NCBI RefSeq assembly: GCF_032191835.1
Contig: NC_083230.1
Coordinates: 87,544,001-87,608,000, forward strand
Direction: 5' to 3'
From: Heteronotia binoei
Lineage: Eukaryota
Length of the DNA: 64,000 nucleotides
This document shows positions 1 to 64,000 of the stretch, one piece after another. The position numbers and the translations under genes were made by a program. Under the pieces are notes generated by a model. The model was not told the DNA's origin and searched no databases. It worked only from the letters and a program-made list of their open reading frames with translations. Every line of letters starts with the position of its first letter. Position 1 is the first letter of the stretch.

Positions 1-389
1 TTCCCAGAAGTGACATCACACCATTGCTGATGGCTGGCCTCCATGACTTTGCCCCACCCAGTCTCCTGGAGGGTTGCTTCCAGTCCTATTAAACTGAAAG
101 AGAGGACTATATGCAGCAGAATTAGTCATATCAATTGCCCACCTATGTCAGCCTCCTGCCTCTGTGCTCTACCCACCACATTCACTCATTGGAGCAGTGG
201 GAGAATAAATGGGGTTGGGGAATGATGGCATGGGCCTCAGGTCATCATTCCCAGTTAATCACCCAGAATGCAATGTTCTATGGTAAATGCAACTCTATGG
301 TAAATGCAATGCTCTAGGAACTTTCCAAAATCTCTATAGACTTTACCATAGAGTTGTTTTCGACTCTGGGGTGATGTTGCTTTCACAAT

Positions 390-611
390 GTTGTCACAGC
401 AGTCTTTTTACAGGGTGGTTTGCCATTGCCTTCCCCAGTCATCTACACTTTTCCCCCCAGCAAGCTGGGTACTCATTTTACCGACCTTGGAAGGGTGGAA
501 GGCTGAGTCAACCTGGAGCCGGCTACCTGAACCAGTTTCTGCTGGAATCGAACTCAGGTCATGAGCTCCGACTGCAGTACTGCAGCTTTACCACTCTGCG
601 CCATGGGGCTC
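390..611 (-). mobile_element. Sauria SINE (tRNA-derived head)
   Basis: Minus strand begins GAGCCCCATGGCGCAGAGTGGTAAAGCTGCAGTACTGCAG. Body contains cccccagcaagctgggtactcattttaccgacc...ggaaggctgagtcaacc, characteristic of Sauria SINE. The 3' boundary is approximate. Confidence 0.85.
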
Positions 612-649
612 TTAATAAACATCTTAGCTGTGCCTAAAAGAAAGTCGAT

Positions 650-1050
650 AAATGTTTTTGTTTACATTGGGTATTCTCATTAATAAATAAGTTGAGCAGG
701 ACTAGTTAAATAGTGGCTTTTATTTGTTCCTGGATTATTTTAGCAATCTCTGCAAATATTGATTTCTAGCATTTGCTATAACTGGACAAAACCACCACAT
801 ATGAATCAACGTCCCTAGTTCAATGCAACCTCTCCAACAGTTTTTACTGTCTATTTTCATTAAGTGAGCTAGCCTAACGGGACCAAAATACCACCTTTGA
901 GGTACCTTTAATTCATTCTGTTGTAAACCTCTTGACATTGATTTGAAAGGAAAACATTGAAATATTTATTCCCAGTCCTTATCATTAAATTTTGTATTCA
1001 GTTCTATTTCCCAGTTCTTTTTAATTTTCTGCACTGAAGTTTGTCTTTGA
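650..1050 (-). mobile_element. Degenerate L1-clade ORF2 C-terminal fragment (zinc-knuckle region)
   Basis: Translates to KKNWEIELNTKF..DWE..SMSRGLQQNELKVPQRWYFGP...CWRGCIELGTLIHMWWFCP, matching the L1 CCHC knuckle CWRGC-x-GTxxHxWWxC. Confidence 0.7.
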
Positions 1051-1074
1051 TTTAATAATATCCGATACATTTTA

Positions 1075-1599
1075 GTAATTAAAGACCCATGCAGCAATTA
1101 ACTTGTTAAGAACAGACTCTGCACTCGATCTAGATGGGTTCACATTAGAGTTTCACAAGCATTATAAAGATATATCCCCCCCTTTTCTTGTTTCTCTATT
1201 TACTGAGATCGCGGAAGGATCCCCATTGCCTCCTTCTTGGTTGGAATCTAAATTAATTTTAATACCTAAAACAAATAAAGATCCCATGTCTAGGGAGTCT
1301 CATTGCCTGATTTCATTGATGAATACAGACTATTGCTTTCAGATTTCTGTATTATATGAAGACACTTCCAGATTTCACAGTATATGATAATGCTTTTTGT
1401 AAAAAGTTGAACTTGCTTCCAACCCTCTATAGCTCTATTCTGGTAGGAAGGAAAAGAAAAAGGGTATTATACCCGCAGATTTCTCCATTGAATTCCATTC
1501 TATCCCATCCAAAATTTGTTCCAGCAAATAATAGTAGTGAACCCTGGATGGAAGGAAAGATTTGTGAAGGGACTAAATAGCAGCTGAAACATCAGAGGA

Positions 1600-1688
<89 letters not shown>

Positions 1689-1770
1689 CAAATAAACAGA
1701 CCATTAATTCAAAATATAGATAAGGAAGAGGGGAAATTTCTGAGGTTATACTCGTATTTAAAGAATCTCT
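1075..1770 (+). mobile_element. Degenerate L1-clade ORF2 fragment (RT start plus post-RT region), internally deleted
   Basis: DGFTLEFHK...SWLESKLILIPKTNKDP...ISLMNTD corresponds to the RT N-terminus. SPLNSILSHPKFVP and EGKFLRLYSYL resemble post-RT L1 motifs. Interrupted by a (GAAA)n array. Confidence 0.65.
1597..1686 (+). repeat. (GAAA)n microsatellite
   Basis: About 22 perfect GAAA units. Confidence 0.98.
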
Positions 1771-3228
1771 GAACCTAGGGTCCAGCAGGGGAATATGTGC
1801 TGAGAGACAATATTCATTAATCACTGAAGACTGAATCTGATTTCCTCTATAGAGATTATTATAGACATACACAAAGGAATATAAAATATCTTTTGGTTTA
1901 TTAAACATCTCCTCCTTTTAAATTTTTAACAGCCATGATTAAAAAAACTGCCACATGGGCATGAGCTCTAATTGAAGGAAGACCAAGTTCTGCCTGCTAT
2001 AGAGCCACTGGCAATCCCTTCGACAGTGCCAAATGTGTCTAAAGAGGGGGGGAGGAGATCTGATTCCTCCAAATGTTAACAACTTTTCCCAGGTAGTGGA
2101 CCCCGATACTAGTCAAATTGCTTAACCAGATAAATAACCCTCCTTCCTCTGCTCAATGCCTAGAAAGCAGAATTACAGCACACTATAAAGTATGTTCATT
2201 GGGTTGCAATTTCTTTAAATTACTGGCTTTATTGATTTTATGTGTACTTTTGTTGTACATCGTCTAATAATAATAATAATAATGATAATTCTAGTAGGAT
2301 GGAAAACTTGTATTGTAGTTTCATTCCATAAAAAGTGGACAAAACAAAGCCAAAAAATTATTGCCCCATAATAAATCTTCTTGACAAGGCTTCAAAACTT
2401 TAAGAGAAATATCTTCTTCTTTTGTACTAATACCTATTATTGCCAAAGAAAATGTCCATGATGAGAATCTTGACAGGGATACTTTGATTTTTGGAAACGA
2501 GAAATATGAAAATTGAATTTACCTTTCCACAATGATTGTTTTATCTTAAGACAGGCACTACATACAAGCACACTGATGATTTGTTCACAATTTTAAACAG
2601 TTTTCTGAAGAGGTCTGCATCACTATAGCTTGAAAGCAGAGCTGAGTCTCTGCACAGCAGAATTCTGTTGTCTGGCTACTTGATGAATAAGTTCACACTT
2701 AGGCATGTTGTTTAGAAAAGACAGAAGGTTTTTTTTGGGGGGGGGGTTTACTGTGAGAGAACACCATACTTGATAGAAAAGGCAGAGTAAAGGCTTTTAG
2801 CTATTTATCTCAGCTAGGCTGGAGACAGAGTAGACAGTATGTCCAGCCTTCACAGTGGACCCAGACAGAAAGACAGAGACCGGGGAGAGACCATCCTATC
2901 TACCCATGCACTAACTCTCTGCTGCCCTGCCCAGAGACTCCAAAGTCTATGCTTTGCAATGTTACACAGTTATGCAACATTGCACAGTCCATTCCTTTGA
3001 GCACAGTTGATGGCAGTTGGTAATTAAAACAATTTTATTGGTAAAATATGGTAATAAATCTATTTCTTACATCTTTAATAACTTCTTTTATCTATCCCAT
3101 ATATTACTTTCTACTCACCCCTCCCCCCGTTACTTGACCCCCGCCGGTGTTATTTACTTAAAATGCTAATATTTAAGGGTACCCTTAAGTATTAAAACAA
3201 AAAATTATATTCTTCTTCTTTCTAAAAC

Positions 3229-6200
3229 TTAATCATTATCAAAAATTGTCCAATGTCCTTTTATTTTCCACTCTTTTTCTACATATCTTCTAAACTTTTT
3301 CCACTCTGTTTTAAAAACTTCTAAATAATAATCTCTTAATATTCTTGTTAATTTGTCCAATTCACTCCATCTCATAACTTTTATAGTCCAATCCCATTTC
3401 TCTGGTATTTTTTCTTGCTTCCACAACTGCGCATATAATGTCCTAGCAGCTGAAAGCAAGTACCAAATTACAGTTCTATCTTCTTTTGGAAATTTTTCCA
3501 TTTGTAATCCCAACAGAAGAGTCTCTGCAACTTTCTTAAATGCATATCCCAAGATCTTAGAAATTTCTTGTTGAATCATCTGCCAATACTTTTTTACTCT
3601 TTTACAAATCCATGACATATGGTAGAAAGAACTGTCATGTTTTTTTACATTTCCAACATCTATCTGGCATCTTATTGTTCATCTTTGCCAATTTTTTAGG
3701 AGTCATATACCATCTATACATCATTTTAAAACAGTTCTCTTTAATACTATGACACATCGAAAGCTTCATAGAATTCTTCCACAAGTATTCCCAAGTTTCC
3801 ATCTGTATTTCTTTATTTACATTAATTGCCCATTTAATCATTTGAGATTTCACTACTTCATCCTCCGTAGACTATTTTAAAAGTAATTTATATATTTTTG
3901 AAATTAATTTTTCATTGTCTCCAAGCAGAACTTTTTCCATTTCTGTTTGTTCTTTTCTTATTTCTTCAGTTTTGATATCTTTTCCACCAAGCTCTTTATT
4001 TGTTGCATTTGGAACCAATCATATTTATTATTCAGCTCTTCAGCAGTTTTCAATTCTATTTTGCCACTTTGTATTTTTAATAATTGATTATATGACAACC
4101 ACTTTTCTTCACCTATCTCAGCCGTTATTTTTATTACTTCAGCTGGCACTATCCATAACGGTCTTCTCTCATCTCCATATTTCTTATATTTCATCCATGT
4201 ATTTAGCAAAATATTTCTTATATAATGGTGAGAGAAAAAACCGTCCATCTTTTTTCCATAATACAAATACGCATGCCAGCCAAATTTATTTCCATGACCT
4301 TCCAGCGCTAAGAGTTTTTTGTTTAACAGCATTTTCCATTCTTTTATCCACACTAAACAAATTGCTTCCTGATATAATTTTAAATTTGGTAGTTGAAATC
4401 CACTTCTCTCTTTTGCATCTGTTAAAATTTTAATTTTGATCCTTGGTTTCTTCCCAGCCCACACAAATTCTGAAATTTTTCTTCGTCATTTATCAAATTG
4501 TTTACTATCTTTCACAATGGGAATAGTTTGAAACAAATACATTATTCTTGGTAGAATATTCATTTTAATTGCAGCTATTCTACCCAGCAATGAGAAATTA
4601 AGTTTATTCCATTTTAACATATCTTCATCCATTTTACACCTAGCTTCTCATAGTTATTTTTAAACAGATCAATATTCTTCATTGTTATCTTCACACCCTA
4701 ATATTTTACCTTAGAGGTAACTTCACAGCCCGTCAGTCTCTGCAAGACCTGTTGCTTGTTTGTTTGCATATGTTTACATAAAAATTTTGATTTTTCTTTG
4801 TTAATATAAAGTCCCGCTAACTCCCCATATTCTTGTATTTTAGCTAACAACAAAGGTATAACTTGTATGGGATTTTCATTTATAAACATTATATCATCGG
4901 CAAATGCTCTGTATTTGTAAGTAAATCCTTTTATTTTTAATCCTTCTATTTCTTTATCTTCTTGGATCTGCATCAGTAATATTTCAAGAGTCATTATAGA
5001 CAACAATGGGGAAAGTGGACAGCCTTGTCTTGTACCTTTGCTAATTATCATATCTTCTGTAAGATCTGCATTTATACATAGCCTTGCACGTTGTTCGGTG
5101 TATATTGCTTTTATCATTCTTATAAAGTTTTCTCCCAGCTCCATTTTCTCCATTACTGCAAACATAAAGTCCCAGTTTAAATTGTCAAATGCTTTCTCTG
5201 CATCCGCAAAGAATAATGCTACTTCCTTTTCTGGATGTCTTTCGTAATATTCTACAGTATTTACAACAGTTCTGATATTGTCTCTTATTTGCCTTTTGGG
5301 AAGAAATCCCGCTTGATCTTCCTTTATAAAAATTATCAAATGTTGTTTAAGCCATTTTGCCAAGATTCTTGTATATATTTTATAGTCATTGTTTAATAGC
5401 GAAATTGGTCTGTAATTTTTTACATTCGTGACATCTCTATCTTCCTTTGGTATCAACGAAATAACAGCTTCCTTCCATGTGTTTGGTATTTTCCCTTTTA
5501 TTCTTATCATATTCATCAACTTCTGCAATTTCGGTATTAACTCATCTTTAAAGGTTTTAAAATATTTAGCTGTATATACATCTGGGCCAGGTGCCTTTCT
5601 ATTTTTCACTGCATTAATTGCTGCTTCAATTTCTATTTTTTCCATTGGATCATTCAAAACTTTTCGCATATTTTCTGTTAAGGGTTCTATTTTTATCTTT
5701 TGTAGATACTCATCCATCTTTTCTTTATTTTAACACCTTTAAACAACTTGGCATGATACTTAAAAAATTCTCTTTTTATTCCCTCTTGGCTAACCACCTC
5801 TCTTCCATCTACCACAATTTTATTAATAATTTTATTTTCTCTCTTTTTCTTCAGTTGCCAAGCCAAATACTTTCCAGGTTTATTTGCTCCCTCAAAAGAT
5901 TTCTGCTGCAGACTTTTCATATTCCATTCCAATTCTTTATTTAACAAATGTCTCATTTGCGTTTGTAATATTGTAATTTCCCTTATCATTTTCTTTTTCC
6001 CTGTCCTTTTTCTCAACTCCCCTTCTTTTTTCTTTATTTCATTTTGAATGTCCAACAACTGTTTTTCTTTTGCTCTCTTATCTTTATTATTCAAAGTAAT
6101 CAATATTCCTCTCATTACTGCTTTGTAGGCATCCCAGACTGTCTGAAATTCTATATCCTCTTTGTCATTCATTTGAAAGAAAGCTTTAGTTTTATTTTCT

Positions 6201-6978
6201 AGGTATGTCACTATTTCTTTATTCTGTAGTAAATCTTCATTCAATCTCCATCTTCTCAACTTCTTAGACAATTTTGTAATCCACATTATTGGGTTATGGT
6301 CAGCCCCAATTTTAGGTAAAATCTCTATTTTCCTTGTTAGAAGATTTAAATCTTTAGTGCCCCACAACATGTCAATTCTGGAAAAAGTTTTGTGTCTTGC
6401 TGAAAAAAAGGTGTAGTCCCGCACTTCAGGGTTAAATTTCCTCCATATGTCCTCCAAATTTTCTTGTTTGACCAATTAAAAAAAATACTTTGGCAATTTT
6501 CCTTCTTTGTTATTAATTTTTTCCCCCAGACCTATCCAATGAATTCTTAATTGTTCCATTAAGGTCTCCCATTATCAAAACTTGGTCATAAGTCAGTTTA
6601 TCAAGTTGTTGTATAATGTTTTTTAAAAAAGCATCTTTTGCACCATTAGGCGCATAAGGGCCCAATAACAACGGGTTTTTTTGCATTTAATATTATTTCA
6701 ACTGCTACAAATCTTCCATCTTTATCTTTAAACACTAATTTTGGCTCCAATTCTTGTTTAATATAAAAAATCACTCTTCTTTTCTTCTGCTCAGCCAATG
6801 AAAAAAATTCTAACACCAATTTTTTATTCCATAAAAATTTGTAATTTTTTTGTTTAATATGCACTTTTTGTAAACAAACTATATTACAATTTTGCTTTTT
6901 AATCTAATGAAATGTTGCCCTTCTTTTTTGTGGTGAATTTAGTCCATTTACATTCCAAGACAATAATTTGTAATCCAT
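3229..6978 (-). pseudogene. L1 ORF2 (AP endonuclease, reverse transcriptase, zinc knuckle) with multiple stops and frameshifts
   Basis: Starts MDYKLLSWNVNGLNSPQKR. Contains APE motifs (TFFSARHKTFSRIDM, ADHNP), RT motifs (KAPGPD, YRPISLLNNDYK, DAEKAFD, GTRQGCPLSPLL, AFADD) and CWKCKK..FYHM.W.C. Split over ORFs 6646-6864, 5693-6475, 4698-5717, 3958-4464, 3635-3853 and 3229-3618. Confidence 0.93.
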
Positions 6979-7726
6979 CATGGTGCATATTCTTTATGTT
7001 CTTCATAAAATCTACGCAGTTCCTTTGCATTTGTAATTGTGATTCCTTTCCCCTAAAGCTCAAACCTTCAGGTATTATCCATTTAAACCTCATTTCATTG
7101 TCCTGTAATTTTTCTGGCAGTTTTTTATATGTTCTTCTGTCATTTATCACTTGCCTTGGCAACTCCTTCATAATTCTTACTCTGCTGCCTCCCACTATCA
7201 ATGTCTTTTCAAAGTTTTTGTTTATGATCTTTCCCATAATTTCTTTTGTCATGTATCTTATGTCTACATCTCTTGGTAAATTATTCTTTTTGGCATAGAG
7301 TGAGTTCACTCTATACATATAATCATACATATTTTTAGTCTCTTCAGGGACTTCCTCTAAAAATTCTGCAATTATTTTTATTATATATTCTTTCAAGTCA
7401 CCATCTTCCTTTTCAGGTACTCCTCTCAGACATATGTGAGTCTCCATCAATTTGCAGTCATGGATTGTCACTTTTTCTGGTATTTTCAACAAGGTGGAGT
7501 CATGTACTTTCATTCTCCCTTTTACCTCCTGCACTTTCTTAGATATTTCCTCTGTCTCATTTCTGAGATCTTCCATATCTTTTTAAATCTCTTCTATAAT
7601 TTCTTTTTTTGATTCAGTTATCATCTCTTTCATGCCTTTCATCATTCTGGCCTCCATTACCTCTAATTGATCCTGCATTTTCTCCAATGAAGTAGCCCTT
7701 GCACGGGTTTGCTTGTGTTCTGACAT
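6978..7726 (-). pseudogene. L1 ORF1 (coiled coil plus RRM/CTD type), frameshifted
   Basis: ATG at 7726 (MSEHKQTRAR..), frameshift in a T-run near 7605, then LRGVPEKE..RVNS..PRDV..RIMKELP..FKWIIPEGL. A probable second indel near 7048 restores ..ELRRFYEEHKEYAP-stop. Confidence 0.85.
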
Positions 7727-10589
7727 TTAAAAACACCGAAAATTTTGATCTCACTAATTTCAAATTTTACTATCAGGTTCAAAAGATTAGAGCTTGCTTT
7801 TTACAACAAGCCCAATTTCTCCGTCCTCAGAGCTTTCCAGACTGAGATATGAATTTTTAAAATTTTTAAATCCTTCAAAATGGCGGTTGCGACTTTTTGC
7901 TTCTCTCTGAAGATTTTTTTGCTTTTTCTTTTAAAGGCTTCTAAAGTCCATTATAAACAATATGTCCAATAGTATTTATCTTCTTATCATCATCTCAATT
8001 AATTCCAACAACTTTTAATGTCCCAAACACTTTAAAAATATTATTTTAATTTTGACCTCTTTGCAATGGCCACCGATGTTTCTCAATGGTATTATAATCC
8101 TAGAGTAGGCTTTTCATCTGCTACTTCCTGCTTTACTTGCCACCAAATCTCATTTTCACTGGTAAAGAGATCTCACAATACTTGACGTACTTCCTGTGTT
8201 GATTGTATATACTACAGGTCTGTGACAATGGTGCTCTTTTTTCAAAACCGCAAGTAGACCAAACAATAAATTCCTTTCCACTTTTTAGCACTGCCCTTTA
8301 AATTTACAAAGTCCAAATTTCACCTCTTCCTCCCTTCTTCTTCCAAGCTTTCTAGATTTCCATTTCCCACCTTCTGAATTTATTCTGTTTAACTGTAAAT
8401 AGTCCCAGAATGAAAGATAGTAATCTGTACCTTTTCTGCCAGTTATCCATATCCACACCGGTCTTATGTAGCTTTATATGTTTAGCAATGTCCAAGAAGG
8501 TTAGGATTCTGTCGAGCTTATGTCAAATAAATGACTCTGAGAACTTCTGTAGATGATGAAAATGCAACTCTTCTCTGGAGACCCCTCAAAGCCTCAAAGG
8601 AGCCTCCCCCCGGGACTCCCTTTTAGCCAAGGTAAATCTCCTCAAAGTTTCCTGTGCATATCTTGGACTAATCTCTAACTGAGAAAAGTAGGCAGTAGGC
8701 ATTAATTTGCCTTTCACTACCCCGAACAGAAGTTCCAGCCTGCTCCCATTATGAGAAGCAGCTCAGCTCGGCATTTTCCTCCCCAGAAGTCTCCAGTTGA
8801 TGGCAGTTGGCATGGGAGCTGGCCAGGTAGCTGCCATTGGCATGCACTCTCCATTTACTGGATTGCTTCAATAATGGATTCTTCAAGTGTATGTGCTCCT
8901 TTGAAACCTGCATTGTTGGTGGCATTTATCACTCAGCATCATTCATCATATTGGCACATATTCAGAATTTAATGGATCAAGCTATGGTTCCCAGACAGCC
9001 ATGTGAGATCAAATTTGCCATCCAATTCAGAACAATGAATATGAATACTCTCGACTTTTGGCATCGGACACATCAAATAGGCAGGACTAGAATATTACAG
9101 AGATAAGCCATAACTCCCCCTCCCCAGTCCCCACACCACTCCAGTTGGATTGAGACTGCCAAAAAAGCTACCTCTTTTGTACATCAATCTGTTTTTTTTT
9201 CCTGATGGGTGTTGTGCAGAAATGCTCTTTACCCTAAAATCTACCTCAGTATTAATAAATTTATTAACTGAAAATACTCTCCACATGTACTCCATCAACT
9301 TTAATATTGGTAATGGACTGAGATGGGGACACTTAAAGGAGATAAATAATCTCTCTCCAACACTACTTTTTCTGGCTTTTGCATGTTTACATGAGAGTCT
9401 AGATCAGCTTTGCCCCTGGCATGCAGAAACATCCTCCACGATCTTTTTGGTCAAGGCCACCAACTGCTCTGTTATATTTCTGGCCATAATAATGACAGAA
9501 CCCACATTTTCTTCTGTGCCTCAAAAGGGATTTTGAGATATGAGCAGGCTTGGCTGGCTAGCTCTGCATACTTGGCCTCATTCTGATCATGAACCAGCAC
9601 TTCCTGAAATCTTCAGACAAGTGGCTCATTTAATCATTTGACTTATTTGATTTAATTTCATATTTCTTTGACAAGAAGAATGCCACTCAGCCCTGGCAAC
9701 ACTGCTACTTTTAAATTGGTGACTTGGTTTTAAAGCATGTTTTTTTTTTTCCTGCTTTGCTTGACATAATCCTTCAAAGGTATGGTTCCGGTATGAACAA
9801 TCATCTGATGTCTTCTAAAGTGAAGGTGAATGCAAAGAATTTATTTACCTTTTAGTTTGTAGTTTAGTTTCCCTGCCTTCCTTTCTCATCTGAGACTGAC
9901 TTCTCACCAGCAGTTGCTTCACACCGGGGCTTCTGCTTGAGCTGGATTTCCAGATTCGTTTGCTGTAAGGGGAATGGGAGGTGGCCGTGGATCAAAAGGC
10001 ACCCACACAGGAACTGGCGGGGAATCGATCGCTTGAGCTGGCTCATACAGATGCCTGGGGGTGGAACAACTGCCAGTGAGGAATCAGTCTGATGGTTTTA
10101 TAATGCCTTTCTGTCCAGTTCTCAGGTACTGGGCATTATTTCTGTTTGTGTAACTTTAGCAAGTTTCCTTCCCATTCCCATTCCATTTAATTTTCCATAG
10201 TTTTTGCTTGTTTTAACTTGAGGCAGTGGTATCTTTATAATTTATTTGCCAACTTTTTCTGATTGTTTGTATACATTTTATTTAAGCCTTTGCTGTAGTT
10301 CAAAATAACAAGAACAGCACAACCCTCCATCCTTGATCAGAGTTGACCCTCCAATCAAAATTCTTCAGCTTGGTTTTAACTTGTCAGTTTTTAATAATTT
10401 CTTTTAAAAATTGTTGGCAGAGCAATTAACACAGCAACAGTGCACAAGTAGCAATCTGGAGGCAGACAAGGAACAACACTTAAAAGGAGAGAAGATACTG
10501 ACCTCACTATCCTATCTAATTATCTTCTTGCTGTCTCCTTCAGGATCTTCTTCTCTTCATTGACCGATTCCCAACTAGCCTTACCCTGC

Positions 10590-10770
10590 TCTCACTCTCT
10601 TCTTCTTCACAGGGCTGCCATCGGATTTTGTACAAGCTGCCCCGAGGCTGCAACTCACTCCGCTAAAAAATGGTTTCTGTTTGCCATGCGAAAGAGGCGA
10701 AGCAAGTTGCAGCCCCAGGGCAGCTAATGCAAAATCCAACAGAAGCCCTGTGGAAAAGAGGAGAGTGGGG
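10590..10770. repeat. Imperfect inverted repeat (about 70-bp arms), MITE-like hairpin
   Basis: 10590-10662 (..agggctgccatcggattttgtacaagctgccccgaggctgcaact..) is the reverse complement of about 10697-10770 (..agttgcagccccagggcagctaatgcaaaatccaacagaagccct..). Confidence 0.7.
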
Positions 10771-10926
10771 AATCAGCCATTGTCTTTTCCAACAGCCTTT
10801 CTCAAAGTCCACAAGGTTCATCTTATGTAGACTTTCAGACTTTTTTGGGAGAAAGTGGGTTGATGAGTGCATCTGCAATTAATGATGTGTACGATAGTAT
10901 TCCAACTCAGGAAGCTCTTCTTCTTG

Positions 10927-12093
10927 ACTTCCGGGGAAGGAAAATGCCGAGCTGAGCTGTCTCTCATAACGGGAGCAGGCTGGAACTTCTGTTCGGGGTA
11001 GTAGAAGGCAAATTAATGCCTACTGCCTACTTTTCTCAGTGAGAGAAGAGTCCAAGACATGCACGGAAACTTTGGAAAGAGATTTACCTTGGCTTAAAGG
11101 GAGCCCTGGAGAGGGTCTTCTTTGAGGCTTTGAGGGGTCTCGGGAAGTTGCATAGTCATCGTCTGCAGAAGTGCCCAGAGTCATTTATTTGACATAAGCT
11201 CGTCAGGATCCTAACCTTCTTGGACATTTCTAAACACTTAAAGCTTTGAAAGACCAGTGGAAACTTGGATAATTGGAAGAAAAATCTTGGGAATATTTGT
11301 GGAAGAACTCTATGAAACTCGCAACATGTCAAAGTATTAAAGAAAATTGTTTTAAGATGATGTATAGATGGTACATGACTCCAAAAAAAAAATTAGCAAA
11401 GATGAACAACAAGATGCCAGACAGGTGTTGGAAATGTAAAAAGCATGAAGGTTCTTTCTACCATATGTGGTGGACTTGTGAAAGAGCTAAAATGTTTTGG
11501 CAAATGATTCAGCAAGAGATTTCTATGATTTTGGGATATGAATTTAACAAAGTTGCAGAGACTTTTCTGCTGGGATTACAAATGGAAAAATTTCCAAAAG
11601 AAGATAGAACTTTAATATGGTACTTGCTCTCAGCTGCTAGGACATTGTATGCGCAGCTGTCAAAGCAAGAAAAAATACCAGAGAAATGGGACTGGATTAT
11701 AACAGTTATGTCATGGAGTAAAATGGACAAACTAACAAGAAAATTAAGAGACTATGATTTGGAGCTTTTTAAGTTGGAGTGGAAGAAGTTCAGGAGATAC
11801 GTAGAAACAGAGTGGAAAATAAAAGGACATTGGACAATTTTTGATAATGATTAAGCTTTTCATTTTTTCTTTAAAACAAAAATATAATTTTTGGTTTTTT
11901 AATATTTAAAGGTACCTTTAATATTTGTTTTTTTTAAAGTAATTAACACTGGCGGGGGTCAAGTAACGGGGGGAGGGGTGGGGGAAAAGTAAGATATGGG
12001 GTAGAAGAATTTCTCTTTTTTAAGTCTTTATAAGATGTAGATATAGTTTTGCTACCATATGTTACTAATAAAAATTGTTTATTACATAAAAAA
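10927..12093 (+). mobile_element. Internally deleted L1 ('mini-L1'): about 355 bp of 5'UTR fused to the ORF2 3' end, 3'UTR and A-tail
   Basis: 16-bp TSD GAAGCTCTTCTTCTTG at 10911-10926 and 12094-12109. 10927-11283 aligns to the 5' end of the 3021-8793 element. From about 11285 it aligns to that element's 3' end (about 3800 down to 3021). Confidence 0.92.
11312..11854 (+). CDS. Open 180-aa frame encoding only the L1 ORF2 C-terminal zinc-knuckle domain (expression unknown)
   Basis: ATG at 11312 to TAA at 11854 with no stop; contains CWKCKKHEGSFYHMWWTC. Confidence 0.45.
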   Translation: MKLATCQSIKENCFKMMYRWYMTPKKKLAKMNNKMPDRCWKCKKHEGSFYHMWWTCERAKMFWQMIQQEISMILGYEFNKVAETFLLGLQMEKFPKEDRTLIWYLLSAARTLYAQLSKQEKIPEKWDWIITVMSWSKMDKLTRKLRDYDLELFKLEWKKFRRYVETEWKIKGHWTIFDND

Positions 12094-12677
12094 GAAGCTC
12101 TTCTTCTTGCATGTTTCTTACTAGGTGATGTGTTTTGGGTTTAACAGCATCATGGTCTCACTTATTAAAACCACCCATTCTACTAACTCTTCATCATCTG
12201 GCTCAGCTTAAAGCACCTCACACATTTGATATTTCATGAGAGCTGGCTTCTTACAGGCATGCAGGAAGCATCATCAGGAAGCTTTTGGCTTATTTTCAGT
12301 TTGAAGGCCTCTGTGAATAATGGCATTTGACAATATATGGCACTGCTGCTGAGTGATTGCTTATAATCTGCTTTTGTGCCATTTCTTGTCTGAGAGAAGC
12401 ACTGAACTGAATTATATGCAAAGGCTTTGTGTGACTGGGACACATGCCATGTCCATCTTTACTGAGGCGTTCTTTTATGTTTAGTAATTTGTTTACCATA
12501 GCAATAGCTACCCCTGACACTAAACTAGGGTTGCCAACCTTCAGGTAGGGCCTGGAGACACCCCCCGCCCTGGAATTTCAACTGATCTTCAATTGATAGA
12601 GATCAGTTCCTCTGGAGAAAATGGCTGCTTTGAAGAGTGGATTTTATGGCATTGTACCTTGCTAGGGTTGCCAGGTC

Positions 12678-14132
12678 CAGACCCGTAGCTATGAAGGGGA
12701 CTGTGGGGGCACAGCCCCCCGACTTCTGGGTGAGGTCCCCTGACTGGACGCCCCAACCAGTCCCCCGGGCCTCTGCCATAGCTCCGAGGGCTGCCGCTGG
12801 CCCCACCAGCAATTTGGCCAGCCGGGGGCAGAAGCAGTCTCAGCCTCCCCCTGGAGTTAAAGGGCCAGAAGATCAGCTCTTTGTGGGCCCTTTAGCTCCA
12901 GTGGGGAGCTGGGGGTTGCTTTTGCTGCGGCTCCATCGGCTGTTTTAGTAGCAGGGAAGGAAGGGAGGGTTGTGACCAGAGTGACAGGGAGGGAAAAGAA
13001 GGGTCTTCTCTTCCCTCCCTGCTGTTCTTGTGGATGCCCTCCCTTCCTCGCCATTAAAATAGCTGTGCCCCCGTGGCAGAAGCAGCGGCCCACCTCCCTC
13101 CCAGTTAAAGGGCCCGATGATCAGCTGGTTTGCGGGCCCTTTAACTAGCAGGGGGGCTAGGGCTGCTTCTGCCTCCACCCCACGCTATTTTAATGGTGGG
13201 GAAAGAAGGGAGGGTGTTGGCAGGGGCAGGCAAGGAAGAGCTTCCCTTCCCTCCTCTCCCTGCTGCTTTCCCCGCCACCACCCTCCCTTCCTTCGCAGCC
13301 ACTTGTCCCTTTCCCTCCCACCTAGTCCCCATCCCAACAGCTTCTCCTTTCCCCTTCTCCTCCCTCCCAGCCTCGATGGCCACTGCTTCTCCTCGCCCCT
13401 TCCCCTCCCACCCAGCCCCGATCGCCACTGCTTCTCCCCACCTCCTTTCCCGCCTTCCCAGATCTGATCGCTGCCCCTTCTTGCTTCTTCCCCTCCCTCC
13501 CAGCCCCGATGGCAACCACTTCTCCTGCCCGTTCCCCTCCCTCCCAGCCCCGATGGCAGCCACTTCTCCTGCCCCTTCCCCTACCTCCCAGCCCTGATCG
13601 CAGCCACTTCTCCTGCCCTTTCCCCTCCCTCCCAGCCCTGATCGCAGCCACTTCTCCTGCCCTTTCCCCTCCTTCCCAGCCCTGATCGCAGCCACTTCTC
13701 CTCACCCCTTCCCCTCCCACCCAGCCCCATCACAGCGGCTTCTCCTGCCCCTTTCCTCCACTCTCAGTACCGATCACAGCCACTTGCTTGCCCCTTCCCC
13801 TCCCTCTCAGCTCTGATCACAGCGGCTTCTTGCCCCTTCCCCTCCCTCCAACCCCGATCACCTCTGCTGCCTGCCTCTCCCCCCACCTGTTCCTGTGAGT
13901 AGCCCCATGCCTGCCGCTGGGGCTACTCACAGGAACTACTCATGAGGGCTACTCATGAGTAGACAGCAAATCCGGTGACTGGGGCAGGGCAGAGCTGTGC
14001 TGCCTAGCTAGAAGGGCTAGGGCCGGCCCTGCCTGTCACTAGAGGGAAGGTTGTGTGGGGCGCTGGGTGGCATCAGTGCCACCCGAAAAATGTAAACGTC
14101 CCCCGACCTTCCAAATCCTGGCTATGGTCCTG
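12678..14132. mobile_element. GC-rich non-autonomous hAT element (Tip100-like termini) nested in a TAGGGTTGCCA MITE
   Basis: Imperfect TIR CAGACCCGTAGC / GCTATGGTCCTG. Perfect 8-bp TSD GCCAGGTC at 12670-12677 and 14133-14140. Confidence 0.75.
13325..13860. repeat. 44-bp C/G-skewed minisatellite (about 12 units)
   Basis: Unit cccagccctgatcgcagccacttctcctgcc(c/t)ttcccctccct starts at 13587, 13631 and 13675. Confidence 0.9.
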
Positions 14133-14683
14133 GCCAGGTCCCTTTGTCATGCTGGTGGGGGGATTTGGGGGGCATCTCAGGAGTGGACAGGGACATCATG
14201 TGATGCACTGATTTCACCTGGAAGTGACATCAGTGCATGCTCACTGGAAATTTCTGGTTGCCCCACACAAGCCATCATAGAGCAAACTTTGCTTGGGTCC
14301 TGCTTGCAGTCTCCTTTGCCACCCCCAGCCCTGCTCACATCTCTCCCTCCTTGAGGGTCACAAGCTCAGCTTTGATTGCTCACTGCGAGCCACTTAGACA
14401 TCCTGTCCTGCCTGATGCACTTTTAAAAAGCTCCCTTCTTCTCTTGCATTGTCCCCTTCAACAGGTGCTGCTCCTCTTCTTTCTTCAAGTAATCCTCTTT
14501 TTGCTGCAGTTTATCCCACTCCACAGCTTCAGATGTTGGATCCTCCATCCCATCTGAGTGTGCACAAGTTCATCCCTCTGCTCTTTCTCCCAGACACTTT
14601 TCCACCCCCCGTGTTTGGTTTTCCTATGAGTGTGGCTCCTTTAAGGAAATACAAAGCTGCCACTTGTTTTATTATACTGCATG

Positions 14684-16386
14684 CAGGGCCAGACCTCCCA
14701 CTAGGTGACTTAGGTGATCACCTAGGGCACTACCAGTCCAGAGGTGTGGAATTAGACCCCCAAACCGGTGGGCCTTTCTTCCTGCTTTTGCATGCTGGGG
14801 TGCAAAAATAGGGAAAGAATCTCTCCCCGCCCCCCATGGCTCTCGGAGTCTCTGAGAGGTATGGGCAGCATGTTAGCTAAAATGCCCTTTCAAGTTAATT
14901 TGGGGGATTTTAATCAATTAGGCAAGATGGAAAAAATTAATGTGGGGTCAATAACTTATGTATTCCAGAACGGGTATTTCCCAGGAGCCCTTAAGTCAAT
15001 GATGAGATATTGGGTATAAGTAAATTATATTTATTAAAAGAAATGCAAGCATACAAAAAAAAAAGCATACATTCAACATAGTTCAGAACTAAGAAGAATA
15101 GCTGGAAACAATAGGGATGTTTGCATTAGTAGGAGTATTGTTGGTGGGTAATATGTAATCTATCCAGGTGAAAAGCAGAGTTTCATCAGTGAAGAAAGGG
15201 GAAGGGAAACCTGTGAGATGACCAGCATCACATGGACAAGGACCCAAACTGATCAGGAGTGGGGGTGGCACTTCCAGCAAGGTAGCAGTCAAGACAGAGT
15301 CACACCTGAATGGCAGAAGGGTTTGCCTTTGTGACCTGAGGCAAGTTCCCACAGTGGGATTACCTGGCCAGTCAATGGTTCCCAGGAAATTTGACAATAG
15401 AACTCAGTGATTAATGTTTTTCTGAGCAGAAACATACACTAAATGAAGAAAACTGGAATGGGCAATTGAGGGTCTGATGGTTTGCTGTAGTGACACCCCT
15501 TGGGGAAGAATGGGAAACAAAAGGGATCAGGAGGGGAGGAGATGAGTAGCAGGATCTGGTTGATGAACTTCGTAAGGTGAAGAGATGAATCCAACAATGG
15601 CCTATTGTCAGAGGTGCTGTTTGAATGGATGGCAGGAAGACTCCTTTGTCCACAGGTACTTATTATGATTGCCTCACATCAGTTTCTTTGTCTCTAGCTG
15701 GGCAGCCGACAACTGCATAACCAAAGCATGTTGCAAGGACTCTGGAATGTAGTACATGATGAAGACACAGCCTCTTTCATGGCTGCTACAGGAAAATAAG
15801 GAGTCATTTTGAAATCTCCAGGAACATGGCTTCACCTAAGTCTGCTGCCAGTCTTGTCTCCGTAAGACATGGCTACAGTGGTCTGCAACAGGATGGCTAG
15901 TCAGCTGGCGGGAGGGTGAAGTATGGTCTAAGATTCTTATGTTTCTGTGGGCAATTTTGTCCACAGTGCAACAGTCCAAGTGAGGGGTGCATTGTGCATT
16001 GTTTGGCTCAGCACCAGGATAGTCCAGGAGGGCCAAGTGCTCGGAAGTTGGTCCTGCATAGGTGCCAGCCCATGCACAGTTGATTATAGCCCAAAGTCAA
16101 GTGTTGGTTTTGCTGAAAATCATGGTTGTTTGGTAACAGGCAGGGCTTTCTTCCTGCTTTTGCACCCTAGAGTGCAAAAACAGGATAAAGATCTCTCCCA
16201 CACCCCATGCCTCTTGGGGTCTCCAAGAGCTGTGGGCTGGTGGGGTAAATCCTTCTCTGGGGTCAGGCTGCAATGGCAGCCTGATCTTTCCATTGTATTC
16301 TGTGGGCCCAGAATCAATGCAGGGGGTGGGCGGGCTGCAACTAGTTAGCCTTGCCTAGGGTGCCAAACCATCTAGGTCCAGCACTG
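14684..16386. mobile_element. 1.7-kb hAT-TIR-bounded composite element
   Basis: TIR CAGGGCCAGACCT / AGGTCCAGCACTG. TSD ACTGCATG / ACTGCATT (7/8). Internal direct repeats of about 90 bp at 14768-14857 and 16138-16230. Confidence 0.6.
14959..15396 (-). mobile_element. LTR-like segment (possible solo LTR)
   Basis: TG..CA ends and AATAAA near the minus-strand 3' end. No TSD found. Confidence 0.35.
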
Positions 16387-16711
16387 ACTGCATTCCCTTG
16401 CTTCCACTACGCCCCAGCAAAGCAAGAGCAGGCTGAAATAGGAACTACTGGCACAGTCATCTGACAGACACACCACCCTCTTTTCCTTTGTCTGCTCCCT
16501 ATGGAGAGAAACTGGAGTTCTCTCTCCTAGGCATGTGTGAGGTCCCCAGGTCTAGGTGTTCATAGAAGCACTGGCAGGGCATGAAGCCACTGCCTCAAGG
16601 CAGGGTGCTCATAAGCAGCTGCCAGACCAAAAACTGAGCTGGACAGGTGTTTCTTATTTGTTCAGGGGGCATCCCCTTTGTTTTCTGAGCTTAGCCCTCG
16701 ATTCTGGATAA

Positions 16712-17816
16712 TGTCAGTGCATCACGCTGGGTATTGCTATTTGGAAGTGGGGGATTTCCTCCTGTTGGCCAGCTGGTCAGCAGCAGGCAGGAGCCCATGA
16801 AAATGGGGGGGTCTCCACCCCCCCCCACCTGGGGAATGGTATTCCTTGCTAACACTTAAAAGGAGAGAAAGGGTTGACTTCACTGTCTTATCTGATTGTC
16901 TTCTTGCTGCCCCCTTCAAAGTCTTCTTCTCTTTTTCTTTGTACACCATGTGGAGAAACGCCATTTTAGTCAATGTTGGTGCTTCATTGGGAGGGAAAAC
17001 ATGAAACTCCTAAGCAGGCTTTGGCCTAGCCTCCCTCCAAACCCCCTCTCCCTTCCAGAGCCAAACCAACAACTCTAGGGGGAAAGTCTCCTAGAGAGGC
17101 AGGAAGTTCTTTTGTTCTCTGCATGTGAGTTAGGCAGGAAGAGAAGTGAGTTCTCAGCTAGCACTCAACGGAGAAGGATGTGAGCCTGGGAGCTCCTGCC
17201 TGGGAAAGAGGCCTATTTACGCAGGACAAGGCCCCCAGGTAGTCAGACCAAGTAAGTCGTCCACAAGACAGGACCAGTTTAGACCAGGGACAATAGGATG
17301 CGTTTATAATCAACTTTTCTTTGTTATGCTGTTTGCTGTGTGTGTGCTGTGCTGTGCTGTGCTAACCATTTACAAGCAACTGTTTTTGTTCTGTTCTTCT
17401 TTTCTTTTCTTTTTCTCTTTTAATTAAATATTTTTACTGTTTTAAATGCTGGCAGTCCATCTCTGTACCACATAGATCCCCAACCACTTAGACCACGCTG
17501 TTTTAAGAAGGGGGCCCCGGGGAAGTGGGAAGGCATGCAGTTGGATAAGGTGCCAATCCTCCAGGGGTTCCCCAAAGAAGTGCTGAGGTCTCTGTGATAC
17601 CCAAGTACAGGGTGGCAGAGGACCTTGAGGCCGGACCTCATAGCTGGAGAGGGGGATTGGGAGTCCTGTTCCTCTCAATCTGAACCCCTAGACTGAGCAG
17701 GTGGTGGCAGCGAGCCCAAGTGGCAGGAAGAGAAATAGCTCCCTCCAGGAGTTGGCGACTCAATAGGGAGCTGACGGGACCGGGTCTGAAGGCAGAATCG
17801 GGCCGGTTCCGTCACA
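16712..17816 (+). mobile_element. LTR-like segment (possible Gypsy solo LTR)
   Basis: Ends ..ccggttccgtcaCA; tentative TGT start; low-complexity U3/R-like interior. No TSD confirmed, boundaries uncertain. Confidence 0.35.
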
Positions 17817-19095
17817 CACCAGATATTGTCTCTTCCAACAAAAATGCAATGAAATTCTTTCACCTACTGAGCACATATTCCAGTTGGTTGTCATGTTAAT
17901 AGTTGAGTGAAGATAACTGAGTGAAGAATTAGAGGGGGGGGGATTGCTTATCAGAACTGGATGCTTTTCAGTGGATGTGCCACTGTTGTATATAGGAGCA
18001 ACTTGGCGGCGGGGGGGGGGGGGAGAACACTGCAGAGATCAACCTGTGAGGTGATTTTTTAGATGGATAATCCAGCACTGCAAAGGAAAATATTAGATAA
18101 GTTAATTTTATGGGTCCTGCTAAGCATACATTTGTATGAAAGATATTCAGAGCTGAGCCTGAAGATCTGAAGTTCTGAGGCAACACAAATCAAAGTGTCT
18201 GACAGAAATGAAGCTCAAGAGCTTCATTTTGGAGCTCAGACTGATGTCCAGAGAGCACCCTCTGCATATGGGGAGTAATTAGATAAAATGCATGTAGATA
18301 ATTACAGAACCTAGCATTTTATTTTCTGCTGAGTCTATAAAAAACCTGTCCTGACAAATGAACCAATTTTTGCATATCTTAATTGGCATCCATGAAAAGG
18401 AAAAGGGGGGAAAATCCAGATGCATGGAAGCTAACTTATCCTTAAATTACTGGACTAGACAAAGCTGTCTTCAAATGCCTGAGCTCTCAGCATGATGTAT
18501 GTTTCAGTGAGCCATTTTGTAAACTGTCACTGACAAAGGCAAACGCAACCTGACAAAATAGTAAGAACCCTTAAGCAGTGTTTTTGCAAGGTGGCTCTGC
18601 AAGCAAGCCGTCCTTCTGGGTTGAGACAACCTGGCTAATGAAGATCTGATTGCAATCTTTGGTGGCAGATGTGGGCAGAGCTGGTCTGAGCCTTGTTAGT
18701 CCACCTCCAGTCTGCCTTCCTGAAATATCCTGGCTTCTCAGAACAACAAGGTTTTTCTGTTTCAGAAATGGCAAAGTCCATTGAAAAACAACATGCATTT
18801 TCCTTTATAATAGACCTGTAAATATAGCGATATAAAGTTTGACATTGTCCCTCAAATCTCTGTCTCTTTTGTAAATAAATTCATGAAAGTAAAATCACTG
18901 ATTCATTATAAATACCACAGGAAAAATCAACAGCAAATTGTCTTTGCAACTTCTACAGACTATTATCTCAGAGATTAACTCTTAGATGTATCCAAATGCA
19001 AATACTTAGTGGTATCAGCAAATAAAAAACAGTTTAAAGTTTGCAACTCATCCTACCATATTAGTCAAATATGCTTTCAATATTAGAACAATGTT

Positions 19096-19495
19096 TGAGT
19101 CCAGTGGCACCTTTAAGTGCAACAAAGTTTTATTCAAGCTATAAGCTTTTGTGTGCATGTGCACGTCTTCAGATACAGTGAAATAGAAATTACCAGTCCA
19201 TACAAAGAGATAGAGGGCATGCAGTAACCTAGCAAACAGCATGATGATGTTTAACATCTGCCCTTCAGTTGCCAATTCCGACATATTATTTCCTTCATTA
19301 TGTTTTCCTGGAATTAAACCCAAATAAATGGTAATCATATCAACTAAGTTTGTTATTCCCGTTTGATCCTTGAATTTGTTCAACATCTTCATTATGCTGT
19401 ATGCTAATTTACTGCTCATACTCTATCTATATGTATGGACTCGTAATTTTCCATTTAATTGCATCTGAAGAAGTGTGCATGATGCTTCAGACCAA
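19096..19495. mobile_element. Penelope-like remnant with inverted terminal segment
   Basis: gagtccagtggcacctttaag..aagcttttgtgtgcatg..tcttcagatac. About 19150-19240 is inverted at about 19390-19480. Related pieces at 23395-23480 and 38435-38524. Family assignment is from recollection. Confidence 0.5.
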
Positions 19496-19798
19496 CATGG
19501 CTATCCACCTGAATCTCTGCTTTCAATAGTGTCTCTTTCAGAAATCTATATAAAGGACAGCAGCAGTACAATCCCAAGTAGAGCTACAGTATTCTAAATT
19601 CATTAAAGTCAATAGATTTAGAAGGATGTAATTCTGTTTAGGATTGTTTAGGAGATCTTCGCCCAATTAATTACATTGCTGTTCCTTAACTGCAATATCA
19701 TTACATTGCTCATATTTTGCTAATGTGTCTATTATTGGGAAACAGTGCACAAAAGCTTTTCTGAAGATCAAGACACTTCAGATCTAAGATACAATGAC

Positions 19799-20459
19799 TA
19801 GGGCTGGCCCTAGGGCACATGGCATCCCACCCACTGCACCCCCATGCCATGCCATGCCCCACCCCACCTCCCTCTGCAGCACTTCCTCCTCCCTCCCTCA
19901 CAATTTTAATGCCTGGGAACCGACAGAAGCCCTGTGCTCCCAGGCTCTTTAAAGGCCACCCTTGATTGGCGGGTAAAACTTCGCTGGAGGCCAGTTCCTA
20001 TGCGATCAGTGTGGGGGCAGCAGGAAGGATGAGCGAGCTGCTGAGAAAGAGCAGCCACTGCCGCTTCCTCCCCACTTCCTTCCTGCATCTTGTGGGGAGG
20101 AAGTGGGGAGGAGGCAGCGGCGGCGACAGCTCTTTCTCAGCAGCTCGCTTGTTCTTCTCACTGTTGCCGCACCCGTGCTGATCGCGAGTGCACCTGAGGG
20201 CTAGCATAGGAGCCGCCAGCCTCTGGTGCAGTTTTACCCACCAATCAACTGATTGGTAGGGGCGACCTTTAAAGAGCCCAGGGAGCGCAGCGCTTCACTG
20301 CCCGTTCCTGGGCATTAAAATTGTGAGGAAGGGAGGGAGGGGGAGGCAAACACGGATTTACCTAGGGGGCGGGGCGGGGGCAAGGGCCAAATTCAGCACC
20401 CCTGCCCTGCTGGCACCCTAGGCAAATGCCTAGTTTGCCTAGTGGGCGGGCTAGTCCTG
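19799..20459. mobile_element. hAT MITE (CAGGGCTGGCCC-type termini)
   Basis: Termini (T)AGGGCTGGCCC / GGGCTAGTCCTG. TSD ACAATGAC / ACATTGAC (7/8). Confidence 0.75.
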
Positions 20460-23057
20460 ACATTGACATTAATGTTTGTGAGTGTAGAAGCTCCTTCTCA
20501 AGGTTTTTCTGTAACATTTCAGTGTCACACATACAGCAACAAAACCCAGGAAGACCAGGGTAGGTAAACATGAAAATGTTTCTCCATAGCAGCTGTCATA
20601 GAGTTTTGTAAAAGAGCTGAAATATAGGACATAGTTGACAGAAGGCAAGCCTATCCTTCACGCTAGATTATCCAGATCTCCAGACTCAGTTAACCAGTTT
20701 TATCCTATCCCCAAATACCTCCAAGTACACCTCTTTAATTTTTCCTTTAAAAATGAATGTCTAATATTGACTTCTGCAGAGAAATTGTGGTGGTTGGGGG
20801 ATGCCCTGATGAGAGCTAAGGATGCTCAAGCATCCACCAGTTCAGCTCAGGAGCAAGAATTTGTTTTTTGTGGAGCAGTTTGGCTGTTCGTGAGCAGCTC
20901 AAGCCTAGTCAGGTGGTTCCTTTCAAGTCTAATCAGGGTATTCAGTCAGTACAGTGCAATCAGCAATATTTCATACATGTATGTTCCACATAGCTTGATG
21001 GGCATCCCAGCCTCCAACCCCACAGACTTCTGGTCATTACATTTCGCTCTGTAGCCAGTTGTTTAAATCACCATGCATTGTTTGTCTAAGTCTGCATCAT
21101 TGATGTGATTTCAGACAGCCTTGTGGGGGTTGTAGTCACCCCTCCCATATCATTTAGTCACCTGACCTGACCATCCATGATCCTGAGGGAGAATTGGTTT
21201 TACCTACTATGCACATAGAAGCATCCACAAGGTAGAAGGGAATGAAAATTTTATCCCTGCCACTGTTGTGTACCCTCGAAGCTGTCTGGCAACTGTTCAG
21301 GTTTGCTGGCAGCAAAGCAAAGAAATCTGAAGTTTGGCTCACATGAAATTGCAGTTGTCAAAGAAGGCATCTTCACCTATCACACATGCTCACCATGAAG
21401 TCTGTGGCACCACTAGTGCACCTACTGTTTGCTCCTATGCCAAATGTGTCTCCATACACACAGTTGCCCAAGGGTCCTTGCAATATACAGGTCCTCTACC
21501 ACCCCCATTCATATGCCAGGGAAATCTCAAGAAAGATTATAAAGTATATTGCCTAGTGGGGACAATTACAGGGGAATGGAAAGGAGCGTTACTTCATTCT
21601 TGCTGTGGAAGTGAGAAGAATGATGGAATTAGTGCTTGTCAATTTGCTACTGACTCTTGGTGACTCCTCATGGAGTATTCAAGGAAAGAGATGAGCAGAA
21701 GTGGTTTGCAACCCTGGTCTTTCTTAATTTAGGCTGCTTTATGCTGTGGGAGTAAAAAAAGATAGTATTATTAACTTCTTCACCCCTGCTTCGGAGGGCA
21801 AGCTACCAAGTCCCTAAGCCAGTGCTATTGTTCCTTTCATTGAATGGACTGCTCTCCTTGTGCGTAGCACTGAGAGGCTGAGCATGGGAACGTCACTGGA
21901 CTACCAGGGATCAAATAGTTATAGTTTTTATATGATTGTGAGTTGCTGTGAAGACTCTTTTGCGCAGGGTGGGATAGAATTATTTTAATGGACAAATAGA
22001 ATGGGCTGAATGAACACATTCTTGCCACATTCAAACAGGGAAGCGTTATGCAGTAGCCTAATGAGGAGGACTGGGAAATAATTTTCTGTGGGAAGGGTTT
22101 CTGTTCTGGTGTTCCAAGTATGAATAATGACAACATCTTCAATTTATTTGGAATCATAATAGGATACCTTGTCAAAAGGAAATTGAGAAAATTACATTTG
22201 GCTTTTTTTTTTTTGGTGAGTCAGTCATGATGGGGACCATGTTATAACAACCTGCCATCACATCAGGAAGAGATACAGGTGACAAAGAAGCTGAGGCAGA
22301 TCAAACCTGAACTGAATACATGTGACCCAATCCTGGTCAGATTTTACACACCCTTGACAGAGACCTGAGGGGATGTCCTTTTCTTAGACTTTTGCTTGTC
22401 AGGGCAACAGAAGTATGATTGAATTAAATTAAACTGAATTGCTTCTGTCAGTCTTCTGTCACCAGTGCTTCCAGTAACTAAATCAAGGGCTCTCTAAGGA
22501 TTCCTAGAAACTTCCTTTGATCACTGTACTACATGACAAGGTTTATACGTCAGAATGCCAATCTCAGGCAATGACATCAACACTGTGGATTGTCTGGTAG
22601 ACCTTTCACTGAGACAGATCCGTATGCAGGCCTATGGCCTTGACAGAAATCTGCTACTTGACGCAGTGGCTTGACAATTTATGATATTCCTCATAGTCCT
22701 ATGTATTTGCCTTCTTTTCTAAGTGAAGCCTTATGCATGTACTAGGGCGTGAAGCTTATCATATTATAAGTTTACCCCATCCTTGCATAGCAAAGATGGT
22801 GCCCACAACCTTTCCTAAATTATTGTATTCTAACCTTATATAATGTTCCTCTGTCATATGGCACACACATACCCCATCACAATGACCACATCACAAAGGT
22901 TGATTAGGATGAGAAAGACTGACTGGCCAAAGGTGATCTGGTGATCTTCATGACCAAGTGAGGATTCAGACTCAACCTCCTTAGCTCTTATCCTACACTT
23001 TAATCATTACATTACACTAATTCAGCCCTGTAATGTAATGTAACATAACATGCCCTG

Positions 23058-23250
23058 ACTGGAATGGCCCAGGCTACCCTGATTTTGTCAAATCTAGGAA
23101 GCTAAGTAGGGTTGGCTGTAGTTAGTACTTGAATGGGAGACCACCAGGTTGCTATACAGAGGCAAGCAATGGCAAACCACCTCTGTTCATCTCTTGCCTT
23201 GAGAATCCTATAGGATCACCAAAAATTAACTGTGACTTGATGGCATTGTC
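23058..23250 (+). mobile_element. 5S rRNA-derived SINE (5S-Sauria type)
   Basis: 5S-like head (ggaagctaagtagggttgg..ttagtacttgaatgggagacc) followed by Sauria/BovB-like tail (gcaatggcaaaccacctctg..tcttgccttgagaatcc). Confidence 0.8.
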
Positions 23251-24463
23251 CATCATTACAATTAATATAATATAATATAGGATCATCCCAAAACATAATA
23301 TTACAAAAGTTATAATAACAGCAAAAGCTGGAGCAGGGACCTCACTCCTAGGTTACTGACCATGATCCTGTGTATTAGTCTCTGGCAGCAAAATGAAAGA
23401 GGAGTCCAGAGGCACCTTAAAGAATAGCAACATTCATTCCACCAGAAGCTTTTGTGAATCAGAGCTCCCTTCATTAATGTAGTTGTTTCTAACCCATGAG
23501 CGAGACATTATACTGTCTTCTGTGGGCCTTAAAGACCAATGATTCTACATCAAAAGAATTGCTCAGAGCATTCAGAGAGCAGCTGATAAGTCCATCTCCT
23601 TATTTTAGCTGCTCATCTCAGGAACTTCAGCTTTGGCCAGGGAATGCTGTTTACAAAAGTAGGACTTCAGATACAAGCCTGTCAATATCAGCTCTCCATT
23701 TTGTGTATAGGCTTGCCAGATCACCGCTAGCCACTGGCAGGGGTTGGGAGTGGGGGGTGCAGTTGCCAGATTCAGGTTGGGAAACTCTTAGAGAATTGGT
23801 GATGAAGCCAAAGGAGGACAGGGACTTCAGTGGGGTATAGAACCATAGAGTCTCTCCTCCAAAGCATCTAGTTTCTCCAGGGAAACTGATTTCAGTAGTC
23901 TGGAGAAGAGCTTTAATTCCAGGGGATCCTACACAGAGGCTGGCATCCCTACTTTGCATACCAGTGGAATCTCTTGACTTCCCCCTGTCCAGACACCAAC
24001 TGGGGAGCCTATGCTAAAGTCTACCATGCTGCTGGGTTAATTACAGTGCATTCCTAAACAGTACTTTATAACCTTCTAAATCCACTGAAGTCAAATGGCT
24101 TTGAAGGACTTAATTTTGTTTAGGATTGCAGTGTTAGTATAATCCTGCAACTTTTCAACTTCTTCTTCAACTCACTGAGAATTTCATGGGCATCCTGACT
24201 CCAAGTCTAACTCTCTGTATGCTACTTACAATAAGGAGTGAATTCACAATTCAGAAGATGAGATCAGAAATCACGCATTTTAAAACTGTGATACATTTTA
24301 TTCATTTATAACATTAATACTCTACTTTTCTGTTAAGACTTGACAGCTTACATCAGCAACAACAAATTGCAATTTAAAATACAATAAATTATACCCTAAC
24401 ATCATCAAAACCACCTATTAAGATAGAAATCACAGCAAGCGCTTCCTCCAACAGCCTCATTAC

Positions 24464-24672
24464 CCTTCTTTGCATATGAATTACATTTCCTGAGACTATT
24501 GCATATTTTGCTGTTATGTTTCCGAAGCGTTTCTCCTCTACAGCCGCAAGAACTAGAAAGCTGCCCTTTTGTAATGATAGAACATTCTCCCAGGAACTGA
24601 ATGAAAGCCACTGAAGTATACAGAAATGCATGAAGGATCTGTAGATCCCATTGTACCAGAACTTGTCCGTAC
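24464..24672 (-). other. Candidate 209-nt internal exon of an unidentified gene
   Basis: T-rich tract plus CAG acceptor at 24673-24675 and AAGG|GTAATG donor at 24463. Two of three frames are open across it. No protein family recognised. Confidence 0.25.
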
Positions 24673-25737
24673 CTGAGCAATAAATAAATAAATAAAACAA
24701 AATGACTACTGCCCTTACCATCAAAGCTGCTGTATACAGGACCCATGATACATGACTGCCCATCCCCTCCTTCAGTGAAGATAGCATACAAAGCTGCCTA
24801 ACAACAAGTTAGCCCATTGGTCCATCTAGTTCAAAACTGTCTGCTGTGACTGGCAGCTCCCCAAGATCTTTCTCAGAGTATATAGCTAGAGATGCCAGAG
24901 ATTAGTCCTGGTACCTTATGCATGCACAGTATGTACTCTGCCAGCGAGCCACATTCCCTCCCTGTGGGAAAGAAATATCTTACTGAGGCTGTGGTGTGGC
25001 AGGGACAAAAGCAAAACCAGATTCTTTTGACAGTCATTCATTCCTAGTAACCACACTTCTGTTGTATTGCTGAAGACAGTTGTATTCTTCATTGCTGAAA
25101 AGCCCAGTCTGTCCATCTATACCATACAGTTAACAGGAAAGGTTGTGGCTTTTCTTACTTTGGCTGCCAAAATTGCTGCCAGTTTGCAAACACATTTTAC
25201 TGCTGTCTGTCTTTTTCTTCCCCTTCTACCCCAAAAGCAATAAGGAGCCAAAGAGGGTCAAGTTTATAAATGACAATGGGAAGGGAAGTGGGTTTCCATG
25301 GCTGCCAGCAATTACTGTGCAGACTCAGATGAATGGAGATTACAGCCCAAGGCTGCTATTTTGGGCATCAGTGAGATACAATAACAAAGGACAAATTTAA
25401 TTCACTGCTACGGTGAGGTGGATGCAGCTCACTTCCCAAAACAAGGACAGCTTTATCAACACCCTTAGGACAGGCAGCTCAGGCCACAGAATCCCATTAC
25501 CTGCAACACTGACCTTGGCTTTTCTGGGCTCAGAGTCTCATTCAGAAAGTCACAGTGTCCATTTCTCTGTTTCACAACAGAGTAGCTTCAAAGTGACCAT
25601 CAGAAACGAGAGTCAATTTGAAGGAAACAACAACAACAACAATAGTAATGTCATTTACCACTTAACCCAAGATGAAAAAAGTGAATCAGGACTTCCCAGT
25701 CTTGCTCTGATCTCACAAGTAGTCATTTCAGTTGTAA

Positions 25738-26245
25738 AATTTGGTGTAGTGGTTAAGTGTGTGCACTTTTATCTGGGTGAACTGGGTTTGATTCTCCATT
25801 CCTCCACATGCAACTTCTAGTGTGACCAGTCATAACTCTCAGCTGTTCTGCTCAAGAGCAGTTCTTGGGAGAGCTCTCTCAGCCCCACCTACATCACAGA
25901 CAATGTTCCCTCTAAGCTAGTCTTGTGAGCAAAAATTCTATTTTGTGAGCTACTGATATTAAAGTTGTGAGCTACTGGCATTAAAGTTGCGAGCTACTGC
26001 ATAAATTATTGTGCTCTGGGACCATTTTCCTGAGCTAAGACAAAAATATGTGAGCTGGAGACTAAAAATCTGTGAGCTAACTCATGCTAACTCACATTAG
26101 AGGGAACATCGCTCACAGGGTGTTTTTTATGGGGAGGGGAAGGGAAAGGAGGTTGTAAGTCACTCTGATACTCCTTTGGGTAGTGAAGAACAGGGTATAA
26201 ATCCAATCTCCTCCTCCTCCTCCTTTTCTTCTTCTTGTTCTCCTT
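25738..26245 (+). mobile_element. tRNA-derived SINE with purine-rich simple-repeat tail, interrupted by a hAT MITE
   Basis: Head tttggtgtagtggttaag..ctgggtttgattc; body resumes after 26111; tail ataaatccaatctcctcctcc..ttcttcttc. Confidence 0.75.
25901..26111. mobile_element. hAT MITE, CAATGTTCCCTCTAAG family
   Basis: TIR CAATGTTCCCTCTAA / TTAGAGGGAACATCG. TSD ATCACAGA / CTCACAGG (6/8). Confidence 0.85.
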
Positions 26246-26304
26246 CTTGATGCACTTTTGCACCTTTTGACTTAGATTAAGCAGTCCTATGCATAAAGTC
26301 TTGG

Positions 26305-26466
26305 TTAGTAGTATGGACCAATGTGGCATAAATTCCTTCAGCAATATAATATGCTTTGCCTTTGTTGGTGTGATTTCAGACTTGTTTAGCAGTGTGGACC
26401 AATGCGTCATAAACGCCTTCAGAAATGCAACATGGTTTGCCTTTGTTGGTGTGACTGTAGACTCTC
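26305..26466. repeat. Indel-free 81-bp tandem duplication
   Basis: Units start at 26305 and 26386; about 75% identical. Confidence 0.85.
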
Positions 26467-27182
26467 CAGTCATCCTTTGGATGTATTCACCAGCTGAACA
26501 CATAAACAAGTCATAGATTGAAATTAGTTGAAGGACTGACATAGGACAGAACTAACATGGCATAGCAGCTAAGAGACTGTGAGCCTCCTAGGTGCCTTGA
26601 GGAAAGTCCCTCTCTGTGCCTCAGCCACATCTGCACTTTGGGGATGCTAACAATGCTGGCCTACCTTTCAGGATTACTAGATTACAACTGCATGTTGTTT
26701 GAGAAGCACTTTGAACAGTGGACAACCCTATGTAAATACTGAGCATTATAATTAACAGTTGAAAGGGACCAGTAAGAACTGTCACTGGACTGTCAGTTGC
26801 CAAGCTGTACTATTTCTGATAGTGGAAGAGAAATTGAATATTTGAGTAATTCGTCCTCATAAAATACTCTTGGCACTTACAAAATTACTATATCAATGGA
26901 AAGGTCTACACAAACCTTTTCCCTGACATGCTACCAGTGTTGCACATGTAAGCAGTTTGTTTTAAGTAAAGGAAGAATACAAACTTTCACACACACAGCC
27001 CCAGTGATGCATTCCAGCACCAGTTACATCGGTTACATCATACAGGAATGTTTCGTGTCCTTTAGCTGAAAGAAAGGCTTTGGGTGTAGATAGGGTCGGG
27101 GGAGAGATAAAATTGCCAAATTTTGAATAAGTTCTGGTAGCAGTTCTTTTAATCTGGTCTGCAGTAATTAGTTGGTGGCATG

Positions 27183-27366
27183 CAGGGGTTTTTTTTGTAG
27201 CAGGAACTCCTTTGCATATTAGGCCACACACCCCTGATGTAGCCAATCCTCCAGAGCTTACAGGGCTCTTAGTACAAGGCCTACTGTAAGCTCCAAGAGG
27301 ATTGGCTACATCGGGGAGGTGTGGCCTAATATGTAAAGGCGTTCCTGCTTTAAAAAAAAAGCATGG
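27183..27366. mobile_element. hAT MITE (CAGGG-polyT termini)
   Basis: TSD GTGGCATG at 27175-27182 and 27367-27374. Confidence 0.8.
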
Positions 27367-27642
27367 GTGGCATGATTTCTACATATCAAACTTCTGGAAT
27401 GGCCAAGGTGGTTCCACGCCCCCCCCCCCCGAAAACCCTAAAAAACAAACTGTTCAAATGAGTTAGCGCTTCTTCTTCCATTGCTGATCTGAATAGCCTG
27501 CTCAACTCCCCATGTGGTGACACATATGTGCTATCCCTGAATCTGGAAAACTCTTCTTCCCATAGATATTGGGAAGGTGTACAGACTGAGATCTGGATGT
27601 TCAAAAGTTCCTTGAATATTATCTTCTTTCCTCTGTTTTTGT

Positions 27643-27841
27643 CAGGGCTTTTTTGGTAGAAAAAGCCCAGCAGGAACTCATTTGCATATTAGGCCACACC
27701 CTCTGATGTCACCATTATTTCACATAGGGATTTTCTGTAGAAAAAGCTCAGCAAGAATTTATTTGCATATTAGGCCACACCCCCTGACATTAAGCCAGTC
27801 AGAGCTGCGTTCCTGTGCGTCCTTGCTCAGAAAAAGTTCTA
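27643..27841. mobile_element. hAT MITE carrying ATTTGCAT and CCACACCC motifs
   Basis: TSD GTTTTTGT / GTTTTAGT (7/8). Same family as 38585-38784. Confidence 0.85.
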
Positions 27842-28574
27842 GTTTTAGTATTTTCAAAGATGTTGTATGGAAAGAAATATAATCAGACCTTCTAACTCTA
27901 AAGGGGGGGGCAAATTCTTTGTAGGTGTTTTAATATGAGGTAAAGAGTAATCTCTTAGGATATCTTGCACCAGCTTGCATTCTACGTGGGTAGGGAGCAT
28001 TTCCGCACCCTGCTTGCCATTAATATAGTTGTCAGATGCTTTATTTATAACATTATAAACCCATATTGCAAAGCCATTCATTACTATTAGCAATCAATTA
28101 ATAACAGATTACCATCTGTGCTGGAGCAACTTGGTATTGCTATTTAAACCACAGTAAAGGTTACCCAATTAAGAAATGTATAGTGATTAATACTCCTAGC
28201 AGTGGGACTTTACTAGGGCATTTCAAACTACCTTCATGCCATCTGTACATCGTTGAGATGAGAAAATCAATTCTGCTGTAGAAAGAAATGCATTAAGAAA
28301 GCTGAGAACTGAAATCCACAGAGCAATAGCAGACTTTCACAAGCAGCAAAGCTGTGATTCCAGAAAGGATTCAGTTAGATTTAGCTTTAGGTATCCCAGT
28401 GACATTTGCTGCGCTACATCAAAAGCTGAAGCTTGTGCATGGTGGATGCATATGACTGGCTTGCCACAGCTGGACTTAAGTGGGAGGTGGGGGAGGGGAA
28501 GCTTTCCCACAGTCAAGACATGATAAAATAATCATAGTAATAGGCATGAGCTATCCACTTGCTTGATGCTGCAA

Positions 28575-28695
28575 TCAAACAGAGTAAATAATGCACTTTC
28601 AATGCACTTTCCAACTGGATTTTGCCAATTCACACAGTAAAATCCAGTTGGAAAGTGCATTGAAAGTATACTGAAAGTACATTCTTTACCATGTG
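28575..28695. repeat. Short palindromic element (related copy about 41900-42020)
   Basis: aatgcactttccaactggatttt ... aaaatccagttggaaagtgcatt hairpin. Confidence 0.7.
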
Positions 28696-29129
28696 TGATC
28701 ATAAATGGTTTTTTTTTTTTGTGGTGGGTGTGTTCAAATATATCCCCAGACCCTCCAGGATCATGTAGATCAGAAACGATATTTTTATTTTATATATGAC
28801 AAACTTGAAACTAACAAACAAACAAAAACAGCCTTTGGCTGAATTGTTGGGGATATGGTTACAGAAATATAAATGAGAAATAACCAATATATTTTCCATG
28901 TTCCTGGCAGATAACATGATGCCTGACAAGTACTTACCACAAATTTGTGAATGTTAATATACATTGCAGAGTGTAAAGGATTTTATTTTTGCAAGGGGGA
29001 CTTTCCCTGGAGCTCTGGGGGTCCATGTCCTGTAAGTCATTACAGGCTTTTAAAAAAAAGGTGTAGAAGCCAGCACTTTGAAAGGACACATGGGCTGATT
29101 ACAGACCAGCACTTTGGGCTGACTCAGAG

Positions 29130-29520
29130 ACGTCTCTGAAGTCGGCCCAAAAAATCCCTCCACACGCAAACATCTGCCGGGCATCCCCATCCGTCACTCA
29201 CCCCATCCTTCTGGGCGCTCCACCCGGCTCAAAAATATTTGAGTCAGCCATCAGTCACCAAATTGCTGTCTGGGCAGGGAAGGGCGCACGCGAGGCGACT
29301 TGGCATTCTGGAGCTGTCAAGCCGCCCCAAGCTCTGCTGGTTTTTTTTAATTGAGACCAATCAGAGTGCTAGTGCGCTCATGCACACCAGCGCTTTCTCC
29401 CCCCCCCCCCGGGAAAACAAAGGAATTTGGCTTCCAGGTCGCCTTCCTGTGAGGCGGCTCCTAGGTGAATGTGGGGAGGCTCCGGGATGGCTCTTTTGGG
29501 GCTGTCCTGATTCAGGACGC
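29130..29520. promoter_or_regulatory. CpG-enriched promoter-like island
   Basis: About 19 CpGs in about 400 bp against a CpG-poor background. CCAAT at 29357, AP-1 TGAGTCA at 29240-29246, NRF1-like GCGCACGCG at 29284-29292. Outward-facing donor-like sites: minus GG|GTGAGT at 29201 and plus AG|GTGAAT at 29465. Confidence 0.5.
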
Positions 29521-31187
29521 CTCCTTGCCACCCCAAAATGCCCATCTGTTCTCAGCCCTATAGACACAAATGGCTAGATAGACCCCCATTCTTTCAAACA
29601 TTTTGGAATCAGAACTTTATGGCCAGCTGATACTGATAGCATTCTTTGCCAACAGTATAATGCAAAACTTCATAATTCTATCGACAAAAAAGATCATGGG
29701 AAATCATCATGGTAGATTTCTGAAGTACCAACTCAGTATGTGGTGAACCTTTTAAATGAACAAATATGTTAAAACAGCTCTCTGTTACACCTGTATTTGT
29801 AGACAAGCCCTTAGCAGTTTTGCCAATTTACTCAAAACCTCTGCACATTCATTTTTTAAAAATGGAGGGAACATACAGGACCTTGAGACCTCTTTGCCTA
29901 TTCAGTAAGCACTTGTGATATTTCAGAAACTAGGAGGTAAAAGAAACACCTCTCTGGCCATCAGACATGTTATTGTGATGTTATGGGATGTTCCTTAGCA
30001 TATTGCTAAGTTGTTAAAATATCACAGAGGATCAAAAGTCAACAGGAGCATGAGAGATATAGGTGAGAAGCAGGGCTTGTTTTCTGGAAAAAGAAGTGCT
30101 GGAACTCTCAAGAGGGAAATGAAGGAGAAACACACAGGTGCCCCTTATGAACTTTTAAACATTTTTTTTGAGGATTTTGTTTCCACAGAGAGGTTCCAGA
30201 ACTCCGTTCTGCCATGTTCAACCAGAAAAAAAAAAGCCCTAGTGAGAAGCGATACCAAGAGACAGTAGTGATTAATTCTGTTGATGTGTGGTTGAGGAAA
30301 CCAGTGTGAGATCTGGAAAGCATGCTTAGAAATGATGGGTTGTGAATGGTCTTTGTATGCATGTGTGTTTGCCTGTGAGAATGATGTGAATGATGAGTCG
30401 TAGTTACACATCAGGAATCACAAAGAAAATGCACTTCTTTTATTCTTTATGATCTCTGGTTTAAACTGCAGTTTACACTATTTCTTTCTCTGCCATGCTA
30501 AAAACAAAAACAAAGCATAACAACAGTTGGTTATTAACAGAAGATACAACAGCAGGCCATGGTATGCAGCAGTCATTCCATCAGGTCAGTGGAATAGAAG
30601 AGACTTTAAGCACTCACATGATGAAATTTACAGAGTCCTTGGTGGGAAGATGACAGAGCCTGGAGATTATGCTTGCATCCTACTGACTCCCCCCAATAAG
30701 TATATGTTGCACAGAACAGCAATAAGATAAGGAGCATTGCAGACTGGCAGAAAAGCTTTTTAAAAAATTAATATCAAATATCCCACTAGTTTCAGCAGTG
30801 AGAATTCCATTGCCCTGAATTGAAGAGAGACACACAGTACCAGAAGAGAGACACATGACTGCATAAGGCTTTCAAGGCAAATGCTGTTTGTTTAGTTTGA
30901 GTGGGCTGAAGGTGATTGTTGCTGATTGATTAGGAGTGGCTGTGTTCCCCACCCTCTTTGCATTATTAAGCTGTGCCTTGCCAGAGGCGCGAGCCTTTGG
31001 CGCAAGCCGAAGGGTGAGAGCTAAAGGGCTCTTGGCCTGTGGCTCTTGGCCTGGGGGCTCTGTAAGGACCAGGAACCCAGATCCCTATTTCCTTGGGTTC
31101 CCATTAAGGTAAGTAGACCCTCCAGAAGGAGAGCCACATAAACAAACAGGATTTAAAAGGGGTCTGTATATTTTTGAAAAAAGCTAT

Positions 31188-32261
31188 AATGAAGGTAAAA
31201 TGCCAGCAGGGGGGTGGGGGCTTTCCAGTGTTTTGCACTGAGTGTCACATGTATAACTATCTGCCCACAGGACAGAAGTCTTGGGTGTGTGCTCGATGCA
31301 AAGAGCTCCTGGTCCTCAGGGAATGAGTTCGTACCCTTGAGGCCAAGGTGACTGACCTGGAGAAGCAGAGACAGTCAGTTAGGCACTTGGAGAAGACTCT
31401 CGGGGACGTATTAGATGAGCCCCACTCTGAATGTGGCAGCCCCGTTGCTGCCAGGGAGCATGAGGGTCGAGAGGGAACAGGGCACCGGGCTGAGGATAAG
31501 GGAAATGCGCCCTCAGTAGGGACCTCTTCTTCAGTTGGTAAGCGGGTATCCTTTCGTGCCAAGGAGCCATCCCTGGGCAGGGAGAGAGGGGGGGCCTTGG
31601 TAGTTGGTGATTCGATCCTTTGGCAAGTAGACAGCTGGGTGGCAAAACAGCATACTGAACATATGGTGACTTGCCTGCCTGGTGCAAAGGATGCTTTCTG
31701 GAACAAGTGGGAGCTGTACAAAAGAGACAGTCTCCACTTGTCCCCAGATGGAACCAGGGAGAGAGGAGGGGTTGGTGATTCGATCCTTAGGCAAGTAGAC
31801 AGCTGGGTGGCAAAACCGCGTACTGACCGTATGGTGACTTGCCTGCCTGGTGAGAAGGTAGCGGACATTACGCATGTAGTAGATAGGCTGATAGTGCTGG
31901 GGAGGAGTCAGTGGTCGTGGTGCATGTTGGCACCAACGATGTGGGGAAATGCAGTCGTGAGGTCCTGGAGGAAAAATTTAGGCTGCTAGGCGGGAGACTT
32001 AAGGCCAGGACCTCCAAGGTAGCTTTCTCAGAAGTGCTACCTGTTCCATGTACAGGGCTGGAGAGACAGGCACAAATTAGAAGTCTCAATGTGTGGATGA
32101 GACGATGGTGAAAGGAGGAAGGGTTTAAGTTTGTTAGGCACTGGGATGCTTTCTGGAACAAGCGGGAGCTGTACAAAAAAGACGGTCTCCACTTGTGCCC
32201 AGATGGAACCAGGCTGCTGGTGCTTAAAATCAAAAAGGTGGCAGAGCAGTTTTTAAACTAA
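31188..32261 (+). pseudogene. CR1 ORF1 (CxxC..CxxC finger, coiled coil, SGNH/GDSL esterase) with a stop, frameshift and internal duplication
   Basis: MKVKCQQ..FCTECHMY..VCARCKEL, LEAKVTDLEK, VVGDSIL, CLPG.KV.DI, VHVGTND, DGLHL. Confidence 0.88.
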
Positions 32262-32381
32262 ATCTTGGGGGAAAGCCGACAGGAGATGAAATGTCTCTGG
32301 TTCGGGAGGACTCTTCTCAAAAAGATGAAGGGTTAGCTGTTACTTTTCTGCCGGGTAATGGATCAGAGTTGTCTGCTGAGA

Positions 32382-35236
32382 TGGTGACAAACAGTATGGG
32401 CTGATTGCCAAAGTCTCAAGGTGGCAGGAGGAAGGTTGAGGGCCTAACTTGCCTGGGAAATAGATGTTTCTATACGAATGCTAGAAGTGTTCGAAGTAAA
32501 ATTGGTGAATTGGAATGTTTAGTGTTGGGGGAAAACATAGACATTGTGGGAATTTCAGAAACTTGGTGGAATCAGGAGAATCAGTGGGACATGATGATTC
32601 CTGGATATAAGTTATATCGGAAGGATAGGAAGGGAAGGGTTGGAAGGGGGGGGGCGGCTCTGTATGTCAGAGAGGGTATACAGTCCAGTAAGACTGAGGT
32701 CAAAGAATTAGATTCCCTTCTAGAAATGCTTTGGGTCAAAATAGAGGGGCCAAAGGGAAATTTAACTATGGGAGTTCGTTATCGCCCACCAAACCAAAAC
32801 ATAGAGGACGATTATAATATGATGGAAGAATTAAAGATAGTGGCTAAACATAAAAACTGTGGCGTAATAGGTGATTTTAACTACCCGCAGATTGATTGGG
32901 TCAATATGTGTTCAGGTCGAGAGAAAGAGATTGAGTTTTTAGATGCTCTCAACGACTGTGCTATGGAGCAGATGGTCACAGAACCTACCAGGGGTGGGGC
33001 GATCCTGGATTTGGTCGTAAGTAATGCCCAAGACTTGGTGAGAGATGTAAAAGTGATCGCACCGCTTGGGAGCAGTGACCATAACGTTATTGATTTCACC
33101 ATTTGTATAAATAGGGGGTTGCCCCAAAAGACCAGCACAACCACGTTTAACTTTAAAAGGGTAAATTCTCTGAGATGAAGAGGCATGTGAAAAGGAAACT
33201 GAAAGGAAAGGTAAATACAGTCAAAACCCTTGGGGAAGCTTGGAGGTTATTTAAAACTACAATCCTAGAAGCTCAGATAAAATATATAGCACAAGTTAGG
33301 AAAGGCACAAACAGGTATAAGAAAAGGCCTGCATAGATAACAAACAAAGTAATGGAAGCTGTAAAAGGTAAGAAGGACTCCTTTAAGCAGTGGAAAGCTA
33401 GTCCAAGTGAGATTAATCAAAGGGAACACAGGCTGTGGAAAATCAAATGCAAGACTGTGATCAGGCAGGCAAAAAGGGACTATGAGGGGCATATTGCAAA
33501 AAACATAAAGATCAACAATAAAAAATTCTTCAAATATATTAGAAGCAGGAAACCAGCCAGGGAGGCAGTGGGGTCCTTGGATGACCAAGGGGTCAAAGGA
33601 TTACTGAAGGGGGATAGGGAAATGGCTGAGAAGCTGAATGCATTTTTTGCCTCCGTCTTCACTATGGAAGACGAGAAGTGTTTGCCCGCTGCAGAACCAC
33701 TAATTTTGGAAGGGGTGTTGAAAGACCTGAGTCAGATTGAGGTGACAAGAGAGGAGGTCCTACAACTGATGGACGAATTAAAAACTAATAAGTCAATAGG
33801 TTCGGATGGCATACATTCAAGAGTTCTGAAAGAACTCAAAGTTGAACTTGTGGATCTCCTGACAAAAATATGTAATCTTTCATTGAAATCTGCCTCCATT
33901 CCTGAGGACTGGAAGGTAGCAAATGTCACCCCAATCTTTAAAAAGGGTTCTAGAGAAGATGCGAGAAATTACAGGACAGTCAGTCTGACTTCAATACCGG
34001 GAAAGTTGGTAGAAACCATTATCAAGGACAGAATGAGTAGGCACATTGATGAACACAAGTTATTGAGGAAGACTCAGCATGGGTTCTGTAAGGGAAGATC
34101 TTGCCTAATTAACCTGTTACAGTTCTTTGAGGGGGTGAACAAGCATGTGGACAAAGGGGACCCAATAGATGTTGTTTACCTTGTCTTCCAAAAAGCTTTT
34201 GATAAAGTTCCTCATTAAGGCTCCTTAGTAAGCTCAAGAGTCATGGACAGGTCCTCTTGTGGATCAAAAACTGGCTAATTAATAGGAAGCAGAGAGTGAG
34301 TATAAATGGGCAGTCTTCGCAGTGGTGGATGGTAAGCAGTGGGGTGCCGCAGGGCTCAGTACTGGGTCCCATGCTCTTTAACTTGTTCATAAATGATTTG
34401 GAGTTGGGAGTAAGCCGTGAAGTGGCCAAGTTTGTAGATGACACTAAATTGTTCAGGGTGGTGAGAACCAGGGAGGATTGTGAGGCACTCCAAGGGATCT
34501 GTTGAGGCTGGGTGAGTGGGCGTCAATGTGGCAGATGAGGTTTAATGTGGCCAAGTGCAAAGTAATGCACATTGGGGCCAAGAATCCCAGGTACAAATAC
34601 AAGTTGATGGGGTGTGAACTGGCAGAGACTGACCAAGAGAGAGATCTTGGGGTCGTGGTAGATAACTCACTGAAAATGTCAAGACAGTGTGCGATTGCTA
34701 TAAAAAAGGCCAATGCCAGGCTGGGAATTATTAGGAAGGGAATTGAAAACAAATCAGCCAGTATCATAATGCCCCTGTATAAATTGACGGTGTGCTCATT
34801 TGGAGTACTGTGTGCAATTCTGCACCTCAAAAAGGATATTATAGCATTGGAAAAAGTCCAGAAAAGGGCAACTAGAATGATTAAAAGTTTGGAACACTTT
34901 TCCTATGAAGAAAGGTTAAAACGCTTTCTTCATAGGGGCTCTTTAGCTTGGAGAAATGTCGACTGCAGGGTGACATGATAGAGGTTTACAAGATTATGCA
35001 TGGGATGGAAAAAGTAGAGAGAAAAGTCCTTTTCTGCCTTTCTCACAATACAAGAACTCGTGGGCATTCAATGAAATTGCTGAGCAGTCAGGTTAGAATG
35101 GATAAAAGGAAGTACTTCTTCACCCAAATGGTGATTAACATGTGGAATTCACTGCCACAGGAGGTGGCGGCGGCTACAAGCACAGCCAGCTTCAAGACGG
35201 GATTGGATAAAAATATGGAGCAGAGGTCCATCAGTG
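32382..35236 (+). pseudogene. CR1 ORF2 (AP endonuclease plus reverse transcriptase), fragmented
   Basis: YTNARSV, IVGISETWW, YRPPNQ, GDFNYP, SSDHN, YRTVSLTSIPGKLVE, QHGFCKGRSCL, FQKAFDKVPH, GVPQGSVLGP, FVDDTKL, KRKYFFTQ.VINMWNSLP. Start approximate. Confidence 0.92.
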
Positions 35237-35370
35237 NNNNNNNNNNNNNNNNNNNNNNNNNNNNNNNNNNNNNNNNNNNNNNNNNNNNNNNNNNNNNNNN
35301 NNNNNNNNNNNNNNNNNNNNNNNNNNNNNNNNNNNNNNNNNNNNNNNNNNNNNNNNNNNNNNNNNNNNNN
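35237..35370. other. Assembly gap (134 N) inside the CR1 3'UTR
   Basis: Run of N. Confidence 0.99.
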
Positions 35371-35689
35371 GTGTTGGACTGGATGGGCCATTGGCCTGAT
35401 CCAACATGGCTTCTCTTATGTTCTTATGTTCTCATTGCAGCAACTTAGAAATGGATGGTAACTTTGGAGCACAGGCATCATGCACTTTCTGTCTGTTTTG
35501 AAGCAGATGCTTAAAATAACAGCAGATGTAAAGTTCATGCTATTGATTCCCTGACTGCAAGATGTATTCTCAAAGCTAAGAAGCACTTGCTTGTAGTTGA
35601 TGTCTCCCTCTCTCCAATGGCAAGTAAATGACACAAAGAGCAACACTGGAGCCTCTCACTGACCGTAAAGCATCCACTCTAGTGTACAG

Positions 35690-35875
35690 CACCTCTCTGT
35701 GTGTACTGTCAAGTTGCAGTTGACATATGGTGACTGCATAGGGTTTTCAAGGCAAATGATTAAGCAGAGGTGGTTTGCCATTTCCTTCCTCTGCAATGTC
35801 TTCCTTGGTGGTCTCCCACCCAAGTACTCACCCTGCTTAGCTTCCAAGATCTGACAAGATCAGGCTATACTATAG
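35690..35875 (-). mobile_element. 5S-derived SINE
   Basis: Reverse complement of the 5S head (ggtctcccacccaagtact..gcttccaagatctgacaagatcagg) plus gcagaggtggtttgccatt tail. Confidence 0.78.
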
Positions 35876-36129
35876 CATCAGCATTCCACCTCCATACAAT
35901 GTAATGGGTTCCATGGGAGGATGCTGAAGTAGTCTTGGCTACTCTGAGACTAGAGCCAACCATAGTGGCAAATCTAGCTAAACTAGTAAAATGGCTTTTT
36001 GGCGTTCTGTTGGGCGGCAGAGTGTAAGCCAAAATGCCCTCAAAAGAGGCTGGGGAATTGACAGATGGACACCTTTGGCTTAAAAAGGATCTAGAATCTA
36101 TGTATACAGGCTTCCACTTCCAGAAATTA

Positions 36130-36826
36130 TTGCTAAATTTACCAAGGGCACTAATTAAGTAAAACAATTATGATTTTATTACAGAAAAATATAGAACACA
36201 CAGATACAAGATAATAGACTCATATAACATACATACAGACCTAATAAAAATAGAGAGAAATGCATAGAGGTAACGTAAGGATGGACAAACAGGGTAATAA
36301 TTATCGATCGTAGTCTTCAAGGAAGGTTCCAATGGCGACAAACAAGGACGATGGGGAAGGGAACCCTCAACTGGCCAAGAATCGGGGATGTATCTAAGCA
36401 GCAGGAATGGGGTACTGCTAGATGCACACCTGTGGGGAGCTGGGTCACAGGTTATAAGGACTACTTGAGCCCTTAGGGGATGGGAGGTACAGGGGCGGAT
36501 GAGAGGTTGTCAGCTGGTACATGACCTCAGAAAAAGGGGAGGCTCCGCAATGACCATAAGGGCTGGTCTTATGCAGTAGCCAATATCCAGTTTATTGGGG
36601 GTACCAGATTGGATGCCCGTACCTGGCCAATGAGCAGACTTGGCCCTGGTTACCTGATTGGACTTTCAGGTAACAATGGGCCAAAGGGGGAGGCTCCAGG
36701 ATGACCATTAAGGGAAAGAATGGGAGAAATTATTGGGGTGGAGGTGATTAAAAGGCTATCAAAATTTATCTAAAGGGTGACAATAGATGGCCAAATTGCT
36801 ACCTAAGGTAACACCCGATCTATACA
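36130..36826 (-). mobile_element. Solo-LTR-like element
   Basis: Minus strand starts TGTATAG; several CCAAT boxes, a TTATAA box near 36450 and AATAAA near 36175. Left boundary and TSD not resolved. Confidence 0.5.
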
Positions 36827-38434
36827 AAGAAACTTGGCTGTGAATGAAGATGTTCTTCCTCTTCTTCATTCGTCTACTGGCACCATCCTTTGTCTTGGGT
36901 TCCATTGGACAAAGGCTTAGGCAGTCTGACAGGATCTGCGTCTAAGATAAGCTTGATTGCCTTATGCATAGGTGACATCTGCTGAGTACGTGAGCCTCCC
37001 GCTTCGCTGTAATGGAGTCTGGCACTGCAGGAAGATAGCTGCTGGTGATGTTAGCCTTCCCATATGGATTCTATGGTCAAGGCTGGAAACTGCTTGCCTG
37101 GATAGTTCCTGGCGGCGCAACTTCTTCCGCTGCAACGGCCGAGATGGGAACACACGGAGCGACTGGAAACCCATCTGTTCTCCTGGTTAGCACTCTTCCA
37201 GAGATACGGAGTGCTGCTTCAATGTTGTGGCTGTTAGTACTCACATAAGTCCCTTACATTCTGGTAGACAAAACCCACGTTCTCCTGGCAGATGTGTGTG
37301 AGTTTCATCTCCAAGCACCCTGGCAACCAAGTGGGTGACTACAATGTTCTGAAATTAGGGGTCTTTTTCTCACAAGAGTCATGCTAATGCCAAGCTTTTC
37401 TGATTAATTTTGCTCCTCCCCCATTTATTCCCAGTCCAAATTCCAAGTCTGCACACATGGTTCCAGATTCTATGCCTAGGAGACCAATATAATCAATAAC
37501 ATTTCTGCAGATGCGTTTATTTTGCTTGCATATTTTAGTACATTGTGCACAATATTTTGGTATGGTTCTGAAAGCTCTGGATGAGTGAGGGGCAAAGAAG
37601 CATAAAGGGAGGTTGCACGACAATCCCTAATGCTGGGGTATATAAGAGATAGACAGTGATCCACTGGTGGCCAATTTCTGGAGCACCACCTAGCACCTGC
37701 TGGTGACTAGAAGTCTTGCCAAGAATGCTGGATTGTGGCTGGATTGTGACAACTCATTTTTTAATGTTCTTAAGCAAGTGTGCATCCTCGAGATCATTTA
37801 ACACAGATTAGTTACGCCTTAAGATAAATCCTGAAGATGAATTCTTGATTTATAAACTGAACACACAAATGTGGCTCTATTTTTTTTTTTTAAACCCACA
37901 AGCTTGAAAATAATGCCTCTTTGCTGTCTTCACTCTATTCTTCTCTGGAGTGATTATCCTGTTCTTTTCCCCCAGCTCAGAAATTTCACCTCTGCATATA
38001 TAAGGCATTTTTTTTTGTTAAATTTAGCTTTCTGGTATGTAAAGATAAGACTCAGCAGGAGGTGTTTATGTAGGACCGTCTCCTCCCAGGTGTCACCTGC
38101 TGGTGGTTTCTCCATTTAAGGTAGCTGTGATGAGTGGGCAGAGGTCCTGCCCCTTTCTGTCAGTACCCTGTTTGGGGTGTGGGTGTGTGCACAGAGTGGG
38201 TGACAACCAGTCAGGGTCCATGGATGGCTGAAGGAGTCAGATGGGATGGGAAGTGAAGAAGAAAAATCTGTTACACTCAGCTCTTTTCAGATAGGATTTA
38301 CATCTCCATAATGTTAGGTTGGAGAGCTGTATTTCAGGAAATTTTGTATATCTCAGAACCTGGCTGGAGAGTAAGCAAGCAAAAATAGTTCCAGGTAGGC
38401 AGCTGTGTTGGTCTAAAGCAGCAGAACCAAATTC

Positions 38435-38524
38435 GAGTCCAGTGGCACCTTTAAGACCAATGAAGTACATGTACATGGAAGCTCATACTTTGATTTTGTT
38501 GGTCTTAAAGGTGCCACGGGACTC
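38435..38524. repeat. Palindromic Penelope-like end remnant
   Basis: Arms gagtccagtggcacctttaagaccaa / ttggtcttaaaggtgccacgggactc. Confidence 0.6.
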
Positions 38525-38584
38525 AAGCAAAAACAGTGAAAGTTTTCAGATAGGGTTCATGTCTTTGGAGAAGCAGGTGGGAAG

Positions 38585-38784
38585 CAGGGGGTTTTCTGTA
38601 GAAAAAGCCCAGCAGGAACTCATTTACATATTAGGCTACACCCCGACATCACAATTGTTTTACACATGGCTTTTTCTGTTGAAAAATCCCAACAGGAACT
38701 CATTTGCATATTAGGTTGCACCCCCTGACACCAAGCCAGCCAGAACTGTGTTCCTGTGCTTTCCTGCTAAAAAAAAAAGTCCTG
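38585..38784. mobile_element. hAT MITE (octamer/CACCC-bearing family)
   Basis: Perfect TSD GTGGGAAG at 38577-38584 and 38785-38792. Confidence 0.9.
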
Positions 38785-39661
38785 GTGGGAAGAAATCCTT
38801 TCTCAGCAGACTTTGTATGCCTCAGAGCTTGGCTTTGGGGATCAAACAGGTTAATTTAAGTGACTACTTTTAAAGAGGAGTTTGTTCTGTTTCAGAGTCT
38901 GACTTTCAGGGGTAGCAAGTTTAGATACTGGAATTTCCAGAAGGAGCTGACACTTATCTCGTGAGACCCCTAAGGCTGGGGAAAGGCCAGAGATCCACCT
39001 CAGGAGCCAAAGCTTGGCTGATAGCTGCTCTCTGCACTTCTGCCTTGTTAACTGAAAAGTTATTGGTTTGTGAGTCTAGCAAATGCTCTGTGATACACTT
39101 GTATTTTGCTATTTAATATTTTGGTTTCAAGCCACTTTGAGGAAAGGCAGGATATAAATGTTTTATTAAAAACAAACAAGTAAGTAAATAAAAGTACATC
39201 CTTTCAAGTCTCTTTAATGAGCAACCTTTTTTAATCCATGAAGGTTAATAAAATATACCATTCTCCTCTGTTTACCTCCCACTGGAACTACAGCTTTCAG
39301 AAACTGCTCAGGGCCTGTCTAGGGTTGTCAAGTCCAGCTCAGAAAATACTTGGGGACTTTGGGGGTGGAGACAGGAGACTTTTCCATTCCCTAAAATAAA
39401 TAAAAATACAGCAGTGAAATTTCCCTGAATAGTCTTCGTTTCCTTGCCCCCAGCAGTTACTATTCCAGTAGATGAAAGTGAACACATATGAACAAAGCAG
39501 CCAAAATAAATAGAGTTTGCAAGCACAAACTTTTGTGATCTCACTGGGGCTTTATACACAGGAGCTGCTGTATTTCCAACCAACCTCAGACTCAGGCAAA
39601 TGAAAAGTGAGAGGTGGAGTTTCTACACCAACTGAAATCAATCCAAAACAAGCACAGACTG

Positions 39662-39703
<42 letters not shown>

Positions 39704-42246
39704 ATCACACAGTCACACATATGGCTCTTCTGCTGGCTCCTCCCAATGCAGCTTTCACTTCCAGCTCAAATTTAAAGGTGCACACACACATTTTAAAACA
39801 AAAGGTGTTTTCAGGCTTCTAAACCTCCAGAGATCTAAAGACACAAGGTAGCTGTGGGGATGGGGTTTTCCCTGCCAGCCAGCTGCTATTTGCAGGGTGG
39901 AGCCTGGAAAAATGGGGGTTCCCCCATTGAGACCAGGGATTGGGAAGCCTAGGCCTGTCTGTCCAGCAGAGGCAATAGTCCACACTGGTCAATTATACAG
40001 CAGAGGCCGCCTTATTTTAAATGGCATTTAAAATCCTGACCTTCCCAGTAGTCCACCTGACATCAACTGTGGCTGGTGCCTTCTCCATTTGTCACTTCCA
40101 TTTTGTGGAAAGGCTCCCTGAAGAGGTGAGGAGGCACTGCAAGGCCATGGTATCTGCCTGGGCTTTCCATTGATAGGGGGAGGTATTGGGGTTTTTCTTT
40201 TATTGCTTTTCATTGTGATGTCTTTGTTTATGATTTGTAAGTCACAAGAAAAGGTGGGATATGAATATTTCAATAAAATAAAAAAAATTAGCTCATGTAT
40301 GATGTTTGAGAAGCCTACCTTGTTCCCTCCTCTCCCCCACCATGCAGACTCATATTATGAACTCAGTTCCGATATATCCCAGATACAGTAGTGCTCAGAG
40401 AGCCCCATTTACATCTTGTAAATTGCTTTAAAGATTCAAGCTGCACTTTAAGTCCTCAGTTTTATCATCGTTGTGGATATTCCCTTTCCTGAAGAAGGCC
40501 TGTTTATCAATGCATGCGTGCTTTTCCTCAGCCAAAATGTGCTGCCAGTTTACACAATGGATTAGGAAAATCCAGGGAACATGAATTATTTTGGCTGCTC
40601 GGATGTCTGCTGTTTGGTATTCTAGTGCCTACAAAGTAAATGGATTTATCATGTTCCTAAGGGGTGTGGGGGGGGGGAGGGGAGATGCCCTTTGAAAAAT
40701 AGTGAGAGCTACCTTGACACTGTCTCTTTAATTATAAACTGTCGCTGCAGCAACATCATTTCGGATGGAGAAGGGACAGCCCGTGGCAGGAGTGGTGCAT
40801 ACTTGCAAAGTGACATCCTGCATCAGTGCGCATTGCGGGATGCCAGCAGCTCGTTAGGAAATTGTGCATTCCCACAGACCCAGAGGTACTTTGATTTCCA
40901 TAACTGTATTGTTTTCATCTTTTAATTATTGATAATGTTCTCAGTTGAACACAGACTTTAACAAAAATTAAGCACGCTGTTCCTGATTCTCAGCAAAGGA
41001 GTGCTGTTGCTGCATTAGCTGTGGTCTGTCTGGGCCCCTTTCCTCCCTCTTTGCCAAGGCAAAACAGATAAGGCTGCCATCCTAAGAACAGTTTCCTGGG
41101 AGTTAAGCCTCACTGAATAAAGTTGGATTTACTTTTGAGTAGACCTGCTTCCGCTTTCCTTCCTTAGGGTTTTTGTTTTTGCTAAAGAAGTATCATTAGG
41201 GTAGGCAGCCTGCAAAACAACATGGGATCCCTCAAAACAAGCACAGTCCAGCTAGGGCTGCCAACAAACCTGGAGAAAACCCCCCTGTCGTTTTAATAGA
41301 GGCTTAATACATGGAAATGGGCACATATTTCAGGGGATGGAGGTAAATAATATCACTTGATTAAATAACACCCCATAAAGCCTCTATTAAAGGAATGGGC
41401 CATTTTTCTCCAGGCCTGTTGATAACTTAAGTCCAATGACAATGCCATGTGTTTTGCCAGGTGTCCCCTGCACTTCTCCTCTCTGAAGTAGGCAGCAAAA
41501 ACAGGATTGAATCCGCAAATGTTCCACTATACGATGCAGACAGATCACATTCCCCTTGGTGAGATGTGTAGGCCTAGGCTAGCAGATGGCCACTCAAATT
41601 TGCACTTTAGCCCCCATAGAACTGGCCAGGAGCTTGTCTGTTTTTGTGCATACATGGCAGGAATTTGAAGGGGGTGGGAAAGCCACCCAGCCATAGGTCT
41701 ATGGTTGTGGTGCATTAGCAATGTGGATGACCAGCCATGGGCCCACAGTGCCATGATGCCAGTTTACGGGGTGCTGTCTGATGGACATTAACCACCCCAA
41801 ACTCACACAGCTTATTTAAAACCAAGATACAGCCGCAGCAACCTGCCTGTCTGACCACACTCTGCTTGCAGTCTCTCTCTCTCTCTCTCACACACACACT
41901 AAATAATGTATTCTCAATCCACTTTCATTACACTTTCCAACTGGATTTTACTGTATGAACTGGCAAAATCCACTTGGAAGTGCACTGAAAGTGGTTTGAA
42001 ACTGCATTATTTAGCATGTGTGATTGCAGCCTCTTTGTCACTTCTGGTTGCAACCAGTGGAAGAGTTGGAAGTGGGGACACAAAGGGTGTGTGTGATGTC
42101 AACAATGTCATTATGTACTCCCAAGGAACACAGTGCTCCTGGGTTGCTTGGCCTGGAAACCCTAGCCAGAGTTACACCTGTCTGAGCCCCTTGACATCAA
42201 TATACTTACAAGGGTACAACTCTGCATCACTCTAATTTCTAACCTC

Positions 42247-42753
42247 TAGGGTTGCCAATCCCCAGGTGGGGGCAGGGGATCCCCCGGTTTGGAGACCCTC
42301 CCCCCGCTTCAAGGTCGTCAGAAAGCGGGGGGGAGGGGAGGGAAATGTCTGCTGGGAACTCTCTTATTCCCTATGGAGATTTATTCCCATAGAAAATCAT
42401 GGAGAATTGATCTGCGGGTATCTGGGGCTCTGGGGGGGCATTTTTGGGGGTAGAGGCACCAAATTTTCAGTATAGCATCTAATGCCTCTCCCCAAAATAC
42501 CCCTCAAGTTTCAAAAAGATTGGACCAGGGGGTCCAATCCTATGAGCCCCAAAAGAAGGTGCCCCATCCTTCATTATTTCCTAGGGAAGGAAGGAATTGA
42601 AAAGGTGTGCCGTCCCTTTAAATGTGATGGCCAGAACTCCCTTTGGAGTTCAATTATGCTTGTCACAGCCTTGATCTGGGCTCCGCCCCTAATGTCTCCT
42701 GGCTCCACCCCCAAAGTCCCCAGATATTTCTTGAATTGGACTTGGCAACCCTA
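42247..42753. mobile_element. hAT MITE with TAGGGTTGCCA termini (Blackjack-like)
   Basis: TIR TAGGGTTGCCAA / TTGGCAACCCTA. Perfect 8-bp TSD CTAACCTC. Confidence 0.92.
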
Positions 42754-45700
42754 CTAACCTCCTCTGGCCAACAGGAGCTTTTGTGAGCCTCAATCTTGCC
42801 ATAGTTTATTAGCCCTACCCCTGCATGTGCTATGACTATTCAGACTTCTCTTTAACATTCTTGGCATCTTTTGGAAATCTGAACATATGCTTCAGAAATT
42901 GAACATTTATGGTAATAGAATTCTGGTGGCTCTTAAAATTATTGATATCATCCAAGCAAGGGGGAGAGGTTAAGCCCCTTTATGCCACTGTTTTAGCTTC
43001 TTCAATTATGCTGCTAAAAATAATTACATTTCATATATCCATATTCCACTCGTTTCCTTTCCCATGGTTCCAATAAACAGAAATTAGTAGCCATCCTTGA
43101 AAGTGGCCAGAATGGTAGATGATTACTAGAATTAATTTAGAGCTCATTTGCTGTCACTTCCTAAACAATGGGATCAATAAACCACCAACAGACAAGAGGC
43201 TACAAATTAACAAATACAGAAATAAGTGCTTAATTTTAAAAAGGAGGAGGAGGAGTTGGTTTTTATGACTTGATCTGTGGGGTTCAGAAACCCGCAGAAG
43301 CCACCCAAATTTGCAGGTGTCTATTTAATCCACGTGGGAGGTATTTTAGTGTGAGGTAAGGATGAGTGGGGCATGGGAGCCAGATGTGTGTGTGATTGCA
43401 CCTACTTAGTCCGGAGGGGAGGGGTGGCTATGCTGGGCCAAACTGCTTGTGTGATTGCACCTACAGTGATGTCAGTGGTGTTGTTTTTAATTTTTCTACC
43501 GCCACTGCTCCAATCTGTGGGATGCTTGACAATCCTAAACTCTGCTTCTTCTTTCAAGCAACTGCCCCTTCCTTGTTGACTTTTAGATGTCAGTTCTGGA
43601 TGGCATTTACTATCTGAAATGTACTTCTGGCTTGGTTTGTTTGTTTGGGCAGCATTATTAACACTTTTGATTTCTCAGTAGCTGTCTATTTTGTTATTGT
43701 ATGCTGACTTTTTCTGCATCATTGTTTTAATTTGATTTTGAGCTACCTTATGGAATACTTCATTCAAAAGGAACATCTAAATTTTGCAGACAATTGATCA
43801 ATAGCTTTTCTAACAACATTTACACAGTCAGATTGCACTATACATGGCAAAGGTGATCAAACAATGAAGTAGTTACTGTTGATCACTCAGGCTGAGTGAG
43901 AATTCTGTCTGGGAGTAGAGGATTCTCCATGATGCCACATATAAAATCTGGGATAGGTTTTTAAATCTATTCTAATTTTAATCAGGATTTGGAAAAATCC
44001 TGTGGATGCCTCCATAGAGATTGCGCAGTGGAAGAAAAGCAACCATCTCTCTCTTCTCCATCTCATTCTCTCCTTCTCTCCTGGCACCATCCCTCTGAGC
44101 TTTAGGCATCAGGTAGAAGTACTTCTTTTCTTCCCATTTCTTTTTCCTCCTCTGGTTTCATTGAATTGTTTGCCTGCCCCAGGCATACTGCTGAATTCAT
44201 ATTCATTTTCTGTTGTAATTATTTGGATTCTGTGATTTCTCTACAAGTCCAAAAAGAGGATGTAAATGTTTCTAAATACTCTTTTTCAGCTGCTGGGCTT
44301 ATGGTTCTAACATGGGTTTGTTTATCTTGCTCTTTCTTGCCCTGATTTTAATCTTAGCATGGAATTCAAAAATATAGCTGAAAGGTGAGCAAAGAAACTC
44401 CATGATGACCATTTTCTGGTTTCTTTTTTTCTTTTCACACGATGGTGTTGTGAGCCTTTTTTATCTGCACAAAGAGACTTGTCCAAGAGCTCCCCACTGA
44501 TTCAGCAACCACTGGAACTACAAAGCAAGCCCATGTCTTAAGCAGGCCCCTCAAAGATAAACCCTGTTCTACCTATAAACACAAACCACAATCAGGACTG
44601 AAGAGCCAGTATTGTGTAGCAGCTAGAGTTTGAGGCTAGGTAGGGTTGCCAGGCCCGCTCCAAGGGTGGGGATTCTCATACCCTGGGGCTCCTCCCCTCC
44701 ACTGATCAGCTGCCTGGTAGGAAGACTTACTGGCAGCCTAGGAGGCCTAGGCTGATGTGAGGCCTAGGCTGATGTCCCAGAAACTCAGTTATGTTACTTT
44801 TGGAGCACATTGGAAGTGACATTACCATGTTGCTGGCAATGCAAGATGCTCTGATATTGGGGCAAAAATTCTACGGTAAAAATGGCTTCCATCATAGAGT
44901 TTTTATCCTATGTTGTTGGTGACATGATGTCACTTGTGGTATGCATCGGAGGTGATGTTGCCATGCCGCTGGCAAAGCCAGACTAGACCTCTCTTTGCTG
45001 GCAATAAGTGTCCCCTCACCCCCTGTCAGTGGCCAGGGGGTATCTGGCAATCCCAGGGTTAGGACATGGGAGACCCAAGTTCAAATCCACATGCGGCCAC
45101 AGTTGATAGCTATATACATAGGTCTTCTGTGCAAAAATAACTGCTTATTACAAATTGCTGATTAACTGTATCTGCAAAGGAATTTGTTGCATGTCACTAA
45201 ATAACATTTCAGAATTAATTTAATCCTGATTGTTTTCATGCTGTCCATGATAGCAGTATGTGCAGCTGCACAGTACCACATGGTACCTGTGCTCTGCTTT
45301 GGGCAGAAGAGTTGCATTGCCAAGGAAACAGCCCTCAAATAAACTGTGCTACTTTTCTTAGCAAAAGAGCTAATCTGATTATTCCTAAAGATGATAATTG
45401 TTTTTTTATTTGCCAAAAATAAAAAACTGCTAATCCTGTACCGTAATTAACTGCTTTCGTTCATGCCAGGCCTTGGTGGAATAATCGCAATAAATAGCCA
45501 GAGTTTGATCGCAAAGGAAATAGATGACCACTAAGTGGTGCTATTGTCTGAGCATGAGCTGCCCAGATGGGGCAGGAAGTATTAAGACAAAGGAAGAACA
45601 CAATCATCTGATTTATTTTCTTGAGCTGAGAAACTTAGATTTTTCATTTAAAAAACCTATTAATCAGGACTGCTACTTTTTACCCCATTCAGGGATATAT

Positions 45701-46365
45701 AGTGCAACAGTATGCCATGGGAAAGCTAAGTGCCCCTTCCTAAATTTTCCAGAAACATTTTAATGAAAATAGTTTGTTGTTAACATTTTATGCTCCCAAA
45801 GTAATTGTTAAAACCAGACACTAAATAAAAAGGAGAGCAAGGAGATGCCTGGAAAGTTACCTTTTCTCCTTTTGCTGGTCCGTGAAGTTCCCCTCTTAGA
45901 ACGGCCAGGGTTATGGTATGAATCTAGCAATAAACACATACAAGGAAAGATAACGTAATTATCGCCATATAGTTTTGGGTACAGTTAGCCAACTGCCATT
46001 CACACAAGAGGGTGCGGTGGAAACACTTTTTGACACATTGGTGCTCTGAGTAATACTGCACGGGTAGTATTTACAAAAGCCATGTTGTTTCTAGATATGA
46101 GGAACCTTGCTCTTTCTGGAAAGTCTCCAGAAAGACTTGTCATAATTGTATGAAGAAGAAAGCCAGGGGTTGTCTCATGTGTGGCTGTGAACAAAAAGGG
46201 ATAAGCTAGGGTTGGTTGTCAGGTGTCTGGAGAAAAAAATGCCAAGCCCCTTCAACAGAAGCTTAATAGCATAAAATTTGCCAGGTGATGTTATTTACCT
46301 CCATTCCACTAAAAGCTTCAGCTGCCCAGTTGCACACGTTAAGCCTGTGGGGTAGGTGAAAGAGG

Positions 46366-46567
46366 TAGGGATACCAGCCTCCAGGTGGGACCTGGGGGTT
46401 TCCTGGAATGATTGCTCATCTCCAGACTACAGAGATCAGTTCTTCTGGAGAAAATGGATGATTTGGAGGGGGAAATCTGTGGCATTGTACCCCGCTGAGG
46501 TCACTGTCCTCCCCAGGCTCCACCCCCAAATCTCCAGGAGTTTCCCAGCCTGGATATGGCAACCCTA
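46366..46567. mobile_element. Short TAGGGTTGCCA-family MITE (relatives near 12525, 23730, 39316, 44641, 56740 and 58150)
   Basis: TAGGGATACCAG..GGCAACCCTA termini and shared interior ctggagaaaatgg. TSD not evident. Confidence 0.65.
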
Positions 46568-46754
46568 CTCCTTATCCCCTGACAGTGACCCCGGGGGGGG
46601 GGGAGAGGAAATCTGGTCTAAGGTCAGCCAGCCAGCCTCAGTAGCAAAGTGGAGTTTCCAAAATGAATCTTCCAGATTCCAGTTTGACATGCTGGTTTAA
46701 TGGAAGCTACACTCATATGCTGTGTTTGTGAGTGTCCAAGTAGACTTGCTTGAG

Positions 46755-47225
46755 TTGGAATGAAGCTGATAGGCAGTAGATTCAGGATGGACAAAAGGAA
46801 ATACTTCTTTGCACAGAGAGTGATTAAAATGTGGAATTTGCTGCTAGAGGATGTAATGGTGGCCACAGGAATAAACTGCTTTAAAGAGGGGTTAGATATA
46901 TCCATGGAGGTTAAGTCTATCTGTGGCTACTAGCCATGGCAATTGAAGGGACCCTCCAAGTTCAAATGCACTAAACCTTGGAATCCCAAAGCCAGGAGAC
47001 AACATCTGGGGAAGGTCTCCATCTCTATGCCCTGCTGTTGGCCCTCCAGAGGAACTGTTTGGCCCCTGTGTGAGACAGGTTGCTGGACTGGCCAGGCCAC
47101 TGGTTTCATCCAGCAGGGCTCTTCTTATGTTCTTATTCACAAACTAGGTGAGTGAATGACAGGGTGGCAAAGTTCAGTATTGGTAAGTGTAAGATGATGC
47201 ACATTGGTGCAAAAAATCCCAGGTC
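46755..47225 (+). mobile_element. 5'-truncated CR1 3' end plus a short CR1 RT fragment
   Basis: ggacaaaaggaaatacttctttgcacag..aaaatgtggaat matches the ORF2 end of the large CR1; tail cttcttatgttctta at about 47125; aagtgtaagatgatgcacattgg follows. Confidence 0.8.
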
Positions 47226-48403
47226 CCACCATGTTAAACAATTGTTTCACGAAATGTGGAGGGGAAAAGTACAACTGTGTCCATTTTCATGTGTCATGCT
47301 GGTGAGGGAAGAGGTCAAATTCAGCAGAGAGCCTTGATGGCACAGAATTTTCATGAACATCCCTGCATGGCACTAATCAGTCTTGCAGCTGCATGGTGCC
47401 GGAATGGAGACACAGGAGATACAAAGCCCCGAAGAGGAACCACACAGGGTTGCTGCTGCATTATCCATTTAATCCCTGGATTTTCTTCTGGGGAAGTGTC
47501 AACCTGTCAAAGTAGGTTAAAAACTACATTAAAAACCAGTGTGGCTCTTGTCGTTCTGTTTAGTTAAGAGAGGCATTTTCCAACCCCAAATCAGGATCAT
47601 CCTATAATACCTAATGAGGAATAATATTGGTCATTCTACCATTGATTATTTTTAAAACTTTGTCATCATGTACCACAAAGATGATGCTATAATACATCAA
47701 CTGCTGCGGAGGACTTAGCTGCTCAAACCTGCCATGTGAATGGTCTCTTCAGACTTGAGGAAGCATTGTGTATTCCATCCCAGGCACAAGGAGGGAATTT
47801 AGTACAGATGCAATCTCATCAAAACAAATAGGTTCCATCTCTGAGAAGTGCATAGTCCAGAATGTCTATTTTAATCACTAGCTTGTGTGTTTGTATTTTT
47901 TCTGAAAATCAAGCTAAAACACAACACATGTAAACCTGATTGCTCTTAAGTGGGAAGCTTTTTTAGCTTGGCTGTCAAAAGAAAAGCACTAGTTTCGGGA
48001 AGAGTGCAGACGTACCTACTTAGAGGAACTGGTGCACTGTTTCTGCTTGGTTGGGGGAGGGTGATTTCTGCTTCTCCCTGCTTTGTGTCTCTATTGATGC
48101 ATGGGCCCTGGCTCCAAATTCATTGCTGATTGTCTCTTTGTGATTAAATGTCTGTTTGGCGCATATTCTAAAACACATCATCTGTTAAAGACAAACAAAC
48201 AAACAAAAAAGCAAAAACTTGAAGCACTGCAAGGGAAAGCGTTTTCATGATTATCACAAAGGCACCAGCAATCAACGCTCAACCAATTTTATTAAGCTGT
48301 GGTGAGCTAGTAATGTGTCACAATTACAGAGTTGGACCAAGGCAGGAGAAATTTGAACTGAGAGATTCTACTGAGCCAGGAAGTTCGTCAGGTGACCAAT
48401 GGG

Positions 48404-48904
48404 TAGGCTTCCCAATCCCCAGGTCCCAGCGGGGGATCCCCTGGTTTTACAGGCTTCCCCCCGCCCCCAGCCAGCTGGCCGGAGGGGGAAGCCCCGCCCC
48501 CATCTATTATTCCCATAGGGAATAATAGGGAATTGATCTGCGGGTATCAGGGGCTCTGGGGGGGCTGTTTTTTGAGGTAGAGACACCAAATTTTCAGTAT
48601 AGCATCTAGTGCCTCTCCCCAAAATACCCTCCAAGTTTCAAAACGATTGAACCAGGGGGCCCAATGATATGAGCCCAAAAAGAAGGTACCCCTATTCTTC
48701 ATTATTTCCTATGGAAGGAGGGCATTTAAAAAAAGTGTGCTGTCCCTTTAAATGTGATGGCCAGAACTCCCTTGGAGTTCAATTATGCTTGTCACACCCT
48801 TGTTCCTGGCTCCACCCCCAATGTCTCCTGGCTCCACTCCCAAAGTCTCCTGGCTCCGCCCCCAAAGTCCCCAGATATTTCTTGGACTGGACTTGGCAAC
48901 CCTA
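48404..48904. mobile_element. hAT MITE, TAGGGTTGCCA family
   Basis: Homologous to 42247-42753. Perfect TSD CCAATGGG. Confidence 0.9.
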
Positions 48905-50469
48905 CCAATGGGCCAATTTCTGTCAGCCTCACCTACCTCTCAGCGTTGTTGTGAGAATAAACTGGACAGTAATAACCATGAACACTTGAGGAATGGCAGG
49001 ATAAAAATGAGACCAGAGGTGTATTTATGCACATGCTAAGTAAAAAGTATGTCAAGAAAACAACGTGATGGTAGGTTGGTAATGACTTGGTGCTTGTATA
49101 GGAGACTACCTTTACCGTTAAGTAAATGGCAGCTTAGGCCCTTGGATTATGACATTATTTAAAGTTCTTGTTATTACCACTTTTGGGTTAATGCTATGGA
49201 GTCTCTTAAACTTGAAAGTGTTTACAACTTTAGCATGTCTTGATGCATCCCTGAATGAGATATCTAAGCATAATATTTAAACTATTTATATTTTGTCTCT
49301 CCTCTCGAAGTAGCTAACAATAAATAAAACATGAACACTAAAAGACCACTAAACTGGCAATAAAACACTATCAGAAACATCAGCCAGAACTTACATGACA
49401 ATGGCTCAGTGTCTAATTACTGGAATAAACTTAAAACGGGAGAGCAAGAATTTTAACAATCACAGTAAGTTAAAATTGGGGAGGATGATTTTGCACTGAT
49501 TGGGCAATGCTTGTTGTGAAGCTGGATTCTAATTCTAATGACTGGAGCTCCAGTGTCTTGCGTAGCTCTTCAAACCCTTCTATGACCAGCAGAAGCAGAA
49601 TAAATTATGCAAAATAAGCAAATATACGTTTGCTTAGCATGTGTGAAGGATGCACATTTCAATTTTTGTGTTGTTGAATCTGGGTTAAGAGCAACAAATT
49701 TGGGAGTGCCATTAAGTTTAAGGGAGAAGGATATTAAGCTACCTGTGAGGCTGTGTACTTAAAGCAGGCTGCCAACTGTGTCTGGCAGAGGTGGTCTTAG
49801 ATAGAGATCTGAGGTCTTTCCATGTAAGATCATTCATTAAAAGGTGTCTTGACAAAAGTTTTTAGGAGGTGGTGGAAGGCTATGTTATTTGTCAGGGCTT
49901 CTATGGGATTTAAGGTCTTTTATGGGGGGAGAGGGGAGTTTATAACAAGTTATTGTATTTTGTATGTTTTAAATCTTGGAACTGTCAGCTGCCTTGAGCC
50001 ACAAAGGAAAGGCGGGGGACAAAATATTTTTGATAAATAGGCAATTAAATGAAAGTTGCTTACTGTCAATCCACAGGTTTTGACAGTAACGTTGGTTTGC
50101 ATATTTGATGTGTTTCTTCATAATAAATCTGTCCCTTTAAAAAGAACACGGTAAGAATTTTTAAGCTGCCATGCCTGTTACCCAAATACTAGAATATTGT
50201 TGAGAAAATTATTTGTTCCTAAATCGAAACTTAAAACATGTAGGCCCCATGAACATGCTATTTGCCGTACTAGGGGGCTGCACATCAGGAATTACATACA
50301 GGGAAGATGAAATCCCTGATGAGAATTGGGTCCCTGTGCTGCTAGGGCAATAGGTTCCCCACAGCTGTTATGTAGCTTCTGGGAATATGAGTTGGGAGAA
50401 CCCAGACCTTACTTGCCAAAAAAATAATGTCTTCTTTAAATCTAAGTAAGACCAGTTTTGCCCTGATTT

Positions 50470-51225
50470 GGATGTCCTAGGCTAGCCCAGTCTTGTCAAG
50501 ATATAGGAAGTGAAGCAGAATCAGTCTTGGTTTGTACTTGAATGGGAGACCACTGAGAAGTCCAGGCTTGCTATCCTAAGGCAGGCAATAGCAAAACCAC
50601 CTCTGTTCATCTCTTGCCTTGAAAACCTTATGGCGGGGGTGTCAAACATGCAGCCTGGGGGCCAAATTAGGCCCCCGAGCAACTGGCTGTCATCTGCTTC
50701 CTTCTTGCTCTCTCTTGCTTCCTTCTGCATCACAGCTTGCTTTGCCAGGCTTGCTCAATTGTACAGGAGCTAGAGCAAAGCCTCTGTTTTATCCATTGGC
50801 TGAGGCTCCTCCCTTGGGAAGGAAGGGGAGGGAAGGACAACTTGCTATGCCAGGCTCTCTCAATCACACAACAGAGCTACTGAGCCAAGCCTCTCTTCCT
50901 TCTGTTGGCTGAGGCTCCTCTCCCTTCTGGCCCCCTGGGGAAGGAAGGAAGGCAGAGCTTCCTTTGCCCAATTCCCTGGATCCCATAGGAGTGATACAAA
51001 GAAAGCACGTTTAAGATCATTGAGTGCTGATGTTTTAAGCATGTTTGTGTTTGTCTGTGTCCTTTATAAAGTTTATATCTCTGCTACCTGGCATTACATT
51101 TTATGACACACATGGTCCAGTCCAACAAGGTCTCATTTATGTCAGATCCATCCCTCATAACAAATGAGTCTGACACCCCTGCTTTATGGGGTTGCCACAA
51201 GTTGGCAGTGACATGACTGTCAAGC
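50470..51225 (+). mobile_element. 5S-derived SINE split by a hAT MITE
   Basis: 5S head and tail 50470-50633 resume at 51190 (ggttgccacaagttggcagtgacatgac). Confidence 0.75.
50634..51181. mobile_element. hAT (Charlie-like) MITE
   Basis: TIR CGGGGGTGTCAAAC / GTCTGACACCCCTG. TSD CCTTATGG / CTTTATGG (7/8). Confidence 0.88.
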
Positions 51226-52604
51226 ATCAGATCTCAAAATAATCAGCTGTTGATTTTGAAACAAAGTATTGGTTTATTGATAATCCATTGTTCTCAGGTA
51301 GGCACCAGATTGGAAGTGATACAGTGTAACTCTAGAATACTAGCTTTAAGTGGGCGCATCAAAGATAGTTTAGGAATTCCTACTCAGGCATGTGAAATTC
51401 ACACGCTTGCTACTTTATCTATTCTTGAGGTTTAGCAACATCCTGGGTCCAGGTCTGCGCCTGGGAAAGCGTCTCAGGAGGCAACATCTTCAAAGAGGAC
51501 ATTCCTGCATTTGCTACTAGTGAGAACTAAGGAAGAAGTAACATGGCTTTGATGTGCAACACATTAGAATCACAGTTAACAATACAGGCATACTAATAAA
51601 GAAACAAAATGCTTGACAATGACAGCACTTTCTACCCCCAGCCAGACCAGTTTCTATGGAGCAGAGAGCATAAAAGCTGGGCTGATAAGAGCATAGAACA
51701 GAACTGAAAGAAACAAAGTAGATACAGCAGATCACAGTGAATTTGGTGAGGAAGGGGGCACCACATGGTCAATGAAAGGGAACCAGTCTAATGAAGCCAA
51801 CCAACTGAAAGCAATACTTCCCCCCCCCAAGGCATGGCAATTCAATATTCATTCATTTCATGACCAGCACTGGCCAGAACTGAATATGGAAATATGAAAC
51901 TGCTTTGCCCAGATGCAATTCTTCATCAATTTTTTGTTGCAACTTTTAATCACTGTTTCACATGTGCTGTGGCAAACCAGATGGGCAATGCAGCAAATCT
52001 TAGATCGGGAGTGGCTGTTAGCTCAATACTGAGAGCCAAGTACTCTGTTTGCATCCTAAGCTTGGACTTAGAAGCTTCTGTGGAATCTGGCCCAGAAAGA
52101 ACGTGAAACAATATTACAAATGCATTACAGATGCCATTGAGTGTGGCAGATGCTAATCAGTCATTCCTGGAAGGTATTCCAAAGCAATGACAGGACGGAA
52201 TAGGAAAAATAAAAAAGAGTAAATGATTCACATTGACTTGTTTCCAAAATTAGTTTAGCCACCTACAAAATCAATTCTGTTTTCTCCCATCATTTTACCC
52301 TGCAGTACTCTAATTGAAAAATCTTAAGTTTGACATTTCAAAATGGCTTTTGCATTATTCTCTTGATTATTTTTTTAAGCCCGCTGAAATCCTGTATTTG
52401 GCCAGCTCAAGGCTGCTCTGCGGTGCAGTGGCTGTAAACTGACATAATGTTGCTGCTTCGGAGGGTGGGGTGTCAGAGTCACTTTGGGATATGTAAGATT
52501 AGGCTCCAAGAAAACTCTGTAGCTGCTGTAACCTTTTCTCACTTCATGCTGCAGGAACAATTCTTCCACTTTAAGCATCCCAGATCTTAATTTTGTTATG
52601 AACT

Positions 52605-52810
52605 TATGAAGCTGCCTTATACTGAATCAGACCCTTGGTCCATCAAAGTCAGTATTGTCTACTCAGACTGGCAGCGGCTCTCCAGGGTCCCAAGCTGAGG
52701 ATTTTCACACCGATTTGCCTGGACCCTTCTTTTTGGAGATGCCAGAGATTGAACCTGGGACCTTCTGCTTACCAAGCAGATGCTCTGCCACTGAGCCACC
52801 GTCCCTCCCC
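52605..52810 (-). mobile_element. tRNA-derived SINE with CR1-like 3' tail
   Basis: Minus-strand head ggtggctcagtggcagagcatctgcttggtaagcagaaggtcccaggttcaatc; tail ends ..gtataaggcagcttcataagttcata. Confidence 0.75.
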
Positions 52811-52889
52811 TATCTTTTTTCTGGAAGAGCAGGGCCCAACCATGGGGGAAATGGGTTCATGTTACCTGGTCAGCCAAGAGGTTCCAGTC

Positions 52890-53085
52890 TAGACTAAACA
52901 TATGTAAATATGGTCAAATTGCAATTGACTTACGGTGACCTCAGCAAAGAAGTTTCAAGGCAAATGAAAAGAAGAGTTGGTTCACCATTGCCTTCCTTTG
53001 GAGAATCAACCTTGCTGGTTTCCCATCCAAGGCCTAACCTGTTCATCTTCCAAAATCTGATGAGATCAGGTTGTACCATGCCACC
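52890..53085 (-). mobile_element. 5S-derived SINE (diverged)
   Basis: Reverse complement of 5S head (tttcccatccaagg..ttccaaaatctgatgagatcagg) and tail. Confidence 0.65.
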
Positions 53086-53418
53086 TTCCCTCCTGCTCAG
53101 GCTACAAGGTCAGTGCTATTCAGAATAAAATAAAAATGGTTATTTTATGACATAGAGTTGAAGGGGCTTTTCCCCATGATTTCTTTGTAGCCCCTTTGCA
53201 ATCCCTGCTGAGTCCTGTTCTTCCAATAGCCCCATCTTCATCTCCATTTTCTTTTGCCCATCTGCCAGGTAGTGGTAGGGCTGGGGCAGCTCAATCACCT
53301 AACTGTGCAGCCTGTCTTACTGGCAGTCCAAAGGTCAGGGCATGGTCTCAGGAAGCCTTTCTGCCATCCTGTTATGAAGAATTATGGATCTTCTTCGTGG
53401 TCTCTGTGCATCACACTG

Positions 53419-56031
53419 ATGGGATATAGGCGCCCGCGCCGATCTCGATCGGTATTCTTGAAAGCTGCGGATTTCCGCGCCCCAGGCCCAGTGCGCATGC
53501 GCAGAAGCCCCACCGCGCATGCTCACAGGGACCGGAGCGGACATCCCGCCAGTTCTCTTCTGACCGCCGCTTGGATCAGTCGATCTCTCGCCACGGTCGG
53601 TAGAAATCCTTTCTTGGAAGCACTACCAATACAAAGCTTTGCCCTTTGGCCTCTCCACGGCTCCGTGAGTTTTTACAAAGACTATGGTGGTGGTGGCGGC
53701 CCATCTACGTCTACAAGGGATCACTATCTTTCCCTACATAGACGATTGGCTACTGGTGGCAAGTTCAAAACCTCTACTACTACAGCATATAGAAGTCACC
53801 TTAACCCTTCTACGAAACTTAGGCCTGCAGGTCAACCTAAAGAAATCGGCACTGCAGCCCTTTCAGAGGGTACAATTCATAGGGGCCATTTTGGACTCAT
53901 GAGCCTGCAAGGCATTCCTCCCGACACAAAGAACGGAGGACATCAGGTCTCTGATACATGTATTCCTAACCAACCCTACAGTCACAGCGTTCCAAGTCCA
54001 ACGCCTCCTGGGCCTAATGGCAGCGACCACGGCAGTGTTGAAATTCTCCAGATTCCACATGCGAATACTACAGTTGTGGTTCCTGCGCGTGTTCAACTGT
54101 CAGACAGACCTCCCCTCGCGCCAACTGACTGTCCCGACGTCGGTAGTCTGGACCCTATCCTGGTGGCAAGAGAAGCAGAACCTCCTCCAAGGAGCCCCGT
54201 TCCACAGGCAGACTCCTACGTTGACCATAACGACGGATGCATCCTTATGGGGCTGGGGAGCACATGCAAACGACATGTGTGTGGGGGGCAGATGGCCTCA
54301 GGATCTTCTGCACTACCACATCAATTTCCTAGAGCTGCTGGTCCTACATCATGCCATTCTCTCATTCAGACACCTGATTGTGGGGAGAACGGTAGCGATC
54401 TTGACAGACAACACTACAGCCCTATCTTATGTAAACAAACAGGGTGGCACAGTCTCAAGGAAGTTATGCCTTCTAGCGTTAAAGATTTGGGAGATTTGCA
54501 GAGAATTGGACACTACCCTAGTAGCCACACACCTACCGGGCAATCTGAATGCCTGTGCAGATTACCTCAGTCGAGGAGGGGCCTCACTCCACGAGTGGGA
54601 ACTCAATTGGGAGTTCCTCCAACCGGTATTCCAGAAGTGGGGCACACCGGAAGTGGATGTCTTCGCCACATGCAACACCTCAAAATGCGACAAATTTTGC
54701 TGCAGAGGGGGTGCAGACCCTCTATCGTTGGGAGATGGGTTACTGATCCCATGGACTCGCTTGCACGTGTACCTCTTTCCACCGATTCCACTAATCAGGA
54801 GAGTGGTTCACAAGATTCAACTCGAACGCCCCAAGGGGATTCTCATCACACCATGGTGGCCCAGACAACAGTGGTTCTCCCCGATACTGAAGCTGTCTCG
54901 CGGAATGTTCCACCACTTTCCGACGAACTCAGACCTTCTACTATCACACGAGGGACGAGTGATTCACCACGATGTGCCTCACTTGAAACTCACGGCATGG
55001 AGACTGGTGTGACGAGATTATCTGATAGAGCCCTGGATGTTATGCTAAACAGTAGAAAATCATCCACTAGAAAATCATATGGATATAAATGGACAAGGTT
55101 TATCCAATTCATGAACAAAACTAACAGGGAACCGAAGACAGCAGGCCTCCCACTAATACTAGACTTTCTACTCTCACTCCTTGACAAGGGACTAACGGTG
55201 TCATCTGTGAGAGTGTACTTAGCGGCCATATCGGCTAACCATGAGCAACTTGAAGGCCACTCGGTGTTCTCACACCCTGATACTAAACGGTTCTTAAAGG
55301 GCTTGGCAAGATTGTACCCTGCGGTACGAGTCCCAGCCCCCGCTTGGGACCTCCCAGCAGTATTGCGGGCGTTAACAGGAAAACCCTTCGAACCCATGGC
55401 GACATGTTCCTTGCAATTACTATCCTGGAAAACAGCCTTCTTAGTGGCCGTTACCTCTGCTCGCAGGGTCGGTGAACTGGCAGCGCTGCGCTGCGACGAC
55501 CCATATTTGAGATTCAGTGCGGAAGGAGTGGGGTTGCGTCCTGATGTAACCTTTCTTCTGAAAGTAACATCCGCTTTTCACCTGAATGCAGAAATTTACC
55601 TACCCACATACTTTCCTAATCCAAGTACGGACTCGGAAAGGAGACTACATACACTAGATGTAAAGAGGGCACTCTCATTTTACTTACATAGAGTAAGACC
55701 TGGACGTAGGGACCCTAGACCCTTTGTCTCATATTCCACAACGTCGCAAGGTGTAAGAGTTTCGTCACAGCGGATCTCGAAGTGGATAACTGAGACTATA
55801 AAACTGTGCTACTTGTTGAACAAGCAACCCCTGCCAAGACAGGTTAGAGCTCATTCCACTAGAGCCCTAGCGACTTCGGCAGCCTTTATGAGAGGAATAC
55901 CACTGAAAGACATTTGTGATGCTGCCACTTGGTCCTCCTCGCATACGTTTGTGAGCCATTATGCGTTGGACCTGAACTGGCGTAGACGCTCATCAGTGGG
56001 CCGTGCGGTGCTTCAAGAGGTTTCTCGCTGA
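53419..56031 (+). CDS. Uninterrupted 870-codon frame overlapping pol and ending in an intact-looking tyrosine recombinase (domain about 55040-56031)
   Basis: Part of ORF 53254-56031; first ATG inside the element at 53419. YR motifs TSARRVGEL, HTLDVKRAL, RAHSTR, AATW, FVSHY. Confidence 0.7.
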   Translation: MGYRRPRRSRSVFLKAADFRAPGPVRMRRSPTAHAHRDRSGHPASSLLTAAWISRSLATVGRNPFLEALPIQSFALWPLHGSVSFYKDYGGGGGPSTSTRDHYLSLHRRLATGGKFKTSTTTAYRSHLNPSTKLRPAGQPKEIGTAALSEGTIHRGHFGLMSLQGIPPDTKNGGHQVSDTCIPNQPYSHSVPSPTPPGPNGSDHGSVEILQIPHANTTVVVPARVQLSDRPPLAPTDCPDVGSLDPILVAREAEPPPRSPVPQADSYVDHNDGCILMGLGSTCKRHVCGGQMASGSSALPHQFPRAAGPTSCHSLIQTPDCGENGSDLDRQHYSPILCKQTGWHSLKEVMPSSVKDLGDLQRIGHYPSSHTPTGQSECLCRLPQSRRGLTPRVGTQLGVPPTGIPEVGHTGSGCLRHMQHLKMRQILLQRGCRPSIVGRWVTDPMDSLARVPLSTDSTNQESGSQDSTRTPQGDSHHTMVAQTTVVLPDTEAVSRNVPPLSDELRPSTITRGTSDSPRCASLETHGMETGVTRLSDRALDVMLNSRKSSTRKSYGYKWTRFIQFMNKTNREPKTAGLPLILDFLLSLLDKGLTVSSVRVYLAAISANHEQLEGHSVFSHPDTKRFLKGLARLYPAVRVPAPAWDLPAVLRALTGKPFEPMATCSLQLLSWKTAFLVAVTSARRVGELAALRCDDPYLRFSAEGVGLRPDVTFLLKVTSAFHLNAEIYLPTYFPNPSTDSERRLHTLDVKRALSFYLHRVRPGRRDPRPFVSYSTTSQGVRVSSQRISKWITETIKLCYLLNKQPLPRQVRAHSTRALATSAAFMRGIPLKDICDAATWSSSHTFVSHYALDLNWRRRSSVGRAVLQEVSR
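53618..55012 (+). pseudogene. DIRS pol: C-terminal half of RT, RNase H and DAM-methylase-like (MT) domain; two in-frame TGA stops
   Basis: HYQYKALPFGLSTAP*VFTK, PYIDDWL, GAILDS*, TTDASLWGWGA, HINFLELL, TDNTTA, NACADYLSR, DVFAT, YLFPP. Confidence 0.92.
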
Positions 56032-56079
56032 TGGACCGTTGCACCCTCCTCCAGGTAGGACTCTGGCTTGCTAATCTCC

Positions 56080-56172
56080 CATCAGTGTGATGCACAGAGA
56101 CCACGAAGAAGATAAACAGGTTTCCTACCTGTAACTGATGATCTTCGAGTGGTCATCTGTGCAGTCACACTA
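56080..56172 (+). other. DIRS internal complementary region (ICR)
   Basis: 56080-56112 is the reverse complement of 53389-53421. 56115-56172 is the reverse complement of 56371-56428. Confidence 0.95.
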
Positions 56173-57115
56173 CCCGCCCTCCTTCCCCTCCGCTGCCGGT
56201 CCATCTCTAAGGGCTTACGCAGCGGTCAGAAGGAACTGGCGGGATGTCCGCTCCAGTCCCTGTGAGCATGCGCGGTGGGGCTTCTGCGCATGCGCACTGG
56301 GCCTGGGGCGCGGAAATCCGCAGCTTTCAAGAATACCGATCGAGATCGGCGCGGGCGCCTATATCCCATCAGTGTGACTGCACAGATGACCACTCGAAGA
56401 TCATCAGTTACAGGTAGGAAACCTGTTTCTATGAATGACTTGGGCAGGAATCCAAGGCAGCCTTATTTGGGATTAAGTCCCATTGAGCTCAGTGTCCACT
56501 TCAGAGTTATCATAGGATTGGGCTGCTGGAAGCTTTATACCTCTTGCTTGGTATAAAGTAAATGTTTCACATGGTGCAATAAGGGGTAGGAAGGCATTGA
56601 TTTACATCCCTTTACCCTAAAAGTTCTGTTTTTGTAAAAACAAAACAAAACATCACTTTGCTGCTTTACACATGAACAGTTGTAATTCTGCATAATTGTC
56701 CTCCTGGATGGGGGCTGCTTTTGAGGTCAGCTCCTTCTCTAGGGTTGCTGACTCTGGCTTGAAAAATTCCTGGAGATTTGGAGGTGGAGCTTGGGGAATT
56801 TGGAGTTTGGTAAGGTTGTCAGTAAGGATGGACATGAACTGGGGGAAATGGTGGTTTGATTCATTTTGCAGTTTATTTGATTTCTGACCTGTTTAATGGT
56901 TCCTTTGGTTTGGAAGGTGTTGAACAGGCTCTCCTCCACTCACCCTCCAAATTTGGTGAAGATTGGATTTGAAATATCCTTATGAGCCCCCCAAAGCAGG
57001 AACCCCAGAAAAGCAGTTTCAGCTCTTCATAAAGGTCTGCAAGTTATCGACCCCACAAATCCGTGCTCATGTGATTATGGTTAGGATTTATTAAGTCAGA
57101 CACAAGAGTTAACCT

Positions 57116-57309
57116 ATAGAGTATCTTTGTTTGCCCTTGCACCTAAGAAGTTAAAAGCAAGAGTAATATCAAATGCTATAACTTCTTGAGGTTGGCCTTT
57201 CTGGGGAACTTTTAAGGTGTTAATTGGAAACTTTGTTGTTTGAGTTCTGTTTTGTTTTGTAACGACCAATGGCTATATACATAATAAATCTTTGACTGAC
57301 TGACTGACT
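57116..57309 (+). mobile_element. 5'-truncated non-LTR retroelement 3'UTR with (TGAC)n tail
   Basis: 17-bp direct repeat GACACAAGAGTTAACCT at 57099-57115 and 57310-57326; AATAAA followed by (TGAC)n. Confidence 0.8.
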
Positions 57310-57378
57310 GACACAAGAGTTAACCTTCTACTAGAAAGCCATTGCCAGGAATGACCCGATAGACAAAGGGGTTACAAT

Positions 57379-57561
57379 CAATGCTCCCTCTAAGCTGTGG
57401 AGTCTTGTGAGCAAAAAATCTATTTTGTGAGCTACTGGCATTAAAGTTGTAAATTAGTTTGCTCTAGGGCCATTTTTCCTGAGCTGAGATTAAAACGAGT
57501 GAGCTAGAGGCTAAAAAATTGTGAGCTAGTTCACACTAACTCTTGCTTAGTGGGAACACTG
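57379..57561. mobile_element. hAT MITE, CAATGTTCCCTCTAAG family
   Basis: Perfect TSD GTTACAAT at 57371-57378 and 57562-57569. Confidence 0.92.
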
Positions 57562-58334
57562 GTTACAATTATACACAGCAAAAAGTGCAGGGTAACATTA
57601 TCCCCACTCCCTGGGTCTGATGGTTCCCATAGAGGTTGGTAGTTCAAGGTGTAAGGTATCTTCCGAGGCTTCCCACCTCCAATGTTGCAATTCCATTCCC
57701 AGGCCAAACAGGCCTGTTAACATAACAACTAGATGAGCAAGCTCATTACAACAATGATATGTATATAACAAGGCCTCTGTCCTCCATCACCTACCTGCAC
57801 CCACTTAACAAGTTATAGTTACATGCAAGCACCAGAGAAACAAAACTTAACATAGTTCAGAAAAAAGAAAGCATGGCAGGCTCAACCTGACACTCTCACT
57901 GACAACTCTTCATCCTACAGCTCCCAATCAAACTATGGACAACTGCTACCGGTATTTCTAGGGCTCCTGGAAGTCCCCCAGTGTTGCCTAGCAATTGATT
58001 GAATCAGCTCCAGTCTGCCTGGGAAAATGAACTGCAAAGATGAAACAAATGAAGCACCATGGACAGAAGCAGTTCAAAACAATCCACAAAATGGCCTGAT
58101 ACATGCACGAATTATGATTCCTGGTTTGGTTCATGCCCATGCCTGGTTGCCAGCCTCCCTTAATTTACAATTGATCTCCAGACAACCAAAATCAGTTCCC
58201 CTGGAGAAAATGGCTGCTTTAGAGGGTAGACTCCATGGCATTATACCCTGCTGAGATCTCTAGCCAAACCCCGCTGTCCCCAGACTCCCCCCCCCCCCCA
58301 ATCTCTGAATGTTTCCCAACTCAGAGCTGGCAAC

Positions 58335-58527
58335 CAGTGTTCCCTCTAAGCTGAGTTAGTGTGACCTAGCTCACAGTTTTTAGCCTCCAGCTCACACATT
58401 TTTTACTTAGCGCAGGAAAAATGTCCCTAGAGCAAACCAATTTATGCAGTAGCGGACAACTTTAATGCCAGTAGTTCAAGAAGTAGAATTTTTGCTCACA
58501 AGACTCCACAGCTTAGAGGGAGTATTG
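58335..58527. mobile_element. hAT MITE, same family, inserted into the TIR of a TAGGGTTGCCA MITE
   Basis: Perfect TSD CTGGCAAC at 58327-58334 and 58528-58535. Confidence 0.92.
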
Positions 58528-59563
58528 CTGGCAACCCAAAAGTTTGTGGAGGTGGGGAGCTTGGTAGGAATGTGATGCCATAGAGTCCGCTATATGAAGC
58601 TGCTATTTTCACCAAGGGGAATGACTGCTGTTGTTTGGAGATTAGTAGTGATTCTGGAAGAGCTCTAGGCCCCACCTTGTTGTTAGTGACTGTATATCAT
58701 CTTACCCTGCCTATGTTTGCATGCATGCACATTTGTTTTTCTGTTGGAAAATTGACATCAGTATCTGTCATTCTGCAAAGCAGGCAGGGTGCCTGCCTTT
58801 CACTTAGGGAGCATGGGATGGTGGTGGTGGAGCGTAACAAGACTTGCCTCTGTCTCTTTTGCTGCTTTCCTAAACAACATGGCAATTCTTCTCACTTCAC
58901 AGTAAATACAAACAAAGACTTTGTTCCCCTCCGCCCAAACACACTCCCCCTGCTAACCTTTGAGCTTTCCACCACTGTCTGCAAGCAAGGTTTTTGCCCA
59001 ACTAGACCATCAGGCTTCTGACCAGTACCTGGAGTGGTTCAGGCAGCACATCTAGGTATACAGAACCAAGCCAGCAAGCTAGCAATGTGATTGGAGGAAA
59101 TACTTTGGACAGGAATACCAATCGAGGATGAGCTTGTATATTGCGAACAAGGGTCAGTGCTCTGATTGGACAGCTGGTTTGAATCTTCTGGATCTCTCCT
59201 TTCATTCCCTTCCATATCTCTTGCTCTCTGATTGAATCAAAAACTTTGAAGGGAGCACTGAGAAATGGAAACTGGTAACAGTGTGACAATGCCAGAAAAA
59301 AACAGCTTGATCTAGCTTGGTTGTTTGGCTGAGAAAGATGGCAGACATTTTTATTTGTGTTAATTACTCCCCCAAGTTTAACCAGGAGAGTGTGCTCGGC
59401 AGAGATTTTGCTTTGTTATTATTAGCATGCATCTCTCTAGTCAAAAGACTCTGAAACTCAGTAGGCCAGTTTGTGACAATTTCCTATCAAAACTTCAAGG
59501 TAGCATTATCACTAATTACTGCCTTGGTGAATGATCACTGCACTTATCTTGTATACATTTGAG

Positions 59564-59865
59564 TAGGGTTGCCAGGTCCTACCTGGCTGCTGACGGGGAT
59601 CTTGGGTCCTTTCCTGGAAGTGACATCATCACATCACTGACATTGGGGGGATGATGCTCTAGTTTTTGGGCAAAACTCTATGGTTTGTAGTTAATTTTAT
59701 CATAGAATTTTGCTAAAAAACTAAAGCATCACGTCATCTCTTCTGGGTGACATCATTGCATTGCCTTTCAGGCCAGTTGGGGGCAGGATTTACCCCCACT
59801 GGCCAGCTGGCCAGCAGTGCATAAGTGGGGGTTCCCCAGGCCCTGATGGGGGTCTGGCAACCCTG
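59564..59865. mobile_element. hAT MITE with TAGGGTTGCCAGG termini
   Basis: TSD CATTTGAG / TGTTTGAG (6/8). Confidence 0.8.
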
Positions 59866-61224
59866 TGTTTGAGCTTTGCACTGAAATGTCACAGGTGGTA
59901 CTTCTTGCATTTTCTGCTTTGGCCTTAATCTCAAACATTAAACCATTATGGCCCTTCCTGACAGCCATCAGGAACACATTCTCACCTTTTGTTTTAGACT
60001 AGGAATCTATTCAGAATACTCAGGAAAGCCCATCAATGATAGCTAACTTGATCATATTCCAGGAGGAGGATCCCACCCCTCAAAATACTATATAACCTGA
60101 GAGCAAATCTGTGTGCACCAGGATAGGTTGCACCCCTGTTATTCTAAGTAATGGGCCTCTTTAACATGTCATGGTAATATCACCTCTGTAACAATCCCTG
60201 AGAGTCTCTATTCCTCACTCCTATTTTCCTAACTTCTTGATTGTGTGTATTTTGGTTGCTTACATGTGATTGTATTCCTACATATTTTTCTTAGTAAACA
60301 TCTTAAATCTGGAGTCTTCTTTCCAATACTGGACCTCTGCATTATTTGTGAGAGAACAGTGCTCCAAAATAGCTCAACCTTTGGTCTGCCTCTGCTAATT
60401 CCCCCCAAAAGAGGAGACCCCAGCAATTCCAGTAATAGCTGTCTTCCCAATGGAGAGGTCAGCATGCTCCCACAGACTCAGCATCCAAGGAAAAAAGATC
60501 TCCTTCTTGCTGCAAGGAGGTTTTTTAAAAAATTATATCTGTTTCTGCACACACTAACCAGGTCATGCCAGGTCAAAGAGGCTTTTCTTGGAGATCTCCA
60601 GGAATCTCTTTCCTGAAAACTCTCTAGTATTATATTCCTCCAAATCTCTGTTCCCTGCTTGGGGAAAGGGGGAGATCTTGACCCACTCAGTATTTCTCCT
60701 GCTAGATCCATTATCATTTGTATGAAAGTGGGCTGAGGTACTTTTGGAAAGCAATTGTGCTTACTTCTCCTGCTGCCGGTTCTCTGCCCAGAGGGGAAAA
60801 AAACTTTTAAAATGCAAAGTGGAAGTTTTTCTCATTTCAGACCTTCTGGGCAAAATGTATATCTTCACATCTCTCCCTCCCAAGATTCCAGTGGAACAGC
60901 ATCCTTTAACAGAAGATTGCTCTTCAGTGCATTCAAACAAATCAGTTATAAGAAACATACATGATAACATAGTAAAGTTTGTTCTCATAGTAAAGACACT
61001 ACATGCAAGTCATCCAGCACATAACCACACATAGGAATTACCGGTAGTTCTTTTAAGGAGTTCATGTGGTTCCTGGAAAGGAAATCTGCAACCATGTAGT
61101 TGCATCAGCTATGTACCAACCTTTTATGTTAAACTCCTCTGTATTCCAAGACCACCTCTGAAGTTTGGTGTTTGGATTCTTTATAGTTTGCAGTCATTGT
61201 AGGGAAATGTGGTTAGTTAAGAGG

Positions 61225-61459
61225 GTAAGCATATGGAGCAGAGATCCATCAGTGACTATTAACCACAGTTTATTGTTGGAACTCTGTCTGGGGCAGTGAT
61301 GCTCTGTATTCTTGGTGCTTGGGGGTGCACAGTGGGAGGACTTCTAGCCCCACTGGTGGACTTCCTGATGGCACTTAGTTCTTTTGGCCACTGTGTGACA
61401 CAGAGTGTTGAACTGGATTGGCCATTGGCCTGATCCAACATGTCCTCTCTTATGTTCTT
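61225..61459 (+). mobile_element. CR1 3'UTR fragment
   Basis: atggagcagagatccatcagtg ... gccattggcctgatccaacatg..ttatgttctt, paralogous to 35214-35432. Confidence 0.85.
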
Positions 61460-61489
61460 AGCTCTTGTCCCCACAGATAAGGTCTAAGT

Positions 61490-61915
61490 TGGTCCTGTTT
61501 CCACACTATTGCCAAACCCCAAAAAGCCCCAACCTGCCTCTTGAACTTTAGGGATTCCCAATTCTGCATTGCCTCTGCCTTGTCCCTCATTGGTGAGATG
61601 TTCCCTCTACCTGCTCTGTATCTCAAGAGGACCACATCAGACCTTCCAAACAGCCATTTTTCCAGCTTGTTGCTGAGACTTGTCCCTTGGATGACACCTA
61701 GCACCCTTGCTAAATGCTTCAAGTGCAAACCCAAGTCCTTGCAAAAAGCTGTGATGCAATCACTGTAAGCCTCTGTGAATTCTGACCTGCTACTCCACAA
61801 ATTATTTGCTAGCTTCTGAAACAATGCATCTACATTCCTATGTCCAAAATACCGCACAGTAACCTCATGACAGCCATCAGGAGTGATGAAGGCAGATATA
61901 GCTCAGGCTTCTTCC
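61490..61915 (-). pseudogene. Degenerate Ty3/Gypsy reverse transcriptase fragment
   Basis: AFITPDG..YFGHRN..FQKL..AYSDCI..HLKHLARVL..EKWLFG..ISP..KAEAMQNW..KRQVGAFWGLA corresponds to Gypsy PFGLxN, YxDD, KCxFG and LGLAGYY motifs. Confidence 0.8.
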
Positions 61916-62179
61916 TCCAATTCTAGTTGCCAACAGCCCTTACCATCTGCTTTGGAAGGAGGCTACCTAACAGGCAGGTTAGACCTGCATCAATTCCATG
62001 CCTTTCCCCCCCTGGTTTCCTCCTGAAACCTATCTCTAACAAAAGCACAACAGAGAAGATTCTCTTTCTCTGTCCTTATCTGACCAACTTGCTGGCTGCT
62101 CCACCTTTTCCTGCGGATTCAGTTCAGAAAACTGAGCCACACCATCTGTTAAGCTTTCATCTGGCTCCTTATTTCCTTC

Positions 62180-62706
62180 TAAGGTTGCCAATCCCCAGGT
62201 AGGGGCAGGGGATCCCCTGGTTTGAGGCCCTCCCCCCACTTCAGGATCATCAGAAAGCAGGGGGAAGTCTGTTGGGCACTCCATTATTCCCTATGGAGTC
62301 TGATTTCCATAGGTATCATGGAGAATTGATCCACAGGCATCTGGAGCTTTTTTTGGGGGGGGCTTGTTTTTTGAGGTAGAGGTACCAAATTTGCAACCTA
62401 GCATCCAGTCTCTCTCCCCAGAATACCCTCCAAGTTTCAAAAACATTGGACCAGGAGGTCCAATTCTATGAGCCCCCAAATTAGGTGCCCCAATCCATTA
62501 TTTCCAATGGAGGGAAGGCATTTTAAAAGTGTGCAGTCCCTGTAAATATGATGGCCAGAACTCCCTTTGGAGTTCAATTAACCTGGTCACAATCTTACTC
62601 CTGGCTCCACCCCCCCAATGTCTCCTGGCTCCACCTCCAAAGACTCCTTTGGGGGCTCCACTCCCAAAGTCCCCAGATATTTCTTGAATTGGACTTGGCA
62701 ACCCTA
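62180..62706. mobile_element. hAT MITE, TAGGGTTGCCA family
   Basis: Homologous to 42247-42753. Perfect TSD TTTCCTTC. Confidence 0.9.
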
Positions 62707-62847
62707 TTTCCTTCTTCCTTCTCTGTCACACTCAGCACTAACATTTCCCTGTCAAGACAGAGTTTTCATCTTCTCACATTAACCTCCTTGGTCCTTTTCT
62801 GTGTCCTTCCCCTAGAAGGACAATCCACAATGGCACAAGGTCCTACC

Positions 62848-63440
62848 CAACATTCTCGCTAAGCTGTCAAGTGTTGTGAGCAGAAGTTGTACCCCATGAG
62901 TCAAACAGTCTGCTAACCTTAAAGTTGTGAGCTGGCCTACAATTTATTATTATTATATATTTTTATTTCAGTTCACAAACATGCAAGATATGAAAACATG
63001 AAATATATAAACTACCACTTGTATTATAAATCATATATTTATAACTCATATTTGCTTTTAGTATTTTATTTGACTACTGCATACATTAGTTTTTTAGATT
63101 ACGACCATAACCTTCCAAAAAGCTCAAAATGCAATCTTTTAAACTATAGTTTGGGAATGATTTAAACATTAAACATCACAAGTGGAAAGAGAATCAAGTC
63201 AAATTACAGAACATATTTTAATTCAACCTCTCTCTTCTTCCTTCTCTGTTTTCCAGAGCTTGAAAATACTGTCAATATCAATATTATTCCCATTAGACAT
63301 GTGCAGTTTAATCCTCATTAAACTTTCCAGATGATTTGTATATAGCCTATAACTAATCCTAGTTTTGATGGCATTCATCAAGCCGAAACTTCTCTCACAA
63401 TCAGCACTTGAAAAGGTCCACAAACATCTAGAAGAAGATT
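62848..63440 (-). mobile_element. 3' end of a hAT transposon with the transposase C-terminal dimerisation domain
   Basis: SSADCERSFGLMNAIKTRISYRLYTNHLESLMRIK matches the hATC motif S-x-x-x-ERxFS. Terminus CAACATTCTCGCTAAGCTG matches the MITE TIR at 15/19. Confidence 0.72.
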
Positions 63441-63699
63441 TAGTTCCCTGAATAGACAGCCTTGAAACACTTGCACTCCTAATTGAGCCATTCCCTTTCA
63501 CACTGAACAAGGCCACCAGAATCTGGCTGGTCAGTCTTGCAGACTTTAAAAATAGACAGAAAAAGAGGAGAGGCGGTTGGGGTTTCCCAAAATGATGCAT
63601 GTGTTCATTAAGAACTTAATGATAGAAGGGCAGATGCCAACAAACACTGGAGAAAGAGAAAAACTCATTGTGCCCAAGAACAGCAAGGCTGCAGGTTGC

Positions 63700-64000
63700 T
63701 TGGTGAGGCAGGCAGCAGATGACAAGTAAGCTGGGCTGGCCAGTTCAAGAGGAGTCCACAGTGCAAAGATGCTTCCAGCAGCTTTCCACACCCATTGTGG
63801 AGTGACAAACCAATATCAGGGCAGGACCATTTTTTAAAAAAGGAAGGGTGTGAAAATAAAACCAGGAGCCAGCCTGATGTATCTGAGTTTCTGCATGCCT
63901 CCAATGATAAGAGACCTGGCCTCTTTGTTTGGAAGAGAGATTGGGGGCAGGATTCTAAATACAAAGATAACAATCCAAGAAATTGTTGACACGATAAGAA
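63700..64000 (+). mobile_element. Possible old L1 ORF2 linker fragment
   Basis: ILNTKITIQEIVDTIR resembles L1 LxxPITxxEI; upstream DVSEFL. Weak. Confidence 0.3.

What the first reader, a model, noticed from the sequence alone, without database searches (positions are those of the whole stretch)
53388..56430. Gag-less DIRS derivative with intact replication signals and one open frame from the left ITR to the tyrosine recombinase
Seen: both ITRs and the ICR are intact and nearly identical to their partners. About 200 bp after the left end the sequence jumps straight to mid-RT (HYQYKALPFG, about 53618), so gag and the RT N-terminus are absent. The join leaves an ATG inside the left ITR (53419) in frame with the recombinase, with no stop for 870 codons. 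Known: DIRS1 elements normally carry gag, and their YR frame overlaps pol. Inference: this could be a non-autonomous DIRS subfamily mobilised in trans, or a retrocopy of a subgenomic/spliced RNA that expresses the recombinase (the join lies near GGAAG|CACTAC). Either would be a helper-dependent element that still supplies its own integrase.
Basis: partly seen in the sequence, partly recalled or inferred. Interest (0 to 1): 0.75.

Follow-up and report, generated by a model that had tools for sequence, protein, structure and literature searches.

The report
Gag-less, internally deleted DIRS retrotransposon copy
This is a young 3-kb copy of a DIRS-type jumping gene that has lost its gag gene and the front half of its reverse transcriptase but kept its end repeats and recombinase gene; it is most likely an ordinary defective copy, and whether the deleted form has spread could not be tested here.

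Summary
Window 53388-56428 is a DIRS1-like element with matched inverted terminal repeats and a two-part internal complementary region (ICR). The sequence passes from the 5' leader straight into mid-RT at 53621. The recombinase (YR) frame is stop-free for 870 codons from the ATG at 53419.

The long open frame is not a product of the join. 803 of its 870 codons are an inherited family trait. Three full-length relatives (Pogona, Pelodiscus, one Logan contig) keep the same frame open for 961-994 codons behind a single gag stop. Synonymous shuffles of the window's pol predict 11.6 stops in that frame; none is observed. The other 67 codons are open with about 0.10 probability by chance. This scan had already noted the trait on other DNA of this genome (s1-330103), and Piednoel 2011 lists "long ORF overlap".

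About 1.7-2.9 kb is missing. CpG content shows the copy is young.

I found no second copy, no RNA contig across the junction and no same-family full-length reference. No tool could search this genome, so the copy number of the junction and the GT..AG borders remain untested.

Best reading: a one-off defective copy (0.6). A trans-mobilised subfamily is about 0.27; a spliced-RNA retrocopy about 0.04.

The parts
53388..53427 (+). Left terminus: the 40 nt that are repeated in reverse complement in the left half of the ICR. 53388-53410 is the 'divergent ITR' part. Contains the ATG at 53419.
   Evidence: (I3: 40 nt, 98%)
53411..53570 (+). Left ITR, conserved part. It has a GCGCATGCGC palindrome at 53493. 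Its inner boundary motif CCAGTTC..CCGCC is shared with the Pogona and Pelodiscus elements.
53571..53620 (+). About 50 nt remnant of the 5' leader, weakly similar to the post-ITR leader of the Pelodiscus element. It ends at the deletion junction.
53600..53621 (+). Deletion junction. The last non-homologous bases lie upstream and the first clearly homologous RT codon is CAC at 53621. The exact breakpoint cannot be placed more finely than this without a same-family full-length copy.
53621..55012 (+). Pol remnant in frame mod3=1. It holds the RT C-terminal half (LPFGL at 53639, YIDD kept), RNase H (Pfam 54224-54442, weak) and the methyltransferase-like C-terminal region. In-frame TGA stops at 53666 and 53900; normal pol stop at 55010. 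No frameshift against the relatives.
53419..56031 (+). Stop-free frame mod3=0 (870 codons from ATG 53419). Codons from 53620 on (803) are homologous to the gag-frame/YR ORF of the relatives.
55057..56028 (+). Tyrosine recombinase proper. SAM-like N-domain 55057-55239; catalytic domain 55429-55965 with SARR, HSTR, W and HY conserved.
56074..56171 (+). Internal complementary region. Left half 56074-56113, right half 56114-56171, meeting at GAT|AAA.
56219..56428 (+). Right ITR (to about 56400) plus a right extension of about 28 nt (56401-56428) that is matched only by the ICR.

Best explanation
The element is a young, internally deleted, non-autonomous copy of a reptile-type DIRS1-like retrotransposon.

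Shown:
- A full-length relative has the order ITR, leader, gag, one TGA, pol in the +1 frame overlapped by the still-open gag frame, YR, ICR, ITR.
- This copy has lost about 1.7-2.9 kb, running from about 50 nt into the leader to the middle of RT.
- Everything from RT motif LPFGL to the right end is full length: 2.79 kb here against 2.76-2.83 kb in the relatives.
- The 870-codon open frame is the family's selected gag-frame/YR overlap (803 codons) joined by chance to a stop-free frame of the GC-rich ITR and leader (67 codons).

Inferred:
- The deletion is a one-off event.
- It arose either by a template jump during the reverse transcription that made this copy, so that it arrived already defective, or by a chromosomal deletion soon after insertion.
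- The copy now does nothing. It cannot make Gag or RT.
- It probably does not translate its recombinase efficiently, because the gag start that heads this frame in intact elements is gone.
For: Structure and deletion.

Full-length architecture in relatives: L002 Pogona is 5918 bp and L003 Pelodiscus is 4752 bp. Gag and YR share one frame, separated by a single TGA, and that frame stays open for 961-994 codons.

Distance from the left end to LPFGL: 251 nt here against 1918 and 3159 nt in the relatives.

The open frame is a selected trait: 0 stops observed against 11.6 +/- 2.8 in 5000 synonymous shuffles (minimum 3). The third frame has 29 stops against 29.6 expected.

The ITR/leader part is open by chance with P about 0.10.

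Youth:
- CpG observed/expected is 0.93-1.09 in the ITRs, 0.55 in pol and 0.71 in YR, against 0.10-0.11 in the flanks.
- The ITRs differ by 2 CpG-type transitions and 1 indel.
- Pol has no frameshift.

Recent autonomy of the lineage: 24 of the 39 listed differences from RNA contigs of the family fall on pol third codon positions (p = 0.0009). Pol was therefore under purifying selection until shortly before this copy formed.

No sibling copy was detected. No other gag-less note appeared among the scan's 69 DIRS notes on this genome. These are weak because none searches the genome itself.
Against: The key test, the copy number of the junction in this genome, could not be run.

Two nonsense hits in the pol remnant are more than the ITR clock predicts. 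There were only 6 such candidate codons, against 2 CpG changes in about 80 strand-specific opportunities in the ITR and ICR pairs (about 1% under the point estimate). Meanwhile 8 equivalent codons in the YR frame are untouched. That pattern would fit a lineage that had already lost pol function before its last transposition while keeping YR.

The numbers are tiny and were chosen after the fact. CpG-island-like ITRs may also mutate more slowly than the element body.
Confidence: 0.6

Rival explanations
1. The copy belongs to a propagating non-autonomous DIRS subfamily. Its RNA would be packaged and reverse transcribed by Gag and RT from full-length elements in trans, while the retained ITRs and ICR rebuild the ends. 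Its own recombinase might also be used.
For: - All cis signals are intact and the copy is young.
- The YR ORF is intact with its catalytic motifs.
- Pol is hit by two stops while the YR frame is spared.
- In Dictyostelium an engineered DIRS-1 lacking ORF1 and half of ORF2/3 still yielded cDNA, so RT can act in trans (PMC7192593).
- The scan notes apparently intact young DIRS copies, which could serve as helpers, in the same genome (s1-345526; not checked).
- Family RNA is present in three RNA runs.
Against: - No second copy or junction match was found anywhere I could look.
- No listed RNA contig crosses the junction.
- Full trans-retrotransposition of a truncated DIRS has not been shown even experimentally.
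- The pol remnant has no frameshifts, and its differences from expressed relatives look like purifying selection. Any non-autonomous history must therefore be short.
Confidence: 0.27
2. The copy is a retrocopy of a spliced or subgenomic DIRS RNA that joins the leader to mid-pol in order to express the recombinase.
For: The 5' side of the join ends in ..GGAAG, which is compatible with an exon end. Other notes of the scan report splice-like signals elsewhere in DIRS copies of this genome (unverified).
Against: - The join lands inside the RT domain 1.4 kb upstream of the YR domain, which is not a sensible position for a YR mRNA.
- It leaves no start codon of its own.
- The residue before HYQY is not conserved among relatives (L, E, or shifted), so no conserved acceptor AG is implied.
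- No joint or spliced contig was seen in the RNA runs.
- DIRS splicing of this kind is not described in the papers read.
Confidence: 0.04
3. The 870-codon frame is a host-domesticated recombinase gene rather than transposon debris.
For: A long intact ORF with conserved YR motifs.
Against: - The ORF is flanked by its own near-identical ITRs and ICR.
- Its CpG content is ten times that of the flanks, so it is very young.
- The N-terminal 470 codons are an out-of-frame reading of pol. Differences from relatives fall mostly on this frame's first codon position, so no protein-level constraint is visible there.
- There is no exon structure, and the exact protein is absent from the 15-billion-protein collection.
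Confidence: 0.02

Closest known systems
AcDIRS1 / AcDIRS2 of Anolis carolinensis and other vertebrate DIRS1-like elements (Piednoel et al. 2011, PMC3266345)
   Same: The repeat geometry matches: ICR halves of 40 and 58 nt, a conserved ITR of about 145-160 nt, a divergent ITR of about 23 nt and a right extension of about 28 nt. AcDIRS1 has 40-58, 140, 26 and 26. The pol order is RT-RH-MT. The YR carries HSTR. There is a long ORF overlap, an AAA circular junction as in AcDIRS2, and no target-site duplication.
   Different: The element is 3.04 kb, against 5.9-6.0 kb for AcDIRS and 3.97 kb for the shortest of 28 annotated elements. It lacks gag and the N-terminal half of RT, and pol carries two stops. 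Protein identity to the nearest relatives I could fetch is only about 43-54% in pol, so it represents a different family.
trDIRS-1bsr*, the engineered truncated Dictyostelium DIRS-1 (Malicki et al. 2020, PMC7192593)
   Same: Almost the same design: ORF1 (gag) and about half of the pol/YR-overlap region are removed while both terminal repeats and the ICR are kept. In that system cDNA was made, which implies that RT acts in trans.
   Different: That element is artificial, from an amoeba, and carries a marker gene. Completion of its retrotransposition could not be shown. The present copy is natural, from a vertebrate, and of unknown mobility.
SIRE, the short non-autonomous derivative of VIPER in Trypanosoma cruzi (Vazquez et al. 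1999/2000, as summarised in PMC6681497)
   Same: It is an internally deleted derivative of a tyrosine-recombinase retroelement that keeps the terminal parts.
   Different: SIRE is about 0.43 kb, has no coding capacity and is highly repeated. The authors themselves leave open whether it is mobile. The present copy keeps 2.4 kb of coding sequence including YR, and only one copy is known.
Deleted, helper-dependent LTR retroelements such as mouse IAP I-delta-1 and ETn/MusD
   Same: These are internal deletions removing gag/pol parts, with terminal repeats intact and mobilisation by proteins of full-length relatives.
   Different: For those elements many copies with the same deletion and new germline insertions are documented. 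Nothing comparable is shown here.

Membership tests
DIRS1-like retrotransposon (DIRS order) | Inverted terminal repeats | tested here: met
   145-nt arms at 99%, extending to about 180 nt with indels
DIRS1-like retrotransposon (DIRS order) | Internal complementary region whose two adjacent halves are complementary to the left and right termini | tested here: met
   56074-56113 against 53388-53427 (39/40); 56114-56171 against 56371-56428 (58/58)
DIRS1-like retrotransposon (DIRS order) | Pol with RT, RNase H and a methyltransferase-like domain homologous to DIRS pol | tested here: met
   43-54% identity over about 460 residues to the pol of three DIRS relatives, without gaps against L003. Pfam RVT_1 and RT_RNaseH match. 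The RT is only its C-terminal half.
DIRS1-like retrotransposon (DIRS order) | Tyrosine recombinase with catalytic R, H-x-x-R and Y | tested here: met
   SARR, HSTR, W and HY align with 12 relatives. Pfam Phage_int_SAM_4 and Phage_integrase match below their cut-offs.
DIRS1-like retrotransposon (DIRS order) | No target-site duplication | tested here: met
   The flanks ..gaattatgg | and | ctatgaatg.. share no direct repeat at the ends
Autonomous (complete) DIRS1-like element | Gag ORF and complete RT | tested here: not met
   Gag is absent. The first 220-260 pol residues are absent. There are two in-frame stops.
Amplified non-autonomous subfamily mobilised in trans | Two or more copies at different loci sharing the same deletion junction | not testable with these tools
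   No tool searches this genome. There is only one copy in the window. The protein, exact-match and metagenome searches were blank.
Amplified non-autonomous subfamily mobilised in trans | Retains the cis signals needed for replication (ITRs, ICR) | tested here: met
   The ICR is shown to be essential in Dictyostelium (PMC7192593).
Amplified non-autonomous subfamily mobilised in trans | RNA spanning the junction | tested here: inconclusive
   Three RNA runs hold family contigs at 93-99% identity over 53644-56060 and over the ITRs. No listed contig bridges 53556-53643. Most records were not shown, and contigs cannot prove absence.
Retrocopy of a spliced RNA | GT..AG at the borders of the missing segment in the full-length element | not testable with these tools
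   No same-family full-length copy could be fetched. The nearest relatives are only about 50% identical in protein.

The most novel reading that the evidence does not exclude
The deleted form is itself a young, amplifying parasite of full-length DIRS elements. It would be a natural mini-DIRS that borrows Gag and RT in trans but keeps the ITRs, the ICR and an intact recombinase frame. That would be the first natural evidence that DIRS proteins complete a full retrotransposition cycle in trans. It would also hint that the recombinase is preferentially needed in cis.
Probability: 0.25. Interest if true: 0.5.

Novelty: new member of a known kind. Interest (0 to 1): 0.25.

Why it matters
As it stands this is one more defective transposon copy.

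Its value is as a natural counterpart of the engineered truncated DIRS-1 of Malicki et al. 2020. That construct was reverse transcribed in trans, but whether it could complete transposition was left open. If the same junction recurs at other loci, it would settle two points. DIRS Gag and RT would be shown to serve foreign RNAs through a whole cycle. The leader beyond about 50 nt, gag and half of RT would be shown to hold no essential cis signal.

The copy also gives a clean internal control for the family's odd coding layout. The gag-frame/YR overlap stays stop-free across pol (0 stops against about 12 expected), while the third frame behaves randomly.

Tried and rejected
1. Sibling copies through proteins.
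- The 870-aa frame-0 ORF found relatives of at most 51% identity.
- The 160-aa junction peptide found nothing.
- Exact look-ups of four ORF versions were not in the collection.
- These databases evidently do not hold this genome's unannotated ORFs, so the blanks say little.

2. Exact 30-33-nt patterns of the junction and of the leader remnant in JGI metagenome contigs gave 0 hits.

3. RNA runs. Only three metatranscriptome runs from one study hold parts of the element. Laid contigs cover the ITRs, the ICR and 53644-56060, but none listed crosses the junction. Depth there is dominated by conserved termini of many DIRS families and is not interpretable.

4. The scan's own notes, searched by sequence and by words, hold no other gag-less DIRS note. 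By the operators' own statement this blank is uninformative.

5. Nucleotide-level breakpoint mapping was rejected as not possible. The nearest full-length elements (Pogona, Pelodiscus) share only the ITR inner-boundary motif and a faint leader similarity.

6. I considered treating the two pol stops as proof that pol was dead before insertion. I rejected this as too weak: 2 of 6 codons, chosen after the fact, and the ITR CpG sites may be protected.

7. The flanks are not repeated in the window, so no empty-site comparison was possible.
Full report
**1. What is there**

Window 53388-56428 (+ strand) is a single DIRS1-like element. It is the only one in the 64-kb window.
- The inverted repeats are 53411-53555 and 56233-56377: 145 nt, 99% complementary. 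With one 1-nt indel and two C/T differences at CpG sites the match runs to about 53570.
- The internal complementary region is textbook. 56074-56113 is the reverse complement of the left end 53388-53427 (39/40). The adjacent 56114-56171 is the reverse complement of the right end 56371-56428 (58/58).
- The geometry is ICR halves of 40 and 58 nt, a conserved ITR of about 145-160 nt, a divergent ITR of about 23 nt and a right extension of about 28 nt. This is the geometry tabulated for Anolis AcDIRS1/2, which are 5.9-6.0 kb long (PMC3266345).
- No target-site duplication is present.

**2. The deletion**

Homology to DIRS proteins begins abruptly at nt 53620/53621.
- In the recombinase frame the best database relative aligns from query residue 68.
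- In the pol frame three relatives align from HYQYKALPFG.
- Pfam RVT_1 matches only model positions 130-203 of 205.

I fetched two complete relatives and one partial one: L002 from Pogona vitticeps (2801-8718, 5918 bp), L003 from Pelodiscus sinensis (4525-9276, 4752 bp) and L001, a Logan contig.
- From the left end to the RT motif LPFGL they measure 3159 and 1918 nt. The window copy measures 251 nt.
- From LPFGL to the right end they measure 2758 and 2833 nt. The window copy measures 2789 nt.

So about 1.7-2.9 kb is missing: most of the leader, all of gag and the first 220-260 pol residues, including the RT motif DLKDAYFH. Everything downstream is full length.

The 50 nt between the ITR and the junction (53571-53620) look like the start of the normal leader.
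- The ITR inner-boundary motif CCAGTTC..CCGCC is shared with both relatives.
- The following bases resemble the Pelodiscus leader faintly.

The breakpoint lies within 53600-53621. It cannot be placed more finely without a same-family full-length copy.

**3. The reading frames**

The stop-free stretch in fact begins at 53254 in flanking DNA. It should not be credited to the join.

In all three relatives gag and the recombinase share one frame. They are separated by a single TGA, in the context (C/A)TT-TGA-CT. That frame then stays open for 961-994 codons across pol, which sits in the +1 frame.

In the window copy, shuffling synonymous codons of the 463 pol codons gives 11.6 +/- 2.8 stops in the recombinase frame (minimum 3 in 5000 shuffles). 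None is observed. The third frame has 29 stops against 29.6 expected.

The openness is therefore a selected, inherited trait.
- It is listed as 'long ORF overlap' for half of 28 annotated DIRS1-like elements (PMC3266345).
- It was already noted by this scan on other DNA of the same genome (s1-330103). I re-tested it here.

Only the first 67 codons (ITR plus leader) are new. A stop-free run there in the required frame has a probability of about 0.10 by shuffling.

- At the first, all three relatives have Arg.
- At the second, an RNA contig of the family reads a sense codon.

Pol has no frameshift relative to the relatives. The recombinase part looks intact: SARR, HSTR, the conserved W and the HY tyrosine align with 12 relatives.

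**4. Age and history**

The element is young.
- CpG observed/expected is 0.93-1.09 in the ITRs, 0.55 in pol and 0.71 in YR. The flanks are at 0.10-0.11.
- The ITR and ICR pairs differ by 3 substitutions and 1 indel in about 280 compared positions.

Three RNA runs from one metatranscriptome study carry contigs of the family at 93-99% identity. Of the 39 listed differences in the pol region, 24 fall on pol third codon positions (chi-square p = 0.0009).

Two conclusions follow. The lineage of this copy was evolving under purifying selection on pol until shortly before the copy formed. The overlapping frame is kept open but is not conserved as protein there.

**5. Is it a subfamily, a spliced retrocopy, or a one-off?**

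This is the crux, and I could not test it directly because no tool searches this genome. The indirect searches were:
- the window itself;
- the 5.8-billion-protein word search with the whole ORF and with the junction peptide;
- exact look-ups;
- two exact-pattern scans of JGI metagenomes;
- the scan's own notes;
- the laid RNA contigs.

None shows a second copy or a junction-spanning RNA. None could be expected to if the copies exist only in this genome.

For a transposing deleted lineage:
- The cis signals are perfect.
- Pol has two nonsense hits among six candidate codons, while the ITR and ICR pairs show only two CpG changes in about 80 opportunities. Eight equivalent codons in the recombinase frame are untouched.
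- Malicki et al. showed that an engineered DIRS-1 lacking ORF1 and half of ORF2/3 is still reverse transcribed, so RT acts in trans (PMC7192593).

Against it:
- The counts are tiny and were picked after seeing the stops.
- CpG-island-like ITRs may be protected from decay.
- The same paper could not show a completed cycle for the truncated element.

Against splicing:
- The join sits inside RT, 1.4 kb upstream of the recombinase domain.
- It supplies no start codon.
- The residue preceding HYQY is not conserved among relatives.
- No joint appears in the RNA contigs.

**6. Would it make recombinase?**

Probably not efficiently. This part is inference.
- In intact relatives the recombinase frame is headed by gag and its start codon, across one TGA. 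Here both are deleted.
- The in-frame ATGs at 53419 and 53497 have C at -3.
- They lie in the left ITR, the first inside the 40 nt that the ICR duplicates.
- In Dictyostelium the DIRS-1 RNA lacks most of the left repeat (PMC7192593).
- If the same holds here, the first AUG in the RNA is 53684 in the pol frame. It has a good context and opens 72 codons that end at the 53900 TGA.

**7. Verdict**

The most likely account (0.6) is a one-off defective copy. Its deletion arose by a template jump during the reverse transcription that produced it, or by a chromosomal deletion soon afterwards. A trans-mobilised subfamily is at about 0.27 and a spliced-RNA retrocopy at about 0.04.

It is a new member of a known kind, and interest is low to moderate. 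A single genome-wide BLAST of the junction would decide the matter.

Noticed in passing
L001:718-720, L002:5449-5451, L003:5884-5886: In three independent DIRS relatives (a Logan contig, Pogona, Pelodiscus) gag ends on the same context (C/A)TT-TGA-CT. The same frame continues open for 961-994 codons to the recombinase stop, and pol opens in the +1 frame upstream of that stop. This agrees with earlier notes of the scan on a recoding site at the gag stop.
   Followed up: partly
window 53493-53502 and 56286-56295: Each ITR carries the perfect palindrome GCGCATGCGC. From my own knowledge this resembles an NRF-1 type site. These are the only two occurrences in the 64-kb window. The ITRs have CpG observed/expected of about 1.0, so they look like small CpG-island promoters.
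   Followed up: no
window 53899-53902: The base that makes the second pol stop (TGA at 53900) also creates an in-frame ATG (53899) for the recombinase frame. The result is an overlapping ATGA stop/start between a 72-codon pol-frame ORF (from ATG 53684, good context) and a 710-codon recombinase-frame ORF. This is probably coincidence.
   Followed up: no
window 56405-56420; L002 about 8697-8712; L003 about 9255-9270: The right termini of all three families keep a TTACAGGTA(A/G)G motif that looks like a splice donor, mirrored in the right half of the ICR. Other notes of the scan mention donor-like DIRS termini.
   Followed up: no
window 53545-53570; L002 about 2939-2964; L003 about 4685-4706: The inner boundary of the left ITR carries a motif, CCAGTTC(C/T)..CTT..(A)CCGCC, that is conserved between otherwise unalignable ITRs of three DIRS families. 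It may be a cis signal.
   Followed up: no
L003:1035-1405 and 2753-2891: Upstream of the complete Pelodiscus element lie an isolated ICR plus right ITR, and then a further left ITR of a related family. DIRS fragments are clustered or nested there.
   Followed up: no
window 4698-7576 (-) and 32405-35448 (+); N run 35237-35370: Two LINE-like elements. One has an RVT_1 ORF at 4698-5714 on the minus strand. The other has endonuclease and RVT_1 ORFs at 32405-34215 on the plus strand and runs into the assembly gap.
   Followed up: partly
window 56082-56188 in RNA runs X1-X3: Summed contig depth over the ICR is 4800-8900, against 10-20 over the coding body. Many different contigs share the conserved ICR and termini, so depth there reflects the number of DIRS families rather than expression.
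   Followed up: no
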